A stretch of DNA of 64,000 nt from a virus (Duplodnaviria; Heunggongvirae; Uroviricota; Caudoviricetes), in the IMG/VR virus record IMGVR_UViG_3300027749_005140, positions 1 to 64,000 of that record; one strand, written 5' to 3'. Under the pieces are notes generated by a model. That model was not told the origin of the DNA. It was given only the letters and a program-made list of their open reading frames with translations, and searched no databases. A program made the translations under genes and the position numbers. How positions within the stretch are numbered: position 1 is the first letter of the stretch; every line of letters begins with the position of its first letter. Positions 1 through 64,000 of the stretch are shown piece after piece.

Positions 1-135
1 AATTAGTTTTACTTTTTAAATTTACTATCATATTTTAATTGTTTTATTTATTTATATCACTAAATTTTTATTAGTTTAGTTTTGTTTTACTAAAAAATAG
101 TTGTATATTTGTATTTCAAAATATAAAGACGAAAT

Positions 136-783
136 ATGATTACATTAGGATTATCAGGTAGTAGATACTCAGGAAAAAAAACAACTATTGAAGTATTCAA
201 AAGAATAGGTATACCTGTTTTCGATGCAGACCTTATTTTAAAGTTTATCTTAAATCATAATCATGAACTATTAGGTGATGTAAGAAAAGAGATAGGTTCT
301 GACTTCTTTATAAATCATCAATTAGATTTTCGTAGTTTAAATAAATCTACATTTGATAAAGTTCTTGATATAACAGAAGACGATTTATTCAATGCTTATA
401 ATAAATTTTGTAATAGATATGAAAGAAAATCTTCAATCTATACAATTTTTCATTCATCGCTTTTATTTGAAAGAGACTGGGATAAAAAACTTGATTTAAG
501 TATCAATGTATTCTCTCCAGAGGGAGATAGATTAAAAAGAGCTCGTTATCAAACTAATGAAGGTTTACTAAACATTAGAGATAGAATGAAAACTGAAATG
601 AATCCACTTCAGAAAAATCAAATGGCAGACTATATTATAAATAACTATAATAATGGTGATGTCGTAGGAAATATTGGCCTACAACCTACAAAGCTACCAA
701 ACTTAGTAAAACAAGTAAATCAAATTGATCAAAAGGTTATTGATGAATACTTATATAAAGAAAGTTTAATACTTTGTGTGTAA
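136..783 (+). CDS. P-loop kinase, dephospho-CoA kinase-like
   Basis: N-terminal GLSGSRYSGKKT P-loop followed by VFDADLI, resembling the CoaE GLTGGIGSGKS...VIDAD pattern. Confidence 0.4.
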   Translation: MITLGLSGSRYSGKKTTIEVFKRIGIPVFDADLILKFILNHNHELLGDVRKEIGSDFFINHQLDFRSLNKSTFDKVLDITEDDLFNAYNKFCNRYERKSSIYTIFHSSLLFERDWDKKLDLSINVFSPEGDRLKRARYQTNEGLLNIRDRMKTEMNPLQKNQMADYIINNYNNGDVVGNIGLQPTKLPNLVKQVNQIDQKVIDEYLYKESLILCV

Positions 784-1236
784 ATGAAAAATGTAATAAG
801 AATAAAACTTATCAACCAATGTGCTGGTAAATTACAATTTGTAAAAAATATAAAAGAACTTTTAGGTTTAGGTTTAAAAGAAGCTAAAGACATTGTTGAT
901 AATATCTGTACTCAACCATTTAAGTATGTTGAGTTTGAAATTCCAAATAATACCAGTATCTATGATGTCAAAAAACTTTTAGATGATTTATCTTGGACTA
1001 GTATATCTCGTGATGATGAAATGGCTTTTTACAACTATGAGATCAATGGTGGCGTACAATGGCAGAGAGAAGCTAATATGTTAAAACTAGGAATAGGTTC
1101 ACGAGAAGATTATTTAGATTTTATTAAACAATCTATTCAAACAAATTTTGGTAACTCAGAAGAATTGATTACATTTGTACTCAATAAATTATCAGACGAA
1201 CAATTAAAACAAACATTAGAAAAAATAGAATATTAA
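784..1236 (+). CDS. ribosomal protein bL12 (L7/L12) C-terminal-domain-like protein
   Basis: [25 protein letters not shown] matches the L7/L12 CTD core ([21 protein letters not shown]). Extra ~80 aa C-terminal extension. Confidence 0.5.
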   Translation: [150 protein letters not shown]

Positions 1237-1653
1237 ATGGCAAATGCACATATACATTCAGTATCTTCAGCACGTAAATTTGGTGGACAACCAGAGGATT
1301 ACTTAACAATACATATAAAGATGGATTGCTCTAAAGCCTATTTATCAGATAATAGACATAGAGCTTTAACACACCACGGGTTTTGGATACACGAGGTGAT
1401 GATACCTATATTCGGATACACAATCACAAACTCAGATGATAAAATTGTATCTGTAAAAGATATATGTGAACAACATATATTAGAAGACTTTGGAATGAGG
1501 TTCATTCCAACTGCACAAGACTACCTTGAAAATTTAGATTTTAAAGAATGGATGCAAAATGGATTAAAAGATAATCCTTCATCTGCAATAAAAATTACAC
1601 AAAAAAATAAATCTGGACAAATACCTAGTCCAACTAACACAATTTTAGACTAA
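1237..1653 (+). CDS. hypothetical protein
   Basis: ORF in co-directional gene run; no recognisable motif. Confidence 0.3.
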   Translation: MANAHIHSVSSARKFGGQPEDYLTIHIKMDCSKAYLSDNRHRALTHHGFWIHEVMIPIFGYTITNSDDKIVSVKDICEQHILEDFGMRFIPTAQDYLENLDFKEWMQNGLKDNPSSAIKITQKNKSGQIPSPTNTILD

Positions 1654-2381
1654 TGATAGTAATATGTAAAAAAGGTAGTACCCGATTAGTAAAAGGACTT
1701 AGATACGAAGTAATCGCTATGAATAATAGTCCAACTTCCTCATATAATAGTGTACGTATTAAAGACTTTGGTGCTTACTCTGTAAAAAACTTTACAACTA
1801 TTGAGGGTAATGAATTACCAAAAATTGATATAGCATTACCACAATACTTCTATAATAGAAATACTTTATTAAAAGTTGATGAAATTAAGAAAGGTGATAT
1901 AATTGTTTGTACCCGAGATACATATAAAACTTTGGTACAAGATGGTATGTATCGTATTGAAGAAATTACTGTTAAATCAACACCGAGAACTTCTTATAAT
2001 GGTACTATACTTTCACCAAATATAGAACATTTCATTAAACTTGAAGGTGTTAAAAGAAAACTAAAGTTCAATGGTTGGACTTTTAGAAAATTGACAATCG
2101 CAGAAGCACGTGAAATGGCATTAGGTCAATTACTATTTGATGAAGAAACAGGAGTTATTACTACAAATGATGTAAGAAAAATTGACTTGGTTAAGAATAA
2201 GAACTTAGAACTAGTTAGATTGGTATCAAAATCTATATTAGACCCTAATAGACACGGGTTAAAGATTTTAGACTGGGGTATTCAACAAGTGTCTAAGAAA
2301 GTAGACGTAAAAGCAGATGATTATGAAGAACTTTTAAATATGTCTTTAAAAGATATATTAGAACTAATCGAAACTAATTAA
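1653..2381 (+). CDS. hypothetical protein
   Basis: ORF, start overlaps upstream stop (ATGA); no motif recognised. Confidence 0.3.
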   Translation: MIVICKKGSTRLVKGLRYEVIAMNNSPTSSYNSVRIKDFGAYSVKNFTTIEGNELPKIDIALPQYFYNRNTLLKVDEIKKGDIIVCTRDTYKTLVQDGMYRIEEITVKSTPRTSYNGTILSPNIEHFIKLEGVKRKLKFNGWTFRKLTIAEAREMALGQLLFDEETGVITTNDVRKIDLVKNKNLELVRLVSKSILDPNRHGLKILDWGIQQVSKKVDVKADDYEELLNMSLKDILELIETN

Positions 2382-2422
2382 GAATAAGTAATACAATTAA
2401 AACAATTAAAAACAATTAAATT

Positions 2423-4321
2423 ATGGTAGAACAGATTTTGGGCTATTGGCCCGTACTTTTAACGCTCGTATGTATCGTTATGTACAAATTCATTTTTCGT
2501 GTATTTTTTGGACTAGTCATTGTTCCTGAGGACAAGGTTGGTTTAGTAACGAAAAAATTCGTTCTTTTTGGAGACAATAAAGAACTTAGTGGTGATAGAA
2601 TCATCGCAGTAAACGGTGAAGCAGGTTTACAAGCTAAAATGCTTTCTCCTGGTTTACATTGGTGGATGTGGCCTTGGCAGTACTCTGTTGATATGCAGGC
2701 ATTCATCGTTATCCCAGAAGGACATATTGGATTAGTTTCTTCTAAAGATGGTAGAGTTCCTAAAACTGGACGTATCTTAGGACGTAGAGTTGAATGTGAT
2801 AATTTCCAAGATGCGGTAGCTTTCCTTAATAACGAAGGACAAAAAGGACGTCAGTCTGCTTATATCACGAATGGTACTTATAAAATCAACACTCACTTAT
2901 TTGAAGTGTCTGCAGTTAAACAAGTAAGTGTACAAGAGAATATGGTTGGTATTGTAACTACACTTGATGGTGAACCACTTAACACTGGTCAAATCGCAGG
3001 AGAACCTGTAACAGGACACAATAACTTCCAAGACTTTGATACATTCTTATCTGAGGGTGGTAATAGAGGTTTACAACAACAAGTAATTCTTGCGGGTTCT
3101 TATAACTTAAACCCTTGGGCAGTACAAGTTGAAGAGGTTCAAATGACTGAAATTCCTATTGGTAATGTTGGTGTTGTTATTTCTTATGTTGGTGCTGATG
3201 GTGTTGACTTAACTGGTGCTAACTTCAAACACGGTAACTTAGTATCTAAAGGACAAAAAGGTGTTTGGGCTGAACCACTTGGACCTGGTAAGTATGCAAT
3301 CAACAGATATACAAATCGTATTGAAGTTGTACCTACTACTAACTTAGTTCTTAACTGGGCAAATGCTAGAACAGAGTCTCACAACTTAGACAAGGGATTG
3401 AGTACGATTACAGTACGTTCTAAAGATGGTTTCCCATTCAACTTAGACGTTTCTCAAATCATTCACATTCCAATGACAGAAGCACCAAAAGTAATCGCTC
3501 GTTTCGGTTCTATGTTAAACCTTGTATCACAAGTATTAGAACCAACAATTGGTAACTACTTCCGTAACTCTGCACAAGATTCAGACGTTATTGCTTTCTT
3601 ATCTACTCGTCAGATTAGACAAGATGCAGCTAAAGCTTCTATCTCTGCAGTACTTGAAGAGTATAATGTTCACGCAGTAGATACCCTAATTGGAGACATT
3701 ACTCCACCAGAGTCTTTGATGAAAACTCTTACTGACCGTAAGATTGCAGAAGAGCAACAAGTGACTTACGAGACACAGAAAAAAGCTCAAGTTCAAAGAC
3801 AAACTCTTGAAAAAGAAACTGCTATTGCAGATATGCAAGGTGAGTTAGTAAAAGCTGACCAAGGTGTTCAAATCTCTGAGAGATTGGCAGACTCTGCAGT
3901 AAAAGACGCAACTGGTAAAGCTCGTTCAGTAAAAATTGCAGCAGAAGCTAACGCCGAATCTACAACATTGAATGCTAAAGCAGAAGCTACCAGAAAAACT
4001 CTTATTGGAGATGCTGAAGCTAACGCTATCTTAGCAGTAGGTAAATCGACTGCAGAATCTTACAGATTAGCTGTTGATGCAATGGGTCAAGATAACTTCA
4101 CGACTTATAAAGTAACAGAAGAAATCGGTAAAGGTAATGTGAAAATTATGCCAGACTTACTTATCAACGGTGGTGGTCAAGGTGGAAATGGTTCATTAGA
4201 TGGACTACTTGGAGTTCAAATCATGAATATGATGGGTAAAGGTTTTAAAAATCTTGAGACAACAGAAATTCCTGCTGAAGTGGTAGTAACAACTACCGAA
4301 GATAAAAAAGGAAAAAAATAA
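2423..4321 (+). CDS. SPFH/band-7 flotillin-like membrane protein
   Basis: N-terminal TM helix, SPFH-like core, long Ala/Glu/Lys-rich coiled-coil C-terminus typical of flotillin/YqiK; terminator follows. Confidence 0.6.
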   Translation: MVEQILGYWPVLLTLVCIVMYKFIFRVFFGLVIVPEDKVGLVTKKFVLFGDNKELSGDRIIAVNGEAGLQAKMLSPGLHWWMWPWQYSVDMQAFIVIPEGHIGLVSSKDGRVPKTGRILGRRVECDNFQDAVAFLNNEGQKGRQSAYITNGTYKINTHLFEVSAVKQVSVQENMVGIVTTLDGEPLNTGQIAGEPVTGHNNFQDFDTFLSEGGNRGLQQQVILAGSYNLNPWAVQVEEVQMTEIPIGNVGVVISYVGADGVDLTGANFKHGNLVSKGQKGVWAEPLGPGKYAINRYTNRIEVVPTTNLVLNWANARTESHNLDKGLSTITVRSKDGFPFNLDVSQIIHIPMTEAPKVIARFGSMLNLVSQVLEPTIGNYFRNSAQDSDVIAFLSTRQIRQDAAKASISAVLEEYNVHAVDTLIGDITPPESLMKTLTDRKIAEEQQVTYETQKKAQVQRQTLEKETAIADMQGELVKADQGVQISERLADSAVKDATGKARSVKIAAEANAESTTLNAKAEATRKTLIGDAEANAILAVGKSTAESYRLAVDAMGQDNFTTYKVTEEIGKGNVKIMPDLLINGGGQGGNGSLDGLLGVQIMNMMGKGFKNLETTEIPAEVVVTTTEDKKGKK

Positions 4322-4340
4322 TAAAATCCTTTTTAAGAAA

Positions 4341-4385
4341 AAACACCCCTATTTTTTAATAGGGGTGTTTTTATTTATAATTTTT
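4341..4385 (+). terminator. rho-independent terminator
   Basis: aacacccctatttttt / aataggggtgtttttattt hairpin plus T-run. Confidence 0.7.
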
Positions 4386-4398
4386 AATATATACAATT

Positions 4399-5145
4399 AT
4401 GTACAATAAAATATATGACTTCTGTAAAGTAAGAAATGAAGGAACTATCTATGATAATAATTCACAGACACCTCCTCCAAGAGTTCAATTTTTAATGGAA
4501 CTTTTAGATTCGGAAGGTATTAAATATGAATTAGATAAGTTTTATACTTCTGAAGTTACCGGATATAATCTTATTCTACAGGGAACATCAAATAGGATGG
4601 TTGTTGCACATCATGATGTAAGTAATCCTAACATAGATAATGCAAATGATAATAGTGCGTCAGTAATCAATGCAATAATGATTAAGAAGCTTTTACCAAC
4701 AATGAATGTAATTCTATTAGATGGTGAAGAAGTTGGGGGTGTAGGCTCTAATAGAGCTTCAGAACTAATCAATAATGGTAAGTTTGGTGATATAGAATGG
4801 GTACTTAATTTAGAGTTAAGTGGTAAAGGTGGTAAACACTTTTTCATCGGAGATTATCCAGGACCTTTAACAGATCACATTAAAAATATTTTTGATTGTC
4901 CAATAGTTCGAACACCTTTTAATGACTCAGTTACATTTAGAAGAAATGGAATTGATTCAGTAGTTATAAATCCATTACCTCCTGTTTTAGAAGGTAAAAC
5001 AAATGTTAAATGGAATGAAGATACATATTTAGATTACTCTATGTTATTTAATTGTCATTCATCAAAAGACACGATTGCAACAATTGATCCAACAGATATG
5101 AAAGAATTTGTTGAAGATGTTGTTTTAAAAATATTAACATATTAA
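4399..5145 (+). CDS. M28-family zinc peptidase-like protein
   Basis: VVAHHDV (H-x-D), DNSASV (Asp), LDGEEVGGVGS (EE-x-G-x-GS) resemble the M28 aminopeptidase metal-ligand motifs. Confidence 0.45.
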   Translation: MYNKIYDFCKVRNEGTIYDNNSQTPPPRVQFLMELLDSEGIKYELDKFYTSEVTGYNLILQGTSNRMVVAHHDVSNPNIDNANDNSASVINAIMIKKLLPTMNVILLDGEEVGGVGSNRASELINNGKFGDIEWVLNLELSGKGGKHFFIGDYPGPLTDHIKNIFDCPIVRTPFNDSVTFRRNGIDSVVINPLPPVLEGKTNVKWNEDTYLDYSMLFNCHSSKDTIATIDPTDMKEFVEDVVLKILTY

Positions 5146-6333
5146 ATGAGAAGTTTAACCAAGTATGATGAATTTATTGTAGAGAAACTTATATTAGAAC
5201 AGCTTCTATTAGAGTCTAATGTAATTTATTCTAGTAAGTTTAAAAAAGCACTTACAAAATTACCGGATAATGAAATAGCTCAAAAGTTATTAGAAATAGA
5301 AAATAAAGACTTAGAAGTAGTTTCTAACTTCTTTGATATAAAAATAGACAATGATAATATATTGACATTTACTCCTGACAGAGTTGCACAACAAATACTT
5401 GAAGATACTAGAGAATATGTAAATTATGTTGGCCGTAGAGGTGGTTGGTTGACTAATAATGTTAGAACTAACGGAGCTATCTTTGCAAGACTTGGATTTA
5501 CTCCTACAACAGAAGAGGTATTTCATCCAAACAATAATCTTATTGGTGAAGTAATTAGTGAAGTGACCTCTGAAAAAACTCATAAAACTTGGTGTTATGT
5601 TAAGTTTCCAACTGGTGAAGGTGTTTATAATAGAGAAAAGTTAAGAACTATTGTTGATGATAAACAAAAGATAGTATTTACTAAAAGTAGACAAGAAATA
5701 AGAATTGGTAGAGCAGTTAGGATTCTATTGACTGCATATAACTTCAATCCAACCGCTGCAGCGATAGAAACATTTGTAAATGAGTTTAGAGCAGTCTTGT
5801 CAATTATGAATGATGTATTCTCACGATTTGAGATAGTCGAAGGTGATGATTTAGGATTCTGGTATCATAGAAGAAACTATGAGTTTCCACACCAAGGTAC
5901 ATTAGGAGGATCTTGTCAAGCAGTTGGAAATCTTGATTGGTTAGAAATTTATATTAAAAATCCACAAACCGTTAAACTACTTATGTTAAAGTCAGAAAAC
6001 TTTGATAATAAAATTATTGGTAGAGCACTTCTTTGGACATTAGATGATGGTAGACAAGTAATGGATAGTATTTATACAAGTAAAGATTCTGATAGAAATG
6101 TATTTATTGAATATGGTAATGCAAAAGGATATCTACAAATGAATTATAGTGATACATTTGTTGCTCATATAAATCCTGGTGAATTTGATCAATATCCATC
6201 AGTTGATAATATGAATAATTGGGATCCAATAACTGGTAAAATTAGTAATAGAAGTTTTCCAGGTTCAAGAGGTATAATATGGAGTGAGAATGATGGTGAT
6301 GAAGAATGGGATGAAGACGATGATAACTGGTAA
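5146..6333 (+). CDS. hypothetical protein, paralog family A (acidic C-terminus)
   Basis: Shares SKF..L..IEN..FTPDR, IY(I/V)KNPQ, GRA(L/I)LW, IYTS(K/N)DSD and an acidic tail with the ORF at 50467..51696. Confidence 0.4.
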   Translation: MRSLTKYDEFIVEKLILEQLLLESNVIYSSKFKKALTKLPDNEIAQKLLEIENKDLEVVSNFFDIKIDNDNILTFTPDRVAQQILEDTREYVNYVGRRGGWLTNNVRTNGAIFARLGFTPTTEEVFHPNNNLIGEVISEVTSEKTHKTWCYVKFPTGEGVYNREKLRTIVDDKQKIVFTKSRQEIRIGRAVRILLTAYNFNPTAAAIETFVNEFRAVLSIMNDVFSRFEIVEGDDLGFWYHRRNYEFPHQGTLGGSCQAVGNLDWLEIYIKNPQTVKLLMLKSENFDNKIIGRALLWTLDDGRQVMDSIYTSKDSDRNVFIEYGNAKGYLQMNYSDTFVAHINPGEFDQYPSVDNMNNWDPITGKISNRSFPGSRGIIWSENDGDEEWDEDDDNW

Positions 6334-6525
6334 AAAAAATAATATATACTAAGTGAAATACTTAAAGCTTTTTGAAGCATTTGTTGCAGATATACCACAA
6401 GTAGAATTATCAGACAAAACAATTGATGATGTTCTTAATCCGAATTTCTTTGAAGAAGTGATTGAGGATGATGGTTCTACAATAGATTCAAATGGAGTTA
6501 TACATATAAAAAATTGGAATATATA

Positions 6526-7707
6526 CTAAAGAATACCGTCTTTTAGTTGATTTATTAAATGATTAGTAATTTTCTGAATGATTCTACTACTAATTATTTC
6601 TGCTTGTTCTTCGTTAAAATCTGAGAACTTTTTACGTTGTTCATTCAATTCTGATTCTTTGATATCATTTAATTTTTCTTTTAAAGCTTGAATGGTTGGT
6701 GCGAACTTTCTATTTTCTAACCAAGTTATAAATTCACCTTTTATTTCGTCTATGATTGATTCCGCAGCAGGTATATAAAGTTTTCGATTCTCGAGTGTTT
6801 CGTCAGTAATTTGTGATAAGTGATCCAAATGTATTAGTGTGACACCATTTATTTCGTTTACATTTTCATTTACATTTTTCGGAATTGATAAATCTAAAAT
6901 CAATAATGGTTTTTTAATATTAAGTATTTCTTTATCAACTGTTGGTTTTTTCGATCCAGTCGCAACAATAACAACATCTACATTTTGGAGTTCTGATTTC
7001 AAATTTTCATAATCTTTTACAATAACATTTACTTTTTGAGCTAACTTTTCTGCCTTGTACTTTGTTCTATTGATTAAAGTTATGTTATCGTGTTTAGTAT
7101 GTTTTACTAAGTTTTGACAAGTATTTATTCCAATTTTTCCTGTTCCTAAAAGAAGAATATTTTTGTTTGCAATATCTTCGACATTTTTAATGATATATTG
7201 AACAGATGCAAATGCAACTGAAGTAGCCCCACTAGAAAGTTTGGTTTCTGTTTTTATTTTTTTACTGGCTTGTATAACAGAATTCACTAATCTTTCCATA
7301 AAAGAATTTACTAATCCTGATGATTTACTTTGTATAAAAGAAGATTTTAACTGACCGATAATTTCAAAATCACCTAAAATTTGACTATCTAGTCCGGCTC
7401 CTACTCGAAACATATGACTTACTGCGTCATGATCCTTGTATACATAAATAACCTCTTGTAATTCTTCAACAGTACCCTCGCTGTTATTACAAAGTAATTT
7501 GATCAACTCATATGGATGATTTGAAAAACCATATATTTCAGTTCTATTACAGGTTGAAGTAACGATTAGAGATTCAATTCCAGCTGTTTTTGCTTGTAAT
7601 AATAATCTTGATTTAGTATTAGTATCTAAAATAAACTTACCTCTCAGTTCAGCATCAGCATTCTTGTAACTTAATCCGATGGCATAGAAAGAAGTGTGCT
7701 TCGTCAT
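6526..7707 (-). CDS. hemA: glutamyl-tRNA reductase
   Basis: Hallmark STCNRTEIY motif near the N-terminus, LLGTGKIG NADPH-binding glycine-rich motif, length ~390 aa. Confidence 0.8.
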   Translation of the reverse strand: MTKHTSFYAIGLSYKNADAELRGKFILDTNTKSRLLLQAKTAGIESLIVTSTCNRTEIYGFSNHPYELIKLLCNNSEGTVEELQEVIYVYKDHDAVSHMFRVGAGLDSQILGDFEIIGQLKSSFIQSKSSGLVNSFMERLVNSVIQASKKIKTETKLSSGATSVAFASVQYIIKNVEDIANKNILLLGTGKIGINTCQNLVKHTKHDNITLINRTKYKAEKLAQKVNVIVKDYENLKSELQNVDVVIVATGSKKPTVDKEILNIKKPLLILDLSIPKNVNENVNEINGVTLIHLDHLSQITDETLENRKLYIPAAESIIDEIKGEFITWLENRKFAPTIQALKEKLNDIKESELNEQRKKFSDFNEEQAEIISSRIIQKITNHLINQLKDGIL

Positions 7708-7721
7708 AGTTTTTAATATTT

Positions 7722-8132
7722 TTATACTTCTACAACCCAGGTATCAGTTTTAAAATCATCCTTTGTCATTACAGTGATTACCGTTAGTGTAAATTCATTC
7801 GCACCAGGTGTTAGTACACAAACTATATTTAATTTAGTTTTCTTATCTCTAATAACAAATCTATTTGGTTTACCATTTTCATCCATAATATCAAATTGAT
7901 CTTGCATTAAAGCAATTGTTATTTCTTCAATCGCAGATTCTACTAAACCTCTAATATCATCATCATCAATTTTACCACTTTCTTTATTAAAACCGTGTCT
8001 ATATTGTTGAATTGCAGCATGTTCTACCTTTTCAAGATCAATTCTAATTTCAACTCTTTTTTGAATTGGACCTAAATCTGTTACTCGTGGTCTAAAACCA
8101 CCTTTAAAGCTTTCAAATTTCTTAATTATCAT
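7722..8132 (-). CDS. hypothetical protein
   Basis: ORF immediately downstream of hemA on the same strand. Confidence 0.3.
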   Translation of the reverse strand: MIIKKFESFKGGFRPRVTDLGPIQKRVEIRIDLEKVEHAAIQQYRHGFNKESGKIDDDDIRGLVESAIEEITIALMQDQFDIMDENGKPNRFVIRDKKTKLNIVCVLTPGANEFTLTVITVMTKDDFKTDTWVVEV

Positions 8133-8165
8133 ATTAGTAAATTATTTTTTAATAAACTATATATT

Positions 8166-8200
8166 AAATAAAAAAACCCTAGATTTCTCCAGGGTTCAAT
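8166..8200 (-). terminator. rho-independent terminator (minus strand)
   Basis: Minus-strand hairpin aaccctgg..agggtt followed by ttttttt, downstream of the S1-like gene. Confidence 0.5.
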
Positions 8201-8235
8201 TTTATTTTATCATTTTAAAAATGGGTCGTTTTTAA

Positions 8236-9324
8236 TTATCCAATCGTTAAGAAGATCTTACGTGATTGTCTATCAACTGATAAAACTTTTACTTTGATGT
8301 CTTGTCCAGACACAAACTTTTTGCCTAATTTCTCCATTTCTGAAGTGTGGATTAGTCCAACTGTTTCATCATCTAAGATTACTAAAGTTCCAAATTGTTT
8401 CACATCTTTCACACGACCATCAATAACTTGACCGTTTTTGATGTTATCCCAAAGTGTTTCTCTTAGAACTTGAGTAAGAATAATCTTCTCTTTAATGATT
8501 TCTTTTACATAGAATTCAATCTCTTGTCCTGGTTTAATTTCGGAGATTCTGTTTTGCCAATCTTCTGTAACATTCGCTTTGTGAATCATACCAGTTAAAC
8601 ACTCGTTAAACTCAACAAAGATACCAAACGGTGTTGTTCCAGTTACTCTACCACCATATAAGTTATTAAACTCAAGATTACCAATTTCTTCTGGAATCAA
8701 TGATTGTAGATACTTTCTACGACTTACGATATAAGTTCCTTCATGTTCTGAGAAAGACTCAATCATTACTTGGAATGTATCACCAACAATTGAAGTTGGG
8801 TCGTAAAGTTTGTTGATACCTGCTAAGGTATTTGGCATAAATCCTGGAAGAGTTACTCCTCCATTTGTGATTTCAACATCGTAACCTGCTGGATTAAGTC
8901 CTCTTACATAAGCGGTTACTGATTCTCCTTCCTCTAAAGATTTAAGGTTTTCGTGAGCTCTTGACTCATATAGTGAAGCAATGCTTCCTTTGATGAAATA
9001 TTGACCGTGATTTATCTCGGTAATTAAAACATCAACCTCATCTCCAGTGTTGCAATTTTTAAGGTACTTTGCCTCATTTGGTTTGTCTTCAACTCTAACA
9101 TCATCTTTGAATCCGTCAACGCTAAATACAAACTGATTAGCCATAATACCTCGGTAGTTAGATCTAACCACATTACCTATTTGTGGTATTTCTAATTTAA
9201 TAGAGCTATAAAGAGCATCTAAGTCTTTATCACTCATATTCTTACCCTTTCTGTAGCTTTTTTCTTCAAATAAAAGCTCAAAGTCTGGGTTTCCTACTTC
9301 TGGGTTTAAAATTTCGTTTGTCAT
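8236..9324 (-). CDS. multi-S1-domain RNA-binding protein (ribosomal protein bS1-like)
   Basis: Repeated S1 OB-fold signatures, e.g. GQVIDGRVKDVKQFGTLVILDDETVGLIHTSEM and GGRVTGTTPFGIFVEF..GMIH. Confidence 0.6.
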   Translation of the reverse strand: MTNEILNPEVGNPDFELLFEEKSYRKGKNMSDKDLDALYSSIKLEIPQIGNVVRSNYRGIMANQFVFSVDGFKDDVRVEDKPNEAKYLKNCNTGDEVDVLITEINHGQYFIKGSIASLYESRAHENLKSLEEGESVTAYVRGLNPAGYDVEITNGGVTLPGFMPNTLAGINKLYDPTSIVGDTFQVMIESFSEHEGTYIVSRRKYLQSLIPEEIGNLEFNNLYGGRVTGTTPFGIFVEFNECLTGMIHKANVTEDWQNRISEIKPGQEIEFYVKEIIKEKIILTQVLRETLWDNIKNGQVIDGRVKDVKQFGTLVILDDETVGLIHTSEMEKLGKKFVSGQDIKVKVLSVDRQSRKIFLTIG

Positions 9325-9375
9325 ATAATTTTTTTAGTGTTTAAGTTTTAGTGTGAATTATTAAAAAGTTTTAAA

Positions 9376-9741
9376 TTATTTAATTCTTTTTATAGATTTT
9401 TTTAACATATAATCTCTAAGCTTTGCTGCTTCTTCAAACCTTTCATTTTTGATAAGTTCATCCATTTTATCATTTACTTCTTTGGTAACTTCTTCTAAAG
9501 TCTTATTACCTATCTTTATAGGATCTAAAATAGAATTATAAAAATCATCCATTTCCGAAATACTAGTTAGATAAACATCCTGATTTTTAGGATTATTTAA
9601 CTTAGCACTTTTCATTATTTTGTTTAGGAATGGTTTATTTAGAGCAGAATTTTCAATTAAGTACTTTGCTAGATGATAAGGTCTATTCTTAAACATCTTT
9701 AAAAAGTTTGCTAAAATTTCATTTAATTCTTCGTTATTCAT
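9376..9741 (-). CDS. small protein with UVR-like motif
   Basis: C-terminal FEEAAKLRDYMLKK resembles the UvrB/UvrC UVR motif. Confidence 0.3.
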   Translation of the reverse strand: MNNEELNEILANFLKMFKNRPYHLAKYLIENSALNKPFLNKIMKSAKLNNPKNQDVYLTSISEMDDFYNSILDPIKIGNKTLEEVTKEVNDKMDELIKNERFEEAAKLRDYMLKKSIKRIK

Positions 9742-9773
9742 ACTACATATTATAAGTAATTAAATGATAAGGT

Positions 9774-10472
9774 TTATATTTTTTCAAATAAAATGTTAAA
9801 GTAATAATCAAATTTATAAGTAGAGCTTGGTTTTTCTTGATTAAACATTATTTTAATTGACGATTGATCAAACTCTGTTTCAGTTTGAATCTTAATTAGT
9901 TTATAAGTAGGATCTATTATATTAGTCGACCATGTATTATTATATCTAAGTAAATTTTGATTTCTTAAATCTTGGTATCTTACATAAAGCTCTACACCTT
10001 TGTATTTATATCTATCTAAAACATTTGAACGTATATAACTAGTTACAGCAACATTTACATCATTAAACATGGTCATGTCATTCTTAACTCCCTCAAAAGT
10101 TCTATATTTTTTAAGTGTCGCAAATAAATAGTTAGTAATTATTGTTTTTAAATCAATGGTTAATATCCATCTGGTATTATTATCTAATTGATATTTTGGT
10201 TGTGTGTTATCAATAACCAATGTATGATTTTTGAACTTATCACCATTATTACTACCTGGTGAATAAATATAAGAATCTAGTGATGTTTCAATAGAAACAT
10301 CTAATTGTTCTCCATTAGGTCTTTGATAATATATAATATCTTGATTATCTATACTTATGGTATCTTCTACTTCAAGCATTTTCGCACCGAAGAAGGTACT
10401 TTCCTCTACCATGTTTAATGTTCCATAAACTGCTCTATTCTGATATTCTGGTGATATATAACTTCTTCTCAT
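9774..10472 (-). CDS. hypothetical structural protein
   Basis: ORF contiguous with giant structural genes; no motif recognised. Confidence 0.3.
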   Translation of the reverse strand: MRRSYISPEYQNRAVYGTLNMVEESTFFGAKMLEVEDTISIDNQDIIYYQRPNGEQLDVSIETSLDSYIYSPGSNNGDKFKNHTLVIDNTQPKYQLDNNTRWILTIDLKTIITNYLFATLKKYRTFEGVKNDMTMFNDVNVAVTSYIRSNVLDRYKYKGVELYVRYQDLRNQNLLRYNNTWSTNIIDPTYKLIKIQTETEFDQSSIKIMFNQEKPSSTYKFDYYFNILFEKI

Positions 10473-13400
10473 TTAACTATCTTGTGTTTTTCCTATATAA
10501 GATGGTATTACAATTGGTGTTGTAATATCAAATGTATTTATTACATTTTCATCAATAGTATATTTTTGTAAATAATCTTTATTTGTACTACTATAAACAG
10601 TTTCCAAATAATACTTTAAATCCCAAGTTGATGAGAATATAAAAAAGTCATAAATAGAATATCCAAACTCATCTAACATAGGATATATTGACTTTTCGTC
10701 ATTTATGTTACCTAATCTTAATATATTTCCCTTTCTATTGATTTTTCTAATTTTTCTTTCTTTCATTAAACCAAAATCATTTAATATGGTATCAAACTTA
10801 TAATTACCACCAGATGGTATTCCATTAGAATCTCTTTCAAACAATTGAACATCATAAAATACTGGACTATAATAACCACTATATCGGTGTATTTCATGTG
10901 AAATTATATTTTTATTACCATGATAATTCTCAAATACTTTAGGTGGATATTTATTTTCAATAATATTTGCCGCAACTGGAATATTATTATAATAATTTAA
11001 TTGTGTTATATCTATTATTCTACCACCATCCAACTTTTTAATTGGATTTAATGTATTCGGAAGTTCAACTGCTCTTTTAAATAAAGAGTTCACTTTAACA
11101 TCTAATTTATCTGGTTCTTCACACTTTAATAAATATGGTAAATCTTTTATATTACCACCATCTACATCTGAATAACTATATTTTTTAATATTATTATTTT
11201 CATCAATAACAACATATGATACATAATTACTAAACCCATATTTATTAGTAATATCATTGATAGCATTGGTAAAATTCGATGCAGTTAGTTTCTGATTTAC
11301 ATCATTGTATAAAATATCTCTATTTGAATTAGATATATTTGGTGTTGTACCATCACTTATATTTATATTTACTAATATATTTTTCCATTTTTTATTGATA
11401 TAAATAATAATACCATTATTAAGACCTGAAGAAGTGGATTGTCCACCACCAACTAAAATATTATATCTATTATTTAATTTAATTATTGAACTTGTACCAA
11501 CAACTGAATTAAATGACTTATCTTTTCTTTCTATCCAGTAGTTTGATTGTAATGGATTAGTACCCGGTAATACTGAAATACTACTAGTTCCATTCCAATA
11601 TAATTTATAGATACTATTATTATAAACAATATTACCAGAAAATGTTCCATCATAAGTGTATTGTTTAGTTGAATTCCAAGATTCTATTATTTCCCACTTT
11701 GATTGAGTGTACGAAGACATAGTCCAAGTATTCATAGTTGGCTTAAAGTAATTATCACCAATCAATGATGTATAATAATTATTCTTATAGATAACAATTG
11801 ATGCGGTTGTATAACCAGTTGTAATAGATTTTCCTGGGTTCCAAAAATCAATAATATTAGATTCTGATGCACAGTAATAATATTCTCCTGAATTATATAC
11901 AACTGATGGACCAGTAGCACTTATAAATGAGCTATATGCAGTTACTAATGGTGACCAAAAAACACTATTTTTATCATTATAAAATCCCCATTTTTGTGTA
12001 TATGGAGCAGATGGTATTGTAATACCATATGTTGCAAATATTGGATTATTAGTAGTATTTGAAGAATATCTATAATATAGAATATCATCATGTAAAACCT
12101 TTGAAGCATTTGCCCAAGCAGTTCCACCATATACATATTGTTTATCCATCTTCCATTCATCAATAACACTCCAAACAAGATTACTATCTGAACTAGTGAG
12201 TCCAATTATTTTACTTTTATCAATATTATCAAATATTGGAGAAGAGTTATTATCAGATAATAAAATAGAAAATTTATAATCATCAAATGAATTAGATGAT
12301 TTTATATTGATTTTATCAATTTGATTATTTGTATTGATTGTAATACTACTAACATCATAAATATCAAATTTTATACCTCTAAATAAAGTATGATTTGGTA
12401 CAGATTCATCACCAACATTAAAATATGAATACTTATTAGTATTCTTTTTAATTTTACCATTAAATAATTTAGTGGACTTACCAAACAAATATGAAAAATA
12501 GTCATATGGGTATGGTGATGTTGATTGAGTTGATGTAATAGAATATGTAAAGTTTAAATACTTATTTAACTCAAAATTAAACATATTATCTATAGTATTA
12601 TTACTATTTAGATTCTGTATATGTAAACTATGATAAACATATGATGATGATGCGGAGTTTATTGTATAAAAATAATCTAAATTTCTTTCAGATCTTATAG
12701 GATATGGTTCGTAAATATTAACAGTTCTATTAAAATCTTCAAAAATTAAAGAATTATTCAATGAATATGGTAGATCGTTTGCGGAAAGTGATTTGTGAAA
12801 TCCCCATTTACAATAAACCGGATTTTTTCTCCATATTTCAGAAAGATCATTTCCATCTATCTTAAATGTTTCATAATTTGCAGTATATTCAGAAGATGTT
12901 GGTATATTAACTATATTATTTTTATAATTAAAATCATCCAAATTTATAGGATCTGTTAAACCACGTATATCTTCTAAATACATTTTTGTTTCATCAGTGG
13001 AAGTAATATTAGTAGATTCCTCATATTCATATTTAGAATAATCGGTATCAACAATTCTTGTATCAAAATCTTTTATATCACAAAAATTAAGTTTATAAAT
13101 TGAAAACTTTTTAGGTGAATTATTAAAATCAACTACTGTACTAACCTTTGTTGATTCTCCACGAACTTTATATGTAAAGTCATTTTGATTAAAAATAAAA
13201 GAGTAGTCTGTACTAACCATTATGTTACCATCTATCTTAACTAAATTATGGTATATTCCATCTATCTCAATTACCCAAACATCAGCATCATCAAACTCTG
13301 TCATCTGGAAGCTTTTTACACCACTACTATCATTAGTGATAAGTTTATTAGCAATATCTATCTCAGCATAATTTTGATTAAAACTAGATGCCGTTAGTCC

Positions 13401-14651
13401 AGTTAAATTTAAGTCAGTTATTATTTTATATTTTGTGACAATAACATCACCAAAATCCTCTACTGCAGATTTTGTATTTGTTGTAACTGATTTTTTAATA
13501 ATACTGGCATTTTTATTATACTTTGATGAACCAAATCCAAGATCTTTTGACATTCTACTTTCTGTATTATTCAATGGATTAGAAATTTTAACTAATTGAT
13601 TTGTAATAGTTTCAGTAAACTTTTCGACCTTATAATAGTTTCCATTATATTCTACATAGAATGGTCTTTTACTCGACCACTCTTGAAGGAATGGATTCTC
13701 ACTACTTGGTGAGTATAGTATATTTGATACTCCTGTGCCACTATTCTGAGTAATAGTAATATCACTTCTTAAAGGTATCGATAAATATGGTGAAATAGTC
13801 TTAACTAATTCTAAATCATTTAGATAAAATCCATAGTATCTATTTATAGACCATTTTCTTTTAATATCTGGAGTTGATGGAGTATCATCAAATAAAAATG
13901 AGAAATTTATTATATTGGGAAAAACAACTTTATTATTTTTATAAGAATCAAATACAAATTTTTCAAGTTCAAATATCTCTTTTTCCTCATCTAATATATC
14001 ATCAATAAATAAAGACTTATAAGTATAACCACCATTTTGATAATCAATTCCGTTCCATCTACAAAATTCTAAATTTCTAAAATCAATGTCTAATGGAGAA
14101 TCTGGAAAATATTTATTATCTGTAAAGTTTTTTCCTAACCATTCTCCCAATATACTTTTCTTACTTAAATCAAATAATTTAACAGTTTTTAATTTTTTAA
14201 TTATTCCGCTATTAAAACTATTTGCATCGGTTGTACCAATACCAGACCCATCAACTCTAAAAATAATGAAGTTTTTTGGCAATCCATTTTTTGTAATGTA
14301 TAAAGGTGCAAAATACTCATACTCTTCAGTATAGTTTTTATTATCAACTATATTACGTGCACCATAGCTATACAACTCATCATATTGATTTTTAAAATCA
14401 TTTGACATTGTATCAACATCATTTTCATATTTAATTGAGAATGCAGTTTCTGCAGGTAAATTATTATAGAAATATGGAATCAACTCATCATAGTAGTTAT
14501 CTTTAGTAAAAGGAACCTTTTTAAATTTATCAAAAGATAGGTTAGGATCAGATTCAATACTATCTAAACTAAATTTATAGTTAGTATCAATCATAACCTT
14601 AATATTTGTTGTCAATCCAACATTTGTTCTTAATAAACCAAAACTTTTCAA
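10473..14651 (-). CDS. giant tail fibre / baseplate-like structural protein (1392 aa)
   Basis: Very long Asn/Tyr/Ser/Thr-rich ORF typical of phage fibre and baseplate proteins. Confidence 0.4.
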   Translation of the reverse strand: MKSFGLLRTNVGLTTNIKVMIDTNYKFSLDSIESDPNLSFDKFKKVPFTKDNYYDELIPYFYNNLPAETAFSIKYENDVDTMSNDFKNQYDELYSYGARNIVDNKNYTEEYEYFAPLYITKNGLPKNFIIFRVDGSGIGTTDANSFNSGIIKKLKTVKLFDLSKKSILGEWLGKNFTDNKYFPDSPLDIDFRNLEFCRWNGIDYQNGGYTYKSLFIDDILDEEKEIFELEKFVFDSYKNNKVVFPNIINFSFLFDDTPSTPDIKRKWSINRYYGFYLNDLELVKTISPYLSIPLRSDITITQNSGTGVSNILYSPSSENPFLQEWSSKRPFYVEYNGNYYKVEKFTETITNQLVKISNPLNNTESRMSKDLGFGSSKYNKNASIIKKSVTTNTKSAVEDFGDVIVTKYKIITDLNLTGLTASSFNQNYAEIDIANKLITNDSSGVKSFQMTEFDDADVWVIEIDGIYHNLVKIDGNIMVSTDYSFIFNQNDFTYKVRGESTKVSTVVDFNNSPKKFSIYKLNFCDIKDFDTRIVDTDYSKYEYEESTNITSTDETKMYLEDIRGLTDPINLDDFNYKNNIVNIPTSSEYTANYETFKIDGNDLSEIWRKNPVYCKWGFHKSLSANDLPYSLNNSLIFEDFNRTVNIYEPYPIRSERNLDYFYTINSASSSYVYHSLHIQNLNSNNTIDNMFNFELNKYLNFTYSITSTQSTSPYPYDYFSYLFGKSTKLFNGKIKKNTNKYSYFNVGDESVPNHTLFRGIKFDIYDVSSITINTNNQIDKINIKSSNSFDDYKFSILLSDNNSSPIFDNIDKSKIIGLTSSDSNLVWSVIDEWKMDKQYVYGGTAWANASKVLHDDILYYRYSSNTTNNPIFATYGITIPSAPYTQKWGFYNDKNSVFWSPLVTAYSSFISATGPSVVYNSGEYYYCASESNIIDFWNPGKSITTGYTTASIVIYKNNYYTSLIGDNYFKPTMNTWTMSSYTQSKWEIIESWNSTKQYTYDGTFSGNIVYNNSIYKLYWNGTSSISVLPGTNPLQSNYWIERKDKSFNSVVGTSSIIKLNNRYNILVGGGQSTSSGLNNGIIIYINKKWKNILVNINISDGTTPNISNSNRDILYNDVNQKLTASNFTNAINDITNKYGFSNYVSYVVIDENNNIKKYSYSDVDGGNIKDLPYLLKCEEPDKLDVKVNSLFKRAVELPNTLNPIKKLDGGRIIDITQLNYYNNIPVAANIIENKYPPKVFENYHGNKNIISHEIHRYSGYYSPVFYDVQLFERDSNGIPSGGNYKFDTILNDFGLMKERKIRKINRKGNILRLGNINDEKSIYPMLDEFGYSIYDFFIFSSTWDLKYYLETVYSSTNKDYLQKYTIDENVINTFDITTPIVIPSYIGKTQDS

Positions 14652-14660
14652 TTTAAACTA

Positions 14661-17600
14661 TTATTTTTTACTTGATGTTGACCAATCATCTATATATGCT
14701 GGACTACCACCAGTTGAGTTGAATTTTCTTACAATAACTTTATTTCTATTTAAGTTAAATTTAAGTGTAAATATAAATGGTCTATTTTCTGCCTCATTTT
14801 CCAAGAAGAATTTAATTTTCTTAACATGTTTAACAGTTTTTGTTGAATTATTAAGATCAACATACTGATAGTTTACTCCTGATTGACTATTATCTAGTGA
14901 GTTAAGTTTAAAATAAATGTTTAATGGAACTATAATAGAATTCTTATCACCAACATTTAATGTTTTAACCTTATCACTATTATTTTCTTGTATATTTTCT
15001 AAATTTTTAACTACTGGATGAATAGTTGTTAAGAATTTAGTTGTTGATGCAATTGAAACAGTCACATCATTCCATTTTGAAGGATCTAATAACGATTTAT
15101 TATTACCAATAAATTTTAATATACCAGACTCATTATAACCAACATTATAATCACTTGTCGCAAGTACATTTGTTATAGAGTTTGAGTTTACACTAGAATT
15201 ATCAAATCCATTACCTATATTCTCTGATAATTTAGCAACTGTATTTTGTGTAATAGAATCATAGTTCATTTGCCAAACAAATTGATTGTCTAAGTGAGTT
15301 CTTGTTTGACCAGTTTCAATAACATCATTTGTCAATAACTCATCTTGATTATTTACCCAGAAACTTTGAGGTGCCTGTGTATTATAAATTGAACTACTTT
15401 GTAAGTAAGTTCTGTTAGATAACAAACCTAATAAAGACTCTTTAGCATTATTTTTAATTTTCATAACAAAGTCTTTAATAACATAAATATTATTTTCATA
15501 AACTCTACCAGTTGCAGCTCCTTGTCCATTAAATATAGTGCAATAATCTTCACACTCAACATTAAATGTTGTTTCAGAACCATTATTTACTATAAATTCT
15601 TGATTATTTCTAAGAATAATAATTTGAAGTTCACCTTTAGCTCTTGTAATTTTCTCTTCTAGTGATGAAATTCTATCAGATAACTTTTGTATATAAGCAT
15701 ATAAATCTAATGATACACCATTCTCATCTTGAAAACCGGATAAAATCTTTTTAGCTTCGTGATGAAATGTAACATTATTTACAGTTACCGTATCTGCCAA
15801 GTGATTATCTAATCCTTTTGCAGATAATTCAGAATTCATACTTATTTTTAAATCCTCTTTAGTTGCAGTCGCTAATATAAAATCATTCTCATTAGCAATT
15901 GTGTTTAAATCATCTGGGAAATCAATTGTAATAATTTCAGACCAATCAGATTCTACTGCAGATTCTGGCCAACCAACCTCTGATATAGATTTTATTCTAA
16001 TATCAACTCTCTCATTAGATTGAATTGGAATATCTATTTGATTAATATTTGGAGTATCTGCATTAGTAACATCTTCAATTGCCCAAGTGTACTCACCCGT
16101 TGAAGTATTATACTGTCTTTTTCTTGCATCAGTTTTAAATTCTGTCCAGTTAGAGAACGAAGCTTTACTTTGAGAATCTGTAATTGTAAATGTATCTACT
16201 GGTGCTTCTCTACCATCTTTACTAGTATATCTATATTGTATTCTAAATTGTACAATCTCTTGTGGTTTAGTACCCGTAGTAACTACAGAACTTGGAATAG
16301 TCCAAAAGCCTCTTACACTAAATTTAGGAGCAACTTTATTTTTTGGATCTTTAGATAAGTCAATAACTTCTTGAGTAACTGATGCAAGTAATTTACTTTT
16401 ACTATCTTTTTTATTAGTTAATTCTTCAACTTCTAAATCGGCTTGTTTTTTCGCAGAGTCTGATTTAAACTTAGTAAATTTTGATGCCTTATTTCTTGAT
16501 AAAATTGCTTCTTGTAATTGTTGTATCTCTGATTTCAAAGATAACTGATAATTATGTTTTTGTTTAACTAAATTAGAATCAGGTGTATCAGTAAGATGTT
16601 TATTGATTTGAACTACTTTAAAGTTATCTAATGCCAATGTTGGTGAACCTGGTGTACCTGCTAATGAATTTGGAGTTTTCTTTGCAACTAAATCTTGTAA
16701 AACGACACCATAATCATAAACATAGTCAATATAAAACTGTTCCATTGATAATCCATTTGCCGTGGATGCAGAACTAAGTCTCAAGTCATTTGTATAATAT
16801 CCAGTACCCAAACTCCATTTTTTTGCAACTAAATTATTATCAGCATTTACTGGTTTAATAAAAAGAACATTTCGTTCATTATAACCAACACTTACTCTAA
16901 CTTTTTTGGTATATATAAGTGATGAGTAAATCTTTAAAGTACCAATACCAACAGGAATTGGTTCAATCCCCTCAAGTCTTTCTACTCTAATTCTAGGATT
17001 AGACTCTGCAGTCGAAACTTCTAATATTTTATATCTTGTTGATGTCTTGTCAGAATTTATAATAACTTCATCACCGTTAGATAATTTTTTTGTCATATTT
17101 GCATCAACTATCAAATAATCCAGAGTATCCAAAACGTACCAAAGTTTTCTATTTAATCTATCTTCCTGTATTCTTAAAACACTAAACTGACCATCATATA
17201 ATAGGTGGTTAGGCTCTAAGTCAAAAATTTGCTCATCATACTTAGGATTCGTTGGATTTAATAAACCCGTTGTAGTAGTATACCAATTTTCAAATTCTGA
17301 TATAACCACGTTGGCATTTCCTCTAAATAACTGATTATAACTATTAAGTGCCGACTGACCTAATGTAGTAAATGAACCATCTGCATTTTTTGCAAAATCA
17401 ATAATATATCTTCTAATTAAACATTTTCTAACATTATCTTCAATTTTACCAGATAAATCAAGTTCTACAGAAACCATAGGATCCATAAGTGAATCAAAAA
17501 ACCAATTAGGTGATGACTTAAAAGTACTTAAAGTTCCTAAACTTCCAATTGGAGTAGGATCTCTATTCAAATCAACTGTAATAATCTTTTTGTATTTATT

Positions 17601-17867
17601 TTGTGATGTTGTTTGAATTAAAGCACCCGCTGAATCAATACTATAAAGTGAATTAATATTATTATTTAATCTATCAATATCTGCTTTTAAAGATGTAAAA
17701 GAAGGTAATGTAAATTTTCTTAATATACCATTTTCATCATATACTTGAAGAGTAACAGAAGAATCTGTTGTTGTTGTTAAAGAATTGATTTTAGATAAAA
17801 TCTCAACAATATTTTTATTATACGTTATTATTTGATCCGCTACTTTTGGAAATGAACTTTGAACCAT
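14661..17867 (-). CDS. large structural protein (1068 aa) with central coiled-coil
   Basis: Long ORF with coiled-coil segment (QLQEAILSRNKASKF..) and beta-rich Asn/Ser-rich C-terminus. Confidence 0.4.
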   Translation of the reverse strand: MVQSSFPKVADQIITYNKNIVEILSKINSLTTTTDSSVTLQVYDENGILRKFTLPSFTSLKADIDRLNNNINSLYSIDSAGALIQTTSQNKYKKIITVDLNRDPTPIGSLGTLSTFKSSPNWFFDSLMDPMVSVELDLSGKIEDNVRKCLIRRYIIDFAKNADGSFTTLGQSALNSYNQLFRGNANVVISEFENWYTTTTGLLNPTNPKYDEQIFDLEPNHLLYDGQFSVLRIQEDRLNRKLWYVLDTLDYLIVDANMTKKLSNGDEVIINSDKTSTRYKILEVSTAESNPRIRVERLEGIEPIPVGIGTLKIYSSLIYTKKVRVSVGYNERNVLFIKPVNADNNLVAKKWSLGTGYYTNDLRLSSASTANGLSMEQFYIDYVYDYGVVLQDLVAKKTPNSLAGTPGSPTLALDNFKVVQINKHLTDTPDSNLVKQKHNYQLSLKSEIQQLQEAILSRNKASKFTKFKSDSAKKQADLEVEELTNKKDSKSKLLASVTQEVIDLSKDPKNKVAPKFSVRGFWTIPSSVVTTGTKPQEIVQFRIQYRYTSKDGREAPVDTFTITDSQSKASFSNWTEFKTDARKRQYNTSTGEYTWAIEDVTNADTPNINQIDIPIQSNERVDIRIKSISEVGWPESAVESDWSEIITIDFPDDLNTIANENDFILATATKEDLKISMNSELSAKGLDNHLADTVTVNNVTFHHEAKKILSGFQDENGVSLDLYAYIQKLSDRISSLEEKITRAKGELQIIILRNNQEFIVNNGSETTFNVECEDYCTIFNGQGAATGRVYENNIYVIKDFVMKIKNNAKESLLGLLSNRTYLQSSSIYNTQAPQSFWVNNQDELLTNDVIETGQTRTHLDNQFVWQMNYDSITQNTVAKLSENIGNGFDNSSVNSNSITNVLATSDYNVGYNESGILKFIGNNKSLLDPSKWNDVTVSIASTTKFLTTIHPVVKNLENIQENNSDKVKTLNVGDKNSIIVPLNIYFKLNSLDNSQSGVNYQYVDLNNSTKTVKHVKKIKFFLENEAENRPFIFTLKFNLNRNKVIVRKFNSTGGSPAYIDDWSTSSKK

Positions 17868-17947
17868 TTTATGATTTTTGATTTTTTAGTATATATTAAA
17901 TTGTCAGTTTTCTTTAATGGTTTATTTGTTATTTAAAATAAATTTTG

Positions 17948-17955
17948 TATATTTG
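17948..17955 (+). promoter_or_regulatory. Bacteroidetes-type -7 promoter box TAnnTTTG
   Basis: tatatttg 17 nt upstream of the ligase start codon. Confidence 0.45.
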
Positions 17956-17971
17956 TAGAAATAAATTATTT

Positions 17972-19807
17972 ATGATAGATAAAATAGTAGCAAAATTAGA
18001 AGAAGCAAATGAAGCTTACAGAACTGGTAATGCAATCATCTCCGATAAAGATTATGATGAGATGGTCGATTTACTGTTTTCATATGACCCAGAGAATGAA
18101 TTTTTCTCAAAAGTAGGTATTGAAATTCTTGATGAAACAAGAAAGTCAAAATTACCTATTGATATGGCATCTATGAATAAAATTAAAACCATTGAAGACA
18201 TACATACATGGTTAAGATTAAAAGGTATCAATCCGAATACCGAAATTGTATGTACTCCAAAATATGACGGACTTTCTTTATGTCATGACGAAATCAATAC
18301 AAACACCTGGACTAGAGGTGATGGTGAATTCGGCCAGAAATCCGATGAACACTACAAACTAATACAAAATCACTTATCTTTAAAAGGTGATGTATTTACA
18401 TATACTTATGGTGAAGTTATCATGCCTAAACAAGTTTTCTTAGACAAATACTCATTAGAGTTCGCAAATCCAAGAAATTTAGTTGCCGGTTTACTTAACT
18501 CAAAAGAAGTAACAGAACCATTAAAAGACTTACAATTCATTAAATACGGTGCAATACCAAATGAAGGATTTAACTTTAAAAACAAGTCAGACATTTTAGA
18601 TATGTTAAACTCTGGCCAAGAAGTTAAAGTAAATTATCATTTATTTATTGCGAAAGATATTACAGAAGACTTATTAGTAGAGCTATTCAAAAGATGGTCT
18701 ACCGACTATGAAATCGATGGTATTATTCTAGAAGTAAATGATCTTAAACTACAAGCAAGTTTAGGTCGTGAGACTTCATCTAACAATCCTTGTTATGCAA
18801 GAGCATTTAAACACGATAGTTTTGAACAAAAAGCAGAAGCGACAGTATTAGGTATTTCTTGGAATATCTCTAAACACGGTCTCTTAAAACCTGTTTTACA
18901 TATTACTCCAATTAAATTAGATGGAGTTACTGTTTCTAACGTAACTGGTAACAATGCTAAATTCGTAAGAGATATGGGTTTAGGAATTGGTGCGAAAGTT
19001 GTAGTTAAAAGAAGTGGTATGGTTATTCCTCTAATTGTAGAAGTATTACAAACGGTTGACTTTGTTATGCCAGTTGTTGAAGGTACTGAAATTGATTGGA
19101 ATGAGGCAGGTATTGAGCTGATTACTTTAACTGAAACTGACGATCAAAAGATAAGACAAAATATTGCTTTCTTTGAAATCTTAGAAGCAGACAATGTGTC
19201 AGAAGGTATCATCACTCAATTATGGGATGCTGGTTATAAAACTATCGAAGACATTTTAAATGTTACTACTACACAATTAGAGAGTATTGACAGATTTGGT
19301 AAAAGAAAGGCTCAGATTGTTTATAACTCAATTCAAAAATCAGTCACTGATGTTCAGTTATCTAAACTACAACACGCTACAGGTTTGTTCAGAGGATTAG
19401 GTAGTAAGAAGTTAGCTTTATTAGAACACTTTACAACTAAACCTACAATCGATCAAGTTATGGAGATTGAAGGATTTGCTGAGATTTCTGCAAAAGTTTT
19501 TGTGGATAACTACGATAATTTCTTTACCTTTGTAGGAAATCTTCCTATAACGATTGCTAAAAAAATAGAATCAGTTAAAGTTGGTACAGATTTAGATGGT
19601 AAATCATTTGTATTCACTGGAGTTCGTAGAAAAGATTTAGAAGAAGTAATTGAATCACGTGGTGGTAAAGTTGCAGGTTCTGTATCTAAAACTACAACTT
19701 ACTTGGTAATGAAAGCAAAAGGTTCAGGTTCAAGTAAAGAAACAAAAGCGGTTTCACTTGGAGTAGTAATATTGACAGTAGAAGAATTAGAAAACTTATT
19801 ATCATAA
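17972..19807 (+). CDS. ligA: NAD+-dependent DNA ligase
   Basis: N-terminal Ia domain (YRTGNAIISDKDYDEM), adenylation KYDG lysine motif, C-terminal BRCT. Start moved to the Met after the promoter box. Confidence 0.85.
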   Translation: MIDKIVAKLEEANEAYRTGNAIISDKDYDEMVDLLFSYDPENEFFSKVGIEILDETRKSKLPIDMASMNKIKTIEDIHTWLRLKGINPNTEIVCTPKYDGLSLCHDEINTNTWTRGDGEFGQKSDEHYKLIQNHLSLKGDVFTYTYGEVIMPKQVFLDKYSLEFANPRNLVAGLLNSKEVTEPLKDLQFIKYGAIPNEGFNFKNKSDILDMLNSGQEVKVNYHLFIAKDITEDLLVELFKRWSTDYEIDGIILEVNDLKLQASLGRETSSNNPCYARAFKHDSFEQKAEATVLGISWNISKHGLLKPVLHITPIKLDGVTVSNVTGNNAKFVRDMGLGIGAKVVVKRSGMVIPLIVEVLQTVDFVMPVVEGTEIDWNEAGIELITLTETDDQKIRQNIAFFEILEADNVSEGIITQLWDAGYKTIEDILNVTTTQLESIDRFGKRKAQIVYNSIQKSVTDVQLSKLQHATGLFRGLGSKKLALLEHFTTKPTIDQVMEIEGFAEISAKVFVDNYDNFFTFVGNLPITIAKKIESVKVGTDLDGKSFVFTGVRRKDLEEVIESRGGKVAGSVSKTTTYLVMKAKGSGSSKETKAVSLGVVILTVEELENLLS

Positions 19808-20115
19808 TGAAAGGAGATATAACAGAAGCTATCATAGAAAGATTAGAGAAACTCCAAAAAGATGTATTAGATTTACAAGACTTTGTAATTAGAGCCAAGA
19901 ACTTTGGATCTAACATTGAAGCAGCAGCTTTCAAAAATATTGAAGAGGGTATAGTAAAAAATCTTCATAAAGCTAATAAAGAACAATTACATAAAATCTT
20001 AAATGGCTGGAAGTTTAGATACTATACAGAATTTAATAAAGACAAAAGTTTGATTGTTAAAGAATTAAGAGATAATAGATTAAAAGATATATTAAATGGC
20101 GAAGACAAGAAATAA
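19807..20115 (+). CDS. hypothetical protein
   Basis: ORF, ATGA overlap with ligA stop. Confidence 0.3.
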   Translation: MKGDITEAIIERLEKLQKDVLDLQDFVIRAKNFGSNIEAAAFKNIEEGIVKNLHKANKEQLHKILNGWKFRYYTEFNKDKSLIVKELRDNRLKDILNGEDKK

Positions 20116-20689
20116 AATATTTGTATTAGGTGACTCTGTTTATAGATCAGAAGCAACCTTCTTAAAAAATATAAAAAGTATGGTTTCAAGACAAAACTTT
20201 GAAACTAGCTGGGCTGCAAAAATGACTTATCAAATTTTTGAAGTTAGTGAGTCTGGTACACTTGTTGATTATAAAGCAAGAGTAGATCAAACTAAAGTTA
20301 GTAATGAGAGAGATCTCCAATTGAAATCATTATTGGATCAACTAGATCCAATGGATAATGCAGTATTGACAATTATCAATATGTATCCCAATTTAGAGAA
20401 AGATGATAAAAAAAGAGCTAATGTTCTACGTGGACTAAATAATGTAAAGTTTGAGATTGATAATTTCAAAGGTTATATTATTGGTCATAAAGCTTATTTT
20501 TTAAATATATCTACAGATATTGAGTGGATGAAATCAATTTTAACTATTCACAATTTTAGAGATTGTAATTCTCAAAGATACTATGATTACACCCAAAGAA
20601 AGTATGTAACTACACAACCTAGTGAAGAATTACTTGCAACATTTAAACAAGCAAAGTTAGAATTAAGAAAAAAACGTAAAGTAAAATAA
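20096..20689 (+). CDS. hypothetical protein
   Basis: ORF. Confidence 0.3.
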   Translation: MAKTRNKIFVLGDSVYRSEATFLKNIKSMVSRQNFETSWAAKMTYQIFEVSESGTLVDYKARVDQTKVSNERDLQLKSLLDQLDPMDNAVLTIINMYPNLEKDDKKRANVLRGLNNVKFEIDNFKGYIIGHKAYFLNISTDIEWMKSILTIHNFRDCNSQRYYDYTQRKYVTTQPSEELLATFKQAKLELRKKRKVK

Positions 20690-20690
20690 T

Positions 20691-21059
20691 ATGATTTGGT
20701 TAGGTATACTGATAGGACTCATACTAGGTGTGGGTTCTACTTGTCTTTACTTCATAAGTAAAGATAAAAATAAGAAAATACAATTTATTAAAAGAGGCAT
20801 TTGGTCAAACCATTATACATGTGATGGTAAGTCATTCGATGTTCAGTTTGAATTAGGTGAGTTAGAAAAAACTTCGTTAAGATCAAAAGTAAAAGTTATA
20901 ACAATGGTTGCAAATCAATCTAAGTTTAATGATGATGATGTTAGAAAAAAAATTTCTGATATGGTTGATAATACTTGGATGTTATCGAGTAATATTGAAT
21001 GGATTGAAGACGACTTAGCAACTAAAAGAAATGATAAAATTGAACAAATACTTAAATAA
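20691..21059 (+). CDS. hypothetical membrane protein
   Basis: N-terminal hydrophobic helix. Confidence 0.3.
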   Translation: MIWLGILIGLILGVGSTCLYFISKDKNKKIQFIKRGIWSNHYTCDGKSFDVQFELGELEKTSLRSKVKVITMVANQSKFNDDDVRKKISDMVDNTWMLSSNIEWIEDDLATKRNDKIEQILK

Positions 21060-21086
21060 ATATGACATATTTCTTCAAGGAAGTTG

Positions 21087-21122
21087 ACAACTTTTAATAT
21101 ATATATCATATAATAATATTAC
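21087..21122 (+). promoter_or_regulatory. sigma-70-like TTGACA-N17/19-TATAAT consensus promoter
   Basis: ttgaca ... tataat with 17-19 nt spacing upstream of the sigma factor gene. Confidence 0.35.
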
Positions 21123-21203
21123 ATCAATTAGAATAAATAACAAGCCAAAATCACAATTAAAAGCAATTGACTGCAAGTCAAAAAGAAAAATCAAAAGCAA
21201 TCT

Positions 21204-21806
21204 ATGGAATTAAGCAAGACCCCCTTCTCTGAACAAGAGAAAATTTTTAAAGAAAGAACCGGTAAAGACTTCGCAACACTTTATCAAAAGTATTACCCAA
21301 AACTAATCTACTTTACATCAAGAATTTGTAATGATGTACAAAAAGCAGAAGACATTTCGACAGACTCATTTATGATAGCTCTGGAAAAAATAGAAATGTA
21401 TCAAAAAGAAAAATCACAATTCTCAACGTGGTTATTTACAATTGCAAAAAACTTATCTTTACAAGATAAAAAGTTAGAAAACCGAAACATATCACTAGAC
21501 ATTGAGTTTGATGATGAAGGTACTACTTTAAAAGATTTCTTACAAGAAACTGAAAGTAATGAAGCAATCTATGATGTTTTCACACAGAAAGCTGATGTAA
21601 TGAAGAAACATATCGACGAGTTAAAAGAACCGTATAAAACAGTTATTATAATGAGAGAGATAGAAAGAATGCAATACAAAGACATTGCAGATAAATTAAA
21701 TAAAAACTTATCTACAATAAAATCTCAAATCAGAAATGGTCGTCAAATACTTATGGAACAGTCTAAAAAAGAGTTTGAACAAATAGATGAAATGTTTTTG
21801 GATTAA
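21204..21806 (+). CDS. sigma-70 family (ECF-like) RNA polymerase sigma factor
   Basis: Region 2 FSTWLFTIAKN and region 4 HTH YKDIADKLNKNLSTIKSQIRNGRQIL. Confidence 0.6.
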   Translation: MELSKTPFSEQEKIFKERTGKDFATLYQKYYPKLIYFTSRICNDVQKAEDISTDSFMIALEKIEMYQKEKSQFSTWLFTIAKNLSLQDKKLENRNISLDIEFDDEGTTLKDFLQETESNEAIYDVFTQKADVMKKHIDELKEPYKTVIIMREIERMQYKDIADKLNKNLSTIKSQIRNGRQILMEQSKKEFEQIDEMFLD

Positions 21807-21949
21807 ATGAAAGATAAACAAATAAAAACAACAGAAGAATCGGAAGAAGTTAAAGATGAAAATCAGACTTCTTCTGATAATACTGTCAGAAGATCATTAA
21901 ATGATCACATATCAGAAGTTTTAAAATTAAACACTAAAAAAGAAAAGTA

Positions 21950-23203
21950 ATGAACGTAGAACAGTTAGCAAAGAATGCTATTCAAAAAATAAAATCGAAT
22001 TGGGGTTTGCCTAAAAGAGGTTTCATCGCAGGTGGTTCTGTTGCAAATCTTATATGGGAAGAAGTTTCTGGAACAAAAGCAATCATCAATGACATTGATG
22101 TTTTTTTGTTTGATGGTCTTTTAGATAACTATAACGAGAATAAAAAAGAATACTTTTTTTCATTTAAAGAAGATGAACAGAATATTTGGTATGATGATTA
22201 CGCTGGTCTAAGATTTATTGATAGAGCAAAAAATTATTACTCTATAGTTGAATCTACTACCGAAGGTATATTCAACTACGTTAGTTACAAGTCAAATACC
22301 CACAATCCAGAGATTATTATCAAATCATTTGATATAAACTGTACCGCAATTGGTTACTCAATTGAAGAAGATAAGTTTTATTGGACACCAGAATTTGAGA
22401 AGTTCTTAAAAACCGGAGAGTTAAAAATATCTAATTTGAAAACTCCTTGCCATACGGCAATCAGAATTGTTAAAAAAGCGGAAGAGCTTGATGTTAAATT
22501 AGATTTATTTGAATTGGAGATTGTTCAATGTGTTCTATCACGTCTTACAATTCCAAAACTACAAGATGTTTATAAAGTTAGATTTCAAGATAGATATTTT
22601 AATATGTTTAACAATCATAAGATACTCAATAACTATTTCACAATAGAAAAAGATCTTGACTGTATGACACACGTCAAAACGACATATGACAAAGATGTAG
22701 ATCTATGGACTTTAAAAACTAAAAAAGAGTTATTACTAGATAATAATCTACTTGCTATTCATAAAGGTGATGATTTCTTATTTTATTTAAGAAATATTTA
22801 TACCAAACCAGAATTAGTAGATATATGGAATCAGTTGAGACCTTTATTTGTAAATGAAGATTATGTAGATGGTGGTGTTGATGTAGAAGATATGAAATTA
22901 TTATCAAGTACAATTCAGTTTCTACCAAAAACAATACTTAATTTAAGAGGATATAAACTAACTGAACAGATTTCAATACTAAAACTATTATTAGAACGAT
23001 ATAAAGAAGATCCCGAAATTGCTTTTTCGGTATTAGAAAAACATACTATCGAACCAGGACAAGAGATTGATGATACAACAGCTTTACTTTATGAACTTTC
23101 AGTAAGAAAAGAAATTGTTGATGATGCACATAATTCTAGAGTTCAGAGTATCTTATCTAAAATAGAATCTAAAGTAGAAGATAGTGATCACTGGCCAATT
23201 TAA
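21950..23203 (+). CDS. hypothetical protein
   Basis: 417-aa ORF, no motif recognised. Confidence 0.3.
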   Translation: MNVEQLAKNAIQKIKSNWGLPKRGFIAGGSVANLIWEEVSGTKAIINDIDVFLFDGLLDNYNENKKEYFFSFKEDEQNIWYDDYAGLRFIDRAKNYYSIVESTTEGIFNYVSYKSNTHNPEIIIKSFDINCTAIGYSIEEDKFYWTPEFEKFLKTGELKISNLKTPCHTAIRIVKKAEELDVKLDLFELEIVQCVLSRLTIPKLQDVYKVRFQDRYFNMFNNHKILNNYFTIEKDLDCMTHVKTTYDKDVDLWTLKTKKELLLDNNLLAIHKGDDFLFYLRNIYTKPELVDIWNQLRPLFVNEDYVDGGVDVEDMKLLSSTIQFLPKTILNLRGYKLTEQISILKLLLERYKEDPEIAFSVLEKHTIEPGQEIDDTTALLYELSVRKEIVDDAHNSRVQSILSKIESKVEDSDHWPI

Positions 23204-23249
23204 AACTTTTCAACAAAATATAATATAAATATAAACTAAATATAAAATT

Positions 23250-23570
23250 ATGGGATTTATTACAGAATTAGATGAAACTAACTATGATGGATTTGTAGAA
23301 AGTGGAGTAGCATTAGTAGATATATGGGCAACGTGGTGTGGACCATGCCGTCAAATTGCACCAATTGTAGATCAATTTTCAATTGATTTCCAAGGAAGAG
23401 TAGCAGTTGGTAAATTAGATGCAACCCCAAATGGTGACAAAGTTTCCGAGTTAGGTATCAGAAACATTCCTACAATCTTAATCTATAAAGATGGAGAAAT
23501 TGTAGATAGAAGTGTTGGTATGACAACTAAAGAGAAATTGTCTGAACTTGTTGAGCAATACCTAAACTAA
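23250..23570 (+). CDS. trxA: thioredoxin
   Basis: WCGPC active site, 106 aa. Confidence 0.85.
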   Translation: MGFITELDETNYDGFVESGVALVDIWATWCGPCRQIAPIVDQFSIDFQGRVAVGKLDATPNGDKVSELGIRNIPTILIYKDGEIVDRSVGMTTKEKLSELVEQYLN

Positions 23571-24145
23571 TGGAAGAAATAGATTATTTATATGATCTAA
23601 TTAGTAAAACAGAGACAACCTTAATTGGTTATCGATTTTCAGATGAAAGAATTAAAGATGAAATTATTTCTAATCTTGGAGGAACCAAGATAATAGATTT
23701 AAGTTCATCTTTTTCTATGAAGTCAATCCTTAGAGATATGAAAATTGATCAAGTTTTAAATGAAGAAGAAAAACTTGAGTATCTATTATTAGATATAAAT
23801 GATATAAGAAATTCTTATATTAAACAAAGAAATTTTACTAATGAAGATATAAACCGGGCAGGTATAATAAAAAATACTATTTACGATATAAGAGATTGTT
23901 TAAGAGATAGTAGAAATGGTAAAGATATAAATGATATTAAATTGATAATTACTTGTCCACTACAATCTAATGGTTTAAATAAAGATAATAATATGATTGA
24001 TTCTTTTATAGGTGGTTCAACACCTTTATATTTGGCAGATTTAGCAATGGTTATAACTCAACAAAGTAATGATAAAGTAATACAAGTCATTAAGAATAGG
24101 GAATCAGATTTCCACAAAATTATAAAATATGATAGCATTAAATAG
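23570..24145 (+). CDS. hypothetical protein
   Basis: ORF. Confidence 0.3.
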   Translation: MEEIDYLYDLISKTETTLIGYRFSDERIKDEIISNLGGTKIIDLSSSFSMKSILRDMKIDQVLNEEEKLEYLLLDINDIRNSYIKQRNFTNEDINRAGIIKNTIYDIRDCLRDSRNGKDINDIKLIITCPLQSNGLNKDNNMIDSFIGGSTPLYLADLAMVITQQSNDKVIQVIKNRESDFHKIIKYDSIK

Positions 24146-24560
24146 AAGAGCACGTTATGAATATACGTTCATAGAAGAATTTGACTGCGGAATAATATTG
24201 GTCGGTAGTGAGGTAAAATCAGTTAGAATGGGTAATGTTACTTTAATCGATGCGTTTATTTTTATAAAAGATAATGAAGTTTGGATAAAGAATCTAAAAA
24301 TTGCTGCTTATAAATCAGCACATACTTTAGACATACACGAAGAAAATCGAGATAAAAAACTTCTTTTAAATAAAAAAGAGATTGTACGAATCAAAAGAAA
24401 ACTGGAAGATAAAGGTATAACCGCAATTCCACTTGGTATGTTTGTTAAGAATAACAAAATTAAAATTAAAATAGCTGTGGCTAAGGGTAAGAAAACTTGG
24501 GATAAAAGAGCTTCAATAAAGGAAAGAGATCTTACCAGAGAGATGCAACGAAATATATAA
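24129..24560 (+). CDS. smpB: SsrA-binding protein SmpB
   Basis: Full-length match to SmpB: IALNRRARYEY, GSEVKS, KLLLNKKE, AIPL..F, KIKIAVAKGKK.WDKR..IKERD. Confidence 0.85.
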   Translation: MIALNRRARYEYTFIEEFDCGIILVGSEVKSVRMGNVTLIDAFIFIKDNEVWIKNLKIAAYKSAHTLDIHEENRDKKLLLNKKEIVRIKRKLEDKGITAIPLGMFVKNNKIKIKIAVAKGKKTWDKRASIKERDLTREMQRNI

Positions 24561-24563
24561 TAT

Positions 24564-24917
24564 ATGAAATTGACGTTATTAGAATATCTTGATAAATTAC
24601 ACCTATCAAATACTGAAGATGAAGTTATTGATACACTTAAAAGACTTATGAAGAACTTTAGTTCCAATAATTACAAAGGTGTTATTATGTCAAATCCGTA
24701 TTTTAAATCATTAGCACTTGATTTAAAAGAAGAGGTCGGTAAAGAAATGAATTTAATGAAAGATTTAATAACTGTTGAAATCGATAATCTCAATTCACAA
24801 TTAAATAAAACTAAAAATACAGCGGACTTTTTAAAATTAAAGGATCTAAGAAGAGAATGTGTACACCTTTTAACTGAGTTAGAAACTAGACAACATGATT
24901 TATATCTACTATCTTAA
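24564..24917 (+). CDS. hypothetical protein
   Basis: ORF. Confidence 0.3.
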   Translation: MKLTLLEYLDKLHLSNTEDEVIDTLKRLMKNFSSNNYKGVIMSNPYFKSLALDLKEEVGKEMNLMKDLITVEIDNLNSQLNKTKNTADFLKLKDLRRECVHLLTELETRQHDLYLLS

Positions 24918-26582
24918 AAAGTCTTTAACTATTCGTTCAAGATTATCTAATTTTTTAATATCCTTTTTGTAGTCTTCATCACTATATCTTAATCTACTCA
25001 TCTTCAGTTTTAATGACGAAGAATCTGCATCTAAACTTGTAAGAATATCTTTAACAGGTCTTGAAAGGAAAAAAATATCATCTTGTGCTAACTCATATAA
25101 TGATGATAATCTAACTTGCACCGATTTAAGATCTTCAATAGTTTCTATATCTTTAGTTTTAACTGAAATTGATAAGTTTAAACCAATTTTAACCACTTTA
25201 TCAATTATATCAGACATTCTTTCTGCATTTTGATTATGTGTATCTTTAACAATTTTAATACCTTTAGAGTAAGCAGTCGTTTGTTTCAAGCGTCTTTTCT
25301 TAATAGTTTTGAATAATTCATACGTTTTCTCAAAGTTATAAGAATTATCATTTTCTGACATAAGTCTATATAAATAAGAAATAAAGTCTGTTAATCTATC
25401 AATATAAGCACTACTATTATAAAGAGCGATTATAAAGTAATCTCCGATAATTGATGATGAGACAACTGAGTTAAGATTTTTAAATTCTTGTTTATCTTTT
25501 TCAATTCCCAATTTTGTAAATAAAGTAGTTAGATACCTTTCAACATTTTCTTTTCTAATATCTTCTGGTTTTTTTAAAGCTAATGCGTTATTTTTGAATG
25601 ATTTTCTCCTACTTATAATATCAGATGTGGTATCATCAACATTTTTAATTATTATATCATCGAGAAAAAGAACAATTGCAAAATTTGCTTCTTTACTTAC
25701 TTTATTAAAAATTGAAGTTTTTCTCTGATTCCATTCTTCCAAATTAGTTCCATCCAATGGTAAATTGAAATCCCAAACAGATTCTTCTGTCTTATTCATC
25801 TTCTCTAAATCATCATCTTTAAATCTTAATGGTTTTTCATCAAGTATTACTTTATGTAACATAAGATGATCATCTGATTCATTTTCTGGACTTCCTAATG
25901 ACCAAGCATATTGATAAGCAGCGTTACCTTCATAAAGGTTATATCTATCTGGTATTTGTATTTCATTTCTGGTTACAGAAGGATCTGAACCTTCATGATC
26001 ATTTTGATAAAAGTAATACTGAGGATCATCATCATCTCTTCTATTATCCGCGTATATTTCACCAAAAGTTAAATAAGTAGGATCTCCATTGAAATCTTCA
26101 CCACAAACCATTACTACTTTATCACCAGTTACTAAATCTCCTAATCTAGCTGGAGTAATAATACCACCTATTTTATATTCTCTAGCTAGGTAAGCTAAGT
26201 GAGATTGATCTAAACCTTCACCATTACTCATCATAGCACCATTATAAGAATTATACTTATTATAATCCATTGTTTTATTTCCAGTTCCAGTACTACATAA
26301 ATATCCGTTTTCTAATGAAAACCAATACTTAATACAATAAGTTCCAGATGGATTCATTGCTTCTTCACCTCTACCAACAGAAAGTGCTTTATTTACTGGT
26401 AGATATTGTATTTCTTTATCACTTAATGTACTTAAAGGAAAATCAAATTTATCTGAAAGTTTTTTTAATACTTTCAAAAACTCTCTTGTAGGATTATCAC
26501 TCTTTATCTTGTTATTTAAAAATGAAAGTATTGCACTAATCCTATTAGATTCAAAACCTTCGTATAATTTTAAGTACTTCAT
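24909..26582 (-). CDS. hypothetical protein (557 aa)
   Basis: Long minus-strand ORF. Confidence 0.35.
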   Translation of the reverse strand: MKYLKLYEGFESNRISAILSFLNNKIKSDNPTREFLKVLKKLSDKFDFPLSTLSDKEIQYLPVNKALSVGRGEEAMNPSGTYCIKYWFSLENGYLCSTGTGNKTMDYNKYNSYNGAMMSNGEGLDQSHLAYLAREYKIGGIITPARLGDLVTGDKVVMVCGEDFNGDPTYLTFGEIYADNRRDDDDPQYYFYQNDHEGSDPSVTRNEIQIPDRYNLYEGNAAYQYAWSLGSPENESDDHLMLHKVILDEKPLRFKDDDLEKMNKTEESVWDFNLPLDGTNLEEWNQRKTSIFNKVSKEANFAIVLFLDDIIIKNVDDTTSDIISRRKSFKNNALALKKPEDIRKENVERYLTTLFTKLGIEKDKQEFKNLNSVVSSSIIGDYFIIALYNSSAYIDRLTDFISYLYRLMSENDNSYNFEKTYELFKTIKKRRLKQTTAYSKGIKIVKDTHNQNAERMSDIIDKVVKIGLNLSISVKTKDIETIEDLKSVQVRLSSLYELAQDDIFFLSRPVKDILTSLDADSSSLKLKMSRLRYSDEDYKKDIKKLDNLERIVKDFLR

Positions 26583-26625
26583 AAACTATATATTAAAATA
26601 TATTTTTTAAATTAAAACTTTGTTG

Positions 26626-26633
26626 TATATTTG
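26626..26633 (+). promoter_or_regulatory. -7 promoter box TAnnTTTG
   Basis: tatatttg about 200 nt upstream of the YqeY-tyrS operon. Confidence 0.4.
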
Positions 26634-26644
26634 CACAATAAATA

Positions 26645-26662
26645 ATGAGCTACTACAACTGA
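26645..26662 (+). CDS. candidate mini leader peptide MSYYN
   Basis: atg agc tac tac aac tga just downstream of the promoter box; two Tyr codons upstream of tyrS. Confidence 0.2.
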   Translation: MSYYN

Positions 26663-26837
26663 CCTGTTAGAGAATAAGTTTTGGTCACATAGTTATAGTT
26701 AGTGTTTATGGTAGTAATTAGCTGGGAAATACGTTTTCTTATACACTTTTAATAAAAACAGTGAACTACCTCGATATTAAATATAAAATATGAAAATAAA
26801 AGTGTATTTTTTTAGAAATTATTAAAAAATAAATATT

Positions 26838-27242
26838 ATGAATTTAAAAGAACAAATTAGCAAAGACTACATGATAGCTTTCAAAGAAAGAAATATCGTA
26901 GCAAAAAACTTACTTTCTGTAGTGAAAGGAGAGATCCAAACTATTGAGAAGAATACTAGTGTTGATTGTCTTTCTGATGTAGAAGTAGTTAAAATTCTTA
27001 ATAAAACTGCAAAGTCTTTAAATGAGGTTATTTCATTAAATGGTGATGAAGAGTCTAAATTACAATTAAAAATTGTAGAAGCTTTTCTTCCAACACCTTT
27101 AACTAAAGAAGATATTGTTATTAAAGTAAATGAACTAGTTGCATCTGGAATTACAAATGTTGGTGGTATTATGAAAGAGTTTGCTACTTTACATGTAGAT
27201 AGAAAAGTTGTATCAGAAGTTATTAAAGAAGTATTAGCATAA
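26838..27242 (+). CDS. GatB/YqeY-domain protein
   Basis: Colinear with YqeY (MNLKEQI..DYM.AFKERN..LLSVVKGEI.....EAFLP..LT.EDI). Confidence 0.6.
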   Translation: MNLKEQISKDYMIAFKERNIVAKNLLSVVKGEIQTIEKNTSVDCLSDVEVVKILNKTAKSLNEVISLNGDEESKLQLKIVEAFLPTPLTKEDIVIKVNELVASGITNVGGIMKEFATLHVDRKVVSEVIKEVLA

Positions 27243-28498
27243 TGAAAAATATAGTAGAAGAATTACAATGGCGTGGGTTAGTACACGATATAATACCCGG
27301 AACGGAGGCTCAACTTTTAAAAGAAGCCACCACCTCTTATATTGGTTTTGATCCAACGTCAGATTCTCTACACATTGGGAGTTTAGTTCCCATCATTCTT
27401 CTAAAACATATGAAGAATTTTGGACACAATCCTATCGCACTTGTTGGTGGGGCTACTGGTATGATCGGTGACCCCTCTGGTAAGTCAAATGAAAGAAATC
27501 TATTAGACGAACAAGAACTTAATAAAAATGTTGAAGGTATCAAAAATACTTTGACCAGATTTTTAGGTGATACTCCTGTAGTAAATAACTACGATTGGAT
27601 GTCAAAGTTTAGTTTCATAGATTTTGTAAGAGACATCGGTAAAAGAATTACTATAAATTACATGTTATCAAAACAATCTGTAAAGAACCGTATCGAAGGT
27701 GAAGGAATGTCTTTCACTGAGTTTACTTACCAGTTGATTCAAGGATACGATTTCTACCATCTAAATAAAGAGTATAACTGTTTATTACAAATGGGTGGTT
27801 CAGATCAATGGGGTAACATTACAACAGGAACTGAACTAATTCATAAAATGAATCCTGGTAGGGAAGCTTTTGCTATGACATGTCCTTTACTAACTAAATC
27901 GGATGGTTCTAAGTTCGGAAAATCTGAAGGAGGTACAAACATATGGTTAGATAAAGATAAGACCTCTGTGTACAAGTTTTACCAATTTTGGATAAGTACT
28001 GATGATAATGATGCAGAGAGATATATTAAAATCTTTACATTTTTAGATAAAGAAACTATTGATAATTTAATAGAAGAGCATAATAAAGCAAAACACTTAT
28101 TTTTGTTACAAAAAACATTAGCAAGAGAAATAACTATTATGGTTCACGGTCAACAAGAGTTTGAAAAAGCAGTAGAAGCTTCTAACATTTTATTCAATGG
28201 TGGAGATTTAAACTTACTTGATGAAGAATTATTCTTAGATATATTTGGTGGAATACCACAAGCGAAAGTTCCTATGGAAGATATTCTTGCTGGTATTACA
28301 ATGACAGACATTCTATTTAAAACAGGTTTCTTAAAATCAAATAATGAAGCTAGAAGAGCTTTAAAAGAAAACTCTGTTGCAGTAAATAAAATAAAGAGAG
28401 AGGAAGACTACATAGTAACAGATGTTGATTTGATAAATGATAAGTTTATCATACTACAAAGAGGTAAGAAAAGTTACTTCTTAGTTGAAGCATCATAG
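27242..28498 (+). CDS. tyrS: tyrosyl-tRNA synthetase
   Basis: YIGFDPTSDSLHIGSLVPI (HIGH region, here HIGS), VGGATGMIGDPSGKS, KFGKS, C-terminal S4-like domain. Confidence 0.85.
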   Translation: MKNIVEELQWRGLVHDIIPGTEAQLLKEATTSYIGFDPTSDSLHIGSLVPIILLKHMKNFGHNPIALVGGATGMIGDPSGKSNERNLLDEQELNKNVEGIKNTLTRFLGDTPVVNNYDWMSKFSFIDFVRDIGKRITINYMLSKQSVKNRIEGEGMSFTEFTYQLIQGYDFYHLNKEYNCLLQMGGSDQWGNITTGTELIHKMNPGREAFAMTCPLLTKSDGSKFGKSEGGTNIWLDKDKTSVYKFYQFWISTDDNDAERYIKIFTFLDKETIDNLIEEHNKAKHLFLLQKTLAREITIMVHGQQEFEKAVEASNILFNGGDLNLLDEELFLDIFGGIPQAKVPMEDILAGITMTDILFKTGFLKSNNEARRALKENSVAVNKIKREEDYIVTDVDLINDKFIILQRGKKSYFLVEAS

Positions 28499-28677
28499 TT
28501 TTCACTTACATAAGTTTGAAAACTTTTAACTTTGTTTGGTAACCCACTGGCTTTAACACCTTGGGACCAATCTTTGTTAAATACCCATTTCATATGTTTA
28601 GGTGCACTTTTTTTATTTTTATATTTATGACGCATAGCCCAAATATACTTTAATTGCTGTTTGGATTTTGCTGGCAT
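28474..28677 (-). CDS. small basic hypothetical protein
   Basis: 67-aa Lys-rich ORF on the minus strand. Confidence 0.3.
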   Translation of the reverse strand: MPAKSKQQLKYIWAMRHKYKNKKSAPKHMKWVFNKDWSQGVKASGLPNKVKSFQTYVSENYDASTKK

Positions 28678-28723
28678 TTTAACATATTTTTTCTTTTATA
28701 TATAAAAAACACAAAATACAATT

Positions 28724-28990
28724 ATGGAAATGACCAAAATTAGTAAAGAGGAAAAAATAATTCTCGATATACATCGTCAATTGTTTAAAGAATCTATGCC
28801 AAGTGCAAATTATGATGAACTTATTAAAAAAGAAAAAACTAACTTTAAAAGTTACATTTTATCGGGTTTATCATACCACCTTATTTTAGAAGAAGCATTA
28901 AAAAATAAAAAACTAACTCCGCTAAAAAAAGCAGTTATTCGTAATATGGTTAACTCAAGTGAAACTTTACCTGACATTAAAAGACTTTAA
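28724..28990 (+). CDS. hypothetical protein
   Basis: ORF. Confidence 0.3.
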   Translation: MEMTKISKEEKIILDIHRQLFKESMPSANYDELIKKEKTNFKSYILSGLSYHLILEEALKNKKLTPLKKAVIRNMVNSSETLPDIKRL

Positions 28991-28992
28991 AC

Positions 28993-29250
28993 ATGGTTTT
29001 AAAAATATTCTGTATAACAGAACCAGACATTTCCTATACAAGAAACAAAGAATTAGTTGTAAATGAAACTTATTATGGTGTATATGAAGAAGTCACACTT
29101 CTAGGTGATTATGGTATTTGTCCTATATATGATGTATTTGACGAAAGAAAAAATAAACTTGGTCAATACTATGCTAGAGATTTTATAACTTTAGAAGAGT
29201 ATAGAGATAGAAAACTTGAAGAAATTTTAGGTTTAAGTTTGGTAGATTAA
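28993..29250 (+). CDS. hypothetical protein
   Basis: ORF. Confidence 0.3.
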   Translation: MVLKIFCITEPDISYTRNKELVVNETYYGVYEEVTLLGDYGICPIYDVFDERKNKLGQYYARDFITLEEYRDRKLEEILGLSLVD

Positions 29251-29260
29251 AATAAAGCTG

Positions 29261-29268
29261 TATATTTG
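29261..29268 (+). promoter_or_regulatory. -7 promoter box TAnnTTTG
   Basis: tatatttg 22 nt upstream of a small ORF. Confidence 0.4.
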
Positions 29269-29290
29269 CAGTGTTAAAAAAATAACAAAA

Positions 29291-29410
29291 TATGAAAATT
29301 AAAAATTACGGATTGGTAGTATTATTTCTAATCATTATTGGTGTAACAGAAAGTTGTGCTTCAAGATGTGGACAACAAAGAAGATACTGGAGTAAACATA
29401 GATGTGTGTA
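29291..29410 (+). CDS. small Cys-rich peptide with N-terminal hydrophobic segment (39 aa)
   Basis: MKIKNYGLVVLFLIIIGVTESCASRCGQQRRYWSKHRCV, not in the ORF track. Confidence 0.2.
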
Positions 29411-29467
29411 ATTATCAGAAAAATTAAAATAAAAACATAAAAATTAGGTAGATAAGTAAACTTTTAT

Positions 29468-29475
29468 TACTTTTG
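29468..29475 (+). promoter_or_regulatory. -7 promoter box TAnnTTTG of leader/tRNA module 1
   Basis: tacttttg followed by conserved AAAAAGAGAGAATAAACTTTTAATATATA 5' UTR element. Confidence 0.5.
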
Positions 29476-29533
29476 TACTATAAAAATAACAAAAAAACAA
29501 AAAGAGAGAATAAACTTTTAATATATAATAACA

Positions 29534-29644
29534 ATGAGAACAAATTCAATACATACAAGCTTTAGTAAGTCGTTCAAGTGGTTTAGCCACAAGTTCGGAT
29601 GTATGAGTATGTCGTTCTCAAAAGAAGATGTTATTGTAGGATAA
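29534..29644 (+). CDS. leader peptide 1 (36 aa) of tRNA array 1
   Basis: MRTNSIHTSFSKSFKWFSHKFGCMSMSFSKEDVIVG; Lys/Phe/Trp/His codons mirror the downstream tRNAs. Confidence 0.45.
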   Translation: MRTNSIHTSFSKSFKWFSHKFGCMSMSFSKEDVIVG

Positions 29645-29674
29645 TGTCATAAAAGAGAATAAAACATAAACGTA

Positions 29675-29707
29675 AACCCGAACTTAAAATTAAGTTCGGG
29701 TTTTTTT
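29675..29707 (+). terminator. rho-independent terminator/attenuator 1
   Basis: aaacccgaactt aaaatt aagttcggg + ttttttt. Confidence 0.7.
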
Positions 29708-29716
29708 ATTTTATAA

Positions 29717-29789
29717 TCCCTCTAAACATTGTTGGTGGATGTACCAGACTTTTAATCTGGGAAGGTGGTTTCGATTACCACAGGGGGAA
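29717..29789 (+). tRNA. tRNA-Lys (anticodon TTT)
   Basis: Hand fold: acceptor tccctct/aggggga, anticodon loop cttttaa, T-arm gtggt ttcgatt accac. Confidence 0.55.
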
Positions 29790-29795
29790 CAAAAT

Positions 29796-29868
29796 ACAGG
29801 TCAGCATAATGGTATGCACCAGGTCTCCAAAACCTCGGATGGAAAGGGTTCGACTCCCTTGGCTTGTG
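29796..29868 (+). tRNA. tRNA-Trp (anticodon CCA)
   Basis: Acceptor acaggtc/ggcttgt, loop ctccaaa, T-arm aaggg ttcgact ccctt; D-arm slightly atypical. Confidence 0.45.
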
Positions 29869-29875
29869 CAAAAAA

Positions 29876-29948
29876 GTGGAGGTAGCTCAGTTGGTAGAGC
29901 ACTACCCTGAAGAGGTAGGTGTCGCGGGTTCGAGCCCCGCTCTCCACA
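29876..29948 (+). tRNA. tRNA-Phe (anticodon GAA)
   Basis: Acceptor gtggagg/tctccac, D-arm tagctcagttggtagagc, loop ctgaaga, T-arm gcggg ttcgagc cccgc. Confidence 0.65.
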
Positions 29949-29955
29949 CAAATAT

Positions 29956-30044
29956 GGTGTTTGTAACCGGTAAAGGCAGCCGACCAGATTGTGAATCTGG
30001 AATGAATTAATTTTCTAATGCGGGTTCGAATCCCGTCTCACACC
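29956..30044 (+). tRNA. tRNA-His-like (anticodon GTG) with G-1 and expanded variable region
   Basis: Extra 5' G, anticodon loop ttgtgaa, T-arm gcggg ttcgaat cccgt; 19-nt variable region and two acceptor mismatches. Possibly degenerate. Confidence 0.35.
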
Positions 30045-30062
30045 CTAAATTCTCCCTCTAAA

Positions 30063-30135
30063 CATTGTTGGTGGATGTACCAGACTTTTAATCTGGGAAG
30101 GTGGTTTCGATTACCACAGAGGGAACTAAGTCTTT
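30063..30135 (+). tRNA. tRNA-Lys (anticodon TTT), second copy
   Basis: Near-identical (1 nt difference) to the copy at 29717..29789. Confidence 0.55.
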
Positions 30136-30195
30136 GTAACTTATTATAAAGGAGCCACTAACTTATTAATATATAAATAAAAATTATTATTATAT

Positions 30196-31233
30196 ATGAT
30201 AAGTTGTAAATTTTGTAAAAAAGTATATATAGGACGTAATAAAAATAAAGATGTTTTAATACATGAGTCCCATTGTATTCTAAATACAGATAGAGTACCA
30301 TATATATGTAATATATGTGATATGGAGTTTGATAAAAGACATTCTTTAATAGGACATAAAAGTCATTGCGGTAATTTAAAAGTTAGGAAAAAACGGATTA
30401 CAAAAGAGAAAGTAATTAAAATACACAAATGTAAATACTGTGATTCAATATTCGAAAATGGTTATAAATTGGGCGGACATGTATCACATTGTGATAGAGA
30501 TCCAGAATATGAAACTAAGAGGAGAAAAATGTGTGATAATATCTCTTTTCTTAATAAAGGAAAGAAATTATCAGATGAAACTAGAAAAAAAATATCAAAT
30601 AGTAGAAGAGAATATTTAAAAAATAATCCAGATAAAGTTCCCTATCTATTAAACCATAGTAGAAATGAATCATATCCTGAGAAATACTTTACTGATGTTT
30701 TTTTAGATAGAAATATTAGTGTAATAAAATCTTACAGAATTGGATTATATGAATTAGATTTTTGTATTTTAGATAAAAAAATAGATATAGAAATCGATGG
30801 TGGTCAACACTATTTAGATAATAAAATTATTGAAAGTGATAAAAGAAGAAATAAATATCTAGAAGATTTAGGTTGGGATATAATTAGAATAAAATGGAGT
30901 GATTATCAATTGTTGGATAAAGATTCTAAAAGAGAATTTATTGATAATATAATCTATTACATAAATGGTCTGGTAAAAACTAAACCAACATTTGAAATAT
31001 TAGATAATAAAAATTATTGTAAATGTGGTATAGAAATATACAAATGTTCTAAAATGTGTTCTAAATGTGATTCATTTAGACAAAGAAAAGTTGAAAGACC
31101 TTCATTAGAGCAAATTTTAAAAGATATAAAAGAAACAAACTATGTCTTGACCGGTAAAAAATATGGTGTTAGTGATAACACTATAAGAAAGTGGATAAGA
31201 CAATATAATGCGGATTTAGCTGAGACGGTTTAG
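30196..31233 (+). CDS. homing-endonuclease-like protein: 3x C2H2 zinc fingers + DUF559/Vsr-like PD-(D/E)xK nuclease + C-terminal HTH
   Basis: CxxC..HxxxH x3; YELDF..IDIEIDGGQHY..D.RR..L..GWDIIRIKW core; stop codon lies inside the D-loop of the following tRNA. Confidence 0.55.
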   Translation: MISCKFCKKVYIGRNKNKDVLIHESHCILNTDRVPYICNICDMEFDKRHSLIGHKSHCGNLKVRKKRITKEKVIKIHKCKYCDSIFENGYKLGGHVSHCDRDPEYETKRRKMCDNISFLNKGKKLSDETRKKISNSRREYLKNNPDKVPYLLNHSRNESYPEKYFTDVFLDRNISVIKSYRIGLYELDFCILDKKIDIEIDGGQHYLDNKIIESDKRRNKYLEDLGWDIIRIKWSDYQLLDKDSKREFIDNIIYYINGLVKTKPTFEILDNKNYCKCGIEIYKCSKMCSKCDSFRQRKVERPSLEQILKDIKETNYVLTGKKYGVSDNTIRKWIRQYNADLAETV

Positions 31234-31281
31234 CGTATGGTTGAAAGCCATAAGAGGTCAATTCGATTTTGACAATCCGCA
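31210..31281 (+). tRNA. tRNA-Phe (anticodon GAA), second gene
   Basis: Acceptor gcggatt/aatccgc, loop ttgaaag, T-arm gtcaa ttcgatt ttgac; 5' 24 nt overlap the endonuclease ORF. Confidence 0.5.
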
Positions 31282-31285
31282 CAAA

Positions 31286-31422
31286 TAGAAAGTAGCTCAA
31301 TTGGTAGAGCACGTAATCATACTTAGTCAGTCTTTCTCTAAGAAACTCTCTTAGTAGCAATGAAATAAGTTACTTCGCTCTGTTAAAGCCGTGGTTGTGG
31401 GTTCGAGTCCCACCTTTCTATC
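31286..31422 (+). tRNA. tRNA-like gene with ~65-nt internal insertion
   Basis: Perfect acceptor tagaaag/ctttcta, canonical D-arm tagctcaattggtagagc and T-arm gtggg ttcgagt cccac, but 87 nt between D- and T-arms. Confidence 0.3.
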
Positions 31423-31464
31423 AGATAAATAAAAACAAAGAATAAAATTTTAATATATAGTAAT

Positions 31465-31542
31465 ATGAAAACAATTATCACAACATCGTCAAGTTCGTCT
31501 AGTCGCTCAAGTAATTTGAGGGAGGTTCTGTTGTGCTCATAA
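31465..31542 (+). CDS. leader peptide 5 (25 aa), Ser/Arg-rich
   Basis: MKTIITTSSSSSSRSSNLREVLLCS; upstream of tRNA-Arg and three tRNA-Ser. Confidence 0.45.
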   Translation: MKTIITTSSSSSSRSSNLREVLLCS

Positions 31543-31564
31543 TTGATATAAAAAATTAGTATGA

Positions 31565-31609
31565 AACCCACAGACTTCAAAGTTTGTGGGTCTTTTGTTT
31601 TTAATTGGT
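31565..31609 (+). terminator. rho-independent terminator/attenuator 5
   Basis: aaacccacagact tcaa agtttgtgggtc + ttttgttttt. Confidence 0.65.
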
Positions 31610-31678
31610 TCCATCGTTTAACGGATAGGATAGGTCGCTACGAACGATCAGGTGGGGGTTCGATTCCCTCTGGAATCA
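31607..31678 (+). tRNA. tRNA-Arg (anticodon ACG)
   Basis: Acceptor ggttcca/tggaatc, anticodon stem ggtcg/cgatc, loop ctacgaa. Confidence 0.5.
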
Positions 31679-31687
31679 CAAATATAT

Positions 31688-31770
31688 GGAGGGTACCGCT
31701 AAGGTAGCAAACTGGGCTTGAACCCCAGGGGTACGGGCAACTGTACGGGTTTCGATTACTCTACCCTCTT
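31688..31770 (+). tRNA. tRNA-Ser (anticodon TGA), class II
   Basis: Acceptor ggagggt/accctct, stem ctggg/cccag, loop cttgaac, long variable arm. Confidence 0.5.
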
Positions 31771-31776
31771 CAGAAT

Positions 31777-31862
31777 AGTGAGTAAGCCTTGATGGTGATA
31801 GGGTCTGCCTGGAAAGCAGTACGTACGTTTAGATGTATAGGGTTCGATTCCCTTGCTCACTA
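31777..31862 (+). tRNA. tRNA-Ser (anticodon GGA), class II
   Basis: Acceptor agtgagt/gctcact, loop ctggaaa, long variable arm, T-loop ttcgatt. Confidence 0.45.
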
Positions 31863-31870
31863 CAAAATAT

Positions 31871-31956
31871 GGAGGATGAATTCACTGGGTAGTGGACGCA
31901 GTTTGCTAAACTGTTGGTGCGTTAAATCGCATTGGGATCGAGACCTACTTCCTCCG
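31871..31956 (+). tRNA. tRNA-Ser (anticodon GCT), class II
   Basis: Acceptor ggaggat/ttcctcc, stem gcagt/actgt, loop ttgctaa, variable hairpin tgcg ttaaat cgca. Confidence 0.4.
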
Positions 31957-31960
31957 CATA

Positions 31961-31999
31961 AAAGAAAAGACTTTGATTTATCAAAGTCTTTTTTATTTT
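31961..31999. terminator. bidirectional terminator
   Basis: aaaagactttgat ttatc aaagtctttttt between the tRNA array (+) and the tail fibre gene (-). Confidence 0.65.
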
Positions 32000-34900
32000 T
32001 ATAATAACTCTATCCAAGTTGTATCTGGACAGAAATATAATAGACTTGTATCAACACAATAACCAATTACTCTAACAACTTCACCAGTTCCTGTAGGTTG
32101 AACTTCTTCAAACTCACCATCTGTTACTGATAAGAATTGTACTGTACCAAGAGTACCCATCGCCATATATATAGGTGTTGTATCAAATCTAGAGAATCCT
32201 CTTAATAACATACCATCAGAAGAGCTAGTTCCCAATGCAATTGCTAATAATCCTGATGAAGTTGCTTCTACTGAAGCACTTGCTAATGTCCAATCACCAC
32301 CATCATAATAGTATATTGAACCTGGAGTTAAACCAGTAGTAACATTACCAAAATAAACAACATCTCCTGAAGTCATATTATTATCAGGTAAAGTAAATGT
32401 TTGATTACCTTTTACTTCTAAATCACAATTTGGCGAAACTGAGGTTCCCGTAAATCCTATTGCAACATTTCCTTTAAGAATAGTTTTTTCTATATTATCA
32501 TTACCTAAAGTAACTGTATTAGAACCATTACCAAGTGCGGTTGCACCAATAACAATTTCATTACTTACATTAAAATTTACTGAATTTGCATTATATCCAA
32601 TATATACAGAGTCATTTGTATCAGCTAAATATCCATAACTACCAGCAAGACTTCCAATTCCTATATTACGTGCACCACCAAAAACATTATTTAATGCCTG
32701 ATAACCAAGTGCAGTGTTATCATCACCGGCTGGTTTTATACTTGCTATGTTTATTGAAAATCCTGATCCAGAACCTGGTATTTGATAATACTGAATACCG
32801 GTTTGTATACCAAATACAACTGTTTCATCAGGTACTACACTTCCTTCTGAAGTTAAAGTAACAGAACTTACAGTTCCACCAGCACCAACAACTATAGTAA
32901 CTTGAGGATAATCTCCAACATTATTACCAGGGTAGTAAGATGAACCACCTATACCAAATAAAACAATGTGTGGCCATGTACCTGGAGTATAACCGCCACC
33001 CGCAGAAAATGTTGCCGCTAAAGCTGTTACTCTGGTTGTAGAATTTCTCAATGTTTCTACACCAACCGCAGTATTAAAGTTACCTGTATTATTTTTATAT
33101 AGTGAAGAGTATCCAATTGCCACACTATTAGTTGCGGTTGTATTATTATATGATGAATTTTCACCAATCGCAGTATTTTGAAACCCAATTGTATTATTCC
33201 TTAATGAGTTTGCACCAAGTGCACTATTAGAATTACCTGTTGTATTAACATATAGTGAGTAGTTACCGATTGCGATATTATTTATACCTGTTGTATTTGA
33301 ATATAATGATTCAAGACCTAATCCTATATTATAACTACTTTTAGTATTAAGTAATGATCTATAACCAATTGCAATATTATAATTAGAAGAAGTTGCCGTA
33401 TATAGTGAATCAAAACCAATTGCGATATTATAAGAACCTGTTTTATTAAAATATAGTGAATCTGAACCCAATCCTACATTATAAGAACCAGTTGTATTAT
33501 TATACAATGAACCATATCCAAATGCAGTATTCGTATAACCAGATGTATTATTATACAATGAATTTACACCAACTGCAGTATTATAACTAGATGTATTATT
33601 ATACAATGAATTTGCACCAAGTGCACTATTAGAATTACCTATCAAATTATGATATAATGTAGCATATCCAATAGCGGTATTATTATAACCAGTTGTATTT
33701 AAACTTGATGAGCTTGCACCAATCGCAATATTATTATAACCAGTTGTATTTGATAGTAACGAATTGTGTCCAAATGCCGCATTATCATTACCGATATTTG
33801 ATTTTAATGAATTATAACCAAATGATGTATTACGAACAACTGCAAGATTAATGGTTATATAAAAACCAGAACCAGAATCAAAATTAGCAGTAAGTTGTGT
33901 TGATGAACTAGTAAATCCAGTACCATTAGTTACGATTACAACTTCTTGTACATAACCATCCTCAACATATATGTTTACTATTGGGTAAGTTAGTGGTGCT
34001 GGACCAGAATATAATTCCATCTCTATACCAGAATACCAACCATCATCATAACTTGAACCACCTATAATACTAGCCACACTAATACTCCCTGATGGAGAAT
34101 CCTTTTGTGAACCATAACCAAATGCGGTATTATAAGTAGATTTTGATCCACCTTGATTATAAACATTACCAGACTCATCAACTATTAAGGAAACAATTCC
34201 ATCATATGATGAAACTATAAATCTATCATTTGTATCAAAATCACCAGTTCCAACTTTTAAAACACCAGTTCTTACATTAGAATAATCTGTTATAGTAACA
34301 TTACCTGATACCGTATCACCATCTGGTGTAGAAATGAATTTAAACTCATCCATTGATTCATCCCAAATAAAAGCTTGAGTCGCACCAATACCACGATCTA
34401 CAAATAAACCTGAGTCTAATGTTGGTGTTCCTGACTGACTTGCAGCCAATACGATAATAGGATCTTTAACTATTAAATTCTCACTACTTATTGTCGTTGT
34501 TGAACCTTTAACCACTAAATTACCATCAATAGTAATAGTATTACCACTTTGGAAAGACATACTATATTCACTTCCTAATAAAGTTGACTGTCTATCATAG
34601 AAATAATTATTCAATATTAAATTATCTTGTAATGAATTTATATCAGTATTCATATTGAATTGAGCAGATGAATTATTCATTGTTATATTAGTTTGTAAAA
34701 TACCTCTAAAATTTAGATTCTCATTATAAGAGTTTACTATATTTTGACTCGCAATACCAACTCCAGTCGATGTACTATATACATTACCCCATTGAAATAC
34801 TTTTATTGGATCATATAATCCAACATCATCTACCCAATAACTAATATTATCTGCATTTGTACTTACTGTATTTATACCTCTTTCACTTCTATAAATGATT

Positions 34901-36390
34901 TTATCAGTAGCTCTGTCATACTTAATTTTATCATAACTAATTCTATAATATAATCCATTTGTATAAGGAATAACAGTCCACTCTGTTGGATTTAAGAAAA
35001 AGATAGTCAATGGGGATGAAGTATTAGTTCCACTATTATTAGACCATGCTCTACCACCCCAATAAACAACGGAAGCTGTTGCATAAGATGATGAAGTACC
35101 ACTCCAAATTCTATATCCTTCAACTGTTTGATCATATTTAGGATTATAGAATTTACCCTCACCAACATCATTTAATATTCCTTGTGAGTTTGTTGTTAAG
35201 TATATTTCTGTACCACCATATAAATCTGTATCAACACCAGTTATTCTATAGGTGCTAGATGATGAGAATGATGAAAGTCCAGCAAATGTTGCTGCGGTTA
35301 CAGTAATAACTGGTGTTCCAACTCCGGATGACCAACTAAGATTACCAGCACCATCTGTTTTTATAACTTGTCCGGATGTTCCATCTGATAGCGGCAATTT
35401 ATATTGATTATTAATATCTACTACACCACCTAGATAAACGGTATCAGAACTATCTACAGTTAAAAACTGTCCTCCAACAACAACGGTATTATTTATACTT
35501 GGATCAAATGTTGTATTTGATGTTGATATAAAAGTATTGACTGTTGTTGTTGATGTTTCAGTATCTCCAGATGGACCAGTAACACTATCTGTAATTATAA
35601 TACCATTGTTATTAAGCATTGTTGAACTACCTGCTTCCAATATACCAATAACTTTTGTACCTGATGACATATAAACCTCGTTATTACTATTAAATTTTAA
35701 TTGTCCATCTCCGATAGTTCCTTTTACATAACCACCATCTTTTATTATTAGATTAGGTGTATAGACAGAGTTTGATTGTGTTCCAGTAATACCAGAACCA
35801 CCAATAATAACACTATTAGTAACCGTATTTGAAAATCTTGATCCGTTTGATGATATAAATACAGGAACTCTATTACCACTTGCTCTAGAAGCAGTTGATG
35901 TTGTAAATTCTAAAACTCTTGTAGTTCCTAGCTGTAAGTAGGAATTATTATTTTGTAATAAAAATTGATTCACCCCAAAGTTTAAACGAATGTCTGTTGT
36001 ACTCATTTGTATAGATGAACTTAATCCTCTTAATTGAATAGTAGTATCATTCATAGTTAAAGTAGAACCGGTTGTTAAATTAGAGGATGATAATTCTACA
36101 TAATTACCAGGACTACCATTATCTAATCTTAAACTAGCAGAACCACCAGATGACTTAATACCAGAATTTACATCTAAATATATTGAATTAGTACCAGTTG
36201 TATTACCAATAGATAATGTTTGTGATAAAGAACCTATTCCTCCACCGGAACCAATTGGTGTGATAACACCTTGGTCATCTTTTTGTTTTAAAACTCCATC
36301 TAATGTATCATATGCAACTAGAAACCCACCAATTGAAGGTGTGGCCGCAGTTATCATATTTACTCTACTTTCAAAAAGAACTAATGCCAT
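31999..36390 (-). CDS. giant tail fibre protein (1463 aa) with tandem ~15-aa N-x-(A/S)-(I/V/L)-G repeats
   Basis: About 25 consecutive NTxGYNNIAIG / SLYNNTxG repeats (beta-helix/fibre-like); Gly/Ser/Thr/Asn-rich throughout. Confidence 0.5.
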   Translation of the reverse strand: MALVLFESRVNMITAATPSIGGFLVAYDTLDGVLKQKDDQGVITPIGSGGGIGSLSQTLSIGNTTGTNSIYLDVNSGIKSSGGSASLRLDNGSPGNYVELSSSNLTTGSTLTMNDTTIQLRGLSSSIQMSTTDIRLNFGVNQFLLQNNNSYLQLGTTRVLEFTTSTASRASGNRVPVFISSNGSRFSNTVTNSVIIGGSGITGTQSNSVYTPNLIIKDGGYVKGTIGDGQLKFNSNNEVYMSSGTKVIGILEAGSSTMLNNNGIIITDSVTGPSGDTETSTTTVNTFISTSNTTFDPSINNTVVVGGQFLTVDSSDTVYLGGVVDINNQYKLPLSDGTSGQVIKTDGAGNLSWSSGVGTPVITVTAATFAGLSSFSSSSTYRITGVDTDLYGGTEIYLTTNSQGILNDVGEGKFYNPKYDQTVEGYRIWSGTSSSYATASVVYWGGRAWSNNSGTNTSSPLTIFFLNPTEWTVIPYTNGLYYRISYDKIKYDRATDKIIYRSERGINTVSTNADNISYWVDDVGLYDPIKVFQWGNVYSTSTGVGIASQNIVNSYNENLNFRGILQTNITMNNSSAQFNMNTDINSLQDNLILNNYFYDRQSTLLGSEYSMSFQSGNTITIDGNLVVKGSTTTISSENLIVKDPIIVLAASQSGTPTLDSGLFVDRGIGATQAFIWDESMDEFKFISTPDGDTVSGNVTITDYSNVRTGVLKVGTGDFDTNDRFIVSSYDGIVSLIVDESGNVYNQGGSKSTYNTAFGYGSQKDSPSGSISVASIIGGSSYDDGWYSGIEMELYSGPAPLTYPIVNIYVEDGYVQEVVIVTNGTGFTSSSTQLTANFDSGSGFYITINLAVVRNTSFGYNSLKSNIGNDNAAFGHNSLLSNTTGYNNIAIGASSSSLNTTGYNNTAIGYATLYHNLIGNSNSALGANSLYNNTSSYNTAVGVNSLYNNTSGYTNTAFGYGSLYNNTTGSYNVGLGSDSLYFNKTGSYNIAIGFDSLYTATSSNYNIAIGYRSLLNTKSSYNIGLGLESLYSNTTGINNIAIGNYSLYVNTTGNSNSALGANSLRNNTIGFQNTAIGENSSYNNTTATNSVAIGYSSLYKNNTGNFNTAVGVETLRNSTTRVTALAATFSAGGGYTPGTWPHIVLFGIGGSSYYPGNNVGDYPQVTIVVGAGGTVSSVTLTSEGSVVPDETVVFGIQTGIQYYQIPGSGSGFSINIASIKPAGDDNTALGYQALNNVFGGARNIGIGSLAGSYGYLADTNDSVYIGYNANSVNFNVSNEIVIGATALGNGSNTVTLGNDNIEKTILKGNVAIGFTGTSVSPNCDLEVKGNQTFTLPDNNMTSGDVVYFGNVTTGLTPGSIYYYDGGDWTLASASVEATSSGLLAIALGTSSSDGMLLRGFSRFDTTPIYMAMGTLGTVQFLSVTDGEFEEVQPTGTGEVVRVIGYCVDTSLLYFCPDTTWIELL
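33040..33850 (-). repeat. tandem ~45-nt coding repeats inside the tail fibre gene
   Basis: Periodic recurrence of ttatacaatgaatttgcaccaa.. units at nucleotide level. Confidence 0.55.
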
Positions 36391-36430
36391 AATTTTATAT
36401 AAAATATTTTGTATCTTATATATTATTTTT

Positions 36431-36438
36431 TATATTTG
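36431..36438 (+). promoter_or_regulatory. -7 promoter box TAnnTTTG
   Basis: tatatttg 20 nt upstream of the ATG at 36458. Confidence 0.4.
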
Positions 36439-36457
36439 TAAATTAAAGCAAAGCTAC

Positions 36458-36961
36458 ATGATTATAACAAAAGGTGAGATAAGTGAGAAGAAAAATAAAT
36501 CTAAAGTATTTAGATTTGAAAATGATGAGGATGAAAAAGAACATTATCAAAAATTTGACTTACATCAAACTAAAATTAAAACAGGTAAATTCTTTTTATA
36601 TGAGTCTGTTATTGGAAGAGGTCAATCAGTTTTAACTTATCCAAAGTTAGGACTTTTTGTAGATACTTATCTGGTAGATCAAGCTTTAGAAGTTGAATGG
36701 ATTGATACTAGAAGAACTTGGGAATATAACTGTGAGTATGAGTATGATTATAATGGTAAAACATACACTAATATTGTTGCAGAAGATAAATCTGAGTTAA
36801 AAAGTTTAATTCTATGGGATGATGTAATGTATGTTTATGGAATTTGGGATATAAAGCCAGATTGGAAACAATTACGACAAGCATACGAAAGAACTTTATG
36901 GTTCAAAAAAACAAAATCTGAACTGAGAAATTCTCAAATAAATAGAATACTTAGTATCTAG
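36458..36961 (+). CDS. hypothetical protein (start revised)
   Basis: ORF-track start 36260 would overlap the fibre gene by 130 nt; an internal Met follows a promoter box. Confidence 0.35.
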   Translation: MIITKGEISEKKNKSKVFRFENDEDEKEHYQKFDLHQTKIKTGKFFLYESVIGRGQSVLTYPKLGLFVDTYLVDQALEVEWIDTRRTWEYNCEYEYDYNGKTYTNIVAEDKSELKSLILWDDVMYVYGIWDIKPDWKQLRQAYERTLWFKKTKSELRNSQINRILSI

Positions 36962-37316
36962 GTAATTGCATATCAGTTGTAATCTCAATCTTAAAACCAA
37001 ATCCAGAATCATCATCAGATGTATATCTAACTTCTGAATCATATCCTCTACCACCATCAAATGTTTTTGGCTTTGGTCCATTCATCTGTTGTTGTCTTCT
37101 CATTTGATTATTTCTTTCCTCTGCTTCTTGTTGAGCAATCATTTGATCAAATGTTAAACCCGGTTGTTGAACTGGTACTTCTTCTTGACGAGTTGTAAAT
37201 TGTTCTGGTTGATGTCCATATTTACGAAGTAGTTGTTCTGCTTCCCAACTTGGAATATTAGCTGGTTTAGTTTCTTCTGATTGAGGTTCAACCATTCTTA
37301 CTTGAGGTCTTTCCAT
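36951..37316 (-). CDS. hypothetical Gln/Glu-rich protein
   Basis: ORF. Confidence 0.3.
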   Translation of the reverse strand: MERPQVRMVEPQSEETKPANIPSWEAEQLLRKYGHQPEQFTTRQEEVPVQQPGLTFDQMIAQQEAEERNNQMRRQQQMNGPKPKTFDGGRGYDSEVRYTSDDDSGFGFKIEITTDMQLPRY

Positions 37317-37413
37317 AAATTTTTATTTATTTTATTAGTTATATATAAAATAAATTAAACTTTCTTATTTACGAGATTATAATTATGAGATTTTATTTGA
37401 AGTCTGATTAAAA

Positions 37414-38118
37414 ATGAAAATGAAAATGAATTTAGAAAAATTTAACTGGGGGTGGATGTATACAGAAGATGAGTCACATAAAAATCACATCATTTACGAA
37501 ATATTTGAAAGTAAAATATATGAAAAAATATTTGAGGTAGAATCTGGAGATATAGTGTTAGATGTAGGTGCCAGTATTGGTCCATTCACATATTCAATTT
37601 TAGATAAGAAACCTAAACACATATATTGTTTAGAACCAAGTGAATTACAGTTTCCAACTTTAATATCAAATACAGTAGGTCATCCAGTAACACCTATTTT
37701 AAAGGGTATTTCAAATATAAATTCATACGTTGATACCGAATTTCTTCATAAATTGAATTTACTTTTAGGTAATGATGAATCAAAAATGGAAGGCATTACA
37801 TTCAAAAAATTAAGACAAGTTTATAACTTAGAAAAAATTGACTTTTTAAAAACCGATTGTGAAGGTGGTGAATATGATATTTTTAATGAAGAAAATTTTG
37901 AATTTATTAAAAATAATGTTAAGAAAATATCAGGTGAGTGGCATTTAGGAAATACTGAGCTTAAAGAAAAATTCAGATACTTTAGAGACAATTACCTAGT
38001 TCAATTTGATAAAATAGAAGTATTCTCTGTAGATAATATTGATATTAAGTGGGACTTATGGAACGATCACTTTATTGATTATTACACCGAAATATTAATT
38101 CATATAGATAATCGTTAA
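37414..38118 (+). CDS. FkbM-family SAM-dependent methyltransferase
   Basis: VLDVGASIGPFT motif I and DFLKTDCEGGEYDIF typical of FkbM-family MTases. Confidence 0.55.
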   Translation: MKMKMNLEKFNWGWMYTEDESHKNHIIYEIFESKIYEKIFEVESGDIVLDVGASIGPFTYSILDKKPKHIYCLEPSELQFPTLISNTVGHPVTPILKGISNINSYVDTEFLHKLNLLLGNDESKMEGITFKKLRQVYNLEKIDFLKTDCEGGEYDIFNEENFEFIKNNVKKISGEWHLGNTELKEKFRYFRDNYLVQFDKIEVFSVDNIDIKWDLWNDHFIDYYTEILIHIDNR

Positions 38119-38181
38119 AAATATTTCAAAAATATCAAAAGGGAGAAAAACTTTTTAATATATAGAACTATAAACATATAT

Positions 38182-38251
38182 CGCGTTAAAGTGTAAAGGT
38201 TGCATGAGACTTTCATAAGGTCTACGGGGTGGTTCGAATCCACGCTACGCT
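38182..38251 (+). tRNA. tRNA-like, anticodon CAT (poorly folding, possibly degenerate)
   Basis: Anticodon arm agact ttcataa ggtct and T-loop ggttcgaatcc; acceptor and D stems weak. Confidence 0.3.
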
Positions 38252-38298
38252 ACAAAAGAGATAGGTAACGATTTAGATACAAGTCTCAAAAAATATAT

Positions 38299-38371
38299 CG
38301 CGGGATAGAGCAGTAGGCAGCTCGTGTGGCTCATAACCATAAGGTCGGAGGTTCGAGTCCTTCTCCCGCTA
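38299..38371 (+). tRNA. tRNA-Met/Ile2-like (anticodon CAT) with C1:U72 mismatch
   Basis: Acceptor cgcggga/tcccgct, D-arm gagcagtaggcagctc, stem tgtgg/ccata, loop ctcataa, T-arm ggagg ttcgagt ccttc. Confidence 0.55.
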
Positions 38372-38420
38372 CTAAAAGAATAAAAAATTAAAAAAGATTT
38401 GGTGGTTTAAAAACTTATCG

Positions 38421-38428
38421 TATCTTTG
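38421..38428 (+). promoter_or_regulatory. -7 promoter box TAnnTTTG of leader/tRNA module 3
   Basis: tatctttg upstream of leader ORF 3. Confidence 0.45.
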
Positions 38429-38496
38429 TACTCACAAGATGAGAGTCACATAAGTGACTAGAAGAATTAAAAACAACAATTTAAAAAATAGAAAAA

Positions 38497-38598
38497 ATGA
38501 CAACAATTACTAACATAACAATAGCTATCGAAGCCATAGGCGGGTATGAAGCGGGGTATATTATACCATCGGTCAGAAGCGTTATGTCTATAAAGTAA
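38497..38598 (+). CDS. leader peptide 3 (33 aa), Ile/Thr/Gly/Glu/Tyr/Ala-rich
   Basis: MTTITNITIAIEAIGGYEAGYIIPSVRSVMSIK; resembles thr-operon leader; codons ATA, GAA, GGC/GGG, TAT, GCN match the downstream tRNAs. Confidence 0.45.
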   Translation: MTTITNITIAIEAIGGYEAGYIIPSVRSVMSIK

Positions 38599-38627
38599 TG
38601 AGTTGAAAAAAACATTATTATATAACA

Positions 38628-38667
38628 AACCCAATCTGACTTAAAAATCAGATTGGGTTTTTTTATT
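38628..38667 (+). terminator. rho-independent terminator/attenuator 3
   Basis: aacccaatctga cttaaaaa tcagattgggtt + tttttt. Confidence 0.7.
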
Positions 38668-38682
38668 GAATTAAAAGTACAA

Positions 38683-38767
38683 GGGAGTACGCCGGAGTTG
38701 GAGAGCCGGAGCGGTCTGTAACACCGTTGGCATTACGCCTGAGTAGGTTCGAGTCCTACTACTCTCA
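38683..38767 (+). tRNA. tRNA-Tyr (anticodon GTA), class II
   Basis: Acceptor gggagta/tactctc, stem gcggt/accgt, loop ctgtaac, variable arm, T-arm gtagg ttcgagt cctac. Confidence 0.6.
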
Positions 38768-38773
38768 CAAAAT

Positions 38774-38841
38774 AAAAGTGACTATGTGCGGGTCGAAAGA
38801 CTTGAAAAGCCAACCGAAATAGTCTAACGTGGTCACTTTTT
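38774..38841 (+). other. extended imperfect hairpin flanked by A-run and T-run
   Basis: aaaagtgactat ... atagtc taacgt ggtcactttttt; not a tRNA (no T-loop). Confidence 0.3.
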
Positions 38842-38848
38842 AGAATAT

Positions 38849-38921
38849 GGTGTATTCGTCTAGTGGTAAGGATTACGCTTTTTCAAAGCGGAGGACGTCG
38901 GTTCGAATCCGACATACACTA
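38849..38921 (+). tRNA. tRNA-Glu (anticodon TTC)
   Basis: Acceptor ggtgtat/atacact, D-arm tcgtctagtggtaaggat (Glu-like), loop ttttcaa, T-arm gtcgg ttcgaat ccgac. Confidence 0.5.
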
Positions 38922-38925
38922 CAAA

Positions 38926-38987
38926 TGTAAGTAGAGCTCCGGTGACTTCTACCTAACCGGGCATTGTGCTTGAGTAGAAGACTTACA
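38926..38987 (+). other. nested hairpin element between tRNA genes
   Basis: tgtaagt..cttctac..gtagaag..acttaca nested inverted repeats. Confidence 0.25.
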
Positions 38988-38991
38988 AAAT

Positions 38992-39066
38992 GCTGCTATC
39001 GTCTAACGGTAGGACAACATCTTCTCAAGGTGTGAGATACGGGTTCGATCCCCGTTAGCAGCACCA
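38992..39066 (+). tRNA. tRNA-Glu (anticodon CTC) with encoded CCA
   Basis: Perfect acceptor gctgcta/tagcagc, loop ttctcaa, T-arm acggg ttcgatc cccgt, followed by a cca. Confidence 0.55.
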
Positions 39067-39182
39067 AACAGATACTTGAGTGCAAGCAAGTTATAGTATC
39101 AGTCGTTAGGTCCTTGCAGACAGTGAACGGTGGTCCGAATGTCATTATTCGGTGGTGGATACCAGGCAACTCCATCATATAT

Positions 39183-39254
39183 GATCCGGTCTTCTAATGG
39201 TCAGGAAGCAAGGTTTTCATCCTTGTAATCAGGGTTCGATTCCCTGTCGGATTA
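39183..39254 (+). tRNA. tRNA-like, anticodon TTC (Glu-like; G1:U72 and G7:U66 wobbles)
   Basis: Acceptor gatccgg/tcggatt, stem caagg/ccttg, loop ttttcat, T-arm caggg ttcgatt ccctg. Confidence 0.4.
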
Positions 39255-39264
39255 CAAAAAAAAT

Positions 39265-39338
39265 TGGTAAGTAGCTTAGACGGTAGAAGCATCTGTCTTA
39301 TACACAGAAGATAGTGGGTTCGATACCCACCTTACCAA
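39265..39338 (+). tRNA. tRNA-Ile (anticodon TAT)
   Basis: Acceptor tggtaag/cttacca, stem tctgt/acaga, loop cttatac, T-arm gtggg ttcgata cccac. Confidence 0.55.
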
Positions 39339-39345
39339 CAAAATC

Positions 39346-39419
39346 GCGGGAGTCGTATAATGGCTCGATTATGCTGGCTTTCCACGTCAGAGACGAGGGT
39401 TCGATTCCCTTCTCCCGCA
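39346..39419 (+). tRNA. tRNA-Gly (anticodon TCC)
   Basis: Acceptor gcgggag/ctcccgc, stem ctggc/gtcag, loop tttccac, T-arm gaggg ttcgatt ccctt. Confidence 0.55.
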
Positions 39420-39428
39420 CCGCATAAT

Positions 39429-39502
39429 GCAAATGTATATCAATTGGTAGATAGTCTCGTTGCCAACGAGAAGGCTTGCGGGTTCGAGCCCCGTCATTTG
39501 CT
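39429..39502 (+). tRNA. tRNA-Gly (anticodon GCC)
   Basis: Acceptor gcaaatg/catttgc, stem tctcg/cgaga, loop ttgccaa. Confidence 0.6.
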
Positions 39503-39600
39503 CAGTAGAAGTGGTTTAAGTTATAGAAATCTCTATATCTAAGACGTTAGATGTAAATTTTTATACACCACTTTAATTATAAAGATAGTAGTAATATAAA

Positions 39601-39700
39601 GCGTTACTTCGTATTCAAACGACTATTATAGGTTCGAATCCTATTGTCCGCACAAATAATTAAATTGCGGATATAGTGTAATGGTAGCACAGTAAAATAC
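39601..39700 (+). other. two orphan tRNA halves: a 3' half (T-arm + acceptor 3') lying upstream of a 5' half (acceptor 5' + D-arm); their acceptor strands are mutually complementary
   Basis: ...ataggttcgaatcctat tgtccgc a (39628-39652) and gcggata ta gtgtaatggtagcac (39667-39690); tgtccgc pairs perfectly with gcggata. Confidence 0.25.
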
Positions 39701-39728
39701 GCTTAATAAACTTTCTCTATCTTATTTT

Positions 39729-39800
39729 GGGGCTATCGTATAATGGCTATTACACAGGGTTTGCAACTCTGATATTCCGGATCGTCCCCGGATAGCTCCA
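39729..39800 (+). tRNA. tRNA-Ala-like (anticodon TGC) with non-canonical T-loop
   Basis: Acceptor ggggcta/tagctcc (G3:U70 present), stem caggg/ctctg, loop tttgcaa, T-arm tccgg atcgtcc ccgga. Confidence 0.45.
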
Positions 39801-39977
39801 CAAAAAATAAAAAATAGATATGAAAACTAAAGAACAGTCGCTGGACGCATTTTAGTCACAGAAGAATATAAATCTTACTGTGACGGTAATAAAACAGAAA
39901 GAATTAAAAGATCATTAGTAAAAAATGGTTCACGTAATGATAGAAAATTACAAAAATATTCTGATAAATTTAACAAA

Positions 39978-40358
39978 ATGTTTGAGTTTTATTTCAAAAT
40001 TTACAGAAGTGGTTTAGTTAAATTCTGTGGTGATATTGTTAAGGTAGACTTTGATGTAAATGGTTCAGAAGGAAAATTTGCATTTAGAGAATATGATAAT
40101 GGTCGTTTTAAATTAATAACACCTATATCAAGACATCCTAATATACTTCAATCAGTAATTATTGGTAAAAAAGGTTGGGGATTATGGGTAAGTCAATGGA
40201 CTGATGGAATTGTTGACTGGTCATTCACAAAAGAAGAAATACTAAAAGAATTTGAATTAAGAGATATAGAAATACCAGAATCACTAATGATTGAATGGGA
40301 TAAATTGATCTTAAAAAGAAAAATTATACGAAATGAGAATTATATAAAATCTAAATAA
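39978..40358 (+). CDS. hypothetical protein
   Basis: ORF followed by a terminator. Confidence 0.3.
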   Translation: MFEFYFKIYRSGLVKFCGDIVKVDFDVNGSEGKFAFREYDNGRFKLITPISRHPNILQSVIIGKKGWGLWVSQWTDGIVDWSFTKEEILKEFELRDIEIPESLMIEWDKLILKRKIIRNENYIKSK

Positions 40359-40384
40359 TCCGAGAATATTCTCGGATTTTTTTA
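40357..40384 (+). terminator. rho-independent terminator
   Basis: aatccgagaatattctcggatt + tttttt. Confidence 0.7.
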
Positions 40385-40403
40385 TTATATTAAATTTTTT
40401 ACT

Positions 40404-40411
40404 TACTTTTG
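40404..40411 (+). promoter_or_regulatory. -7 promoter box TAnnTTTG
   Basis: tacttttg 15 nt upstream of the ATG at 40426. Confidence 0.4.
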
Positions 40412-40425
40412 TAAAAATTAAAATT

Positions 40426-40695
40426 ATGGAAGTAAAAGATTTTCTTATAAAAGCAGGTTTAAAATCTTCTGAGGTTTCATTCTTCTATAAGAATAGAACT
40501 GATGAAAGACCAGTAGAAGTAAAAGTAATTCAATCTAGTAAGAAAGGTGAATGGGAGGTAATTAGAGAAAGTCAAATTCAAGGTAGAACTGAGTATGCTG
40601 GTTTCTTCACTACTTTCTCTACTCTCTGGGTTAAAACATCATCAAGATTTTTACAAATAGGTAAATTGTTACAAGAATTAAATGCTGTTGAATAA
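40426..40695 (+). CDS. hypothetical protein
   Basis: ORF. Confidence 0.3.
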   Translation: MEVKDFLIKAGLKSSEVSFFYKNRTDERPVEVKVIQSSKKGEWEVIRESQIQGRTEYAGFFTTFSTLWVKTSSRFLQIGKLLQELNAVE

Positions 40696-41164
40696 AGATA
40701 CACCGAGAAGAATTAAACAACGTCAAGATTGTCGTACTGTTGAACAAATAAAAGATTTTGTTAAGCAGTATTTCGACATATACGAAAGGTATGAAAATCG
40801 ACAGTTTGGACATCAAAGTAACTTCACTTTAGTTTACAAAGACAAACCAAAAGGAAATAATCATACTGACATCAACATAAAACTTGTTTGGTATAATGAT
40901 GAAGAATTAGTTACTGAGGTTAGTTTAGAATGGTATAAAGGATGGAGGTCAGATGAATGTAAATACAAAAAATTGGAGTGGACATTTAAGAATGATGATT
41001 TCAATTACGAATGTTGGTTTCTATGGAACGAACAAGGTCGTAAAGATATAGTAGAAAACTGTGACATATTGACAGAGATTACAAATTTTATCATTGAATA
41101 CGAACCAAGATTATCAACCGCTCTATTAAGAGAGAAGAATTTAAAACAATTACTCGGGATATAG
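40682..41164 (+). CDS. hypothetical protein
   Basis: ORF. Confidence 0.3.
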   Translation: MLLNKDTPRRIKQRQDCRTVEQIKDFVKQYFDIYERYENRQFGHQSNFTLVYKDKPKGNNHTDINIKLVWYNDEELVTEVSLEWYKGWRSDECKYKKLEWTFKNDDFNYECWFLWNEQGRKDIVENCDILTEITNFIIEYEPRLSTALLREKNLKQLLGI

Positions 41165-41195
41165 TATAAGTTTATATTATATATCATGATGTTAC

Positions 41196-41840
41196 ATGTT
41201 TTTAGAAACACTAATAAAAAAAATTAAAAAGAAAATGAATAAAATTGAATACGATCCATTTGTAACCAGACAATTCTCACAGAATTTCTCTGGAACTAAA
41301 GTTGATCCCGAAGTTAAAGATGAACTATTAGAAGTAATAAACGATGCTTATGAGTATATGTCAACAGAATCTATGTTAGACTCTGAATGGGATTTCTGTA
41401 AGTACTTGGTTTTACCAAATGAGTTTGGTGTAAAATGTGCTGTTAGAGAAATTACATTAGACATTTATCCTTATATTAGAACAGACTATTCTCAAAGAAC
41501 ACCAGAGGAATTGGCTGTTCTAACTAGATATGTTCAATTACCACCTGGATTCAAATCAGCAGAAGCAAACTATATTGTTTTAGTTCTTTACTCAAAAGAA
41601 CAACTTCAAAAGGAATTTAAACCAAAAGAAGAAGGACAAGAATTCTACTTTGATGATTCTGTTGATTGGGGTGTGGTAAGCATAATGGGTACGATGGAGC
41701 CGAAGCCAGATCCACTTGTACCAATTACTATTATGAGAAATGCTTTAGGCGTTGAAGAAGGTGGCAACGGAGAAACATTAAATAGAAAAGTTTATAATGA
41801 ATCAGTGGAATTCTGGTCTAAATATATTTTAGTTAAGTAA
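41196..41840 (+). CDS. hypothetical protein
   Basis: ORF. Confidence 0.3.
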   Translation: MFLETLIKKIKKKMNKIEYDPFVTRQFSQNFSGTKVDPEVKDELLEVINDAYEYMSTESMLDSEWDFCKYLVLPNEFGVKCAVREITLDIYPYIRTDYSQRTPEELAVLTRYVQLPPGFKSAEANYIVLVLYSKEQLQKEFKPKEEGQEFYFDDSVDWGVVSIMGTMEPKPDPLVPITIMRNALGVEEGGNGETLNRKVYNESVEFWSKYILVK

Positions 41841-42076
41841 TGAAAAAATTTATAATCACATTTATCGTATCATTTATTATATTCTATTTAATTGAGTATT
41901 CATTACACTATTTCTTCGATATAGACCTCGATACACTTGAATTAGGATGGTTAGGATGGCTTGGCTTCATAATTGTATATGGATTTAAGTTTCACATTTT
42001 TTGTTGCCTTATACCTCTTATTATTACTTCGTATAAATGTAAACATAAAAAATGTGAACACGATCACTGTAAATAA
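41840..42076 (+). CDS. small membrane protein with Cys/His-rich tail
   Basis: Two predicted TM helices, C-terminal CKHKKCEHDHCK. Confidence 0.3.
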   Translation: MKKFIITFIVSFIIFYLIEYSLHYFFDIDLDTLELGWLGWLGFIIVYGFKFHIFCCLIPLIITSYKCKHKKCEHDHCK

Positions 42077-42140
42077 ACCACCTTTTACTAGGTAATTACA
42101 AATATATGTTGTATATTTGCCCAATAAAATAAAAAAAAAT

Positions 42141-42896
42141 ATGGAACTTAAAGACATAAACGTAGATACAATTACATCAGACGAACTTTCAAAGATTGAC
42201 TTTTCAGATTTTGCTAGTTTACTAACAGACTTAAAAAACGACCACTTAACAACTGATGAAGAAAGAAAAACTTTCTTAACTGTTTTAAAAAGAATGTATG
42301 GTGGAGACTCATTCCCACATGTTGACATCTATCTTAAAAATACTCAATCTGGAGAACTTATTGAGAAGAAATTCGTTGATATGGTAAACGGAATTACTCG
42401 TGTAACAAGTGAAAACTATGACTTCTTATATGATGATAAGAAAGGTGAAATCAAATCTATTAGAGTAATGTCTAGTAAAGATAAAGATAAGTATCCTGTA
42501 CAAAGAGCAATGTCTATCTTTGAAAAACAAACCTGTCTTTCTAACACAAGTTTTCAGCAAATTAAACCAAGTGAGTTCGACTCAATGGTTGGTGTGTTAG
42601 TCTATAAAGACGGTATAAGTATATACAATGTTCCAAATACAGTATTCCACCCAACAGTGATTAAGAAAACTGATAAAACTAAGAAAGCTTTCATCAAAGA
42701 ATTAAATGATGCGGGTAAAATTGTTTTATCTGGACAACACAAGTCTAACTTAACAGAAGGACAAATTGGATTTAACGAATTGAAAAAATATCTTAAATTC
42801 TCACTTTATGTAAAAGATGGTAATTACTACTACGTAGAGAATGGTAAGAAAACTGACAAACTATACACTAACTTAGACTTTAGTGACTTGCTATAA
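42141..42896 (+). CDS. hypothetical protein (start revised)
   Basis: Promoter box tatatttg at 42112-42119; first Met after it at 42141. Confidence 0.3.
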   Translation: MELKDINVDTITSDELSKIDFSDFASLLTDLKNDHLTTDEERKTFLTVLKRMYGGDSFPHVDIYLKNTQSGELIEKKFVDMVNGITRVTSENYDFLYDDKKGEIKSIRVMSSKDKDKYPVQRAMSIFEKQTCLSNTSFQQIKPSEFDSMVGVLVYKDGISIYNVPNTVFHPTVIKKTDKTKKAFIKELNDAGKIVLSGQHKSNLTEGQIGFNELKKYLKFSLYVKDGNYYYVENGKKTDKLYTNLDFSDLL

Positions 42897-42898
42897 TA

Positions 42899-42930
42899 AA
42901 AAAGGAGACTAATGTCTCCTTTTTTTATTT
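42899..42930. terminator. bidirectional terminator between convergent genes
   Basis: aaaaggagactaatgtctcctttttt. Confidence 0.65.
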
Positions 42931-44352
42931 CTTATATTTAAACTCTTCCATAAATTCTACCGGTACTCCAAAGTAAAACTTACTATAAGTTTTCTTAATA
43001 TTCTTATACCAATCAGATTTGTAGATAAATATCATATACTCATAAATCATATCAATTGGCATTTCAGTATTTTCATACCAATACTTTTTAAATTCATCCG
43101 TAAGATTATCTTCTATACCAGCAAGAGGAATAGTTCTTATACTTCCTGGACTAGAGTTTCTATTTGCATCATAATCTGTGTATCCATAATAATCTGTTGA
43201 TATTGATGTTGGATTACTTGTGAAGTAAAAAGACTCACCAGGATTACTGTTTATAAGATAAACAAATGAAACCTTTTTAATACTCTCGTGTCTAAAATAG
43301 AATCTCCATTCATTTCTATGTTTTATTCTTTTGTAGTTATCAATATTCTGAAATATCGATAGATCATAAGAATCTTTAATCTCATTTACATAACTTAGAA
43401 TTATAGCTAACTTCTTATCATCAATTTTACTCAGGTGATGTGAATTATTATAAGATAGTTTATCCTTTAAATTAGTAAGATTAGTTTCTTCAAAAAACAT
43501 ACTACATACTCTTTCCATAAAATGTTCTTTAGATTCATCTTTACAAGAAAGTAAAAATGATTCAGCAGGAACACTACCTAAATAAGTTTTCTTAAAAATC
43601 TTGTTATAAGGTATGATATTCTGATTAGCACCTAAGAAATCATCTAATAAAATTTCCTCGTCATTATACAACATAGTTTTACTATTAGTAATATTAGTAG
43701 TAAAATGAACAAGTATTAAATTCTGACTTACATTCTCAAAGTTACTTTTATCAATGTCTTTTATAGAAACAATATTCAAATGGTTATTTAAGAAAGTATA
43801 AAATGACTTAAATGCTTTAGTTGGGTTTTGAAAGATTGTTTTTGGTAGAATATAGAAAACATCTGCTTCTTTATTCACATTTTTAATAACATCAAGTGTT
43901 TTTACTATAAAGAATATACATTCTTCTTTTACACCATCAATACTATATAATCTTTTCAATCTATCAATCTCTGGCTTTCTATCTTTCAAAGATAATGCTG
44001 GAGTTCTATAAGGTGGATTACCAACTAATAAAATTCTATCACAATCTTCGATGAAGTCTTTATCTAAATCAAAATCATAAATATTCTGATTTATCAATTG
44101 ACAATTATCTATTGGTGTAAACTCTGAGAAAACTTCATCATCTATCTCAACTGCAACAATCTTATTTTTATAAACTTTTCTAAATGATTTGACAAAATTA
44201 CCAGAACCAAAAGATGGTTCTATAAAAACTGTTTTATCAGTAATCTCAACAGGTAGTTCTGAAATAATTTTATCAGTACCTTCTATCTTAGTATTATACT
44301 GACCGAGTATTTCTACTTTTGTATAATTATCTTTATTTGTTGCTTTTCTCAT
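42925..44352 (-). CDS. N6-adenine DNA methyltransferase (gamma-class, motif I then NPPY)
   Basis: EPSFGSGNF (motif I) followed by LLVGNPPYRT (motif IV). Confidence 0.6.
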   Translation of the reverse strand: MRKATNKDNYTKVEILGQYNTKIEGTDKIISELPVEITDKTVFIEPSFGSGNFVKSFRKVYKNKIVAVEIDDEVFSEFTPIDNCQLINQNIYDFDLDKDFIEDCDRILLVGNPPYRTPALSLKDRKPEIDRLKRLYSIDGVKEECIFFIVKTLDVIKNVNKEADVFYILPKTIFQNPTKAFKSFYTFLNNHLNIVSIKDIDKSNFENVSQNLILVHFTTNITNSKTMLYNDEEILLDDFLGANQNIIPYNKIFKKTYLGSVPAESFLLSCKDESKEHFMERVCSMFFEETNLTNLKDKLSYNNSHHLSKIDDKKLAIILSYVNEIKDSYDLSIFQNIDNYKRIKHRNEWRFYFRHESIKKVSFVYLINSNPGESFYFTSNPTSISTDYYGYTDYDANRNSSPGSIRTIPLAGIEDNLTDEFKKYWYENTEMPIDMIYEYMIFIYKSDWYKNIKKTYSKFYFGVPVEFMEEFKYKK

Positions 44353-44429
44353 TATAAAAATTGTTTATTATTATATGAGTATATAGAATTAAAGTTTCAA
44401 CTTTACTTTGTATTATCAATATAATTCAT

Positions 44430-44437
44430 TATCTTTG
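44430..44437 (+). promoter_or_regulatory. -7 promoter box TAnnTTTG
   Basis: tatctttg 21 nt upstream of the ATG at 44458. Confidence 0.4.
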
Positions 44438-44457
44438 TTATCTAAATATAAAATAAT

Positions 44458-44895
44458 ATGGAAGATAATGTTAGTGTAGTTTATGATATTTTTTCAGAAT
44501 CATCTTGGGAAAATATCTATCAATTTGAAAAGGATATTAGAAGAATAACTGATAAGAAATTCTTACTTGGTTTATTAATGGAGTTTGTTAGAGCAGATCT
44601 TAATTATGATGTAGATAAAGAATACATTAGTGAACTAATGCTTTCTATTGATGATAACATTGATAATCATTTTGATGCAAGTGATTATTATATTGATAGT
44701 ATACGTAAGGATGTTAGATCAATAATGAATGATTTTTTATATCAAGGAGAAGGTGATTTAAGTGAGAATGAAGAAATGATAACTTGGATTAAAAGTCTTT
44801 CAAAAGAAGAAATTGAAATACTTGAGAGCTACTATGTTAGTAGTGAAATGTATGAGACAATAGGATTTATAATGGACATACATAAAAAAAAATAA
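44458..44895 (+). CDS. hypothetical acidic protein
   Basis: ORF. Confidence 0.3.
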   Translation: MEDNVSVVYDIFSESSWENIYQFEKDIRRITDKKFLLGLLMEFVRADLNYDVDKEYISELMLSIDDNIDNHFDASDYYIDSIRKDVRSIMNDFLYQGEGDLSENEEMITWIKSLSKEEIEILESYYVSSEMYETIGFIMDIHKKK

Positions 44896-44899
44896 AAAT

Positions 44900-47065
44900 A
44901 TGAAAGATATATACCTAATATCAACAAAAACACTACAATATCCTTCAACAATTCATAGAAGTGAATCACAAAAAGAGGATATTGAGCGTGGTTGTATTAT
45001 AAAAGTTGGTGAGGCCATAGATGCAGAAGTTAGGGTTGAGACACTTGATGGAACATTTGTTTTTGAAAAACCAATAATATTGAAAGTTTGGAAAGACTCG
45101 CCTATGACCGATAAGGAAATACACATAGAACTTGAAAAAAGAGGATTTCCTAAATATAGAGAAGATAGAGATAGAGAGTTCTTTGAATGGCAAAGTCAAG
45201 AACAAGCCATCAGAGAAATAAATAATATAATCTATGGAACAAAAAAACTAAAAACATACTCTGCTAGACCAGAACAATCCGAAATGGTAGATGGTGTATG
45301 TAAACTATTTAATATACAATTAAATAGAAAAGATAAAAGAGATTTATCACGTAAATGTAAAGGTCGTGCACTTATTAACGCAAAAATGAGAGCAGGTAAA
45401 TGTCATATATCATATAGAATAATCAAAAAAATGAATTTTAAAAGAATTCTAGTTTTAACATATAAACCAAACGGTGTTGCAGAAAGCTGGGAAGATGATA
45501 TTGATCACGTTGATTTTAAAGACTTTATCTTTAAAAAAGCAATAGATTTATCAGATGTTAAATTTGAGGAAGGTGATAAAGTACAGATAATCTTCTCATC
45601 ATTCCAAGATGCACTTGGTGAAGTAAGAGATCAAGATGGTAATATTATTAAACAAAATAAAGATAAATGGAATAATATCTTTGGACAAAAAATCGACTTG
45701 ATTATCAAAGATGAGGATCATTATGGGTATGAAACTGAAAGATCAACTAACTTTTTATCTAAGTTAGATTATGATTTTGAATTGTCTCTATCAGGAACCC
45801 CATTTAAAGCAATTTTAGATGGTAAATATGAAAAAGATGAGGTTTTTACCTGGACATATTTACAAGAGCAAGTAAAAAGAAATGAAGAGAAAGAAAAAGG
45901 ATGGAACACACAGGTTTATAGAGCACTTCCAGAATTTGAGGTATTTTTATGTAAATATGATAATGATATTATTAAAAAATTTTTAAAATATTATACAGAG
46001 GAGGAAAAAGTAACTAACTTTAAATTATTCTCAAATGAGAGAATTGTGTATGATTTTTTAACTTGGATTAAAATGGACCCAAGTATGAATAATCTTATTA
46101 CAAACCATATGTTTTGGTACTTACCACAAGTTATAAACTGTGATACTATTGAAAGTATTATTAAAATACATCCATATTGGAAAGATTATAGTATAATAAA
46201 CGCATCTGGTAATAGTGTTAGAGATTTAGAAGATACTAAAAATAATATTTTTAATAAAAAAGCAAATTCTATAACACTCTCTTGTGGAAGATGGAATACA
46301 GGTTCAACAGTTCCACAATGGAATTCTGTTTGGATGTTAGATGATGGATACTCTGCAGAAAATTGGTTTCAGACAGGTATGAGATCAGGTAGTCCTTTTA
46401 TTAGTAGAGAAGGAGAGGTTTTAAAAGAGAAAGTACATATCGTCGATTTTAATTCTGATAGAATGTTGAAATGTTATATTGAATACTCAACAGTTATATC
46501 TAAATATACTGGTTATGAAGCATCGGAATTTAGCACCGAAATGCTAAAGTGTATGCCCATTTTCAGTGTTGATGGAGCAACTATCAATAAAATTGACAGT
46601 GATGATCTACTTGAGCACTTTAATAGATTTTTAACCGATTCATTTGGTTCACTATCTCTTTTAGATAGAGATAAATTTGACAGTGATATAAAAGATATAC
46701 TTGAGGATATAAATGGAAATTTATCAAAGGAAGAATTATTATCAATGAATAAATCATCAAAAGGTAGAGGTAAAGATAATCAAAGAACAAAAGTTAGTGA
46801 AGGTGTCAAAGGTGAAGTTGAAAAAATTGAAGATTATGTTATAAAAGCAAGGTTGATTACTAATAGATTTAAAAACTTCCTATTTGTGATTGATAAGATT
46901 TCAAACATAGATGATATTTTTAAATATAAAGAAGAGTTTAAAACTCAAACAGGAGTTGAAGCAGAAAAATTCAAAATACTTTTAGATAAAGGATTCATTT
47001 TGAAAGAGAAAATAAATGATAGTATTGATTTATTCAATATTAACAACGAATACTTATATAACTAA
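44900..47065 (+). CDS. SF2 (SNF2/ResIII-like) helicase-family protein
   Basis: Motif Ia KPNGVAESW, motif II DLIIKDEDH (DExH), motif III LSGTPF, motif VI-like FQTGMRSGSP; Walker A degenerate (RAGKCH). Confidence 0.45.
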   Translation: MKDIYLISTKTLQYPSTIHRSESQKEDIERGCIIKVGEAIDAEVRVETLDGTFVFEKPIILKVWKDSPMTDKEIHIELEKRGFPKYREDRDREFFEWQSQEQAIREINNIIYGTKKLKTYSARPEQSEMVDGVCKLFNIQLNRKDKRDLSRKCKGRALINAKMRAGKCHISYRIIKKMNFKRILVLTYKPNGVAESWEDDIDHVDFKDFIFKKAIDLSDVKFEEGDKVQIIFSSFQDALGEVRDQDGNIIKQNKDKWNNIFGQKIDLIIKDEDHYGYETERSTNFLSKLDYDFELSLSGTPFKAILDGKYEKDEVFTWTYLQEQVKRNEEKEKGWNTQVYRALPEFEVFLCKYDNDIIKKFLKYYTEEEKVTNFKLFSNERIVYDFLTWIKMDPSMNNLITNHMFWYLPQVINCDTIESIIKIHPYWKDYSIINASGNSVRDLEDTKNNIFNKKANSITLSCGRWNTGSTVPQWNSVWMLDDGYSAENWFQTGMRSGSPFISREGEVLKEKVHIVDFNSDRMLKCYIEYSTVISKYTGYEASEFSTEMLKCMPIFSVDGATINKIDSDDLLEHFNRFLTDSFGSLSLLDRDKFDSDIKDILEDINGNLSKEELLSMNKSSKGRGKDNQRTKVSEGVKGEVEKIEDYVIKARLITNRFKNFLFVIDKISNIDDIFKYKEEFKTQTGVEAEKFKILLDKGFILKEKINDSIDLFNINNEYLYN

Positions 47066-48421
47066 ATGATAACAAAGGAACAACAATTAAGAATTGATAT
47101 ACTTTTTAAACAGATTTCTAATTTAGAAAGCTCTGATTCTTCTACAATGACAGAATTATCTGTTTGTAGAGATTTAATATCTCAAAAATTTGATTTTAAT
47201 TTATCGTATATGGATATATGTTGTGGTAAAGGAACAATTTTACTTTGTCTATATCTTGAATATTGGAAAAAATTAGATATACCTGATATTGAGGAAAAGA
47301 ATAAATATATCATTGATAGAATATGTGGAGTGGATATCTCAAAATCTCAAGTAGATATTACAAAAAGTACACTTAAAAAGATACAAAAAATACTGAAAAT
47401 ACACAACATTTTAGTGCCTTTTGTATATAATTATAACATACTTGACTGTGATAAAAAAGAAATAAATGACTTGAAAAGAAAATTTGATGTCGTAATAACA
47501 AATCCTCCATATAATTCGGAAAGAGGTGATAACAATCAATCTGTGGATATTTATCCAGATTTTGTAGATAAAGCATTTGAGTTGGCTGATAGATATGTAA
47601 TAATGATTACAAAATCTAATTGGATGAATAAACCATCTATGAAAGATTTTAGAGAGAAAATGATTAACAAATACAATGTTGATAAAATTGTTCATTATCC
47701 TGAAAATCCTTTTAAGGGAACACTAATATCAGGTGGTGTTTCATATTTTGTTATTGATAACAAAAACACAAAAGAAACATTTGAATTAAATGGTGTTGTT
47801 TATGATAGGAAAGTTGCCTTAGATTTTTTACCTTATGAACTTAATAAAGATGAATTATCAGTTCTAAGTAAACTACTAAAAATAGATAAAATAAACATGG
47901 ATAATTTTAGAACTCAAGGATATTATACTATAAAAACAAATGACAACAGACTAATAAGTGATAACTCTGATGAAGTTGTTGAGTGTCATGTATCAGAACA
48001 AAAGGGTAAAATAAAATATTTCCCAAGAGTATTATTCAATACTAAGATTAGTAATGATTTACTAAATCCTAAAATATTTACAACATCTGCATATGGCTCA
48101 AACCCATTTTCATTAGGTAGAATACTAAAATCTGATGGAAACCAGATATGTAGTGAAAGTTTAGTATCATGGTCATTTAATACTGTTAATGATAGAGATA
48201 TTTTTCATGATTATATGAATACTAAACTTTTCAGAGTTGCTGTTTCCTTTATAAAAAACAAAAAACATGTTAGTAAAAATACATTTTCTCTAATTCCACA
48301 AATTGATTTCTCAAAATTAGAGAAAATAGATGATGAAAATATTTACAAATACTTAAACTTAACAGAAGAAGATATTCAAACTATTGAAGAAAGATGTGAT
48401 AGACTAAAATTACTTAGGTAA
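47066..48421 (+). CDS. N6-adenine DNA methyltransferase (gamma-class)
   Basis: CCGKGTILLCL (motif I) and VITNPPYNSE (motif IV); C-terminal ~300 aa putative target-recognition domain. Confidence 0.6.
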   Translation: MITKEQQLRIDILFKQISNLESSDSSTMTELSVCRDLISQKFDFNLSYMDICCGKGTILLCLYLEYWKKLDIPDIEEKNKYIIDRICGVDISKSQVDITKSTLKKIQKILKIHNILVPFVYNYNILDCDKKEINDLKRKFDVVITNPPYNSERGDNNQSVDIYPDFVDKAFELADRYVIMITKSNWMNKPSMKDFREKMINKYNVDKIVHYPENPFKGTLISGGVSYFVIDNKNTKETFELNGVVYDRKVALDFLPYELNKDELSVLSKLLKIDKINMDNFRTQGYYTIKTNDNRLISDNSDEVVECHVSEQKGKIKYFPRVLFNTKISNDLLNPKIFTTSAYGSNPFSLGRILKSDGNQICSESLVSWSFNTVNDRDIFHDYMNTKLFRVAVSFIKNKKHVSKNTFSLIPQIDFSKLEKIDDENIYKYLNLTEEDIQTIEERCDRLKLLR

Positions 48422-48442
48422 TTATAAAAATAATAAGAAAAT

Positions 48443-48847
48443 GTGTCAAAAATTAAAGGAATTGAGAAAATCAAAGATGAAATAAATAAACTTACTAAAT
48501 ATAGAAAAGAACATGCCGACACATTTGGTGAAGTATTTACAGAGTTCTATCTTATAGAAGAACACGTATCTAATATTGATAGTAAATTATTTGAAGATCC
48601 TAACTCAACATTTCTTGATCCATGTTCCGGATTTGGTTCATATTCTATTATTTTAATAGAAAGACTGATGGAAGGACTTAAAGATTGGGAACCAAATATT
48701 GAAAAAAGATATAAACATATACTTGAAAACCAAATATTTATGGTAGAGATACAAAAAGAATCTTGTGAGGTAATTGAAAGATTATTTAATCCAAAAGGTA
48801 AATATAAATTAAATTTATATAACCAATCATTTTTGAACTTTGAATAA
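48443..48847 (+). pseudogene. truncated N6A-methyltransferase N-terminal fragment (motif I only)
   Basis: GEVFTE...FLDPCSGFGSY matches the N-terminus/motif I of TaqI/Eco57I-like MTases, but no NPPY follows before the stop. Confidence 0.35.
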
Positions 48848-48861
48848 TTTAAAATTATTTG

Positions 48862-48869
48862 TACCTTTG
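48862..48869 (+). promoter_or_regulatory. -7 promoter box TAnnTTTG
   Basis: tacctttg 16 nt upstream of the ATG at 48885. Confidence 0.4.
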
Positions 48870-48884
48870 ATAAAAATTAAAATT

Positions 48885-49193
48885 ATGTTTAAGAATAGTG
48901 ATAACTTATTTGTTGGTAAGTATTTTGGAGAAAATGTAAATGGTTTCATAAAAGGTAATACTTATACCTTCCGTGCACTAATGTATAATAAAGGTGTATC
49001 TATAAATACATCACCTGGTAGATCACATAAAATAATGGAGTTTGATAGTATGAGAGACCTATTACTCACTTTCAAGATAACTGATATACCAAATTATGTC
49101 ACAGATGATGTTGCTCTAGAATATGATAGAGGACTCGATCTATTAAAATCGGATTATAGAGAATATCAAATAAATCGTATTCTAAATATTTAA
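48885..49193 (+). CDS. hypothetical protein (start revised)
   Basis: First Met after the promoter box. Confidence 0.3.
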   Translation: MFKNSDNLFVGKYFGENVNGFIKGNTYTFRALMYNKGVSINTSPGRSHKIMEFDSMRDLLLTFKITDIPNYVTDDVALEYDRGLDLLKSDYREYQINRILNI

Positions 49194-49214
49194 GGAAACA
49201 TAAATCAATATGTA

Positions 49215-49655
49215 ATGAATAAGAAAGAAAAATTAGACGAACTATATAAAAAACTATCAAACGGACAAAGATTTGGATTTAATTTTTTGTATGGTTCACC
49301 TAGTGATATAAGTGATGATAAGATAGATACCGCAATAAAAACTTGTGAAAGTTATATTAGTAAAAAACCTAACCTTATTCAAACACTACCTGGTATCAAT
49401 TTCACAACCTCAACCGCATCTACTACCCCAACAGTAACACATTGTTTATGTGGAAATATCCCATCAAAAGGTGATATATTCTACTATCAATCAAAATATA
49501 GTAAAGTTCCACTCGAAGGTATCGTTGATGTTATTTATCACGACTCAATTCGTTCTAAAAATGGTACTGCTTATAAATTTGATGAAATTACTATTAAACC
49601 AAAGTCTGAAATAAGAGACGAAATAATAAATGAAATACTGAAGTTTAATATATAA
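49215..49655 (+). CDS. hypothetical protein
   Basis: ORF. Confidence 0.3.
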   Translation: MNKKEKLDELYKKLSNGQRFGFNFLYGSPSDISDDKIDTAIKTCESYISKKPNLIQTLPGINFTTSTASTTPTVTHCLCGNIPSKGDIFYYQSKYSKVPLEGIVDVIYHDSIRSKNGTAYKFDEITIKPKSEIRDEIINEILKFNI

Positions 49656-49658
49656 ATA

Positions 49659-50387
49659 ATGAAGAAGATATATACATATGAAGAAATGCTAAAATCCATT
49701 AAAAATAGTAAAAGAATATTTGAACAAGCCATGACACCTGAAAAAATATCAAAACTTAAAAGATTAAAGGATGCGGGTGATGTTAAAGGTGTATTAAAAG
49801 AATTACAAATAGATATTGATGATATTTGTAAAAAAGTTAAAGAATTAGAATGGAATGATATTAATTATTCATATAAAAATGATATTATAACCATATTATA
49901 TATAAATAATATAATGACATCATTATCCATACTAAAAGGAAAGATTAAAGAATATTCAAGTGATGAAATTGATGAAAGAATATTTGGTGGTGATTGGAAA
50001 GAGTTATTTTTAGAAATTGAATTAGATAAAGATATGTTAAATAGAATAGATATTATGAATGGTCTTCCCCTTTTTATGAAAGGTTTAGGACTTGGTAAAA
50101 AAATCTACAAAAAATTAATATGTGATTTTGGGTATATATCATCATATAATGGTTATGAACCAAGTTTAGATAGTTCAATGGTTTGGGAATCACTTGTACA
50201 AGATACAGAATTATTTACCTTTTCAAATGATGAAAATCTAATAAGTTTTTGGAATGAATTGGAATATGAAACTATTATCGAAAAATTAAAATTGTTCTGT
50301 AAACATAAAGGGAATATCCAATTTGATGATGATTTCCTAAATAAATATAATTTAAGTGAAACAAGTTTAAAAACACTATTAGAATAA
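49659..50387 (+). CDS. hypothetical protein
   Basis: ORF followed by a terminator. Confidence 0.3.
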   Translation: MKKIYTYEEMLKSIKNSKRIFEQAMTPEKISKLKRLKDAGDVKGVLKELQIDIDDICKKVKELEWNDINYSYKNDIITILYINNIMTSLSILKGKIKEYSSDEIDERIFGGDWKELFLEIELDKDMLNRIDIMNGLPLFMKGLGLGKKIYKKLICDFGYISSYNGYEPSLDSSMVWESLVQDTELFTFSNDENLISFWNELEYETIIEKLKLFCKHKGNIQFDDDFLNKYNLSETSLKTLLE

Positions 50388-50416
50388 ACCTCAAATTAAA
50401 TTTTGAGGTTTTTCTT
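50388..50416 (+). terminator. rho-independent terminator
   Basis: aacctcaaa ttaaa ttttgaggtt + tttctttttt. Confidence 0.7.
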
Positions 50417-50436
50417 TTTTATTCAAATAATTTACT

Positions 50437-50444
50437 TATATTTG
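50437..50444 (+). promoter_or_regulatory. -7 promoter box TAnnTTTG
   Basis: tatatttg 22 nt upstream of the ATG at 50467. Confidence 0.45.
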
Positions 50445-50466
50445 TACTCTAATATAAAAACAACAT

Positions 50467-51696
50467 ATGCAATCTGAAATTAAATATTCCAGTAAGTTCA
50501 CAAACTTATTAAGACTTATCGACCACCGTGTCGCAAAAATACTTTTAGACATTGAAAATAAAAGTTTTATAGTTACTCAAAACTATATTGATATTACCGA
50601 CAAAAAAGATACCGTATCTTTTACTCCTGATAGAAAAGTTGCTGAAATAAAAGCAAGTATACCTCAATTGTGGAAAACTACTGAAGATACAAAACATCTT
50701 ACACACGGTTCTGCAAATGATAAAATCTACGAAGATTTAGGATATGAAAAACCTAATAGAGATCCTTGGTCACCAGAGTACGGTACTTTAGGAACTATTT
50801 TAGGCGAAGCCAAGTCACGTACTACTGATAAGGTATATGTTATCTTTCAAAAATATGAAGGAGAATATAAAGTTGTCGTAAACAAAGCTACTTTGATACC
50901 AACAACTAACTTCAATAAAATCTGGTCTTCTAATAGAAACTCTATTAGAATTGGTAGATTGACAAGATCTCTTTTATCTTCTGTTGGTGCAATATTTACT
51001 GAGAAAGATATTGAAGAATTTACTAATAAGTTTAAGGCAGCTTATGACTTTAATAAAGATACTACCAATAAATTTGATATAGTATCTGGTGAAGACATTG
51101 CAAAATGGTATCACTTTGAGAAATATACCAAAGGTGGTGGAACACTTAACAATTCTTGTATGGCTAATGTAAAATCAGATTTCTTTGAGATTTATGTTAA
51201 AAATCCACAAGTTAAATTAGTTATTCTTTATGATGATGCTGGTAAAATTGAAGATGGCAAATATACTTCTGATAAAATCAAAGGTAGAGCCATTCTATGG
51301 AATGATGCTAAATGTGTTGGTGTAGAAGGTAATATAAACTTTATGGATAGAATTTATACAAGTAATGACTCTGATACTGATTTGTTTAAAACTTTTGCAG
51401 AGTCTAAAAACTTTTGGTATAAAAAATCACAAAGTATGGATTTTGATTGCCATATCTGTAATGGAGTTATCGAACAAAAAGCGACTATCACAGTTAAGTT
51501 AGATGAAACTAACTTTGCTTTTTACCCTTATACCGATACAATGTCTTTTGCTAATTTAGATGATAATACATTGATGAACTTCAGTGATGAATTTGATAGA
51601 AGACTTAGAGGTACAAATGGTGGATATGAAGGTTCGGACGAACACTATTATGATCCACAAGATTATGATGAAGATGAATATAATGATGAAGATTAA
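50467..51696 (+). CDS. hypothetical protein, paralog family A (acidic C-terminus)
   Basis: Paralog of 5146..6333 (shared motifs listed there). Confidence 0.4.
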   Translation: MQSEIKYSSKFTNLLRLIDHRVAKILLDIENKSFIVTQNYIDITDKKDTVSFTPDRKVAEIKASIPQLWKTTEDTKHLTHGSANDKIYEDLGYEKPNRDPWSPEYGTLGTILGEAKSRTTDKVYVIFQKYEGEYKVVVNKATLIPTTNFNKIWSSNRNSIRIGRLTRSLLSSVGAIFTEKDIEEFTNKFKAAYDFNKDTTNKFDIVSGEDIAKWYHFEKYTKGGGTLNNSCMANVKSDFFEIYVKNPQVKLVILYDDAGKIEDGKYTSDKIKGRAILWNDAKCVGVEGNINFMDRIYTSNDSDTDLFKTFAESKNFWYKKSQSMDFDCHICNGVIEQKATITVKLDETNFAFYPYTDTMSFANLDDNTLMNFSDEFDRRLRGTNGGYEGSDEHYYDPQDYDEDEYNDED

Positions 51697-51701
51697 AAAT
51701 T

Positions 51702-52655
51702 ATGAAAGTAACACAACATATAGACGCAGCCAAGAAACCATTGTTTTCCTTTGAAATTTTACCACCTTTAAAAGGACAAAACATACAATCTATATTTGAT
51801 GGTATTGATCCACTAATGGAGTTCGATCCACCATTTATTGATGTAACTTATCATCGTGAAGAATATGAGTATAAAGAATTACCTAATGGGTTATTTCAAA
51901 AGAAAGTTGTAAAGAAACGTCCTGGCACAGTTGGTATTTGTTCTGCTATTCAAAACAAGTATAATATTGATGCTATTCCACATGTTCTTTGTGGTGGATT
52001 TACTAAAGAAGATACTGAGAATCTATTGATTGACTTAGATTTCTTAGGAATTGATAATGTAGTAGCACTTCGTGGTGATTCTTTAATTACAGAAACATAT
52101 TTTAGTGCGGAAAAGGATGGAAATAATTATGCATCCGAATTAGTTACCCAAATTAGTAATCTGAATAAAGGAATCTATTTAGATGAAAGTTTAAAAAATG
52201 TTGCCAAGACAAATTTTTGTATTGGTGTGGCAGGTTACCCAGAGAAACACATGGAAGCTCCTAGTTTAGATAGTGACATTCACTTTTTGAAAGAGAAAAT
52301 AAAAAATGGAGCAGAGTATATTATTACTCAGATGTTTTTTGATAATAAGAAGTTCTTTGAGTTTGTTGATAAATGTAGAGCGGCAGGAATCACAGTCCCA
52401 ATTATTCCAGGATTAAAACCAATTTCAACTAAGAGACAACTTAATCTAATCTCACATAGATTTAGTATTGATTTTCCAGATGATTTGATTATGGCAGTAG
52501 TTAAAGCTCCCGATAATAATGCAGTAAAACAAATTGGTATTGAATGGTGTACTGAACAAAGCAAGGAATTAGTTAAAGTAGGTATTCCACTTTTACATTA
52601 TTATTCGATGGGGAAAGCAGAAAATATTAAAGCTATTGCAAAAGAAATTTTCTAA
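51702..52655 (+). CDS. metF: 5,10-methylenetetrahydrofolate reductase
   Basis: Colinear with MetF: FSFEILPP, IDVTYH, IPHVLCGG, VVALRGD, VAGYPEKH, IITQMFFD, IPIIPGLKPIS, HYYSMGKAE. Confidence 0.8.
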   Translation: MKVTQHIDAAKKPLFSFEILPPLKGQNIQSIFDGIDPLMEFDPPFIDVTYHREEYEYKELPNGLFQKKVVKKRPGTVGICSAIQNKYNIDAIPHVLCGGFTKEDTENLLIDLDFLGIDNVVALRGDSLITETYFSAEKDGNNYASELVTQISNLNKGIYLDESLKNVAKTNFCIGVAGYPEKHMEAPSLDSDIHFLKEKIKNGAEYIITQMFFDNKKFFEFVDKCRAAGITVPIIPGLKPISTKRQLNLISHRFSIDFPDDLIMAVVKAPDNNAVKQIGIEWCTEQSKELVKVGIPLLHYYSMGKAENIKAIAKEIF

Positions 52656-52656
52656 A

Positions 52657-52682
52657 AAATCCTCCAATCGGAGGATTTTTCA
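52657..52682 (+). terminator. rho-independent terminator
   Basis: aatcctcc aatc ggaggatt + tttt. Confidence 0.65.
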
Positions 52683-52690
52683 TATCTTTG
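52683..52690 (+). promoter_or_regulatory. -7 promoter box TAnnTTTG (probable leaderless transcript)
   Basis: tatctttg only 4 nt upstream of the ATG at 52695. Confidence 0.4.
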
Positions 52691-52694
52691 TACT

Positions 52695-53078
52695 ATGAAA
52701 ATTAAACTACAAGACGTTAAAGAAGATATTGAAGATATAATCGATGGTGTTCTCGTAGAACTAATTGATGATGATTTTGAGATTAGAAAAGTCTTTGTAG
52801 ACTCTAAAAATTATCCATACAGTAATGGTAGACATCTTATAGATGTTTACATAAACAAAGAAAATAATAAAGGATTTAAGATAAGTGAAATACAATCAAA
52901 AGTTTTAACACTTAATGACTTTATGAGACGTAGATATGATGCAACTGTTAGTTACCAAACAATGGATAGTAAAAGTAAAAGACAACTTCATGGAACTTTT
53001 CCACTTTTCAAATATAATCAAATAAGAAAATTTAAAATAATTATAACCTTTTTAGAGGAAACTACTAACATTCGATAA
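52695..53078 (+). CDS. hypothetical protein
   Basis: ORF. Confidence 0.3.
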   Translation: MKIKLQDVKEDIEDIIDGVLVELIDDDFEIRKVFVDSKNYPYSNGRHLIDVYINKENNKGFKISEIQSKVLTLNDFMRRRYDATVSYQTMDSKSKRQLHGTFPLFKYNQIRKFKIIITFLEETTNIR

Positions 53079-53128
53079 AAATACGATATAATAATTGTAA
53101 CCTTGTACTATAAAATAAAACATATATT

Positions 53129-54124
53129 ATGATAATCAAATCAGAAATAAATCCGAAAGACTTTGAGGTCGGTACAATCATTGGCCGTTTCCAAGTAAAC
53201 AAACTACACGATGGTCACAGATCATTAATCAACTACGTATTAGATAACCATAAAAAAGTAATCATACTTTTAGGTGTATCAAGAGTTCAAAATACTCGCA
53301 AAAATCCACTAGACTTTGCTTCTCGTAAAGCAATGATTCAAGCAGAGTTTCCTTCTGTTATGATACTACCAATTCAAGATCAAAGATATAACGAAAAATG
53401 GTCTCAACAAGTTGATTCTATTATCCCAATTCCTTTCGGTGAGAAAAAAACAGTAATCTACGGAAGTAGAGACTCTTTCATTCCTTACTACTCTGGTAAA
53501 TTTCCAGTTATCGAATTAGAAGAAAGTGTTACTTATAATGGTACAAACATCCGTGAAGAAGTTGCAAAAGAAACATTAGACTCTGACGACTTTAGAGCAG
53601 GTGTTATTTACTCTTCTTTTAATCATAGACCTACAACCTTCCCAACAGTTGATATTATTGCACACGATAATGAAGGTAATATCCTTTTAGGTAGAAAACC
53701 TAATGAGAAATTATTTAGATTTGTTGGTGGTTTTGTTGATACTTCAGATAGTTCATTTGAAGCAGCAGCTTTAAGAGAACTTAATGAAGAAACTGGTGGG
53801 AACTTAGTAGTAAATAAAGAATTAAAATATATTACTTCTCAAAAAGTAAATGATTGGAGATATAAAGGTGAAGACTCTGGTATTATGACTACATTATATT
53901 TGGCAACAAGACACTTTGGATTTGCTAAAGCTTCTGACGACATAGCCGAAGTAAAATGGATACCTGCTAATAAATTTAGTAACTATGATGGTATCAGAAC
54001 TGGAATTGTTCCGGAACACAGAGAGTTGATGAAAACATTTATTGATAAAGTTTATGATCAAAATCTTATGCCAATTGCAGAAAGATTAGAAGAAAGAACT
54101 AATGTAACTTACACCATTGAGTAA
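53129..54124 (+). CDS. nadM: bifunctional NMN adenylyltransferase / Nudix hydrolase (NadM-Nudix)
   Basis: N-terminal GRFQVNKLHDGH (nucleotidyltransferase H-x-G-H) plus C-terminal Nudix box GGFVDTSDSSFEAAALRELNEETG. Confidence 0.8.
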   Translation: MIIKSEINPKDFEVGTIIGRFQVNKLHDGHRSLINYVLDNHKKVIILLGVSRVQNTRKNPLDFASRKAMIQAEFPSVMILPIQDQRYNEKWSQQVDSIIPIPFGEKKTVIYGSRDSFIPYYSGKFPVIELEESVTYNGTNIREEVAKETLDSDDFRAGVIYSSFNHRPTTFPTVDIIAHDNEGNILLGRKPNEKLFRFVGGFVDTSDSSFEAAALRELNEETGGNLVVNKELKYITSQKVNDWRYKGEDSGIMTTLYLATRHFGFAKASDDIAEVKWIPANKFSNYDGIRTGIVPEHRELMKTFIDKVYDQNLMPIAERLEERTNVTYTIE

Positions 54125-54459
54125 TGAACAATCCAGTTATAAAAATAGCAAATGGTTTAATGATGGTTCAATCTTATCCATTTAATTGGATAAAAGATCA
54201 AGCCGCGGGTACCTCAGGTATTTCAACACCATGTTATTACATATTTTTAGGTGATATGTCTGGTGGTCCTACATGTGTTTATAGAGAGGAAAAAAACGAA
54301 TTATCTATTTCAGACTTAAAGTTTAAAGTCGAAAGTATCGAAGAAGCAGGTGAAATAGTTCTTAAACTTACACAAGGTATGGGAAAAAGTTTAGAAGGAA
54401 CTGTACATGAATCTGCTGTAGACATTAGAGATAAAAAGATAGAAAAAATATTAAATTAA
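54124..54459 (+). CDS. hypothetical protein
   Basis: ORF. Confidence 0.3.
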   Translation: MNNPVIKIANGLMMVQSYPFNWIKDQAAGTSGISTPCYYIFLGDMSGGPTCVYREEKNELSISDLKFKVESIEEAGEIVLKLTQGMGKSLEGTVHESAVDIRDKKIEKILN

Positions 54460-54464
54460 ATATT

Positions 54465-56057
54465 ATGAGTTTACAAAGACAAATTACTCGAAAATTAGAA
54501 AGAGTCATTGCTGATAAAGATTGGACTTCTTTAGAAGGTATTCAAAAATACCTAACAAAAATTATTACAAAACCAGACAATTTAATTCTTTGTTCTGATG
54601 CTTACAAATACTCACACCATAAATTCTATGGTGATGAAATGACTAAGATGATTTCTTATATGGAATCTCGTGGTGGTAAATTCTCAGAAACTTTATTCTA
54701 TGGTTTACAAATCATTATCAAACAATACTTAGAAGGTATCGCTATTACCAAAGAAGAAGTAGATGAAGCAAATGATTACTTAGCTTCTAAACTAGGTGTG
54801 TTCGGTAGAGAAGATGTATTTGATCGTTCTAAGTTTGATTATATCGTTGATAAATATGATGGTAAACTTCCTATCAGTATTAAAGCTGTACCAGAAGGAA
54901 CCGTTGTAAATACAAAAAATGTACTTTTCATTATTGAAAGTTTAGATGAAAAATGTGCTTGGTTGACAAACTTCTTAGAAAGTATCTTACTTCAAGTTTG
55001 GTATCCAATTACTGTTGCAACCCTTTCAAGAGAAGTTAGAAAAATTGTAACTAATTCATTTTTAGATTGTACTTCTTATGATGATAAAACAATCAATTTC
55101 TTAGTTGATTTTGTTTTAAATGATTTTGGTTTCAGAGGTGTATCATCTGTACAATCAGCTAAAATTGGTGGGTCCGCACATCTTGTCAACTTCTTAGGTT
55201 CAGACACTGTAATCGCTTCTAAATTGATTAGAGACGTATATAATACTGAACGAATCTATGGGTTATCAATTCCTGCAACCGAACACTCTATTATGACGCT
55301 TAAAGGTAAAGAAGGAGAGTTAGAACTAATGACGAGAGTGTTAAAAACATTCCCTACTGGATTAGTAGCGTGTGTATCTGATTCATATAACATCTTTAGA
55401 GCTTGTTCTCAATACTGGGGAACTGAGTTGAGAGATTTAGTTCTTTCAAGACCTGCAACACCTGGAAATCAATTAGTTATTAGACCTGACTCTGGCCACG
55501 TTTTAAGAACATTGAAAGAGATTTTTGATATATTATTTGACAAGTTTGGATATACGGTAAATGAAAAAGGTTACAAAGTACTTCCACCACAAGTTAGAGT
55601 AATTCAAGGTGACGGTGTCAACCTAGAATCAATTGGTGAAATCTATACAATGTTAAAATCAGAAGGTATTTCTCCAGAGAACTTAGCATTGGGTATGGGT
55701 GGTAAATTATTACAAGCGGATATAAACCGTGATACAAATAACTTTGCAACTAAAGCTTGTTTCGCAGTGGTTGATGGTCAAGAAAGAAATGTAGTTAAAT
55801 CTCCTACAGAAATGGATGCAGATGGTAACATTATGAAATCTTTCAAAAAATCTAAACAAGGTCGTTTGAAACTTGTTAAGAATGATGATGGTACTTACAG
55901 AACTGTTACTTCAATGGATGCAGACTTTGATACTGTTAAAGACGAGTTAGTTGAAGTATTTAGAATGGGAGAAATTACTAAAGAGTGGAACTTTGATGAG
56001 ATTAGACAAAGAGCTGCAGTTTTAGTAGAACAAGAAACAGAAGAATTGATAGCATAA
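54465..56057 (+). CDS. nadV: nicotinamide phosphoribosyltransferase
   Basis: LCSDAYKYSHHKFYG and GMGGKLLQ..NRDT motifs, ~530 aa. Confidence 0.85.
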   Translation: MSLQRQITRKLERVIADKDWTSLEGIQKYLTKIITKPDNLILCSDAYKYSHHKFYGDEMTKMISYMESRGGKFSETLFYGLQIIIKQYLEGIAITKEEVDEANDYLASKLGVFGREDVFDRSKFDYIVDKYDGKLPISIKAVPEGTVVNTKNVLFIIESLDEKCAWLTNFLESILLQVWYPITVATLSREVRKIVTNSFLDCTSYDDKTINFLVDFVLNDFGFRGVSSVQSAKIGGSAHLVNFLGSDTVIASKLIRDVYNTERIYGLSIPATEHSIMTLKGKEGELELMTRVLKTFPTGLVACVSDSYNIFRACSQYWGTELRDLVLSRPATPGNQLVIRPDSGHVLRTLKEIFDILFDKFGYTVNEKGYKVLPPQVRVIQGDGVNLESIGEIYTMLKSEGISPENLALGMGGKLLQADINRDTNNFATKACFAVVDGQERNVVKSPTEMDADGNIMKSFKKSKQGRLKLVKNDDGTYRTVTSMDADFDTVKDELVEVFRMGEITKEWNFDEIRQRAAVLVEQETEELIA

Positions 56058-56686
56058 TGGAAGAAAGAAAAACACTTGGGTTATCACCACTTATTATAGT
56101 TGAACCAGATCCTACTCTTATAGAATATTATAAGATAGCAAAGATTTTTGAAGTAAGTGAAATGCTTGTAAGTAAAACAGAAGATGGTGAGTGGTTATAC
56201 ATTCAAAGTAATTTAGATCAAAACATCTTTTTGTTGAAGAAACTAGAAGATATGGGATTGCTTCCAGATTCGGGAAAGATATGTGATTGTGGTATTGGAT
56301 TAGGAACTGCGATTTTTGATATTTATCTTCAATCTAAAAAACTTGAAAAGAACTATTCTTTTGTAGGGATAGAGAAACAATCTAAATATGTAAACTATCT
56401 CAATGAAAATCTTTTAGATTATTGGAATAATGATTTGCAAATAGTAGAAGGCGATTTAATGGAACAAAAGTATGATGATTATAATATCATATATTGTTAT
56501 ACACCTTTTAGAGATATAGAAAAACTCAAAACTTTCTATTTAAAAGTAATAGAAGAAATGCAACCAGGTTCTATTCTTATTGAGAATAAGAATTATGGAT
56601 TGGGAGAAAGAGAAATTCTTACTTCTTTGTCTGATAAAATATCTGCAATAGAGTTAGATGGAATAACAGTATTTAAGAAATTTTAA
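56057..56686 (+). CDS. class I SAM-dependent methyltransferase-like protein
   Basis: ICDCGIGLGTAIFDIY glycine-rich motif I. Confidence 0.35.
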   Translation: MEERKTLGLSPLIIVEPDPTLIEYYKIAKIFEVSEMLVSKTEDGEWLYIQSNLDQNIFLLKKLEDMGLLPDSGKICDCGIGLGTAIFDIYLQSKKLEKNYSFVGIEKQSKYVNYLNENLLDYWNNDLQIVEGDLMEQKYDDYNIIYCYTPFRDIEKLKTFYLKVIEEMQPGSILIENKNYGLGEREILTSLSDKISAIELDGITVFKKF

Positions 56687-56716
56687 AATAAAAAGAGTCT
56701 TTTTAAAAGACTCTTT
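56687..56716. terminator. bidirectional terminator
   Basis: aaaagagtcttt ttaa aaagactctttt between convergent genes. Confidence 0.65.
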
Positions 56717-57232
56717 TTATTTACCTTGTTCTATAACCTTCTTAACAGATTTAAAAACATTTTCCTTATCAATATCTGATAAATCTTTTTTAAAAATTAA
56801 ATACATTATATAATCATCATTACCTCTATTGGATAAGTTAAGATTTTTTTCCTTACAAAATTTAGTACAAAAAGAACTATAAAGTCTTTTCCTAGTATCA
56901 TTAGAATCTATTGCAGAAAATAATATAGAATTTGGATTCTTTTGTTCATATAGGTAATAGATATTAGTTTGTATTGTAGAAAGTACTCTAAATATAGATT
57001 TATTACTGTTATTTAACTCAAAACTCCAGTTATTACCATCCAAAAATGAAAATGAATAAGACCAGTTATTACCAAATTGTTTAAAACATTCTATTTTATA
57101 AGTAATATCATCTATTTCAAAATAACCAACTAAATAATTATCATCATCTATTCTCCAACTAACAACCACTGGAGAATCCAGTGATTCCTCTACAATATCT
57201 ACATAATCATTAAACTTTTTTATTAAATCCAT
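56717..57232 (-). CDS. hypothetical protein
   Basis: ORF. Confidence 0.3.
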   Translation of the reverse strand: MDLIKKFNDYVDIVEESLDSPVVVSWRIDDDNYLVGYFEIDDITYKIECFKQFGNNWSYSFSFLDGNNWSFELNNSNKSIFRVLSTIQTNIYYLYEQKNPNSILFSAIDSNDTRKRLYSSFCTKFCKEKNLNLSNRGNDDYIMYLIFKKDLSDIDKENVFKSVKKVIEQGK

Positions 57233-57261
57233 ATACTATATATATTAAAAAAGTAATACCT

Positions 57262-57594
57262 ATGAGTAAATGTAAAGTAGTACACTTTAGAAAAGAACCT
57301 TATGATATAATGATAGATAGGACAACCAAATGGGGTTGTCCTTTTTCTCATATAAAAGATAGAAAAACAAAAGCTAAGTATCATGTAAATTCAAGAAAAG
57401 AAGCTATTGATTCTTATAAAGAATGGATTACAAAAGGTGAAGGTCAACACTTATTGAATGATCTTCACGAGTTAAAAGGTAAAACATTGGGTTGTTGGTG
57501 TAAAGATGAAAATGGTAAAGGAAAATCTTGCCACGGTGACGTTCTAGTAGAACTGGTGAATGATGTGTTTAGAACAGATGGGTTTACTATTTAG
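57262..57594 (+). CDS. DUF4326-like small protein (conserved W-G-x-P-F ... CWC ... CHGD)
   Basis: YDIMIDRTTKWGCPF ... GKTLGCWC ... SCHGDVL. Confidence 0.35.
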   Translation: MSKCKVVHFRKEPYDIMIDRTTKWGCPFSHIKDRKTKAKYHVNSRKEAIDSYKEWITKGEGQHLLNDLHELKGKTLGCWCKDENGKGKSCHGDVLVELVNDVFRTDGFTI

Positions 57595-58087
57595 GTAAAC
57601 CAACAACAAAACTAATGGATCTCAATTTTTTACCTTCAAGAGAGGAAGAATTATCAAGTAATTCTTTACTTTGAAATTTTATATTATGTCCAGTAGCAAA
57701 TTCTAAATTAAAACGTGATTTCTGTATTGAAGTAACAGTAGATCTAGGATCTATTTTTAAAAGGTTATAATTATCTATTAGATATTTTACAAATGGTATA
57801 AATCTATCTGATACTTCTTCCCATAAAAATATTTTAAATGGGAAGCCTGGTCCTGCACTATTAGGTTTACCCAATTTTACTCTAAAATAATTTGTTTGAT
57901 AACCTAATTCAGGATAATTTTTTTTACCAATACATGGCCAAGAATCACTGGCCTCGTGTACTTGAATACTTATTTCGAAACCTTCATCCGTAAGATAAGA
58001 TAAATACATTTCACAGAAGTCTTGTAACTCCTCTTTTTGTAATTTAAGTTCTTCTCGGCTTTCGTTAAATTTTTTTAAATGTTTCAT
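57587..58087 (-). CDS. hypothetical protein, tandem paralog family B (1 of 3)
   Basis: MKHLKKFNES..EEL.DFCE.YL.YL.DEGF shared with two adjacent ORFs. Confidence 0.4.
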   Translation of the reverse strand: MKHLKKFNESREELKLQKEELQDFCEMYLSYLTDEGFEISIQVHEASDSWPCIGKKNYPELGYQTNYFRVKLGKPNSAGPGFPFKIFLWEEVSDRFIPFVKYLIDNYNLLKIDPRSTVTSIQKSRFNLEFATGHNIKFQSKELLDNSSSLEGKKLRSISFVVGLPK

Positions 58088-58091
58088 GTTA

Positions 58092-58583
58092 TTATTTAGT
58101 TTTAACCATAAAGTAAACCTCCCTTAATTTTACTCTATCAAGTGCATTATGTCTTTCTTCAAGAAGTCCTTTAGTTTGATACATAATACCATGCCATCTA
58201 TAATCTACAAATTTTATATCCGTTTTTCTATGGTAAGGTACAGTTGAACTTGGATCTACTTTTTCTAAGTTATAATTATCTTTTAGAAATTTAAGAAATG
58301 GTAAAAAATGATTGATTATATCTTGCCATGAAAAAATAGATTTATCTTGTTTTACTAAAGAAACTTGAAAAGGATTTCGTTTGATTACATTACCATTACT
58401 AGTAATTTGACCACCTCCATAAATTTTTAATTCAAATCCTTCGTCTAAAAGATAAGCTAGGTAGGTCTCACAGAAATCACGTAATTCTTCTCTCTGTAAA
58501 TTAAGTTCTTCTGGACTTAAAGCTTTAACTCCTGGTAGGAAATTTAGGACTGAACTCTCATTAAATCTTTTTAAATGTTTCAT
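58092..58583 (-). CDS. hypothetical protein, tandem paralog family B (2 of 3)
   Basis: MKHLKRFNES..EELRDFCETYLAYLLDEGF. Confidence 0.4.
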   Translation of the reverse strand: MKHLKRFNESSVLNFLPGVKALSPEELNLQREELRDFCETYLAYLLDEGFELKIYGGGQITSNGNVIKRNPFQVSLVKQDKSIFSWQDIINHFLPFLKFLKDNYNLEKVDPSSTVPYHRKTDIKFVDYRWHGIMYQTKGLLEERHNALDRVKLREVYFMVKTK

Positions 58584-58975
58584 AAACTATATTCTTCTAT
58601 TTTAAATGTTATCCTAGAAAGATCCCAATATACATTTATATCATCTAATTTATAATATGGAAAGCTTATTAAATCCATCGAATTTGATGAAGTGAAATTT
58701 ATGTAATCACTAGAAAGTTTATAGGTATTTTTTATTCTTTGTATAAATGGTATATAATGATCTTTTATATCATCCCACTTAAAATAAGAAGTATGAACAC
58801 CGTGTTGATTTGTAGTTAAACTTTTTCTAAGTGTAATATTATAGTACGCACCATTATGTGAGTGTACATCAATAAAAAATCCTTCATCTATTAGATAAGC
58901 TAGATTCATTTCACAATAATCTTTTATCTCTAATCTATCTTCTAAATTTTCATTAAACTTTCTTAAAAACTTCAT
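58580..58975 (-). CDS. hypothetical protein, tandem paralog family B (3 of 3)
   Basis: MKFLRKFNEN..DYCEMNLAYLIDEGF. Confidence 0.4.
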   Translation of the reverse strand: MKFLRKFNENLEDRLEIKDYCEMNLAYLIDEGFFIDVHSHNGAYYNITLRKSLTTNQHGVHTSYFKWDDIKDHYIPFIQRIKNTYKLSSDYINFTSSNSMDLISFPYYKLDDINVYWDLSRITFKIEEYSL

Positions 58976-59031
58976 AATCTATATATAAAAACATTTGACT
59001 AATAAAATCATATAATAAGAAAAAACTTTTT

Positions 59032-59685
59032 ATGGAATTATTTCACTTCGATATAGAAACTGCCGGCCAATATAGAAACTTTACAGAATTTGAAAAAAAT
59101 GATGAACGTGGTTCAGACCTCTTTAGAGGTAAGTTCCGAAAAATGGGTTGGGATTCTAAATATGAAAATGTTGATGAAGCTTACGCAGATAATTGTGGTA
59201 TTGTACCAACTTATGGTAGAATCGTTTGTATTTCATTTGGCTATTTAGATAATGGTCAAGAAAGAATTTCAAGTTTTTATGGTGAAGATGAAAGAGACAT
59301 CGTAGAAAAATTTAACAATTTACTTAAAAAGATTGAGAAGAAAGACTTTAATCTATCTGGATTCAGAATAGCTTACTTTGACATTCCCTGGGTAGCTCAT
59401 AAGTTAGCTAAGTATGGTATTAAACCAGCTGATATAATTACGACTTATAATAAGAAACCTTGGGAGATGAGAATTACTGATATGTCTGATGATTGGAAGT
59501 CAAAATTCGCTTGGGCATTCTCATTTGATGAGATGTGTTATGAGTTGGGTATTGAATCTCCAAAGGATAATATGAATGGTGGAGACGTACATGATGCTTA
59601 CTGGGAAGGTAGAGTTGAAGAAGTAAAAACCTACTGTGAAAAGGATGTAAAAGCCTCTATTAGAGTATCTCAGGTTATTTATTAA
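59032..59685 (+). CDS. DEDDy-type 3'-5' exonuclease (DnaQ/RNase D-like)
   Basis: Exo I FDIETAG, Exo II GFRIAYFDIPWV, Exo III YCEKDVKAS. Confidence 0.5.
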   Translation: MELFHFDIETAGQYRNFTEFEKNDERGSDLFRGKFRKMGWDSKYENVDEAYADNCGIVPTYGRIVCISFGYLDNGQERISSFYGEDERDIVEKFNNLLKKIEKKDFNLSGFRIAYFDIPWVAHKLAKYGIKPADIITTYNKKPWEMRITDMSDDWKSKFAWAFSFDEMCYELGIESPKDNMNGGDVHDAYWEGRVEEVKTYCEKDVKASIRVSQVIY

Positions 59686-59720
59686 AAAACTTCAAAAAGA
59701 GCGTTTTTCGATATATTTTT

Positions 59721-60068
59721 ATGATATATAGTTTTATGGAAAACCTTACTATCACGTACATCAAGACACATGGACAAACTTTGGAAATGTGGTCTGCAAC
59801 CGATACAAAAATAAACCTTTCGGTGGGTCATATTTGTATGAATGTAGAGAAAGATAACAGGATAAAATTCCTAGATGCTTGGGTACACGATGATTATCGT
59901 AGAAGAGGAATATATCGAAAACTATGGGAAACTAGATGGGAATATGTAAATAAAGAGTATAAAGGATATACAATATATGCTTGGTGTAAAGAAACATCAT
60001 TACCATTACTTTTAGAGAAGGAATTCACTCCAGGTGAAGTAGTTACTTATGTTGAGAAAAAGATTTAA
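59721..60068 (+). CDS. GNAT-family N-acetyltransferase
   Basis: HDDYRRRGIYRKLWE resembles GNAT motif A. Confidence 0.4.
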   Translation: MIYSFMENLTITYIKTHGQTLEMWSATDTKINLSVGHICMNVEKDNRIKFLDAWVHDDYRRRGIYRKLWETRWEYVNKEYKGYTIYAWCKETSLPLLLEKEFTPGEVVTYVEKKI

Positions 60069-60097
60069 ACTTTTTTAAAAAGTATAATATAAGTTGC

Positions 60098-60283
60098 ATG
60101 ATGAGACCCTTAAAATCAGTAGCCAAGTACTACTCAAAAGGATTTTTTTTAGCATATGGTTTATTAGCAATAATAAATCTACCAGAGTTTAACTTCTCTA
60201 CATTACTTGAACAATCACTTATGTTTGGCATAGGTATGGCACTTCTAATACACGGATTTGAAGACTTCTATAAAACAAAATAA
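60098..60283 (+). CDS. small membrane protein
   Basis: 61 aa with a hydrophobic helix. Confidence 0.3.
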   Translation: MMRPLKSVAKYYSKGFFLAYGLLAIINLPEFNFSTLLEQSLMFGIGMALLIHGFEDFYKTK

Positions 60284-60286
60284 ATT

Positions 60287-60463
60287 ATGGCAAATAAAGA
60301 CAGAAACTTTATAATTAGAATATCAGAAAAATTATTGGAAGAGTTTCAAGAGTTTTGTGATGATAATTCAATGAATGCTTCTAAAAGAATTAGAAAGTAT
60401 ATTGAGAACGATGTTGATGCGTGGAAGAAAAGAAAATTACAACAACAAAATAATCAAAAATAA
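60287..60463 (+). CDS. ribbon-helix-helix (CopG/Arc-like) small DNA-binding protein (58 aa)
   Basis: NFIIRISEKLLEEFQEFCDDNSMNASKRIRKYIE fits the RHH beta-strand + two-helix pattern; stop overlaps the next ATG (TAATG); not in the ORF track. Confidence 0.35.
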   Translation: MANKDRNFIIRISEKLLEEFQEFCDDNSMNASKRIRKYIENDVDAWKKRKLQQQNNQK

Positions 60464-61194
60464 TGGGTAATATACTTAAATTTATACTTGAATACCAAGA
60501 CTATATAGAAAATATAGAAAACTCCGATAAAGATGATTATATTTTTAATGAGATATTAAAAAGAAGCTATAATAGCAGATTAAAAATATCGGAAGGTCTC
60601 ATTAAAACACATCCCGTAAAAAAATCTGAAGATATTCTAAAAAGAAGATTTCCTGAACTAAATATAGAAATAGACGAAGATGATGAAATTTATATCTACA
60701 ATCTTAATGATAAAATAAGTAAATATCTACCCATAATAACCAACCTTGGATATTTTATATCACAAGTTACAATAGATGGTGATAATTGGCAACATAATGG
60801 TATAAATGATAATTTGTATACAAAAGGTATTTGTATAGAAGCAAAATATGATTATGAAGTAGAAATACCAAGTACTCTTTATCATGCATCACCAATTAAA
60901 TTAAAAAATAAAATATTAAAAAATGGCCTATCACCAAGATCTGGAAATAAAATAGCTAAACATCCAGAAAGAATATATTTAACCGATAATATCAATATCG
61001 CAATACAATTTGGAAAATATCTTAAAAATGAAGAAAATAATGAATGGTATAAAAATGGATTTTGTATCTATTCAATAGACGGTAAAGGTATATCAAACCT
61101 GTATTCAGATGTTAATCTTAGACAAGGTGGTTTTTATACTATGAACTATATAAAACCAGAAAACATAAAACTTATCTGGGATAATAGAAATTAG
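60463..61194 (+). CDS. putative ADP-ribosyltransferase-fold / Tpt1(KptA)-like protein
   Basis: LYHASPIKLKNKILKNGLSPRSGNKIAKHPERIYL resembles the Tpt1/H-Y-E ART core (L-Y-H-G-T...I...GL.P..R.HVHL). Confidence 0.25.
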   Translation: MGNILKFILEYQDYIENIENSDKDDYIFNEILKRSYNSRLKISEGLIKTHPVKKSEDILKRRFPELNIEIDEDDEIYIYNLNDKISKYLPIITNLGYFISQVTIDGDNWQHNGINDNLYTKGICIEAKYDYEVEIPSTLYHASPIKLKNKILKNGLSPRSGNKIAKHPERIYLTDNINIAIQFGKYLKNEENNEWYKNGFCIYSIDGKGISNLYSDVNLRQGGFYTMNYIKPENIKLIWDNRN

Positions 61195-61245
61195 CGGAAA
61201 TAAGAAATAAAAACAAAAAAATTAGGTAAAGCAGAAAACTTTTAT

Positions 61246-61253
61246 TACTTTTG
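61246..61253 (+). promoter_or_regulatory. -7 promoter box TAnnTTTG of leader/tRNA module 2
   Basis: tacttttg + conserved AAACAAAAAGAGAGAATAA 5' UTR element. Confidence 0.5.
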
Positions 61254-61309
61254 TACTATAAAAATAACAAATAAACAAAAAGAGAGAATAACATCTTAAT
61301 ATATACAAT

Positions 61310-61390
61310 AATGAAAACAACTAATCTAAATATTAACTTAACGCTGAATGTCTTATGTCTAAGACGTGAACCGGGTTTTGCCTTATTTAG
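61310..61390 (+). CDS. leader peptide 2 (26 aa), Leu/Asn/Arg-rich
   Basis: MKTTNLNINLTLNVLCLRREPGFALI; codons CTA, TTA x3, CTG, CTT, AGA, CGT match the downstream Arg(TCT) and Leu tRNAs. Confidence 0.45.
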
Positions 61391-61439
61391 AGCAAATGAT
61401 AATGTTATTGGATAACATATTATAACTAAATATACAAAC

Positions 61440-61472
61440 AAAACCCGAAATCTAAAAGTTTCGGGTTTTTTT
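61440..61472 (+). terminator. rho-independent terminator/attenuator 2
   Basis: aaacccgaaa tctaaaa gtttcgggtt + ttttttg. Confidence 0.7.
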
Positions 61473-61492
61473 GTGGAAAAAAATAAATAATT

Positions 61493-61565
61493 GGCTCTAT
61501 GATGTAATGGATTAGCATATAAATCTTCTAAATTTATCGTATAGGTTCGAATCCTATTAGAGTCA
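61493..61565 (+). tRNA. tRNA-Arg (anticodon TCT)
   Basis: Acceptor ggctcta/tagagtc, D-stem atgt/gcat, stem taaat/attta, loop cttctaa, T-arm atagg ttcgaat cctat. Confidence 0.6.
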
Positions 61566-61571
61566 CAAAAA

Positions 61572-61645
61572 GTCTGGGTGGTGAAACTGGAAAACACAAC
61601 AAGTTTAAGCCTTGTAAGCTGCGGGTTCGACTCCCGTCCCAGATA
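61572..61645 (+). tRNA. tRNA-Leu-like (anticodon TAA) with class-I architecture (short variable loop)
   Basis: Acceptor gtctggg/cccagat, stem acaag/cttgt, loop tttaagc, T-arm gcggg ttcgact cccgt. Confidence 0.45.
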
Positions 61646-61651
61646 CAAATT

Positions 61652-61733
61652 GCAGAGGTGATGTAATGTAACCATGCTGGTCTAAGAAGCCAGTGTCCGA
61701 AAGGACGTGCGGGTTCGAGTCCCGCTCTCGGTA
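61652..61733 (+). tRNA. tRNA-Leu (anticodon AAG by hand fold), class II
   Basis: Acceptor gcagagg/tctcggt (one mismatch), stem ctggt/gccag, loop ctaagaa, variable arm gtcc gaaa ggac. Confidence 0.45.
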
Positions 61734-61735
61734 CA

Positions 61736-62002
61736 ATGAAAGAAATAGATTATATACAGTACACATCATATACATTATTATCAAGTGGTAATGTATTTAA
61801 GGTAAATTCAGTTATGCCTTTACAAAGTTTAGACAAACACTTGAATGAAAGTACAAACTTAATTATGTTTGTAGTTCATAATATAAAGTGTAATGATAAA
61901 GAAGTAATGGTTTATAATAGAGATCTATTTAGATTTACATATGGATCAAAAGAATGTCCTGAAATGATTATGAAAATGAAACATTCACATATATTAGAAT
62001 AA
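61736..62002 (+). CDS. hypothetical protein embedded in tRNA array 3
   Basis: 88-aa ORF between tRNA genes. Confidence 0.3.
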   Translation: MKEIDYIQYTSYTLLSSGNVFKVNSVMPLQSLDKHLNESTNLIMFVVHNIKCNDKEVMVYNRDLFRFTYGSKECPEMIMKMKHSHILE

Positions 62003-62004
62003 TG

Positions 62005-62086
62005 TCGGAGTGATGAAATGGTAGACGTGCTAGCCTCAAAAGTTAGTGTCCAAGTGACGTGTGGGTTCGACTCCCACCTTCGATAC
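62005..62086 (+). tRNA. tRNA-Leu (anticodon CAA), class II
   Basis: Acceptor gtcggag/cttcgat, stem ctagc/gttag, loop ctcaaaa, variable arm gtcc aagt gac. Confidence 0.6.
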
Positions 62087-62095
62087 AAAAATATG

Positions 62096-62178
62096 CAGGT
62101 ATGGGGGAATGGTAGACCCGCTGGCCTTAGAAGTCAGTGCTGAAATATGCGTGTCGGTTCGAGTCCGACTACCTGTAC
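62096..62178 (+). tRNA. tRNA-Leu (anticodon TAG), class II
   Basis: Acceptor gcaggta/tacctgt, stem ctggc/gtcag, loop cttagaa. Confidence 0.6.
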
Positions 62179-62220
62179 AAAATAATACTAATAAAATTAG
62201 GTAGATTAAAAAACTAATAG

Positions 62221-62228
62221 TATATTTG
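62221..62228 (+). promoter_or_regulatory. -7 promoter box TAnnTTTG of leader/tRNA module 4
   Basis: tatatttg followed by perfect hairpin ctctgta ataa tacagag (62231-62248). Confidence 0.5.
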
Positions 62229-62314
62229 TACTCTGTAATAATACAGAGAGTGTTTTACACTACTATAAATAAAGATAAACAAAAAGGGACAATAAAAATT
62301 TAATATATAATATA

Positions 62315-62404
62315 ATGAAAACAAATACTGTAAATATTAATGTGATTACGATTACGAATTGTGTGAATAACACGACTTCGGGTAAGCGATTATGTATAGT
62401 ATAA
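62315..62404 (+). CDS. leader peptide 4 (29 aa), Asn/Thr/Val/Ile/Cys-rich
   Basis: MKTNTVNINVITITNCVNNTTSGKRLCIV; AAT/AAC, ACN, GTA/GTG, ATT, TGT codons match the downstream Asn, Thr, Val, Ile, Cys tRNAs. Confidence 0.45.
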   Translation: MKTNTVNINVITITNCVNNTTSGKRLCIV

Positions 62405-62430
62405 ACTCATATATTATATACAATTTATAA

Positions 62431-62466
62431 AGACCCGAACTCAAAAAGTTTGGGTCTTTTCTTTTA
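62431..62466 (+). terminator. rho-independent terminator/attenuator 4
   Basis: aagacccgaac tcaaaa agtttgggtctt + ttcttttat. Confidence 0.7.
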
Positions 62467-62471
62467 TATAT

Positions 62472-62542
62472 TCTTCTATAGTGAAATGGTATCACGTCTG
62501 ACTGTTAATCAGTTATTCCAGGTTCGAGCCCTGGTGGAAGAG
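62472..62542 (+). tRNA. tRNA-Asn (anticodon GTT)
   Basis: Acceptor tcttcta/tggaaga, D-stem gtga/tcac, loop ctgttaa, T-arm ccagg ttcgagc cctgg. Confidence 0.6.
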
Positions 62543-62551
62543 CAAAAAAAT

Positions 62552-62639
62552 TACTGGGTTGCCATAGCCAGGTCGAATGGTTCGGACTGTTAATCCGATG
62601 AGCATCGCTCCACCGTGGGTTCGAATCCCACCCCAGTAG
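62552..62639 (+). tRNA. tRNA-like, anticodon GTT, with class-II-length variable hairpin (atypical)
   Basis: Perfect acceptor tactggg/cccagta, stem tcgga/tccga, loop ctgttaa, variable hairpin gagc atc gctc, T-arm gtggg ttcgaat cccac. Confidence 0.35.
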
Positions 62640-62647
62640 CAATACAT

Positions 62648-62728
62648 TGGCACATACCAGCCCAACCTGATAAGTTGGAGAACTGTAGCGGTACGTTGAA
62701 AACGTGGGTTCGAATCCCTCTGTGCCAA
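62648..62728 (+). tRNA. tRNA-Ile-like (anticodon GAT) with atypical architecture
   Basis: Acceptor tggcaca/tgtgcca, anticodon arm ccaac ctgataa gttgg (loop identical to bacterial tRNA-Ile); D region too short and 26 nt between anticodon and T arms. Confidence 0.35.
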
Positions 62729-62735
62729 CAAAAAT

Positions 62736-62810
62736 AGTCCTATAGCTCAGTTGGTTCAGAGCGATTGTTTAACACACAATAGGTCGTCGGTTCGAATCCG
62801 TCTAGGACTA
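62736..62810 (+). tRNA. tRNA-Val (anticodon AAC by hand fold)
   Basis: Perfect acceptor agtccta/taggact, D-arm tagctcagttggttcagagc, stem attgt/acaat, loop ttaacac. Confidence 0.5.
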
Positions 62811-62847
62811 CTGAAAGTTGTTTTGTGAAACAAAACACTACAAAATC

Positions 62848-62919
62848 AGTTCCTTAGCTCAGCGGGAGAGCGGTTGTTTTACATGCAACAGGTCGTGGGT
62901 TCGATCCCCACAGGAACTA
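62848..62919 (+). tRNA. tRNA-Val (anticodon TAC)
   Basis: Perfect acceptor agttcct/aggaact, stem gttgt/gcaac, loop tttacat, T-arm gtggg ttcgatc cccac. Confidence 0.6.
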
Positions 62920-62924
62920 CAAAA

Positions 62925-62998
62925 ATACCTTGGTCGGTATATCAATTGGTTTAGATTATCACGCTGATACCGTGAAGGTTGCGAGTTCGAGTCTCGCA
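62925..62998 (+). other. degenerate tRNA-like element (T-arm only)
   Basis: gcgag ttcgagt ctcgc T-arm and cggtat/ataccg pairing, but no anticodon arm or acceptor 3' strand. Confidence 0.25.
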
Positions 62999-63007
62999 CA
63001 AAAATAT

Positions 63008-63095
63008 GGCATAGTGTCTGAGTGGTCGAAAGATGCGGTCTGCAAAACCGTAATGATTAAGTTCATCATCGTAGGTTCAAATCCTACCTATGCTT
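63008..63095 (+). tRNA. tRNA-Cys (anticodon GCA) with expanded variable hairpin
   Basis: Acceptor ggcatag/ctatgct, stem gcggt/accgt, loop ctgcaaa, variable atga ttaagt tcat, T-arm gtagg ttcaaat cctac. Confidence 0.5.
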
Positions 63096-63102
63096 CAATA
63101 AT

Positions 63103-63176
63103 GGCGCGGTGGCCGAGTGGCACGTAGGCGGTGGATTGCAAACTCACACACACTGGTTCGATCCCAGTTCGCGCCT
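63103..63176 (+). tRNA. tRNA-like, anticodon GCA (second Cys-like, irregular D-arm)
   Basis: Acceptor ggcgcgg/tcgcgcc, loop ttgcaaa, T-arm actgg ttcgatc ccagt. Confidence 0.4.
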
Positions 63177-63183
63177 CAAAAAT

Positions 63184-63256
63184 GCCGATATAGCTCAATA
63201 GGTAGAGTGCCAACTTGGTAGGTTGGAGGTTAAGGGTTCGATTCCCTTTATCGGAT
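63184..63256 (+). tRNA. tRNA-Thr (anticodon GGT)
   Basis: Acceptor gccgata/tatcgga (1:72 mismatch), stem ccaac/gttgg, loop ttggtag, T-arm aaggg ttcgatt ccctt. Confidence 0.55.
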
Positions 63257-63265
63257 CAATAAAAT

Positions 63266-63346
63266 GCTAGTGTGGCCCAGTGGCGACGGCACTTCCCTTG
63301 TAAGGAAGAAATAAAAACACCGCAGGTTCGAGTCCTGTCACTAGCT
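63266..63346 (+). tRNA. tRNA-Thr (anticodon TGT) with 13-nt A-rich variable region
   Basis: Perfect acceptor gctagtg/cactagc, stem cttcc/ggaag, loop cttgtaa, T-arm gcagg ttcgagt cctgt. Confidence 0.55.
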
Positions 63347-63351
63347 CAACA

Positions 63352-63386
63352 AAAAGACTTCTTTTAATTAAGAAGTCTTTTTTATT
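63352..63386 (+). terminator. rho-independent terminator
   Basis: aaaagacttctt ttaatt aagaagtctttt + tttatttt. Confidence 0.7.
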
Positions 63387-63400
63387 TTAAACTAAAACCG

Positions 63401-63408
63401 TATCTTTG
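63401..63408 (+). promoter_or_regulatory. -7 promoter box TAnnTTTG
   Basis: tatctttg 24 nt upstream of the ATG at 63433. Confidence 0.4.
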
Positions 63409-63432
63409 TATAGAATAATAAATACTACTATT

Positions 63433-63906
63433 ATGAAAGATATAAAACCTCGTTGCTTCGTGGATATGGATGGCGTCCTATGTGATTTTTTCGGAGCATT
63501 CAAAGATGTTCGTCAGAAAGATCCAAACTTTAAATATCCTCAATCCAGAATAGGGTTCTTCAAAAATCTTGAACCAATGCCAAACGCAATCGAATCTTTT
63601 AATAAATTAAAAGAACATTATGACGTTTGGATTTTAACACGTCCTTCATTTAAAAACATTAGTTGTTTTAACGAGAAAGCCGAGTGGGTTTTAGAACATT
63701 TAGGTTTTGACGTATTAGAAAAAACGATTATGTGTGGTGATAAATCTTTATTGAAAGGTGACTTCCTTATTGACGACAATGGTCAGAATGGACAACCTGA
63801 GTTTGAAGGTGAGTGGATACAATTCGGAACTAAACCTTTTGAAAATTGGCAAGATGTCATAAATTATCTATTAAAATCAGATTCCCATATAGATACAACA
63901 TTATAA
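63433..63906 (+). CDS. HAD-family 5'(3')-deoxyribonucleotidase-like protein
   Basis: CFVDMDGVLCDF (HAD motif I, D-x-D-G-V-L), typical of NT5C-like nucleotidases; start revised to the Met after the promoter box. Confidence 0.6.
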   Translation: MKDIKPRCFVDMDGVLCDFFGAFKDVRQKDPNFKYPQSRIGFFKNLEPMPNAIESFNKLKEHYDVWILTRPSFKNISCFNEKAEWVLEHLGFDVLEKTIMCGDKSLLKGDFLIDDNGQNGQPEFEGEWIQFGTKPFENWQDVINYLLKSDSHIDTTL

Positions 63907-64000
63907 CCTATTGATTTCAAATAGGACTCTTTTATCAAAGTTTTTTCATATAAATCTCCAAATTTTATGTTATTTACATAATTTATATCATTTGGATTAT

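Follow-up and report, generated by a model that had tools for sequence, protein, structure and literature searches.

A putative leader-peptide attenuator upstream of a Ser/Arg tRNA cluster in a huge phage

Here we describe a compact genetic module that most likely functions as a ribosome-mediated (leader-peptide) transcription attenuator gating a four-tRNA cluster of a huge phage whose host probably belongs to Bacteroidota. The module, located in the 64,000-nucleotide stretch of viral DNA analyzed here (the window), consists of a short ORF with a dense run of Ser and Arg codons, an intrinsic terminator, and genes for tRNA-Arg(ACG) and three Ser tRNAs. We estimate the probability of this interpretation at about 0.78; there are no experimental data.

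Anatomy and codon content of the Ser/Arg module

The components of the module, the anatomy of which is firmly established, and the element that closes the array are as follows.

31450..31459 (+): TTAATATATA box, 5 nt before the leader ATG; a phage promoter-like or gene-start signal
31465..31542 (+): leader ORF, 25 codons plus TAA, MKTIITTSSSSSSRSSNLREVLLCS; frame retained by 16 distinct homologues
31486..31512 (+): regulatory codon run, codons 8-16 (TCG TCA AGT TCG TCT AGT CGC TCA AGT)
31503..31523 (+): helix 1:2, putative anti-antiterminator; 31503-31510, inside the codon run, pairs with 31516-31523 in the RNAalifold consensus
31522..31578 (+): helix 2:3, putative antiterminator; 31522-31531 (GAGGTTCTGT, codons 20-23) pairs with 31570-31578
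31566..31603 (+): helix 3:4, the intrinsic terminator hairpin (31566-31591) with a T-rich tail, about -16 kcal/mol
31607..31679 (+): tRNA-Arg(ACG); default ARAGORN; Rfam tRNA, 49.1 bits
31688..31771 (+): tRNA-Ser(TGA), type II; ARAGORN -ps90 cloverleaf; sub-threshold Rfam tRNA-Sec match, 27.8 bits; the weakest prediction among the four
31777..31863 (+): tRNA-Ser(GGA), type II; ARAGORN -ps90; Rfam tRNA, 38.3 bits, 31778-31861
31871..31957 (+): tRNA-Ser(GCT), type II; ARAGORN -ps90; Rfam tRNA-Sec model, 39.1 bits, under its gathering score
31963..31994 (.): strong bidirectional terminator hairpin that closes the tRNA array and faces a convergent gene for a 1463-aa tail-fibre-like protein

The leader reads ATG AAA ACA ATT ATC ACA ACA TCG TCA AGT TCG TCT AGT CGC TCA AGT AAT TTG AGG GAG GTT CTG TTG TGC TCA TAA; the run at codons 8-16 comprises eight Ser codons and one Arg codon; outside the run, codon 25 is a further Ser and codon 19 (AGG) a further Arg. 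The hairpin of the terminator has 11 pairs, five of them G-C, and is followed by CTTTTGTTTT; the fold of the whole leader (-37 kcal/mol) yields z = -4.69 against 200 dinucleotide shuffles. The gap between the terminator and tRNA-Arg is only 15 nt and therefore leaves no space for a promoter; such modules are compact, at about 140 nt. Two or three of the Ser tRNAs, including Ser(TGA) and Ser(GCT), escaped default ARAGORN and the Rfam scan at gathering scores. These misses were resolved by ARAGORN -ps90, which gives complete type-II cloverleaves for all three, and by the homologues: the corresponding Ser tRNAs of relatives, Ser(TGA) included, are found by ARAGORN at default settings.

Standard wobble rules assign TCG and TCA to Ser(UGA), TCT to Ser(GGA), AGT to Ser(GCU), and CGC to Arg(ACG), with its anticodon taken as ICG. 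The codons employed in the leaders are not those favored by the genes of this phage. Across the 16 homologous Ser/Arg leaders, TCG accounts for 37 of the 135 Ser codons (27%), compared with 3% in the genes of the window, where AGA makes up 80% of the Arg codons and CGC 0%. Leaders that precede Arg(ACG/GCG/TCG) contain CGC or CGT 21 times and AGR six times, whereas for those that precede Arg(TCT) the counts are 10 AGR and one CGT (Fisher p = 1.5e-4, in a test that ignores the non-independence of homologues). Thus, the codon choice of the leaders follows the anticodons of the downstream tRNAs.

An earlier reading of this locus, made from sequence alone, had proposed the order of leader, terminator, Arg(ACG), Ser(TGA), Ser(GGA) and Ser(GCT), and this order is upheld by the ORF, hairpin and tRNA predictions. 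It regarded failure to recover Ser/Arg tRNAs on re-annotation as a refutation; re-annotation was performed and recovered them, Ser(TGA) weakly. The one-to-one mapping of leader codons onto the tRNAs also held, under standard wobble rules and with codons strongly over-used relative to the phage genes. The count of nine Ser and one Arg at positions 8-16 did not hold, the same nine listed codons being eight Ser and one Arg.

Given that short ORFs are common in DNA with 29% G+C (the window contains 393 ATG-initiated ORFs of 15-60 aa), the leader could be a chance ORF in an AT-rich spacer adjacent to an ordinary terminator. This possibility is all but excluded: the chance of nine consecutive Ser/Arg codons at the amino-acid frequencies of the window is about 2e-9, the leader ranks first of the 393 ORFs for a Ser/Arg-rich 10-residue stretch, and the element is kept across genomes with just 67-73% DNA identity. 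Together with the permutations described below, none of which matches the association between leaders and tRNAs, the ORF ranking and the cross-genome conservation effectively refute the chance ORF.

Recurrence of leader-terminator-tRNA modules

The window encompasses five leader-terminator-tRNA modules, including the Ser/Arg module; the other four are the following.

29534..29703 (+): leader MRTNSIHTSFSKSFKWFSHKF... and terminator, before Lys, Trp, Phe, His and Lys tRNAs
38497..38660 (+): leader MTTITNITIAIEAIGGYEAGYII... and terminator, before Tyr, Glu (three), Ile(TAT), Gly (two) and Ala tRNAs
61311..61468 (+): leader MKTTNLNINLTLNVLCLRR... and terminator, before Arg(TCT) and four Leu tRNAs
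62315..62459 (+): leader MKTNTVNINVITITNCVNNTT... and terminator, before Asn, Val, Cys and Thr tRNAs

Altogether, 49 distinct modules were gathered from huge-phage genomes and IMG/VR contigs. Among the other modules, a leader MTTTTQYQQQQ precedes three Gln tRNAs, a leader containing ..PQPQVVVDQDQDPD.. precedes Asp and Pro tRNAs, a leader MKTVKKYYYKK precedes Tyr and Lys tRNAs, and the leader MKTKRLHLEQLEQP precedes Pro, Glu, Gln, His, Leu, Leu and Arg tRNAs. Over the 49 modules, leader codons 4-20 have a mean cognate fraction of 0.449, as against 0.162 ± 0.022 under permutation (maximum 0.245 in 5000 permutations); with the set reduced to 24 dissimilar representatives, the observed value is not attained in any of 20000 permutations. 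All 19 amino acids tested (19/19) are enriched in leaders when their own tRNA is encoded downstream. The amino-acid content of the leaders thus covaries with the identity of the downstream tRNAs. The initiator/Met tRNAs at 38179-38372 are not placed behind such a leader.

Within the family of the Ser/Arg leader, conservation is equally clear. Over a length of 22-25 codons, all 16 homologues retain the frame from ATG to stop, with indels in whole triplets, and the Ser positions alternate between the AGY and TCN codon boxes. Length, the MKT start and a SEVRLYS-like C-terminal tail are conserved features of the peptide. The conserved length, start and tail could be taken to indicate a functional Ser-rich micropeptide, with the hairpin merely terminating a small gene or the upstream tRNAs. 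We consider this very unlikely. The composition of the leaders shifts wholesale with the downstream tRNAs (Q-runs, K/Y, D/P/Q, K/W/F/H), the conserved tail coincides with RNA helix 2:3, and a terminator 15 nt ahead of promoterless genes would silence them.

The search for further modules in viral contigs used the pattern TTAATATATA-N5-ATGAAAACA, which gives many chance matches, and only loci with a terminator and a tRNA were kept. The pattern combining MKT with the AAACCC hairpin returned 27 modules from 60 loci in viral contigs; in bacterial genomes, it returned one tRNA module among at least 120 loci, on a 4-kb contig that was binned as Dehalococcoidales and is probably phage. The searches accordingly give no sign of the system in bacterial chromosomes, an inference that is limited by a search pattern tailored to the phage family. 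A short ORF of the MKTLHTYK type with a terminator, present in relatives, was excluded as a module because no tRNA lies behind it and it has only one His codon. No cultured relatives were found; all matches are to uncultured metagenomic genomes.

Alternative helices and the proposed switch

Across the 16 homologues, the Ser/Arg leader region encodes three mutually exclusive helices, 1:2, 2:3 and 3:4, each with compensatory changes. In the 16-sequence alignment, 88% of the cells of helix 1:2 are paired, with four compensatory pairs (slid controls, 30-60%), and helix 3:4 is 90% paired; in the register of the family, helix 2:3 is 82% paired, with seven compensatory pairs (0 of 500 shuffles; slid controls, 30-58%). 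For helices 1:2 and 2:3, which are located in coding sequence, part of the apparent covariation among these related homologues could come from shared descent and codon constraints. The order of the helices is the classic layout of trp/his-type attenuators.

The earlier reading had not identified an antiterminator. The evidence for one, all of it computational, places it at the level of the family, and in this copy it is weak. The 2:3 duplex of this copy, in which the partner of segment 2 is the upper 5' arm of the terminator plus the loop (31570-31578), has an RNAduplex energy of -9.7 kcal/mol, which is not significant (z = -0.73; 22% of dinucleotide shuffles are as good). This copy pairs with a 1-nt bulge, which is why several 2:3 cells are mismatched in the register of the family alignment. 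The support for the antiterminator comes from that register and from folds of the nascent transcript. When the transcript is cut before the 3' arm, 2:3 is the minimum-energy fold, with a pairing probability of 0.96-1.0 for 31570-31575; placing the A-site of a modelled ribosome at codons 8-14 yields the 2:3 fold of the nascent RNA, and with the ribosome modelled at the stop codon, the terminator alone remains. Over the 49 modules, the antiterminator duplex has a mean z of -2.7, with 71% under -2. Leaders pair with their own terminators at -11.8 kcal/mol and with non-cognate ones at -8.1 kcal/mol, a discrimination that is only moderate, because many modules are homologous.

In the proposed mechanism, transcription would enter at the TTAATATATA box and/or from the upstream tRNAs, and a ribosome would initiate on the 25-codon leader. 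When Ser-tRNA(UGA), (GGA) and (GCU) and Arg-tRNA(ICG) are ample, the ribosome would reach the TAA and cover segment 2, or be released so that 1:2 re-forms; helix 3:4 would then form and RNA polymerase would halt 15 nt before tRNA-Arg. When any of these tRNAs is scarce, the ribosome would stall in codons 8-16 and melt helix 1:2, the freed segment 2 (codons 20-23) would pair with the 5' arm of the terminator and block it, and polymerase would read through into Arg(ACG), Ser(TGA), Ser(GGA) and Ser(GCT). The fresh tRNAs would relieve the stall and close the loop, resulting in demand-driven homeostasis of the very tRNA species that are encoded. That the leader is translated, which way the switch works and what triggers it biologically are all inferences, made without experiment; candidate triggers include loss of host tRNAs after shut-off, codon-usage mismatch and tRNA-cleaving defence nucleases. 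Attenuation senses charged tRNA, so that extra tRNA helps only if the tRNA itself, rather than the amino acid or the synthetase, is limiting.

A real regulatory unit with a different read-out, such as Rho access, RNase processing or transcript stability, or with reversed polarity, in which stalling would promote termination and curb tRNA production under compromised translation, would predict the same conserved ORF, codon run and terminator. In favor of a non-classic read-out are also the individual weakness of the antiterminator in this copy and the possible location of the module inside a tRNA precursor cut by RNase P and RNase Z. The existence of three mutually exclusive helices in canonical order with compensatory changes speaks against it, as does the position of segment 2: the sequence that pairs best with the 5' arm of the terminator lies just 3' of the codon run in the 27 modules examined first. 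The geometry of the stall site and the stop codon fits classical rather than reversed polarity. On balance, these alternatives appear unlikely, and classical attenuation remains the preferred reading.

How transcription reaches the module is less clear. The TTAATATATA box occurs in 13 copies in the window, nine of which are followed by an ATG at +4..+6; these nine include the boxes of four ordinary genes (4384, 49645, 57248- and 26596-) and of four leader ORFs. One box directly precedes a tRNA-like gene at 38155, and the box is conserved upstream of the homologous leaders. The Bacteroidota-type TAnnTTTG box, located ahead of three of the sister modules of the window (KWFH, YEIGA and RL), is missing from the Ser/Arg module, and a Shine-Dalgarno sequence is absent at the Ser/Arg leader. 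Conceivably, the leader is leaderless, or else embedded in a tRNA transcript, so that translation might face competition from the processing of that transcript. The sequence-only claim that the module has no promoter box of its own is therefore half right, TAnnTTTG being absent and the TTAATATATA box present. Its reading of the locus as an attenuator for Arg and Ser tRNAs is supported by the recurrence in 49 modules, the leader-tRNA covariation and the alternative helices of the 16 homologues; whether attenuation is internal to a long tRNA transcript, with the module fed only by upstream tRNA read-through, is not settled.

We are inclined, with less confidence, to a bolder reading, namely, that huge Bacteroidota phages gate each tRNA array with a composite leader that samples exactly the downstream isoacceptors, forming a self-correcting circuit that makes the lacking tRNAs on demand. 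The Ser/Arg module would be one channel of this circuit, and such modules would be the first attenuators found for tRNA genes.

Comparison with known systems

No Rfam leader family matches the window at its gathering score, the sole matches at gathering thresholds being tRNA; the best leader match is His_leader (RF00514), with 25.6 bits and E = 0.078 against a threshold of 49, and with the same layout. T-box riboswitches, similarly to the phage module, couple tRNA status to read-through of an intrinsic terminator via an antiterminator, and given this similar logic and the presence of cognate codons, a T-box-like, translation-independent RNA switch that senses tRNA directly by codon-anticodon contacts could be envisaged. 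T-boxes, however, bind uncharged tRNA without a ribosome and possess a Stem I, a single specifier codon and a conserved T-box sequence; Stem I, the specifier and the T-box sequence were undetected in the phage module with the Rfam covariance model, and no T-box or riboswitch match was obtained at Rfam gathering thresholds in the window or in a permissive scan of the locus. Furthermore, the leaders carry 5-10 mixed codons in a conserved frame with a start and a stop instead of a single specifier, and indels come in triplets. Such a switch is thus very unlikely.

Why phages carry tRNA genes and how these genes are controlled are open questions. Current ideas are compensation of codon usage, replenishment of a host tRNA pool that is decaying, and escape from anticodon nucleases; each of these views phage tRNAs as cargo that is made constitutively. 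If the attenuation reading is correct, tRNA supply is regulated per isoacceptor and on demand, non-coding RNA genes become a new class of target for classical attenuation, with feedback directly onto the molecule being sensed, and the leader codons signal, in a form readable from sequence, which tRNAs are expected by the phage to become scarce. Coupled transcription-translation with defined tRNA pools would allow a direct test of this hypothesis, and the compact, modular units would be attractive synthetic sensors for the availability of specific tRNAs. In the literature searched (subscription-only papers were outside the search), we encountered no account of tRNA genes being controlled by a leader peptide; both "leader" and "attenuat" are absent from the text of the huge-phage paper.

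The closest parallels are hisL and the trp, leu, thr and pheA leaders of Proteobacteria, which likewise combine a short ORF containing a run of regulatory codons with helices 1:2, 2:3 and 3:4, a stop codon close behind segment 2, and an intrinsic terminator immediately ahead of the genes under control. Those leaders control enzymes of amino-acid biosynthesis, whereas the phage module controls tRNAs, so that its output feeds back on the sensed molecule itself; in addition, the module is phage-encoded and lacks a Shine-Dalgarno sequence. The multivalent ilvGMEDA and ilvBN leaders (Ile/Val/Leu codons) resemble the phage leaders in that codons are mixed and shortage of any one relieves termination. 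Unlike the ilv leaders, the phage mixes (Ser and Arg here; K/W/F/H, Y/E/I/G/A and N/V/C/T in sister modules) mirror the tRNA list of the array down to the isoacceptor codons and not a shared biosynthetic pathway. In E. coli, the pheST leader (pheM) mediates leader-peptide attenuation of a component of the translation apparatus, as is proposed for the phage module; there, however, the target is a synthetase operon in a bacterial chromosome, as opposed to tRNA genes in a phage. By sequence, the Ser/Arg module has the features of an attenuator, namely, a translatable ORF (translation itself is unobserved), cognate codons, a terminator, helix 2:3 (at the family level) and helix 1:2. It falls outside the usual scope of attenuation (genes for biosynthesis, transport and synthetases), which is not a mechanistic requirement, in that the regulated genes are four tRNAs; the point of novelty is, then, the use of tRNA genes as attenuator targets.

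Anatomy and alternative helices of the Ser/Arg module

The window has a G+C content of 29%, and its tRNA arrays comprise at least 29 genes. The Ser/Arg module within it combines a short leader ORF, an intrinsic terminator and four tRNA genes; helix support was assessed on an alignment of 16 leader homologues.

Features of the Ser/Arg module
31465-31542, + strand: leader ORF of 25 codons
31503-31510 with 31516-31523: helix 1:2, hairpin (anti-antiterminator); 88% of cells paired, 4 compensatory pairs, slid controls 30-60%
31522-31531 with 31570-31578: helix 2:3, antiterminator; 82% of cells paired, 7 compensatory pairs, 0/500 shuffles, slid controls 30-58%
31566-31591: helix 3:4, terminator hairpin, 23 nt past the leader ORF and followed by CTTTTGTTTT; 90% of cells paired, 4 compensatory pairs, slid controls 24-64%
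31607-31679: tRNA-Arg(ACG), starting 15 nt past the hairpin (ARAGORN, Rfam)
31688-31771: type II tRNA-Ser(TGA); complete cloverleaf with ARAGORN -ps90, only a sub-threshold tRNA-Sec-model match in Rfam
31777-31863: type II tRNA-Ser(GGA); complete cloverleaf with ARAGORN -ps90, Rfam 38 bits
31871-31957: type II tRNA-Ser(GCT); complete cloverleaf with ARAGORN -ps90, only a sub-threshold tRNA-Sec-model match in Rfam
31963-31994: strong bidirectional terminator closing the tRNA array and facing a convergent 1463-aa tail-fibre-like gene

The leader reads ATG AAA ACA ATT ATC ACA ACA TCG TCA AGT TCG TCT AGT CGC TCA AGT AAT TTG AGG GAG GTT CTG TTG TGC TCA TAA. The sequence-only reading had described this leader, the terminator and the four tRNAs, all of which are confirmed; its count of 9 Ser and 1 Arg codon was a miscount of its own nine listed codons, and codons 8-16 comprise 8 Ser and 1 Arg. 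None of the three Ser tRNA genes is called by ARAGORN at default settings, at which the homologous genes of relatives are called.

The 16 distinct leader homologues keep the start (ATG AAA AC.), are 22-25 codons long throughout, differ by indels in threes and end in TAA in 14 cases (TGA in loci L025 and L072). At their Ser positions AGY and TCN codons, from unrelated boxes, replace each other, and one IMG/VR contig (L082) encodes a peptide identical to that of the window. The conserved start and length, the triplet indels and the AGY/TCN exchanges are evidence that the ORF is read codon by codon; translation itself is inferred.

The fold of the leader region is much more stable than those of shuffled sequences (-37 kcal/mol, z = -4.69), and the alignment supports three mutually exclusive helices. 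The antiterminator, which was missing from the earlier account and is added here as a correction, pairs the 3' part of the ORF with the 5' arm of the terminator; helix 1:2, which was independently predicted by RNAalifold, pairs the end of the codon run with the start of segment 2. The window copy has a 1-nt bulge in helix 2:3 relative to the family register, and its duplex taken alone (-9.7 kcal/mol) does not reach significance (z = -0.73); across all 49 modules collected, the mean z against dinucleotide shuffles is -2.7. The 27 modules analysed first, drawn from all types, place the best pairing partner of the terminator 5' arm immediately 3' of the regulatory codons. Folding of the nascent window RNA up to the terminator loop yields the 2:3 structure, with a pairing probability of 0.96-1.0 for 31570-31575. 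A modelled ribosome at codons 8-14 likewise gives the 2:3 fold, and one at the stop codon leaves the terminator alone.

A family of modules with matching codons

Short ORFs were listed upstream of each tRNA cluster in the window, and the same layout was found five times; four of the five leaders each come first when the window's 393 short ORFs are ranked by their richest 10-residue stretch in cognate amino acids.

Leaders and the tRNAs behind them, in the window (by position) and in relatives
29534 (KWFH), MRTNSIHTSFSKSFKWFSHKF..: Lys, Trp, Phe, His, Lys
31465, Ser/Arg leader: Arg, Ser x3
38497 (YEIGA), MTTITNITIAIEAIGGYEAGYII..: Tyr, Glu x3, Ile, Gly x2, Ala
61311 (RL), MKTTNLNINLTLNVLCLRR..: Arg(TCT), Leu x4
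62315, MKTNTVNINVITITNCVNNTT..: Asn, Val, Cys, Thr
Relatives, MTTTTQYQQQQ: Gln x3
Relatives, ..PQPQVVVDQDQDPD..: Asp, Pro
Relatives, MKTVKKYYYKK: Tyr, Lys
Relatives, MKTKRLHLEQLEQP: Pro, Glu, Gln, His, Leu, Leu, Arg
Relatives, MKTMNLNMNMNTLTVVNNTLCIRR: array of Ile/Asn/Arg/Leu/Val/Thr/Met

Among deposited phages, the only DNA-level relatives of the region are LR756501-4 and LR745206, genomes from uncultured phages that exceed 630 kb; their authors place them in the Mahaphage clade and predict replication in Bacteroidetes (PMC7162821). Equivalent modules occur in these genomes and in many IMG/VR contigs, several of them 300-600 kb long, giving 49 distinct modules in total. When 185,579 genomes of bacteria and archaea were scanned with a sequence pattern, at least 120 loci matched, and 120 of them yielded one module, on a 4-kb contig of probable phage origin; the identical pattern yielded 27 modules among 60 viral loci. 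The former (L161) has the leader MKTTTTYSRSRSLLKMV followed by Arg(ACG) and Ser(TGA); its contig, CAYHBE010000180.1 (4172 bp), was assigned to a Dehalococcoidales bin and is likely a phage contig mis-binned into a MAG.

Over the set of 49 modules, leader codons 4-20 have a cognate fraction of 0.449, compared with 0.162 ± 0.022 (maximum 0.245) under random re-pairing of leaders and arrays; with 24 mutually dissimilar representatives, 0 of 20000 permutations attain the observed value. Nineteen amino acids are each commoner in leaders whose downstream array has the cognate tRNA. Because ARAGORN at default settings overlooks some tRNAs, these values err on the conservative side. The match extends to the choice of Arg codons: leaders preceding Arg(ACG/GCG/TCG) contain CGC/CGT 21 times and AGA/AGG 6 times, compared with 10 AGA/AGG and one CGT before Arg(TCT) (Fisher p = 1.5e-4, homologues not being independent). 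In the long ORFs of the window, AGA makes up 80% and CGC 0% of Arg codons, and TCG 3% of Ser codons; TCG accounts for 37 of the 135 Ser codons in the 16 Ser/Arg leaders. By the wobble rules, Ser(UGA) decodes TCG and TCA, Ser(GGA) decodes TCT, Ser(GCU) decodes AGT and Arg(ICG) decodes CGC. The claimed one-to-one mapping of leader codons onto the four tRNAs holds, since these rules assign each codon to an encoded tRNA, and this mapping is under selection.

Several other elements accompany the arrays. Rfam detects two more tRNA-like genes missed by ARAGORN (62648-62728 and 62938-62997; 34.6 and 37 bits); Ile(GAT) occupies the corresponding place in relatives and would fit the ATT codons of the Asn/Val/Cys/Thr leader. 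An 88-aa ORF without a Pfam match (61736-62002, + strand) lies between Leu(AAG) and Leu(CAA) of the third array. In two relative loci, short ORFs MKTLHTYKNVIDWM (L001, 5281-5378) and MRALHTYKITIDLG (L002, 6813-6907) precede a terminator and no tRNA; in L002 a basic ORF of 67 aa comes next, then genes for a truncated HisRS-like protein (PF13393) and for an RNA ligase (PF09414). Conceivably, these ORFs represent a related leader on protein genes, with tRNA-repair functions adjoining the arrays.

Candidate promoter signals and upstream neighbours

TAnnTTTG is the Bacteroidota -7 promoter consensus. It occurs upstream of the leader ATG in many modules, including the KWFH, YEIGA and RL sisters (about 45-75 nt away in window copies, about 18 nt in several relatives), and is missing upstream of the Ser/Arg leader in the window and in loci L082, L044, L096 and L085. 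The TTAATATATA box, a short promoter-like or gene-start signal, is kept 5 nt before the Ser/Arg ATG, so the claim that this module has no promoter box of its own holds only in part. The box has 13 sites in the window (among them 4384, 29518, 30166, 31450, 38155, 49645, 61296 and 62300, and on the minus strand 57248 and 26596), 4-6 nt upstream of the ATG of leaders and ordinary genes alike, with one site directly before a tRNA-like gene without an ORF. Given the equal spacing before ordinary genes and the ORF-less site, the box could be a phage-specific promoter giving leaderless or nearly leaderless leader mRNA; a start-site signal is an alternative possibility. The module directly follows a tRNA-like gene, and the proposed internal attenuation within a long tRNA transcript remains possible, not established.

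Another box is followed by two tRNA(CAT) genes without leader ORF or terminator (38155-38372), apparently the sole window cluster exempt from leader control; the Tyr/Glu/Ile/Gly/Ala leader begins right past this pair.

38179-38253: tRNA(CAT), tRNA-like
38299-38372: tRNA(CAT), Met

The tRNA-like gene preceding the Ser/Arg leader (31283-31422) has normal acceptor, D and T arms and an insertion of about 50-65 nt past the D arm, with a motif, GAGTTACTTCG, conserved across phages before the anticodon stem. Insertion-bearing genes also lie directly upstream of the Ser/Arg leaders in L082, L096 and L085. With introns allowed, ARAGORN calls Met(CAT) with an intron in the window and Asn(GTT) with a 56-nt intron in L096; no Rfam intron family matches. 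An intron, an extra arm or a pseudogene are all possible, and the nature of this gene is unexplained. Further upstream, inside the array, a 345-aa ORF (30196-31233, + strand) with REase_MTES_1575/DUF559 (restriction-endonuclease-like), NUMOD3 and HTH domains resembles a homing endonuclease; its 3' end overlaps a second copy of tRNA-Phe(GAA) (31210-31282).

Proposed mechanism and comparison with known systems

For this module, anatomy, conservation and covariation are demonstrated, and we consider it likely (probability about 0.78) that it is a classic four-segment leader-peptide attenuator gating tRNA genes; that the leader is translated, the polarity of the switch and its physiological trigger are inferences. 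Rapid translation of the leader would bring the ribosome to the stop codon, masking segment 2, so that helix 3:4 folds and transcription terminates. At hungry Ser or Arg codons the ribosome would stall, helix 1:2 would melt and helix 2:3 would form, and the polymerase would continue past the terminator into the four tRNA genes, Arg(ACG), Ser(TGA), Ser(GGA) and Ser(GCT). Because its products are the molecules sensed, such a circuit would be a direct negative feedback loop controlling how much of specific tRNAs is supplied. The attenuator interpretation of the sequence-only reading stands considerably strengthened; the points corrected are its codon count, its statement on the promoter and the antiterminator that it left unidentified.

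No Rfam leader family matches the Ser/Arg element at threshold; a T-box identity was ruled out, there being no T-box match in Rfam. In the full-text literature searched, leader-peptide control of tRNA genes is nowhere described, which does not exclude a report elsewhere, and the huge-phage paper (PMC7162821) does not mention leaders or attenuation. By analogy, the Ser/Arg element would work like the his, trp, leu, thr and pheA leaders, and the mixed-codon sister modules like the multivalent ilv leaders. The phage modules differ from the known attenuators in their target, tRNA genes, and in their carrier, huge phages: attenuation is already known, and its application to tRNA genes would represent a new class of genes controlled.

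Follow-up and report, generated by a model that had tools for sequence, protein, structure and literature searches.

Why should a small open reading frame in front of a giant-phage tRNA array be rich in codons for just those amino acids which the tRNAs carry? The locus in question, module 3, is part of a stretch of 64,000 nt that was analysed as a whole (the window) and comprises a leader ORF, an intrinsic terminator and eight tRNA genes (Table 1). The preliminary description had taken it for an attenuation-type leader whose codons mirror the downstream tRNAs. This reading was supported by the terminator, by sister modules, by relatives and by a co-varying pairing. We propose that module 3 is a ribosome-mediated transcription attenuator which controls a phage tRNA operon; in the absence of expression, ribosome and 3'-end data we put the probability at about 0.7.

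Leader, terminator and tRNA array of module 3

All eight tRNA genes of the array were found by ARAGORN, and the Rfam RF00005 scores were between 38.8 and 66.1 bits. The identities originally assigned by hand folding were the same with both programs, also that of tRNA-Ile(UAU), which had been left to be confirmed (66 bits). A low-threshold ARAGORN search of the long spacers of the array yielded nothing credible.

Table 1. Features of module 3 and of its sister modules (positions in the window).
Feature	Position	Strand	Content	Basis
Host-type promoter (inferred)	38398-38428	+	TTTG (38398-38401), 19 nt, TATCTTTG (38421-38428)	Bacteroidota consensus match
Leader ORF	38497-38598	+	33 codons and TAA; encodes MTTITNITIAIEAIGGYEAGYIIPSVRSVMSIK	
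Regulatory codon run (proposed)	38506-38565	+	codons 4-23	codon content, folding with ribosome mask
Region 2, antiterminator 5' strand (proposed)	38571-38577	+	GGUCAGA, codons 25-27	pairs with UCUGACU, 38635-38641
Inner imperfect hairpin of antiterminator (predicted)	38581-38630	+		minimum-energy fold of the RNA minus terminator 3' arm
Intrinsic terminator	38627-38667	+	13-bp stem AAACCCAAUCUGA / UCAGAUUGGGUUU, 8-nt loop, U7 tract	
tRNA-Tyr(GUA)	38683-38768	+		ARAGORN, Rfam tRNA
tRNA-Glu(UUC)	38849-38922	+		ARAGORN, Rfam tRNA
tRNA-Glu(CUC)	38992-39066	+		ARAGORN, Rfam tRNA
tRNA-Glu(UUC), second copy	39183-39255	+		ARAGORN, Rfam tRNA
tRNA-Ile(UAU)	39265-39339	+	AUA decoder	ARAGORN, Rfam tRNA, 66 bits
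tRNA-Gly(UCC)	39346-39421	+		ARAGORN, Rfam tRNA
tRNA-Gly(GCC)	39429-39503	+		ARAGORN, Rfam tRNA
tRNA-Ala(UGC)	39729-39801	+		ARAGORN, Rfam tRNA
Sister module A	29534-29703	+	leader MRTNSIHTSFSKSFKWFSHKFGCMSMSFSKEDVIVG (29534-29644), terminator (29674-29703), then Lys, Trp, Phe, His, Lys	
Sister module B	31465-31591	+	leader MKTIITTSSSSSSRSSNLREVLLCS and terminator, then Arg(ACG), Ser x3	
Sister module C	61311-61469	+	leader MKTTNLNINLTLNVLCLRREPGFALFRANDNVIG and terminator, then Arg(UCU), Leu x4	
Sister module D	62315-62459	+	leader MKTNTVNINVITITNCVNNTTSGKRLCIV and terminator, then Asn x2, Val x2, Cys x2, Thr x2	

The terminator ends 15 nt ahead of tRNA-Tyr, which leaves no room for a promoter. 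Over 41 modules (see below) this gap was 4 to 40 nt, with a median of 17 nt. Therefore, the arrays are transcribed only by readthrough of the terminator. Upstream of the leader we infer a promoter from a match to the -33/-7 consensus of Bacteroidota, TTTG-N19-21-TAnnTTTG. With 12 copies in the window the pattern exceeds expectation (3.1), none of 100 shuffles contained 12 or more, and the module 3 copy is conserved in the relatives L056 and L177.

The leader ORF lacks a Shine-Dalgarno sequence and has an A-rich upstream region. This is how real genes start in the window: an A-rich upstream region was present in all of its 40 long ORFs and a Shine-Dalgarno sequence in none. Translation of the leader is inferred. 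Codons 9-23 (38521-38565) specify 15 consecutive residues, IAIEAIGGYEAGYII, which are solely Ile, Ala, Glu, Gly and Tyr, and for each of these the array has a cognate tRNA. By our own arithmetic from long-ORF frequencies, the probability that such a run arises by chance is about 2e-7. Beyond the initiating Met, these five amino acids account for 18 of 32 residues; judged by the long ORFs of the window, 30% would be expected (binomial P = 1.4e-3). The codon counts given in the preliminary description held, except that one ATC had been left out; the Ile codons are ATA x5, ATT x2 and ATC x1. AUA had been considered a rare codon, yet ATA makes up 37% of Ile codons in the long ORFs of the genome. 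The leader codons that are rare in the genome are GGC, GGG (twice), GCC and GCG, each with 3-8% of its codon family. Thr, formerly included in the codon match, does not belong there: the leader has N-terminal Thr codons, and the array has no Thr tRNA.

Codon match in sister modules and relatives

The window contains four further modules built like module 3, each of which matches its own array (Table 1). In all five leaders the amino acids of the own array were enriched (P from 1.3e-2 to 1.2e-7), and among the 120 permutations of leaders and arrays the true pairing ranked best. The array of module D also holds two Ile(GAU)-like elements, and ATT codons in its leader match them.

Fifty-six distinct leaders were obtained from contigs of huge-phage relatives, including the published LR745206.1; we take LR745206 and the LR7565xx entries to be the huge-phage set of Al-Shayeb et al. 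2020. The contigs are up to 597 kb long. Because the relatives were retrieved via the shared promoter motif they represent one clade and not independent lineages. A first motif scan lacked specificity, as tRNA arrays were present at no more than about 25 of its 118 loci, and a stricter pattern gave better results. The 234-aa methyltransferase-like neighbour, used as a query for related loci, gave 55 loci, none with a tRNA and none syntenic. A motif scan of genome contigs produced chance matches in AT-rich genomes, none with at least two tRNAs, and thus no clue to the host. The clade probably infects Bacteroidota.

The codon match was evaluated in the 41 complete distinct modules within this set. 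Cognate leader-array pairs had a mean z of 3.82 as compared to 0.12 ± 0.28 for shuffled pairings, and not one of 20,000 shuffles attained 3.82. In all 41 modules the leader contained every amino-acid type of its own array; with shuffled pairings this figure was 62%. The match was specific for the reading frame; z dropped to about -0.4 in either of the alternative frames and to about 0 on the opposite strand. The frame was open over 16-39 codons in all 56 leaders and its distance to the terminator was fixed, and in the L056 ortholog of the module 3 leader the reading frame is kept. These data bear on the notion that ORF 38497-38598 is an untranslated product of chance in an AT-rich sequence. 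In favour of this are its small size, the missing Shine-Dalgarno sequence, and leader substitutions at codon positions 1, 2 and 3 (354/449/566) which show only a weak protein-like pattern with a modest third-position excess. However, a start context equal to that of the real genes, the 15-residue run, the frame specificity and the invariably open frame make a chance ORF very improbable.

Leaders and arrays also change together. In relative L177 module 3 is split; a leader MTTVTTYYYEAYEE.. precedes Glu and Tyr, and a leader MKTLNITIAIIGGGAGAG.. precedes Ile(UAU) and Gly. In LR745206.1 SYESYYEEG stands before Glu/Tyr and ISIAVIGNGAGA before Ile and Gly. In L067 and L106 two arrays are merged, and so are the leaders. 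In L192 the leader MKAISVHIIHIWEHLLEEV.. is followed by His, Glu, Val and Trp. Between families the peptide sequences are wholly different; what is kept is a composition which matches the array and the position of region 2. Probably, selection does not act on the peptide sequence itself.

The codon choice even followed the isoacceptor. ATA accounted for 13 of 19 Ile codons in leaders of Ile(UAU) arrays, and ATT for 10 of 14 in those with Ile(GAU) (Fisher P = 0.037). Among Arg codons AGA dominated with Arg(UCU), and CGC went with Arg(ACG). This is of importance for the possibility that amino-acid starvation, i.e. uncharged tRNA in general, is sensed by an ordinary attenuator which happens to precede tRNA genes. 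Charging is what classical attenuators respond to, and a stalled ribosome cannot distinguish a missing from an uncharged tRNA. Yet a starvation sensor does not call for codons that track individual isoacceptors, and its output would be mismatched to its input as extra tRNA does not relieve starvation. We consider it unlikely.

Pairing of the terminator arm and position of the ribosome

In module 3, region 2 is complementary to the loop-proximal part of the terminator 5' arm. The 7-bp helix (-9.3 kcal/mol) requires two loop nucleotides. Folding predicted that the arm is paired with a probability of 0.71 compared with 0.43 ± 0.13 in shuffled sequences, none of which (0/60) attained 0.71. The stop codon (38596-38598) sits in the stem of the inner hairpin, and the same layout was seen in all YE(I)GA-family modules that were folded. 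The antiterminator of module 3 is among the weakest of the modules; its leader paired with its own arm (-7.4 kcal/mol) no better than with foreign arms (-8.7 kcal/mol). For module A, the helix between the terminator arm and positions 29590-29599 inside the leader ORF was calculated at -11.9 kcal/mol. All folding data are thermodynamic estimates on truncated RNA without kinetic simulation.

Alignments of the YE(I)GA and of the KWFH leaders with MAFFT and RNAalifold did not predict a common antiterminator, because region 2 slides and is not positionally homologous between families. The support thus consists of repeated complementarity and not of column-wise covariation. In place of the alignments, pairing of leaders with their own and with foreign terminator arms was compared. 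Across the family the own arm was clearly preferred (-10.8 vs -6.9 kcal/mol; Wilcoxon P = 3e-9), and the arm was paired more than in shuffled sequences (P = 5e-6). The pairing segment just 3' of the matching codons changes together with the terminator arm from family to family. Could ORF and terminator nevertheless be a separate constitutive unit, a short gene or micropeptide with an insulating terminator, and the tRNAs be made by a fixed, leaky readthrough? Such a unit would go along with the very strong terminator (13 bp, U7) and the weak antiterminator of module 3, and the codon match would then need some other cause. It is quite unlikely in view of a complementarity to the own terminator that is kept by many different sequences, of leader contents that shift as arrays split or merge, and of peptides that have nothing but array-matching composition and region 2 position in common.

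The consequences of ribosome position were examined in silico by folding with a ribosome mask. With the A site at codons 2-22 of module 3 the predicted arm pairing was 0.7, at codons 23-30 it was 0.0-0.3 and at the stop codon 0.37. That is, the antiterminator is predicted to stay accessible until the A site moves past codon 22. Over 51 modules the arm was predicted to be paired while the A site was in the codon run and to be freed directly thereafter. The permissive zone contained 82% of the cognate codons as compared to 55% of the other codons (P = 1e-25). In ribosome-free module 3 RNA the antiterminator is predicted to form (arm pairing 0.71). Folding did not disclose a 1:2 anti-antiterminator hairpin; untranslated leader RNA is accordingly predicted to read through and not to terminate.

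From this layout the following sequence of events may be envisaged. Transcription would start at the host-type promoter near 38430, and a ribosome would enter the 33-codon leader. A shortage of charged tRNA-Ile(UAU), Glu, Gly, Tyr or Ala would make this ribosome stall within codons 4-22. Region 2 would remain free and could pair with the loop-proximal part of the terminator 5' arm, aided by the inner hairpin with the stop codon. The terminator would be blocked, and RNA polymerase would proceed into the eight tRNA genes. With plentiful tRNAs the ribosome would cross the codon run, cover region 2 and melt the inner hairpin; the 13-bp terminator would form and transcription would stop 15 nt short of tRNA-Tyr. 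As the tRNAs made would relieve the stall, the result would be a negative feedback on tRNA supply. Stalling and the direction of the switch are inferred. In some families the stop codon is far from region 2. Therefore, the model requires either that the ribosome is about 60-100 nt behind RNA polymerase or that it blocks sterically at the stop codon.

The direction may also be reversed. Smooth translation would then cause readthrough and a stall termination, i.e. a positive feedback or competence check by which tRNAs are produced only once translation already works. In favour of this, a ribosome that has reached the stop codon of module A, C or D is predicted to leave the pairing segment uncovered again, and arm pairing regains its ribosome-free value. 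Further, the last three cognate codons of module A (CAC AAG UUC) overlap region 2, and a stall there would mask it. On the other hand, a ribosome at the stop codon lowers arm pairing in module 3 (0.37 vs 0.71) and in the Ser/Arg and Gln modules; almost all modules have their switch point where the codon run ends; and stalling leaves the antiterminator free preferentially at cognate codons, as given above. A benefit from positive feedback on tRNA supply is not obvious either. The reversed logic is improbable, and we keep to antitermination by a stalled ribosome.

Implications and comparison with known systems

For the clade as a whole we lean towards the view that nearly all elongator tRNA genes belong to six or seven operons and that every operon is gated by a composite leader peptide which spells the tRNA set of that operon. 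If true, this would be the first attenuation system that senses its own gene product. Whenever particular host tRNAs are lost, through a mismatch in codon usage, shut-off of the host or defence by anticodon nucleases, the phage would detect this and supply just the missing ones. Phage tRNA genes would, if this is confirmed, be regulated on demand by a codon-resolved sensor of tRNA supply, a concrete and testable answer to the long-standing question of when, and for what reason, large phages turn on the tRNA genes they carry. Such leaders would be natural biosensors that show how much of an individual tRNA is available. They would also aid annotation, since unusual tRNA-like genes, such as the Ile(GAU)-like elements of module D, could be identified from the leader in front of them.

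Clusters of tRNA genes, with tens of genes per genome, are known from large phages such as T4, the Lak megaphages and huge phages. The huge-phage genome LR745206.1 has the same modules as the window. In the regions of Lak-B1, LR756500, LR756501 and LR756504 that were fetched and checked the modules are absent, and tRNA genes do not stand in groups downstream of a leader and a terminator. In the searchable literature a prior description of attenuation control for tRNA genes was not found. Leader-peptide attenuation is a textbook mechanism; to our knowledge its targets are amino-acid biosynthesis genes and a synthetase gene, and tRNA genes are not among them.

T-box elements share the choice between terminator and antiterminator, made in response to the state of one particular tRNA, and they too act on translation-related genes. 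However, a T-box binds the uncharged tRNA directly and needs neither a ribosome nor an ORF. We rejected a T-box riboswitch because Rfam gave no T-box match in the window or in 38100-39900, and we do not know of tRNA genes as T-box targets. More generally, homology to any Rfam leader or riboswitch family was rejected; leader families gave no match, either at gathering score for the whole window or at E <= 5 for 38100-39900. A kinship with the E. coli thr leader had been suggested from the peptide. In E. coli, Thr and Ile codons in thrL regulate thrABC. The resemblance is one of composition alone, and Thr is not sensed by module 3. With no Rfam match, no Thr tRNA and no biosynthetic genes downstream, homology to thrL/Thr_leader was dismissed.

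In E. coli the pheM leader attenuates pheST, which codes for phenylalanyl-tRNA synthetase. As in the phage modules a gene of the translation apparatus is controlled by leader-peptide attenuation, and charged tRNA is sensed; pheM, however, controls a synthetase in response to one amino acid and is part of a cellular genome. With the trp, his, leu, thr, ilv and pheA attenuators the modules share the short ORF, the run of regulatory codons and the intrinsic terminator. In those attenuators the 5' arm of the terminator can pair upstream, and the position of the ribosome selects the hairpin; for the phage family as a whole the same is predicted by folding, with weak support for the upstream pairing in module 3. 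The missing 1:2 anti-antiterminator hairpin sets the modules apart from trp but not from leader-peptide attenuators in general. The phage stop codon is located 6-15 codons past region 2 within the inner hairpin, unlike in enterobacterial attenuators. Above all, the phage modules regulate tRNAs and not biosynthetic enzymes, such that the sensed molecule is the product, and a single phage leader monitors as many as about eight amino acids at a time.

Five leader modules in the window

The window, phage DNA encoding tail-spike, virion proteins and NAMPT, contains five modules of one layout. Besides the module at 38497, four (A to D) were recognised in the remaining tRNA regions. The eight tRNAs and anticodons of the 38497 array, read by hand in the preliminary description, were all borne out by ARAGORN and Rfam. 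By consensus scan a strong intrinsic terminator was located directly 3' of the leader ORF, and the whole-leader fold was much stronger than that of shuffled sequence (z = -4.0). tRNA-Tyr starts at 38683; therefore, no promoter space is left between terminator and array. An unbroken stretch of 15 leader residues is drawn only from the five amino acids that the array tRNAs carry. For Gly and Ala the leader uses codons (GGC, GGG twice, GCC and GCG) that each make up only 3-8% of their codon family in the genes of this phage. With amino-acid frequencies in the long ORFs of the window as a baseline, we calculated the enrichment of each leader for its own array (P in the table). The actual leader-array pairing ranked best among all 120 permutations.

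Coordinates of leaders, signals and tRNA-like features in the window
Feature	Position	Strand	Details
Leader A	29534		..FSKSFKWFSHKF.., then Lys, Trp, Phe, His, Lys; P = 5.6e-3
Leader B	31465		..SSSSSSRSS.., then Arg(ACG) and three Ser tRNAs; P = 1.9e-5
Leader at 38497	38497-38598		MTTITNITIAIEAIGGYEAGYIIPSVRSVMSIK; P = 1.4e-3
Leader C	61311		..LNINLTLNVLCLRR.., then Arg(UCU) and four Leu tRNAs; P = 1.3e-2
Leader D	62315		MKTNTVNINVITITNCVNNTT.., then Asn, Val, Cys, Thr and two Ile(GAU)-like elements; P = 1.2e-7
Promoter consensus match	38398-38428		TTTG-N19-TATCTTTG
5' UTR insertion	38443-38472	+	30 nt
Predicted outer helix, leader side	38571-38577		GGUCAGA, codons 25-27
Predicted outer helix, terminator side	38635-38641		UCUGACU
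Terminator	38627-38660		13-bp stem, then U tract
Second motif	29505-29527, 31437-31459, 38140-38164, 61283-61305, 62286-62309
Second motif, further sites	near 4382, 21092, 26598(-), 57250(-)
Long spacers	38769-38848, 38923-38991, 39067-39182	+	first four tRNAs of 38497 array; 69-116 nt
Longer ORF within array	30196-31233	+	345 aa
Shorter ORF within array	61740-62003	+	roughly 87 aa; between Leu(AAG) and Leu(CAA)
tRNA-like element	38182-38252	+	Rfam 24.7 bits, threshold 29
tRNA-Met(CAT)	38299-38372
tRNA-Phe	31210-31282
tRNA-Met(CAT) with insertion	31286-31422	+	after tRNA-Phe, ahead of leader B
Ser(UGA)- and Ser(GCU)-like genes	31690-31775, 31870-31955	+	long-arm
Ser(GGA)	31777-31863
Atypical elements	62648-62728, 62938-62997	+	Rfam 34.6 and 37 bits
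tRNA-His, -Asn, -Cys, -Thr	29957-30045, 62552-62640, 63008-63096, 63266-63347	+	82-89 nt
Apparent permuted gene	39583-39728	+	between tRNA-Gly(GCC) and tRNA-Ala(UGC)
Its acceptor 3' strand	39645-39651		UGUCCGC
Its acceptor 5' strand	39667-39673		GCGGAUA

Relatives and the predicted antiterminator

Viral and metagenome contigs were scanned for motifs, and a simple pipeline (terminator at most 80 nt upstream of a tRNA, small ORF ending ahead of the terminator) then recovered 79 modules with 56 distinct leaders on contigs of up to 597 kb. These relatives constitute one clade because the promoter motif used for finding them is common to all. In cellular genomes motif matches occurred at chance level only, and the design was absent from the examined regions of Lak-B1 and three other huge-phage genomes.

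Among the relatives leader composition tracks array content. In the 41 complete distinct modules the mean z of leaders with their own arrays was 3.82, a value that none of 20,000 shuffles of the pairing reached (0.12 +/- 0.28), and the share of array amino-acid types found in the own leader was 1.00 versus 0.62 after shuffling. The match was confined to the ORF frame (z was -0.4 in both alternative frames and close to 0 on the reverse strand). Leaders in this set have 16-39 codons, with 18-32 nt from stop codon to terminator and 4-40 nt from there to the first tRNA. L056, a syntenic 105-kb viral contig, shares the 38497 module with two amino-acid changes. In the related locus L177 it is present as two, MTTVTTYYYEAYEEHS.. 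ahead of three Glu and Tyr, and MKTLNITIAIIGGGAGAG.. ahead of Ile(UAU) and Gly. Correspondingly arranged are MKTTHKIEAIGYAYEAG.. with Tyr, Glu, Ile(UAU), Gly and Ala (L189), ..IYIGYIAEGGYEAG.. with Glu, Tyr and Gly (L127) and HIIHIWEHLLEEV with His, Glu, Val and Trp (L192); where arrays are merged (L067, L106), leaders are merged too. Further families link NPQPQVVVDQDQDPD to Asp/Pro/Gln and QYQQQQ to Gln alone. The published genome LR745206.1 (634,780 bp; locus L323) has MNTITNIASYESYYEEG.. ahead of Glu/Tyr and MKNLNNISIAVIGNGAGA.. ahead of Ile(UAU), Gly, Met, Gly. Isoleucine codons followed the isoacceptor: ATA in 13 of 19 ahead of Ile(UAU), ATT in 10 of 14 ahead of Ile(GAU) (Fisher P = 0.037). 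AGA is the dominant Arg codon in leaders ahead of Arg(UCU). Leader substitutions have only a modest third-position excess, as expected if selection acts on codon identity and RNA pairing, not on the peptide.

All structure tests were thermodynamic; RNAalifold on MAFFT alignments predicted no common antiterminator. The predicted antiterminator of the 38497 module is a long-range stem. Its outer helix would engage the last five bases of the terminator 5' arm plus two loop bases, which coincide with the expected nucleation site of the terminator hairpin; the inner part is predicted as an imperfect hairpin with the stop codon within the stem. For folding, the RNA began at the AUG and ended at the terminator loop, without the 3' arm, and 30 nt were masked per codon position to mimic a ribosome. 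Arm pairing was 0.71 without a ribosome (shuffled controls 0.43 +/- 0.13; 0 of 60 reached 0.71), about 0.7 with the A site at codons 2-22, 0.0-0.3 at codons 23-30 and 0.37 with the ribosome at the stop codon. The outer helix is short, and in arm-only pairing this leader did no better with its own than with foreign arms, because ACCC, a sequence common to all arms, is a possible pairing partner for the GGG codons of the leader. Clearer helices exist at the equivalent relative position in L127 (-16.1), L189 (-12.0), L323a (-12.2), L177a (-11.0) and L177b (-11.1 kcal/mol).

Modules A, C and D have an in-ORF segment complementary to the arm (about -11 to -12 kcal/mol; P <= 0.016 versus shuffles). 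Across 52 modules leaders paired with their own arm at a mean of -10.8 compared to -6.9 kcal/mol with foreign arms, i.e. those less than 70% alike (Wilcoxon P = 3e-9). The paired leader/arm sequences vary widely from family to family: CGGGUUUU/AAAACCCG, CUGAGGGUUU/AAACCCUCAG, AAGUUCGG/CCGAACUU, GAACUUGG/CCAAGUUC, GAGUUUGGA/UCCAAACUC, GACUAACUG/CAGUUAGUC and AUCCGA/UCGGAU. In nearly every module the masked folding predicted arm pairing of about 0.6-0.9 with the A site inside the codon run, and a freed arm once the ribosome moved past its end. The permissive zone holds 82% of cognate versus 55% of other codons (Fisher P = 1e-25). Within these models codon placement supports the classical direction, in which a stall would lead to readthrough. 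Translation, stalling and regulated readthrough are inferred and have no experimental support.

Promoter motifs and unusual genes around the arrays

The Bacteroidota promoter pattern, matched upstream of the 38497 leader, occurs 12 times in the window (3.1 expected). A Shine-Dalgarno motif was found in 0 of 40 long ORFs of the window; their upstream regions are A-rich, and the leader start aaaaaatagaaaaaATG is alike. A second motif, AGAGAATAAACTTTTAATATATA, conserved as (A/G)GAGA(A/C)ATAAA(N)TTTTAATATATA, lies 4-7 nt ahead of the ATG in the leaders other than 38497 and in several ordinary genes. By inference it probably serves as a phage-specific promoter and might give rise to leaderless mRNAs. 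A tRNA-like element under the Rfam threshold is located 17 nt past one such site (38140-38164), ahead of a tRNA-Met(CAT); neither is downstream of a leader. In LR745206.1 tRNA-Met directly follows the second motif. Compared to L056, the 5' UTR of the 38497 leader carries an insertion with a small hairpin (AGUCAC AUA AGUGACU) and a 4-codon mini-ORF.

Spacers between the first tRNAs of the 38497 array are long, compared to 6-10 nt elsewhere in the window. They contain inverted repeats by eye, e.g. AAAGUGAC...GUCACUUUUU, and searches for tRNAs and Rfam families within these spacers found none. Two protein-coding ORFs interrupt tRNA arrays; the longer has Cys/His-rich repeats, overlaps the tRNA-Phe start with its 3' end and matched solely a PHROG of unknown function.

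With its intron option ARAGORN reported a tRNA-Met(CAT) with a 56-nt anticodon-loop insertion. The two Ser-like genes, with anticodons assigned by eye, were missed by default ARAGORN and by Rfam at gathering score; together with Ser(GGA) they cover every Ser codon type of leader B. The atypical elements near leader D, the second matching Rfam model positions 8-63 only, have a CUGAUAA or CUGAUAC loop, by eye a GAU (Ile) anticodon. They occupy the position that tRNA-Ile(GAU) has in relatives and are matched by ATT codons of leader D. The tRNA-His, -Asn, -Cys and -Thr genes have additional variable-region sequence, unusual for such types.

An apparent circularly permuted tRNA-like gene is also present in L056 and LR745206.1 (record positions about 369033-369175). 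T arm and acceptor 3' strand come first; after a 14-nt spacer the acceptor 5' strand and D arm follow. The acceptor strands pair 7/7 and co-vary (GCAGAUA/UGUCUGC in L056, GUCGGUG/CACCGGC in LR745206.1), as do flanking leader and trailer helices. In native order neither ARAGORN nor Rfam made a call; the rotated sequences gave an ARAGORN cloverleaf with a long variable arm in 3 of 3, the anticodon, AAA or GAA, being uncertain.

Comparison with known attenuators

Among Rfam families, whether leader, T-box or other, none matched the phage unit. Neither leader peptides or attenuators ahead of tRNA genes nor permuted tRNAs in phages were described in the full-text literature searched, subscription-only literature being outside its scope. 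The trp, his and thr attenuators work similarly, without relatedness to the phage unit. The latter differs from them in four respects: the genes proposed to be regulated are tRNA genes, the leaders are composite and multi-amino-acid, the 1:2 hairpin is lacking and the stop codon lies within the inner hairpin.

What the first reader, a model, noticed from the sequence alone, without database searches (positions are those of the whole stretch)
39601..39700. Apparent permuted or split tRNA: 3' half upstream of a complementary 5' half
At 39628-39652 there is a T-arm plus acceptor 3' strand (atagg ttcgaat cctat tgtccgc a) with no plausible 5' partner upstream. At 39667-39690 there is an acceptor 5' strand plus D-arm (gcggata ta gtgt aatggta gcac) with no 3' partner downstream. 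tgtccgc and gcggata are perfectly complementary (7/7). This is the arrangement of circularly permuted tRNA genes (3' half then 5' half), or else the scar of a rearrangement that split one tRNA.
Basis: seen in the sequence. Interest (0 to 1): 0.5.

Follow-up and report, generated by a model that had tools for sequence, protein, structure and literature searches.

The report
tRNA-mimic Y RNA in phage tRNA array
The "back-to-front tRNA" is real and conserved, but it is a YrlA-type Y RNA, a known class of small RNA that mimics a circularly permuted tRNA and normally partners with the Ro60 protein; here it sits unannotated inside a huge phage's tRNA gene cluster, far from any Ro60 gene.

Summary
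At 39628-39652 there is a T-arm plus a 3' acceptor strand, and at 39667-39690 a 5' acceptor strand plus a D-arm. The two strands pair 7/7, as 6 Watson-Crick pairs plus one G.U. It is neither a scar nor a decoding permuted tRNA. The complete element is about 142 nt (39582-39723, + strand): a terminal stem, a small "V" hairpin, the T-arm, a closed 7-bp acceptor-like hairpin and the D-arm. This is the module order published for YrlA, the tRNA-like bacterial and phage Y RNA.

- **Conservation:** three relatives carry it between flanking tRNA genes. All 38 pairs are kept and 9 show compensatory changes.
- **Independent model:** a covariance model trained only on elements next to Ro60-like genes, with the window excluded, scores it 67.6 bits. 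Tandem-tRNA background in the window peaks at 39.2 bits.
- **Ro60 link in relatives:** 16 of 39 related IMG/VR elements have a same-strand Ro60/TROVE or DUF2828 gene within 39-4693 nt.
- **Ro60 in this lineage:** the window has no such gene. The closest complete relative has one TROVE gene, 127 kb from its element.
- **Differences from typical YrlA:** no adjacent Ro60 gene, no strict GNCGAA motif, no Rfam YrlA hit, and a long acceptor loop that resembles a tRNA trailer.

Verdict: a new member of a known kind, of moderate interest.

The parts
39582..39723 (+). Whole YrlA-like element (about 142 nt): terminal stem enclosing the V hairpin, T-arm, acceptor-like hairpin and D-arm
   Evidence: MFE fold, RNAalifold consensus of 4 relatives and covariance-model hits
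39582..39591 (+). Outer terminal helix, 5' strand (AAGAUAG-U-AG). It lies within the invariant motif AGAUAGUAGUAAU (39583-39595), the presumed protein (Ro60) binding strand
   Evidence: Pairs with 39715-39723. Invariant in window, L139, L141 and L001 while the other helices vary. It occupies the position of the GNCGAAN0-1G motif of YrlA (PMC4201824)
39599..39608 (+). Middle and proximal terminal helices, 5' strand (AAGCGU + UACU). Contains the YUAY motif UUAC at 39604-39607
   Evidence: Pairs with 39691-39694 and 39699-39704. The middle helix covaries: AAGCGU/ACGCUU, GAGUGU/ACACUC, GAGAAGUGU/ACACUUCUC. YUAY is a conserved YrlA feature
39609..39622 (+). V hairpin: 4-bp stem UCGU/ACGA with 6-nt loop AUUCAA, anticodon-arm-like but not conserved
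   Evidence: The loop is AUUCAA, AUUCAA, AUUUCCA and CUGCAAU in the four clade members. The stem covaries across the family
39623..39627 (+). Variable-loop-like linker CUAUU. U39627 is the position-48 equivalent, the Levitt partner of A39681
   Evidence: Read from the sequence; same A15:U48-type pair as S. Typhimurium YrlA U32:A72
39628..39644 (+). T-arm: AUAGG UUCGAAU CCUAU
   Evidence: Stem is 100% paired, with 3 of 5 pairs covarying over 27 sequences
39645..39651 (+). Acceptor-like stem, 3' strand UGUCCGC
   Evidence: Pairs 7/7 with 39667-39673. All 7 pairs covary across the family
39652..39666 (+). 15-nt acceptor loop ACAAAUAAUUAAAUU. It begins with a discriminator-like A, then C-AAA, like the 3' trailers of this phage's real tRNA genes
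   Evidence: nearly all 29 window tRNAs are followed by C-AAA. N-CAAAU is kept in all four clade members
39667..39675 (+). Acceptor-like stem, 5' strand GCGGAUA, plus the U8-A9-equivalent UA
   Evidence: The UA linker is conserved in YrlA
39676..39690 (+). D-arm: GUGU AAUGGUA GCAC. The loop is identical to that of S. Typhimurium YrlA
   Evidence: YrlA construct sequence quoted
39691..39704 (+). Proximal and middle terminal helices, 3' strand (AGUA, bulge AAAU, ACGCUU)
39715..39723 (+). Outer terminal helix, 3' strand (CU + CUAUCUU)
   Evidence: Invariant in 4 relatives; the 3' strand was not part of any search pattern
39429..39503 (+). Upstream tRNA-Gly(GCC) (context). In relatives L001 and L141 the upstream tRNA ends 1-2 nt before the element
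39729..39801 (+). Downstream tRNA-Ala(UGC), 5 nt after the element. RNase P cleavage at its 5' end would set the element's 3' end (inferred)

Best explanation
39582-39723 (+) encodes a YrlA-class Y RNA, a non-coding RNA whose core is a tRNA mimic wired as a circularly permuted tRNA.

**Shown**
- The RNA's 5' and 3' ends pair into a long terminal stem that takes the place of the anticodon stem.
- From that stem emerge a small V hairpin, a canonical T-arm, a 7-bp acceptor-like stem closed by a loop, and a canonical D-arm.
- All the nucleotides that build the tRNA elbow are present: U8, A14, A15:U48, G18-G19, and the U54-U55-C56...A58 equivalents.
- Architecture, covariation, family linkage to Ro60-like genes and tRNA flanking are all demonstrated here.

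**Inferred**
- The element is co-transcribed with the tRNA array and cut out by the tRNA-processing enzymes that release its neighbours. RNase P at the 5' end of tRNA-Ala would set its 3' end.
- The invariant 5' strand of the terminal stem (AGAUAGUAGUAAU) is the docking site for a phage Ro60/TROVE protein encoded elsewhere in the genome.
- The tRNA-like module acts as in other Y RNAs, recruiting or gating a tRNA-binding or RNA-decay/repair effector onto Ro60 during infection.
- The acceptor stem is 7 bp and its 15-nt loop looks like this phage's tRNA trailer plus leader. The loop is therefore probably opened by RNase P and the new 3' end given CCA, as shown for M. smegmatis YrlA. That would leave a two-piece tRNA-like particle.
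For: 1. **Module order and motifs match YrlA.** The published order is 5' stem, YUAY, V, T, AS, UA, D, 3' stem (Chen et al. 2014, PMC4201824). The D loop AAUGGUA and the UA linker are identical to the crystallised S. Typhimurium YrlA.
2. **Model R2 finds the window element.** R2 was trained only on elements lying next to Ro60-like genes, plus the mycobacteriophage Rizal site that Rfam RF02553 YrlA also hits. Window and L001 were excluded. It scores the window element 67.6 bits, against 39.2 bits for the best tandem-tRNA false positive in the window.
3. **Model R1 finds known sites.** R1 recovers the Rizal YrlA site just upstream of the Ro-like gp223, and two sites beside the Ro gene of Rhodococcus phage Trina.
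4. **Ro60-like neighbours.** 16 of 39 related IMG/VR elements have a TROVE/vWA_Ro60 or DUF2828/DUF7788 gene in the fetched locus. All 16 are on the same strand, 39-4693 nt away.
5. **Family covariation (27 sequences).** 94.9% of cells are paired and 15 of 21 pairs have double changes, versus 42-56% paired when partners are slid.
6. **Clade covariation (4 sequences).** Over 38 pairs, 100% are paired and 9 are compensatory. RNAalifold recovers the same structure unaided.
7. **A Ro60 gene exists in the lineage.** The closest complete relative, LR745206.1, is syntenic with the window. It encodes exactly one TROVE protein (HMM 1.7e-64, Pfam TROVE 1e-16) and exactly one such element.
8. **tRNA flanking and trailer signature**.
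9. **No promoter or terminator** between the flanking tRNAs.
Against: - No TROVE or DUF2828 ORF exists anywhere in the 64-kb window.
- In LR745206.1 the Ro60 gene is 127 kb from the element. Published YrlA genes lie within 4 kb of Ro60.
- The strict GNCGAAN0-1G motif is absent.
- Rfam RF02553 YrlA gives no hit even at E<=10.
- The IMG/VR relatives were recruited with a pattern taken from the window's own T and D loops. Part of the model score is therefore circular, and the 7-bp acceptor pairing was a selection criterion.
- No expression, processing or binding data exist for this element.
Confidence: 0.75

Rival explanations
1. Ro60-independent tRNA mimic. The element has been uncoupled from Ro60 and works on its own. 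RNase P opens the acceptor loop and CCA is added, leaving a two-piece tRNA-like molecule. That molecule acts as a decoy or sponge for tRNA-binding proteins (host anticodon nucleases, modification enzymes, synthetases, EF-Tu), or is even charged.
For: - No Ro60-like gene lies within 39 kb upstream or 24 kb downstream, and the distance is 127 kb in the relative.
- The strict Ro60 motif is missing.
- The acceptor stem is 7 bp, and the 13-16-nt loop carries this phage's tRNA trailer signature N-C-AAA.
- M. smegmatis YrlA, with a 7-bp stem, is cut by RNase P and receives CCA.
- The element is embedded in a tRNA array.
Against: - The terminal stem and its 5' strand are invariant across four relatives while every other helix drifts. 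This points to a sequence-specific protein partner on that stem.
- The relative's genome keeps one Ro60 gene and one element.
- The acceptor-stem sequence and the discriminator base are not conserved (A, U, U, U), so no consistent synthetase identity is apparent.
Confidence: 0.17
2. True circularly permuted tRNA gene, as in Cyanidioschyzon or Thermofilum. The terminal stem would be excised, the ends ligated into a circle, and the acceptor loop opened to give a normal decoding tRNA.
For: - The 3'-half-then-5'-half order is correct.
- When the terminal stem is deleted in silico and the acceptor loop opened, ARAGORN accepts a cloverleaf for every family member.
- The V hairpin often has a 7-nt loop with U at position 2.
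Against: - In the window the V loop is 6 nt (AUUCAA). ARAGORN then gives only aberrant or inconsistent anticodons.
- 'Anticodons' differ among near-identical relatives: GCA in L001, UUC in L141, and GUA/GGA/GAA/ACG/GCG within one subgroup.
- There is no 3-4-3 bulge-helix-bulge at the stem base.
- The stem that would be discarded is the most conserved part.
- The tRNA splicing endonuclease has not been reported in bacteria (stated in 10.1101/312249).
- The family is linked to Ro60-like genes.
Confidence: 0.03
3. Decayed remains of two tandem tRNA genes, or a rearrangement scar with no function.
For: - It lies in a tRNA array.
- The acceptor loop looks like an inter-tRNA spacer. This fits the proposed evolutionary origin of YrlA from a dimeric tRNA transcript.
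Against: - Four relatives at about 76-95% identity keep all 38 base pairs, with 9 compensatory pairs, including helices formed between the two 'outer' flanks.
- 40 distinct sequences share the layout.
- The fold z-score is -3.3.
Confidence: 0.01
4. Two-piece (permuted) tmRNA.
For: Permuted tmRNA genes also place the T-arm and 3' acceptor strand upstream of the 5' acceptor strand.
Against: - ARAGORN, which detects permuted tmRNA, reports none.
- The element is only about 142 nt, with no tag reading frame or pseudoknots.
- It has a true D-stem, which tmRNA lacks.
- There is no tmRNA hit in Rfam at E<=10.
Confidence: 0.005

Closest known systems
YrlA (Y RNA-like A), the tRNA-like Y RNAs of bacteria and mycobacteriophages (Chen et al. 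2014, PMC4201824; structure PDB 6CU1, Wang et al. 2018, bioRxiv 10.1101/312249; Rfam RF02553)
   Same: - Same module order: terminal stem, YUAY, V, T-arm, closed acceptor-like stem, UA, D-arm.
- Identical D loop AAUGGUA, a tRNA-type T loop and the A15:U48-type Levitt pair.
- A conserved motif sits in the 5' strand of the terminal stem.
- It lies next to tRNA genes.
- A 7-bp acceptor stem, like the M. smegmatis YrlA that RNase P cleaves.
- A model trained on Ro60-adjacent members detects it at 67.6 bits.
   Different: - It is not within 4 kb of a Ro60 gene: none in the 64-kb window, and 127 kb away in the relative.
- The 5'-strand motif is GAUAGUAGUAA, not GNCGAAN0-1G.
- The acceptor loop is long (15 nt) and resembles a tRNA trailer.
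- The Rfam RF02553 model does not detect it.
- The host is a low-GC phage syntenic with a 635-kb phage genome (LR745206.1), rather than an actinophage or bacterium.
Circularly permuted tRNA genes of Cyanidioschyzon merolae and other algae, and of Thermofilum pendens (Soma 2007; Maruyama 2010; Chan 2011, as cited in 10.1101/312249)
   Same: The 3' half precedes the 5' half. The acceptor stem is initially closed by a loop. The transcript's two ends pair into a helix.
   Different: - No bulge-helix-bulge motif.
- No conserved 7-nt anticodon loop.
- The terminal helix is conserved in sequence rather than being a disposable processing signal.
- It occurs in a phage of bacteria, where the splicing endonuclease is unknown.
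Two-piece (permuted) tmRNA of alpha-proteobacteria and cyanobacteria
   Same: Permuted order of the acceptor strands, and a T-arm. If RNase P opens the loop, a two-piece RNA held together by helices would result.
   Different: No mRNA-like tag, no pseudoknots, a real D-arm, and less than half the size of a tmRNA.
Metazoan and Deinococcus Y RNAs (Yrn1)
   Same: A terminal stem formed by the 5' and 3' ends carries the Ro60 site. A variable effector module sits at the other end.
   Different: The canonical GGUCCGA/UUGACU bulged helix is absent. The effector module here is a complete tRNA mimic.

Membership tests
YrlA-class tRNA-like Y RNA | Module order: 5' strand of terminal stem, V region, T stem-loop, acceptor-like stem-loop, D stem-loop, 3' strand of terminal stem | tested here: met
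   MFE fold, RNAalifold and pair counts, compared with the description in PMC4201824
YrlA-class tRNA-like Y RNA | Conserved tRNA-core nucleotides: T loop UUCGA-type, D loop with GG (AAUGGUA), UA between AS and D, YUAY before V, pyrimidine at the last V position forming the Levitt pair | tested here: met
   Sequence at 39604-39607 (UUAC), 39627 (U), 39633-39639, 39674-39675 (UA) and 39680-39686, against the YrlA sequence and text
YrlA-class tRNA-like Y RNA | Recognised by a covariance model of bona fide (Ro60-adjacent) members | tested here: met
   R2, trained without window and L001, gives 67.6 bits and E about 4e-12, against 39.2 bits for the best tandem-tRNA hit. Caveat: most training sequences were recruited with the window's own T and D loop words
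YrlA-class tRNA-like Y RNA | GNCGAAN0-1G motif near the 5' end (putative Ro60 contact) | tested here: not met
   A regex finds no match upstream of the V hairpin. Only 2 of 42 family sequences match strictly. The window instead has an invariant GAUAGUAGUAA at the equivalent place, resembling GAUAGCGUAGGAU of the Ro60-adjacent L060
YrlA-class tRNA-like Y RNA | Encoded within about 4 kb of a Ro60/TROVE gene on the same strand | tested here: not met
   No TROVE/DUF2828 ORF in the window by Pfam, profile HMMs, phmmer or tblastn. In LR745206.1 the only TROVE gene is 127 kb away. The feature is met for 16 of 39 related elements
YrlA-class tRNA-like Y RNA | Ro60 gene present in the same genome | tested here: inconclusive
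   Present in the syntenic relative LR745206.1 at 241072-242535. The window's own genome beyond 64 kb could not be read
YrlA-class tRNA-like Y RNA | Physical binding to Ro60/Rsr; tRNA-type modifications (pseudouridine 55, dihydrouridine) | not testable with these tools
   Needs immunoprecipitation and modification mapping
Rfam RF02553 YrlA | Score at or above the gathering threshold (69 bits) | tested here: not met
   No hit at E<=10 over 39480-39830. The model reaches only 36.1 bits on the mycobacteriophage Rizal site as well, so it is narrow
Circularly permuted tRNA gene (algal/archaeal type) | 3' half upstream of 5' half with complementary acceptor strands | tested here: met
Circularly permuted tRNA gene (algal/archaeal type) | Bulge-helix-bulge (3-4-3) motif where the transcript ends pair | tested here: not met
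   The terminal stem consists of a 7+2 bp helix, a 3 bp helix, a 6 bp helix and a 4 bp helix. They are separated by a 1-nt bulge, asymmetric internal loops and a 4-nt bulge, with no BHB
Circularly permuted tRNA gene (algal/archaeal type) | Rejoining yields a tRNA with a conserved, functional 7-nt anticodon loop | tested here: not met
   The window loop is 6 nt. 'Anticodons' vary among close relatives
Circularly permuted tRNA gene (algal/archaeal type) | Splicing endonuclease and ligase available; circular intermediate | not testable with these tools
   Needs RNA-seq or RT-PCR across the junction. The endonuclease is unreported in bacteria
Two-piece tmRNA | Tag reading frame, resume codon and pseudoknots | tested here: not met
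   ARAGORN finds no tmRNA, Rfam has no tmRNA hit, and 142 nt leaves no room

The most novel reading that the evidence does not exclude
In this huge-phage lineage the Y RNA has been captured by the tRNA array and detached from its Ro60 gene. It may be processed like a tRNA at both its outer ends and its acceptor loop (RNase P, 3' trimming, CCA addition). That would give a two-piece, CCA-tailed tRNA-like particle acting as a decoy for host tRNA-targeting defence nucleases or for tRNA-binding enzymes, possibly without Ro60, or that can even be aminoacylated.
Probability: 0.18. Interest if true: 0.7.

Novelty: new member of a known kind. Interest (0 to 1): 0.45.

Why it matters
**Annotation gap.** YrlA-type Y RNAs are almost never annotated, and the Rfam model misses nearly all of those found here. 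In tRNA-rich phage genomes they get read as broken, pseudo or permuted tRNAs. Two examples are the 'tRNA-OTHER' pseudogene in phage Trina and an opposite-strand hypothetical CDS in a FelixO1-like coliphage.

**Wider distribution.** The element type is recognised here in a phage syntenic with a 635-kb phage genome, in many IMG/VR phages, and beside the very widespread DUF2828 'RNA-binding protein' of phages. Ro60/Y-RNA particles may therefore be a much more common part of phage RNA biology (tRNA repair, decay or counter-defence) than the actinophage examples suggested.

**A test case.** This locus is the less usual configuration. It is embedded in a tRNA array, lies 127 kb from Ro60 in the complete relative, and has a tRNA-like 7-bp acceptor stem with a trailer-like loop. 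That makes it a good case for asking whether some Y RNAs are opened and CCA-tailed like tRNAs.

Tried and rejected
- **BLAST of 38200-40400 against the phage collection.** Megablast gave only one short hit outside the element. The 'distant' mode was needed to find the homologous locus in LR745206.1.
- **Exact 25-mer of the T-arm plus acceptor strand in IMG/VR.** No hits.
- **Broad T-loop...D-loop pattern.** It returned mostly ordinary tandem tRNAs and had to be filtered by acceptor complementarity. The pairing count was bimodal: 44 hits with 6-7 pairs, the rest peaking at 2-4.
- **Rfam.** No family covers the element at E<=10 or covers its relatives at gathering thresholds.
- **Ro60 in the window.** Searched with Pfam on 30 ORFs, two profile HMMs, phmmer with the Lak and LR745206 proteins, and tblastn. 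Nothing found.
- **Lak-B2 Ro-like locus.** No element within +/-6 kb.
- **Lak Ro-like protein as a probe for LR745206.1.** Uninformative. The whole 635-kb record was therefore fetched and scanned.
- **Pairing between acceptor loop 39656-39664 and upstream 39572-39580.** Considered as a pseudoknot, but it is absent in L001 and L141, so it is treated as chance.
- **Literature.** The supplement of Chen et al. 2014 and the 2020 Annual Review were not available.
- **Rejected readings.** Permuted decoding tRNA, tmRNA and scar were rejected for the reasons given under the rival explanations.
Full report
**The observation**

The window is a low-GC (about 28%) phage segment carrying 29 tRNA genes, all on the + strand. 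The finding lies in the 225-bp gap between tRNA-Gly(GCC) 39429-39503 and tRNA-Ala(UGC) 39729-39801.

ATAGG-TTCGAAT-CCTAT-TGTCCGC-A occupies 39628-39652, and GCGGATA-TA-GTGT-AATGGTA-GCAC occupies 39667-39690. The two acceptor strands pair at all seven positions, but one pair is G.U, so 'perfectly complementary' is slightly overstated.

ARAGORN calls no tRNA or tmRNA there. Rfam gives only a 13.9-bit partial tRNA match to the T-arm and no other family at E<=10.

**It is conserved, not a scar**

The only related record in the phage collection is LR745206.1, a 634,780-bp uncultured phage. It carries the same arrangement at the same place, between its tRNA-Gly(GCC) and tRNA-Ala(UGC). The changes are compensatory:
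- T stem: AUAGG/CCUAU becomes CCAGG/CCUGG.
- Acceptor stem: UGUCCGC/GCGGAUA becomes CACCGGC/GUCGGUG.
- The sequences outside the two 'halves' also pair with each other: AAGAUAG...CUAUCUU, and AAGCGU/ACGCUU becoming GAGAAGUGU/ACACUUCUC.

Two further close relatives were found in IMG/VR, L139 and L141.
- Over the four sequences, all 38 proposed pairs are standard pairs in every sequence.
- Nine pairs have changes on both sides.
- When partners are slid by 1-3 columns, only 31-50% of cells pair.
- RNAalifold, given only the alignment, predicts the same structure: 41 pairs, 11 of them compensatory.
- The window sequence alone folds into this structure as its minimum-energy fold (-32.5 kcal/mol, z = -3.3).

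**Anatomy of the element**

The element spans 39582-39723 on the + strand.
- **Terminal stem.** It has three parts. The outer part is 39582-39591 with 39715-39723. The middle part is 39599-39604 with 39699-39704. The proximal part is 39605-39608 with 39691-39694.
- **V hairpin.** 39609-39622, a 4-bp stem with a 6-nt loop.
- **Linker.** Five nt, ending in U39627.
- **T-arm.** 39628-39644.
- **Acceptor-like stem.** Seven bp, 39645-39651 with 39667-39673, closed by the 15-nt loop 39652-39666.
- **UA dinucleotide.** 39674-39675.
- **D-arm.** 39676-39690.
- **tRNA elbow.** Every nucleotide that builds it is present: U8, A14, A15:U48, G18-G19, and the T54/psi55/C56/A58 equivalents.

**A large family that travels with Ro60-like genes**

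A pattern scan of IMG/VR for the T loop followed within 25-50 nt by the D loop returned 119 loci.
- Acceptor-strand complementarity at the fixed tRNA positions was bimodal. Of 124 pattern matches in those loci, L001 and the window, 44 had 6-7 of 7 pairs, and the rest peaked at 2-4.
- The 44 hits reduce to 40 distinct sequences, including the window's own and L001's. All share the same upstream hairpin and flank pairing.
- Over 27 representatives, 94.9% of cells are paired. Fifteen of 21 pairs have double changes, and the covariation score is 0.71, against 0.10-0.19 for slid partners.
- The acceptor stem was a selection criterion. The T stem (100% paired, 3 pairs covarying) and the V stem (86% paired, 5 pairs covarying) were not.

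The large same-strand ORFs next to these elements were tested with Pfam. Six of eight are Ro60 proteins (TROVE and/or vWA_Ro60), and a seventh is DUF2828/DUF7788.

Profile HMMs of both types were then run on all loci. Sixteen of the 39 other distinct elements have such a gene in the DNA fetched. All 16 are on the element's strand, 39-4693 nt away, and 14 are downstream. Most of the others have less than 5 kb of downstream flank.

**Identification as YrlA**

The architecture matches the published description of YrlA, the tRNA-like Y RNA bound by bacterial Ro60 (Rsr).
- Chen et al. 2014 describe a stem formed by the 5' and 3' ends, with a putative Ro60 motif in its 5' strand.
- They then describe a conserved YUAY, a variable 'V' stem-loop, a T stem-loop and an acceptor-like stem-loop.
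- A UA dinucleotide and a D stem-loop complete the order.
- The genes lie within 4 kb of Ro60 on the same strand, in more than 250 bacteria and 22 phages (PMC4201824).

The crystallised S. Typhimurium YrlA module (sequence quoted) has the same D loop AAUGGUA, the same UA linker and the same A:U Levitt pair. [quoted passage not shown] They also report that M. smegmatis YrlA, which has a 7-bp stem, is cleaved by RNase P and receives CCA.

Two covariance models support the assignment.
- **R1** (window included) finds the expected site in Mycobacterium phage Rizal, just upstream of the Ro-like gp223 (43.4 bits). Rfam's own YrlA model RF02553 also hits that site, at a sub-threshold 36.1 bits.
- **R1** also finds two sites beside the Ro gene of Rhodococcus phage Trina (87.5 and 43.1 bits).
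- **R2** was trained only on Ro60-adjacent elements plus the Rizal and Trina sites, with window and L001 left out. It scores the window element 67.6 bits (E about 4e-12) and L001 75.2 bits.
- Tandem tRNAs, the false positives that Chen et al. warned of, reach 39.2 bits in the window and 43.5 bits in LR745206.1.

One caveat applies. Most training sequences were recruited with the window's own T-loop and D-loop words, which inflates the score. The hit in Escherichia phage AYO145A (70.2 bits) has a different T loop and was not recruited that way.

**What does not fit a textbook YrlA**

- **No Ro60 in the window.** There is no TROVE or DUF2828 ORF anywhere in the 64 kb.
- **Ro60 is distant in the relative.** The whole of LR745206.1 was fetched and scanned.
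  - It has exactly one TROVE protein, at 241072-242535 (HMM 1.7e-64; Pfam TROVE 1.1e-16).
  - It has exactly one element, 127 kb away, and no other R2 hit genome-wide.
  - The window is syntenic with LR745206.1 312-381 kb. A Ro60 gene, if this phage has one, would therefore lie outside the window.
- **No strict motif.** GNCGAAN0-1G is absent. In its place the four clade members share an invariant AGAUAGUAGUAAU and an invariant outer helix, while every other helix drifts. L139 and L141 were found with a pattern containing 11 of those bases, but L001 and the 3' strand were not.
- **A long, trailer-like acceptor loop.** It is 13-16 nt in this clade, against 4-9 nt in most others. It begins N-C-A-A-A-U, which is the signature that follows the discriminator base of nearly all 29 real tRNA genes in the window.
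- **Rfam RF02553 does not detect it**.

**Testing the permuted-tRNA reading directly**

I deleted the terminal stem in silico, joined the D-arm side to the V hairpin, and opened the acceptor loop. ARAGORN then accepts a cloverleaf for every family member.

The would-be anticodon is not constrained, however.
- It is GCA in L001 and UUC in L141.
- The 6-nt loop in the window and L139 gives only aberrant calls.
- Within one closely related subgroup it is GUA, GGA, GAA, ACG or GCG.

There is also no bulge-helix-bulge motif. The helix that such a pathway would discard is the most conserved part. A decoding permuted tRNA is therefore very unlikely.

**Likely mechanism**

Shown:
- The structure and its covariation.
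- The family link to Ro60-like genes.
- Tight flanking by tRNAs. In L001 and L141 the upstream tRNA ends 1-2 nt before the element. In all four clade members a tRNA starts 3-5 nt after it.
- No promoter-like or terminator-like site between the flanking tRNAs.

Inferred:
- The element is co-transcribed with the tRNA array.
- It is released by the nucleases that mature its neighbours.
- Its terminal stem is bound by the phage Ro60.
- Its tRNA-like module engages a tRNA-binding effector, as proposed for other YrlA RNAs.
- Its acceptor loop is probably opened by RNase P and CCA-tailed, as in M. smegmatis.

The main rival is that, in this lineage, the RNA acts without Ro60 as a tRNA decoy.

**Verdict**

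It is a new, unannotated member of the known YrlA class in an unusual genomic setting.

Noticed in passing
Family-wide; window 39609-39622; A2/A3 columns 11-27: The 'V' hairpin looks like an anticodon arm: a 4-5 bp stem, usually a 7-nt loop, U at loop position 2 invariant in the Ro60-adjacent set, and A common at positions 6-7. Re-permuted in silico, every member is called a cloverleaf tRNA, but with anticodons that differ among close relatives.
   Followed up: partly
L143 9470-9561 (NC_028825.1, about 27249-27340), Escherichia phage vB_EcoM_AYO145A: A 70-bit YrlA-like element sits in the tRNA array of a FelixO1-like coliphage, 1 kb downstream of its DUF2828 'RNA-binding protein' gp046. It lies under an annotated opposite-strand hypothetical CDS (gp131), which is probably spurious.
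   Followed up: partly
Phage collection: DUF2828/DUF7788 Ro-like proteins occur in 711 phage records, including FelixO1-like, Listeria, Staphylococcus, Campylobacter, Vibrio, Bacillus and Lak megaphages. In IMG/VR loci they lie 1-5 kb downstream of YrlA-like elements. No paper in the held library links DUF2828 with Y RNA.
   Followed up: partly
L005, L048, L088, L021, L036 and about 20 similar IMG/VR loci: One large subgroup has an invariant acceptor loop UUGGUC and an upstream UUGACCA that could pair with it. The pair of motifs recalls the GGUC/UUGAC Ro60 site of metazoan Y RNAs.
   Followed up: no
L122 4832-4925 (Rhodococcus phage Trina, NC_042040.1): A second YrlA-like element lies directly upstream of the Ro gene, inside a feature annotated 'tRNA-OTHER' pseudogene (4682-4890). 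The first element (3708-3803) is unannotated.
   Followed up: partly
L142 7720-7828 and 4613-4722 (- strand): Two further YrlA-like hits (53 and 38 bits) have the GUUACUUCGA motif and much longer acceptor stem-loops.
   Followed up: no
Window, all 29 tRNA genes: Almost every tRNA gene is followed by C-A-A-A after the discriminator base, and CCA is essentially never encoded. The element's acceptor loop starts the same way.
   Followed up: partly
Window 39572-39580 and 39656-39664: UUUAAUUAU upstream of the element is perfectly complementary to AUAAUUAAA in the acceptor loop (9 bp). The pairing is kept in the near-identical L139 but is impossible in L001 and L141, where a tRNA abuts the element. 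It is probably chance in AT-rich sequence.
   Followed up: partly
Window 39504-39581: A 78-nt spacer between tRNA-Gly and the element is shared with L139 but absent from L001 and L141. It has no ORF, no promoter-like site and no known function.
   Followed up: no
L046 3326-3789: A GOLLD RNA (216 bits), containing a tRNA, lies about 1.1 kb upstream of the YrlA-like element of that IMG/VR phage.
   Followed up: no
Window 27242-28498; 54465-56057; 17945-19807; 30196-31233: The window encodes a class I Tyr/Trp-type aminoacyl-tRNA synthetase, a nicotinamide phosphoribosyltransferase and an NAD-dependent DNA ligase. It also has a NUMOD3/DUF559 endonuclease-like ORF inside the first tRNA cluster.
   Followed up: no
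Window 29957-30045, 62552-62640, 63008-63096: Three ARAGORN calls (His, Asn, Cys) are 89 nt long, unusually long for these isoacceptors. They may contain insertions or be mis-delimited.
   Followed up: no
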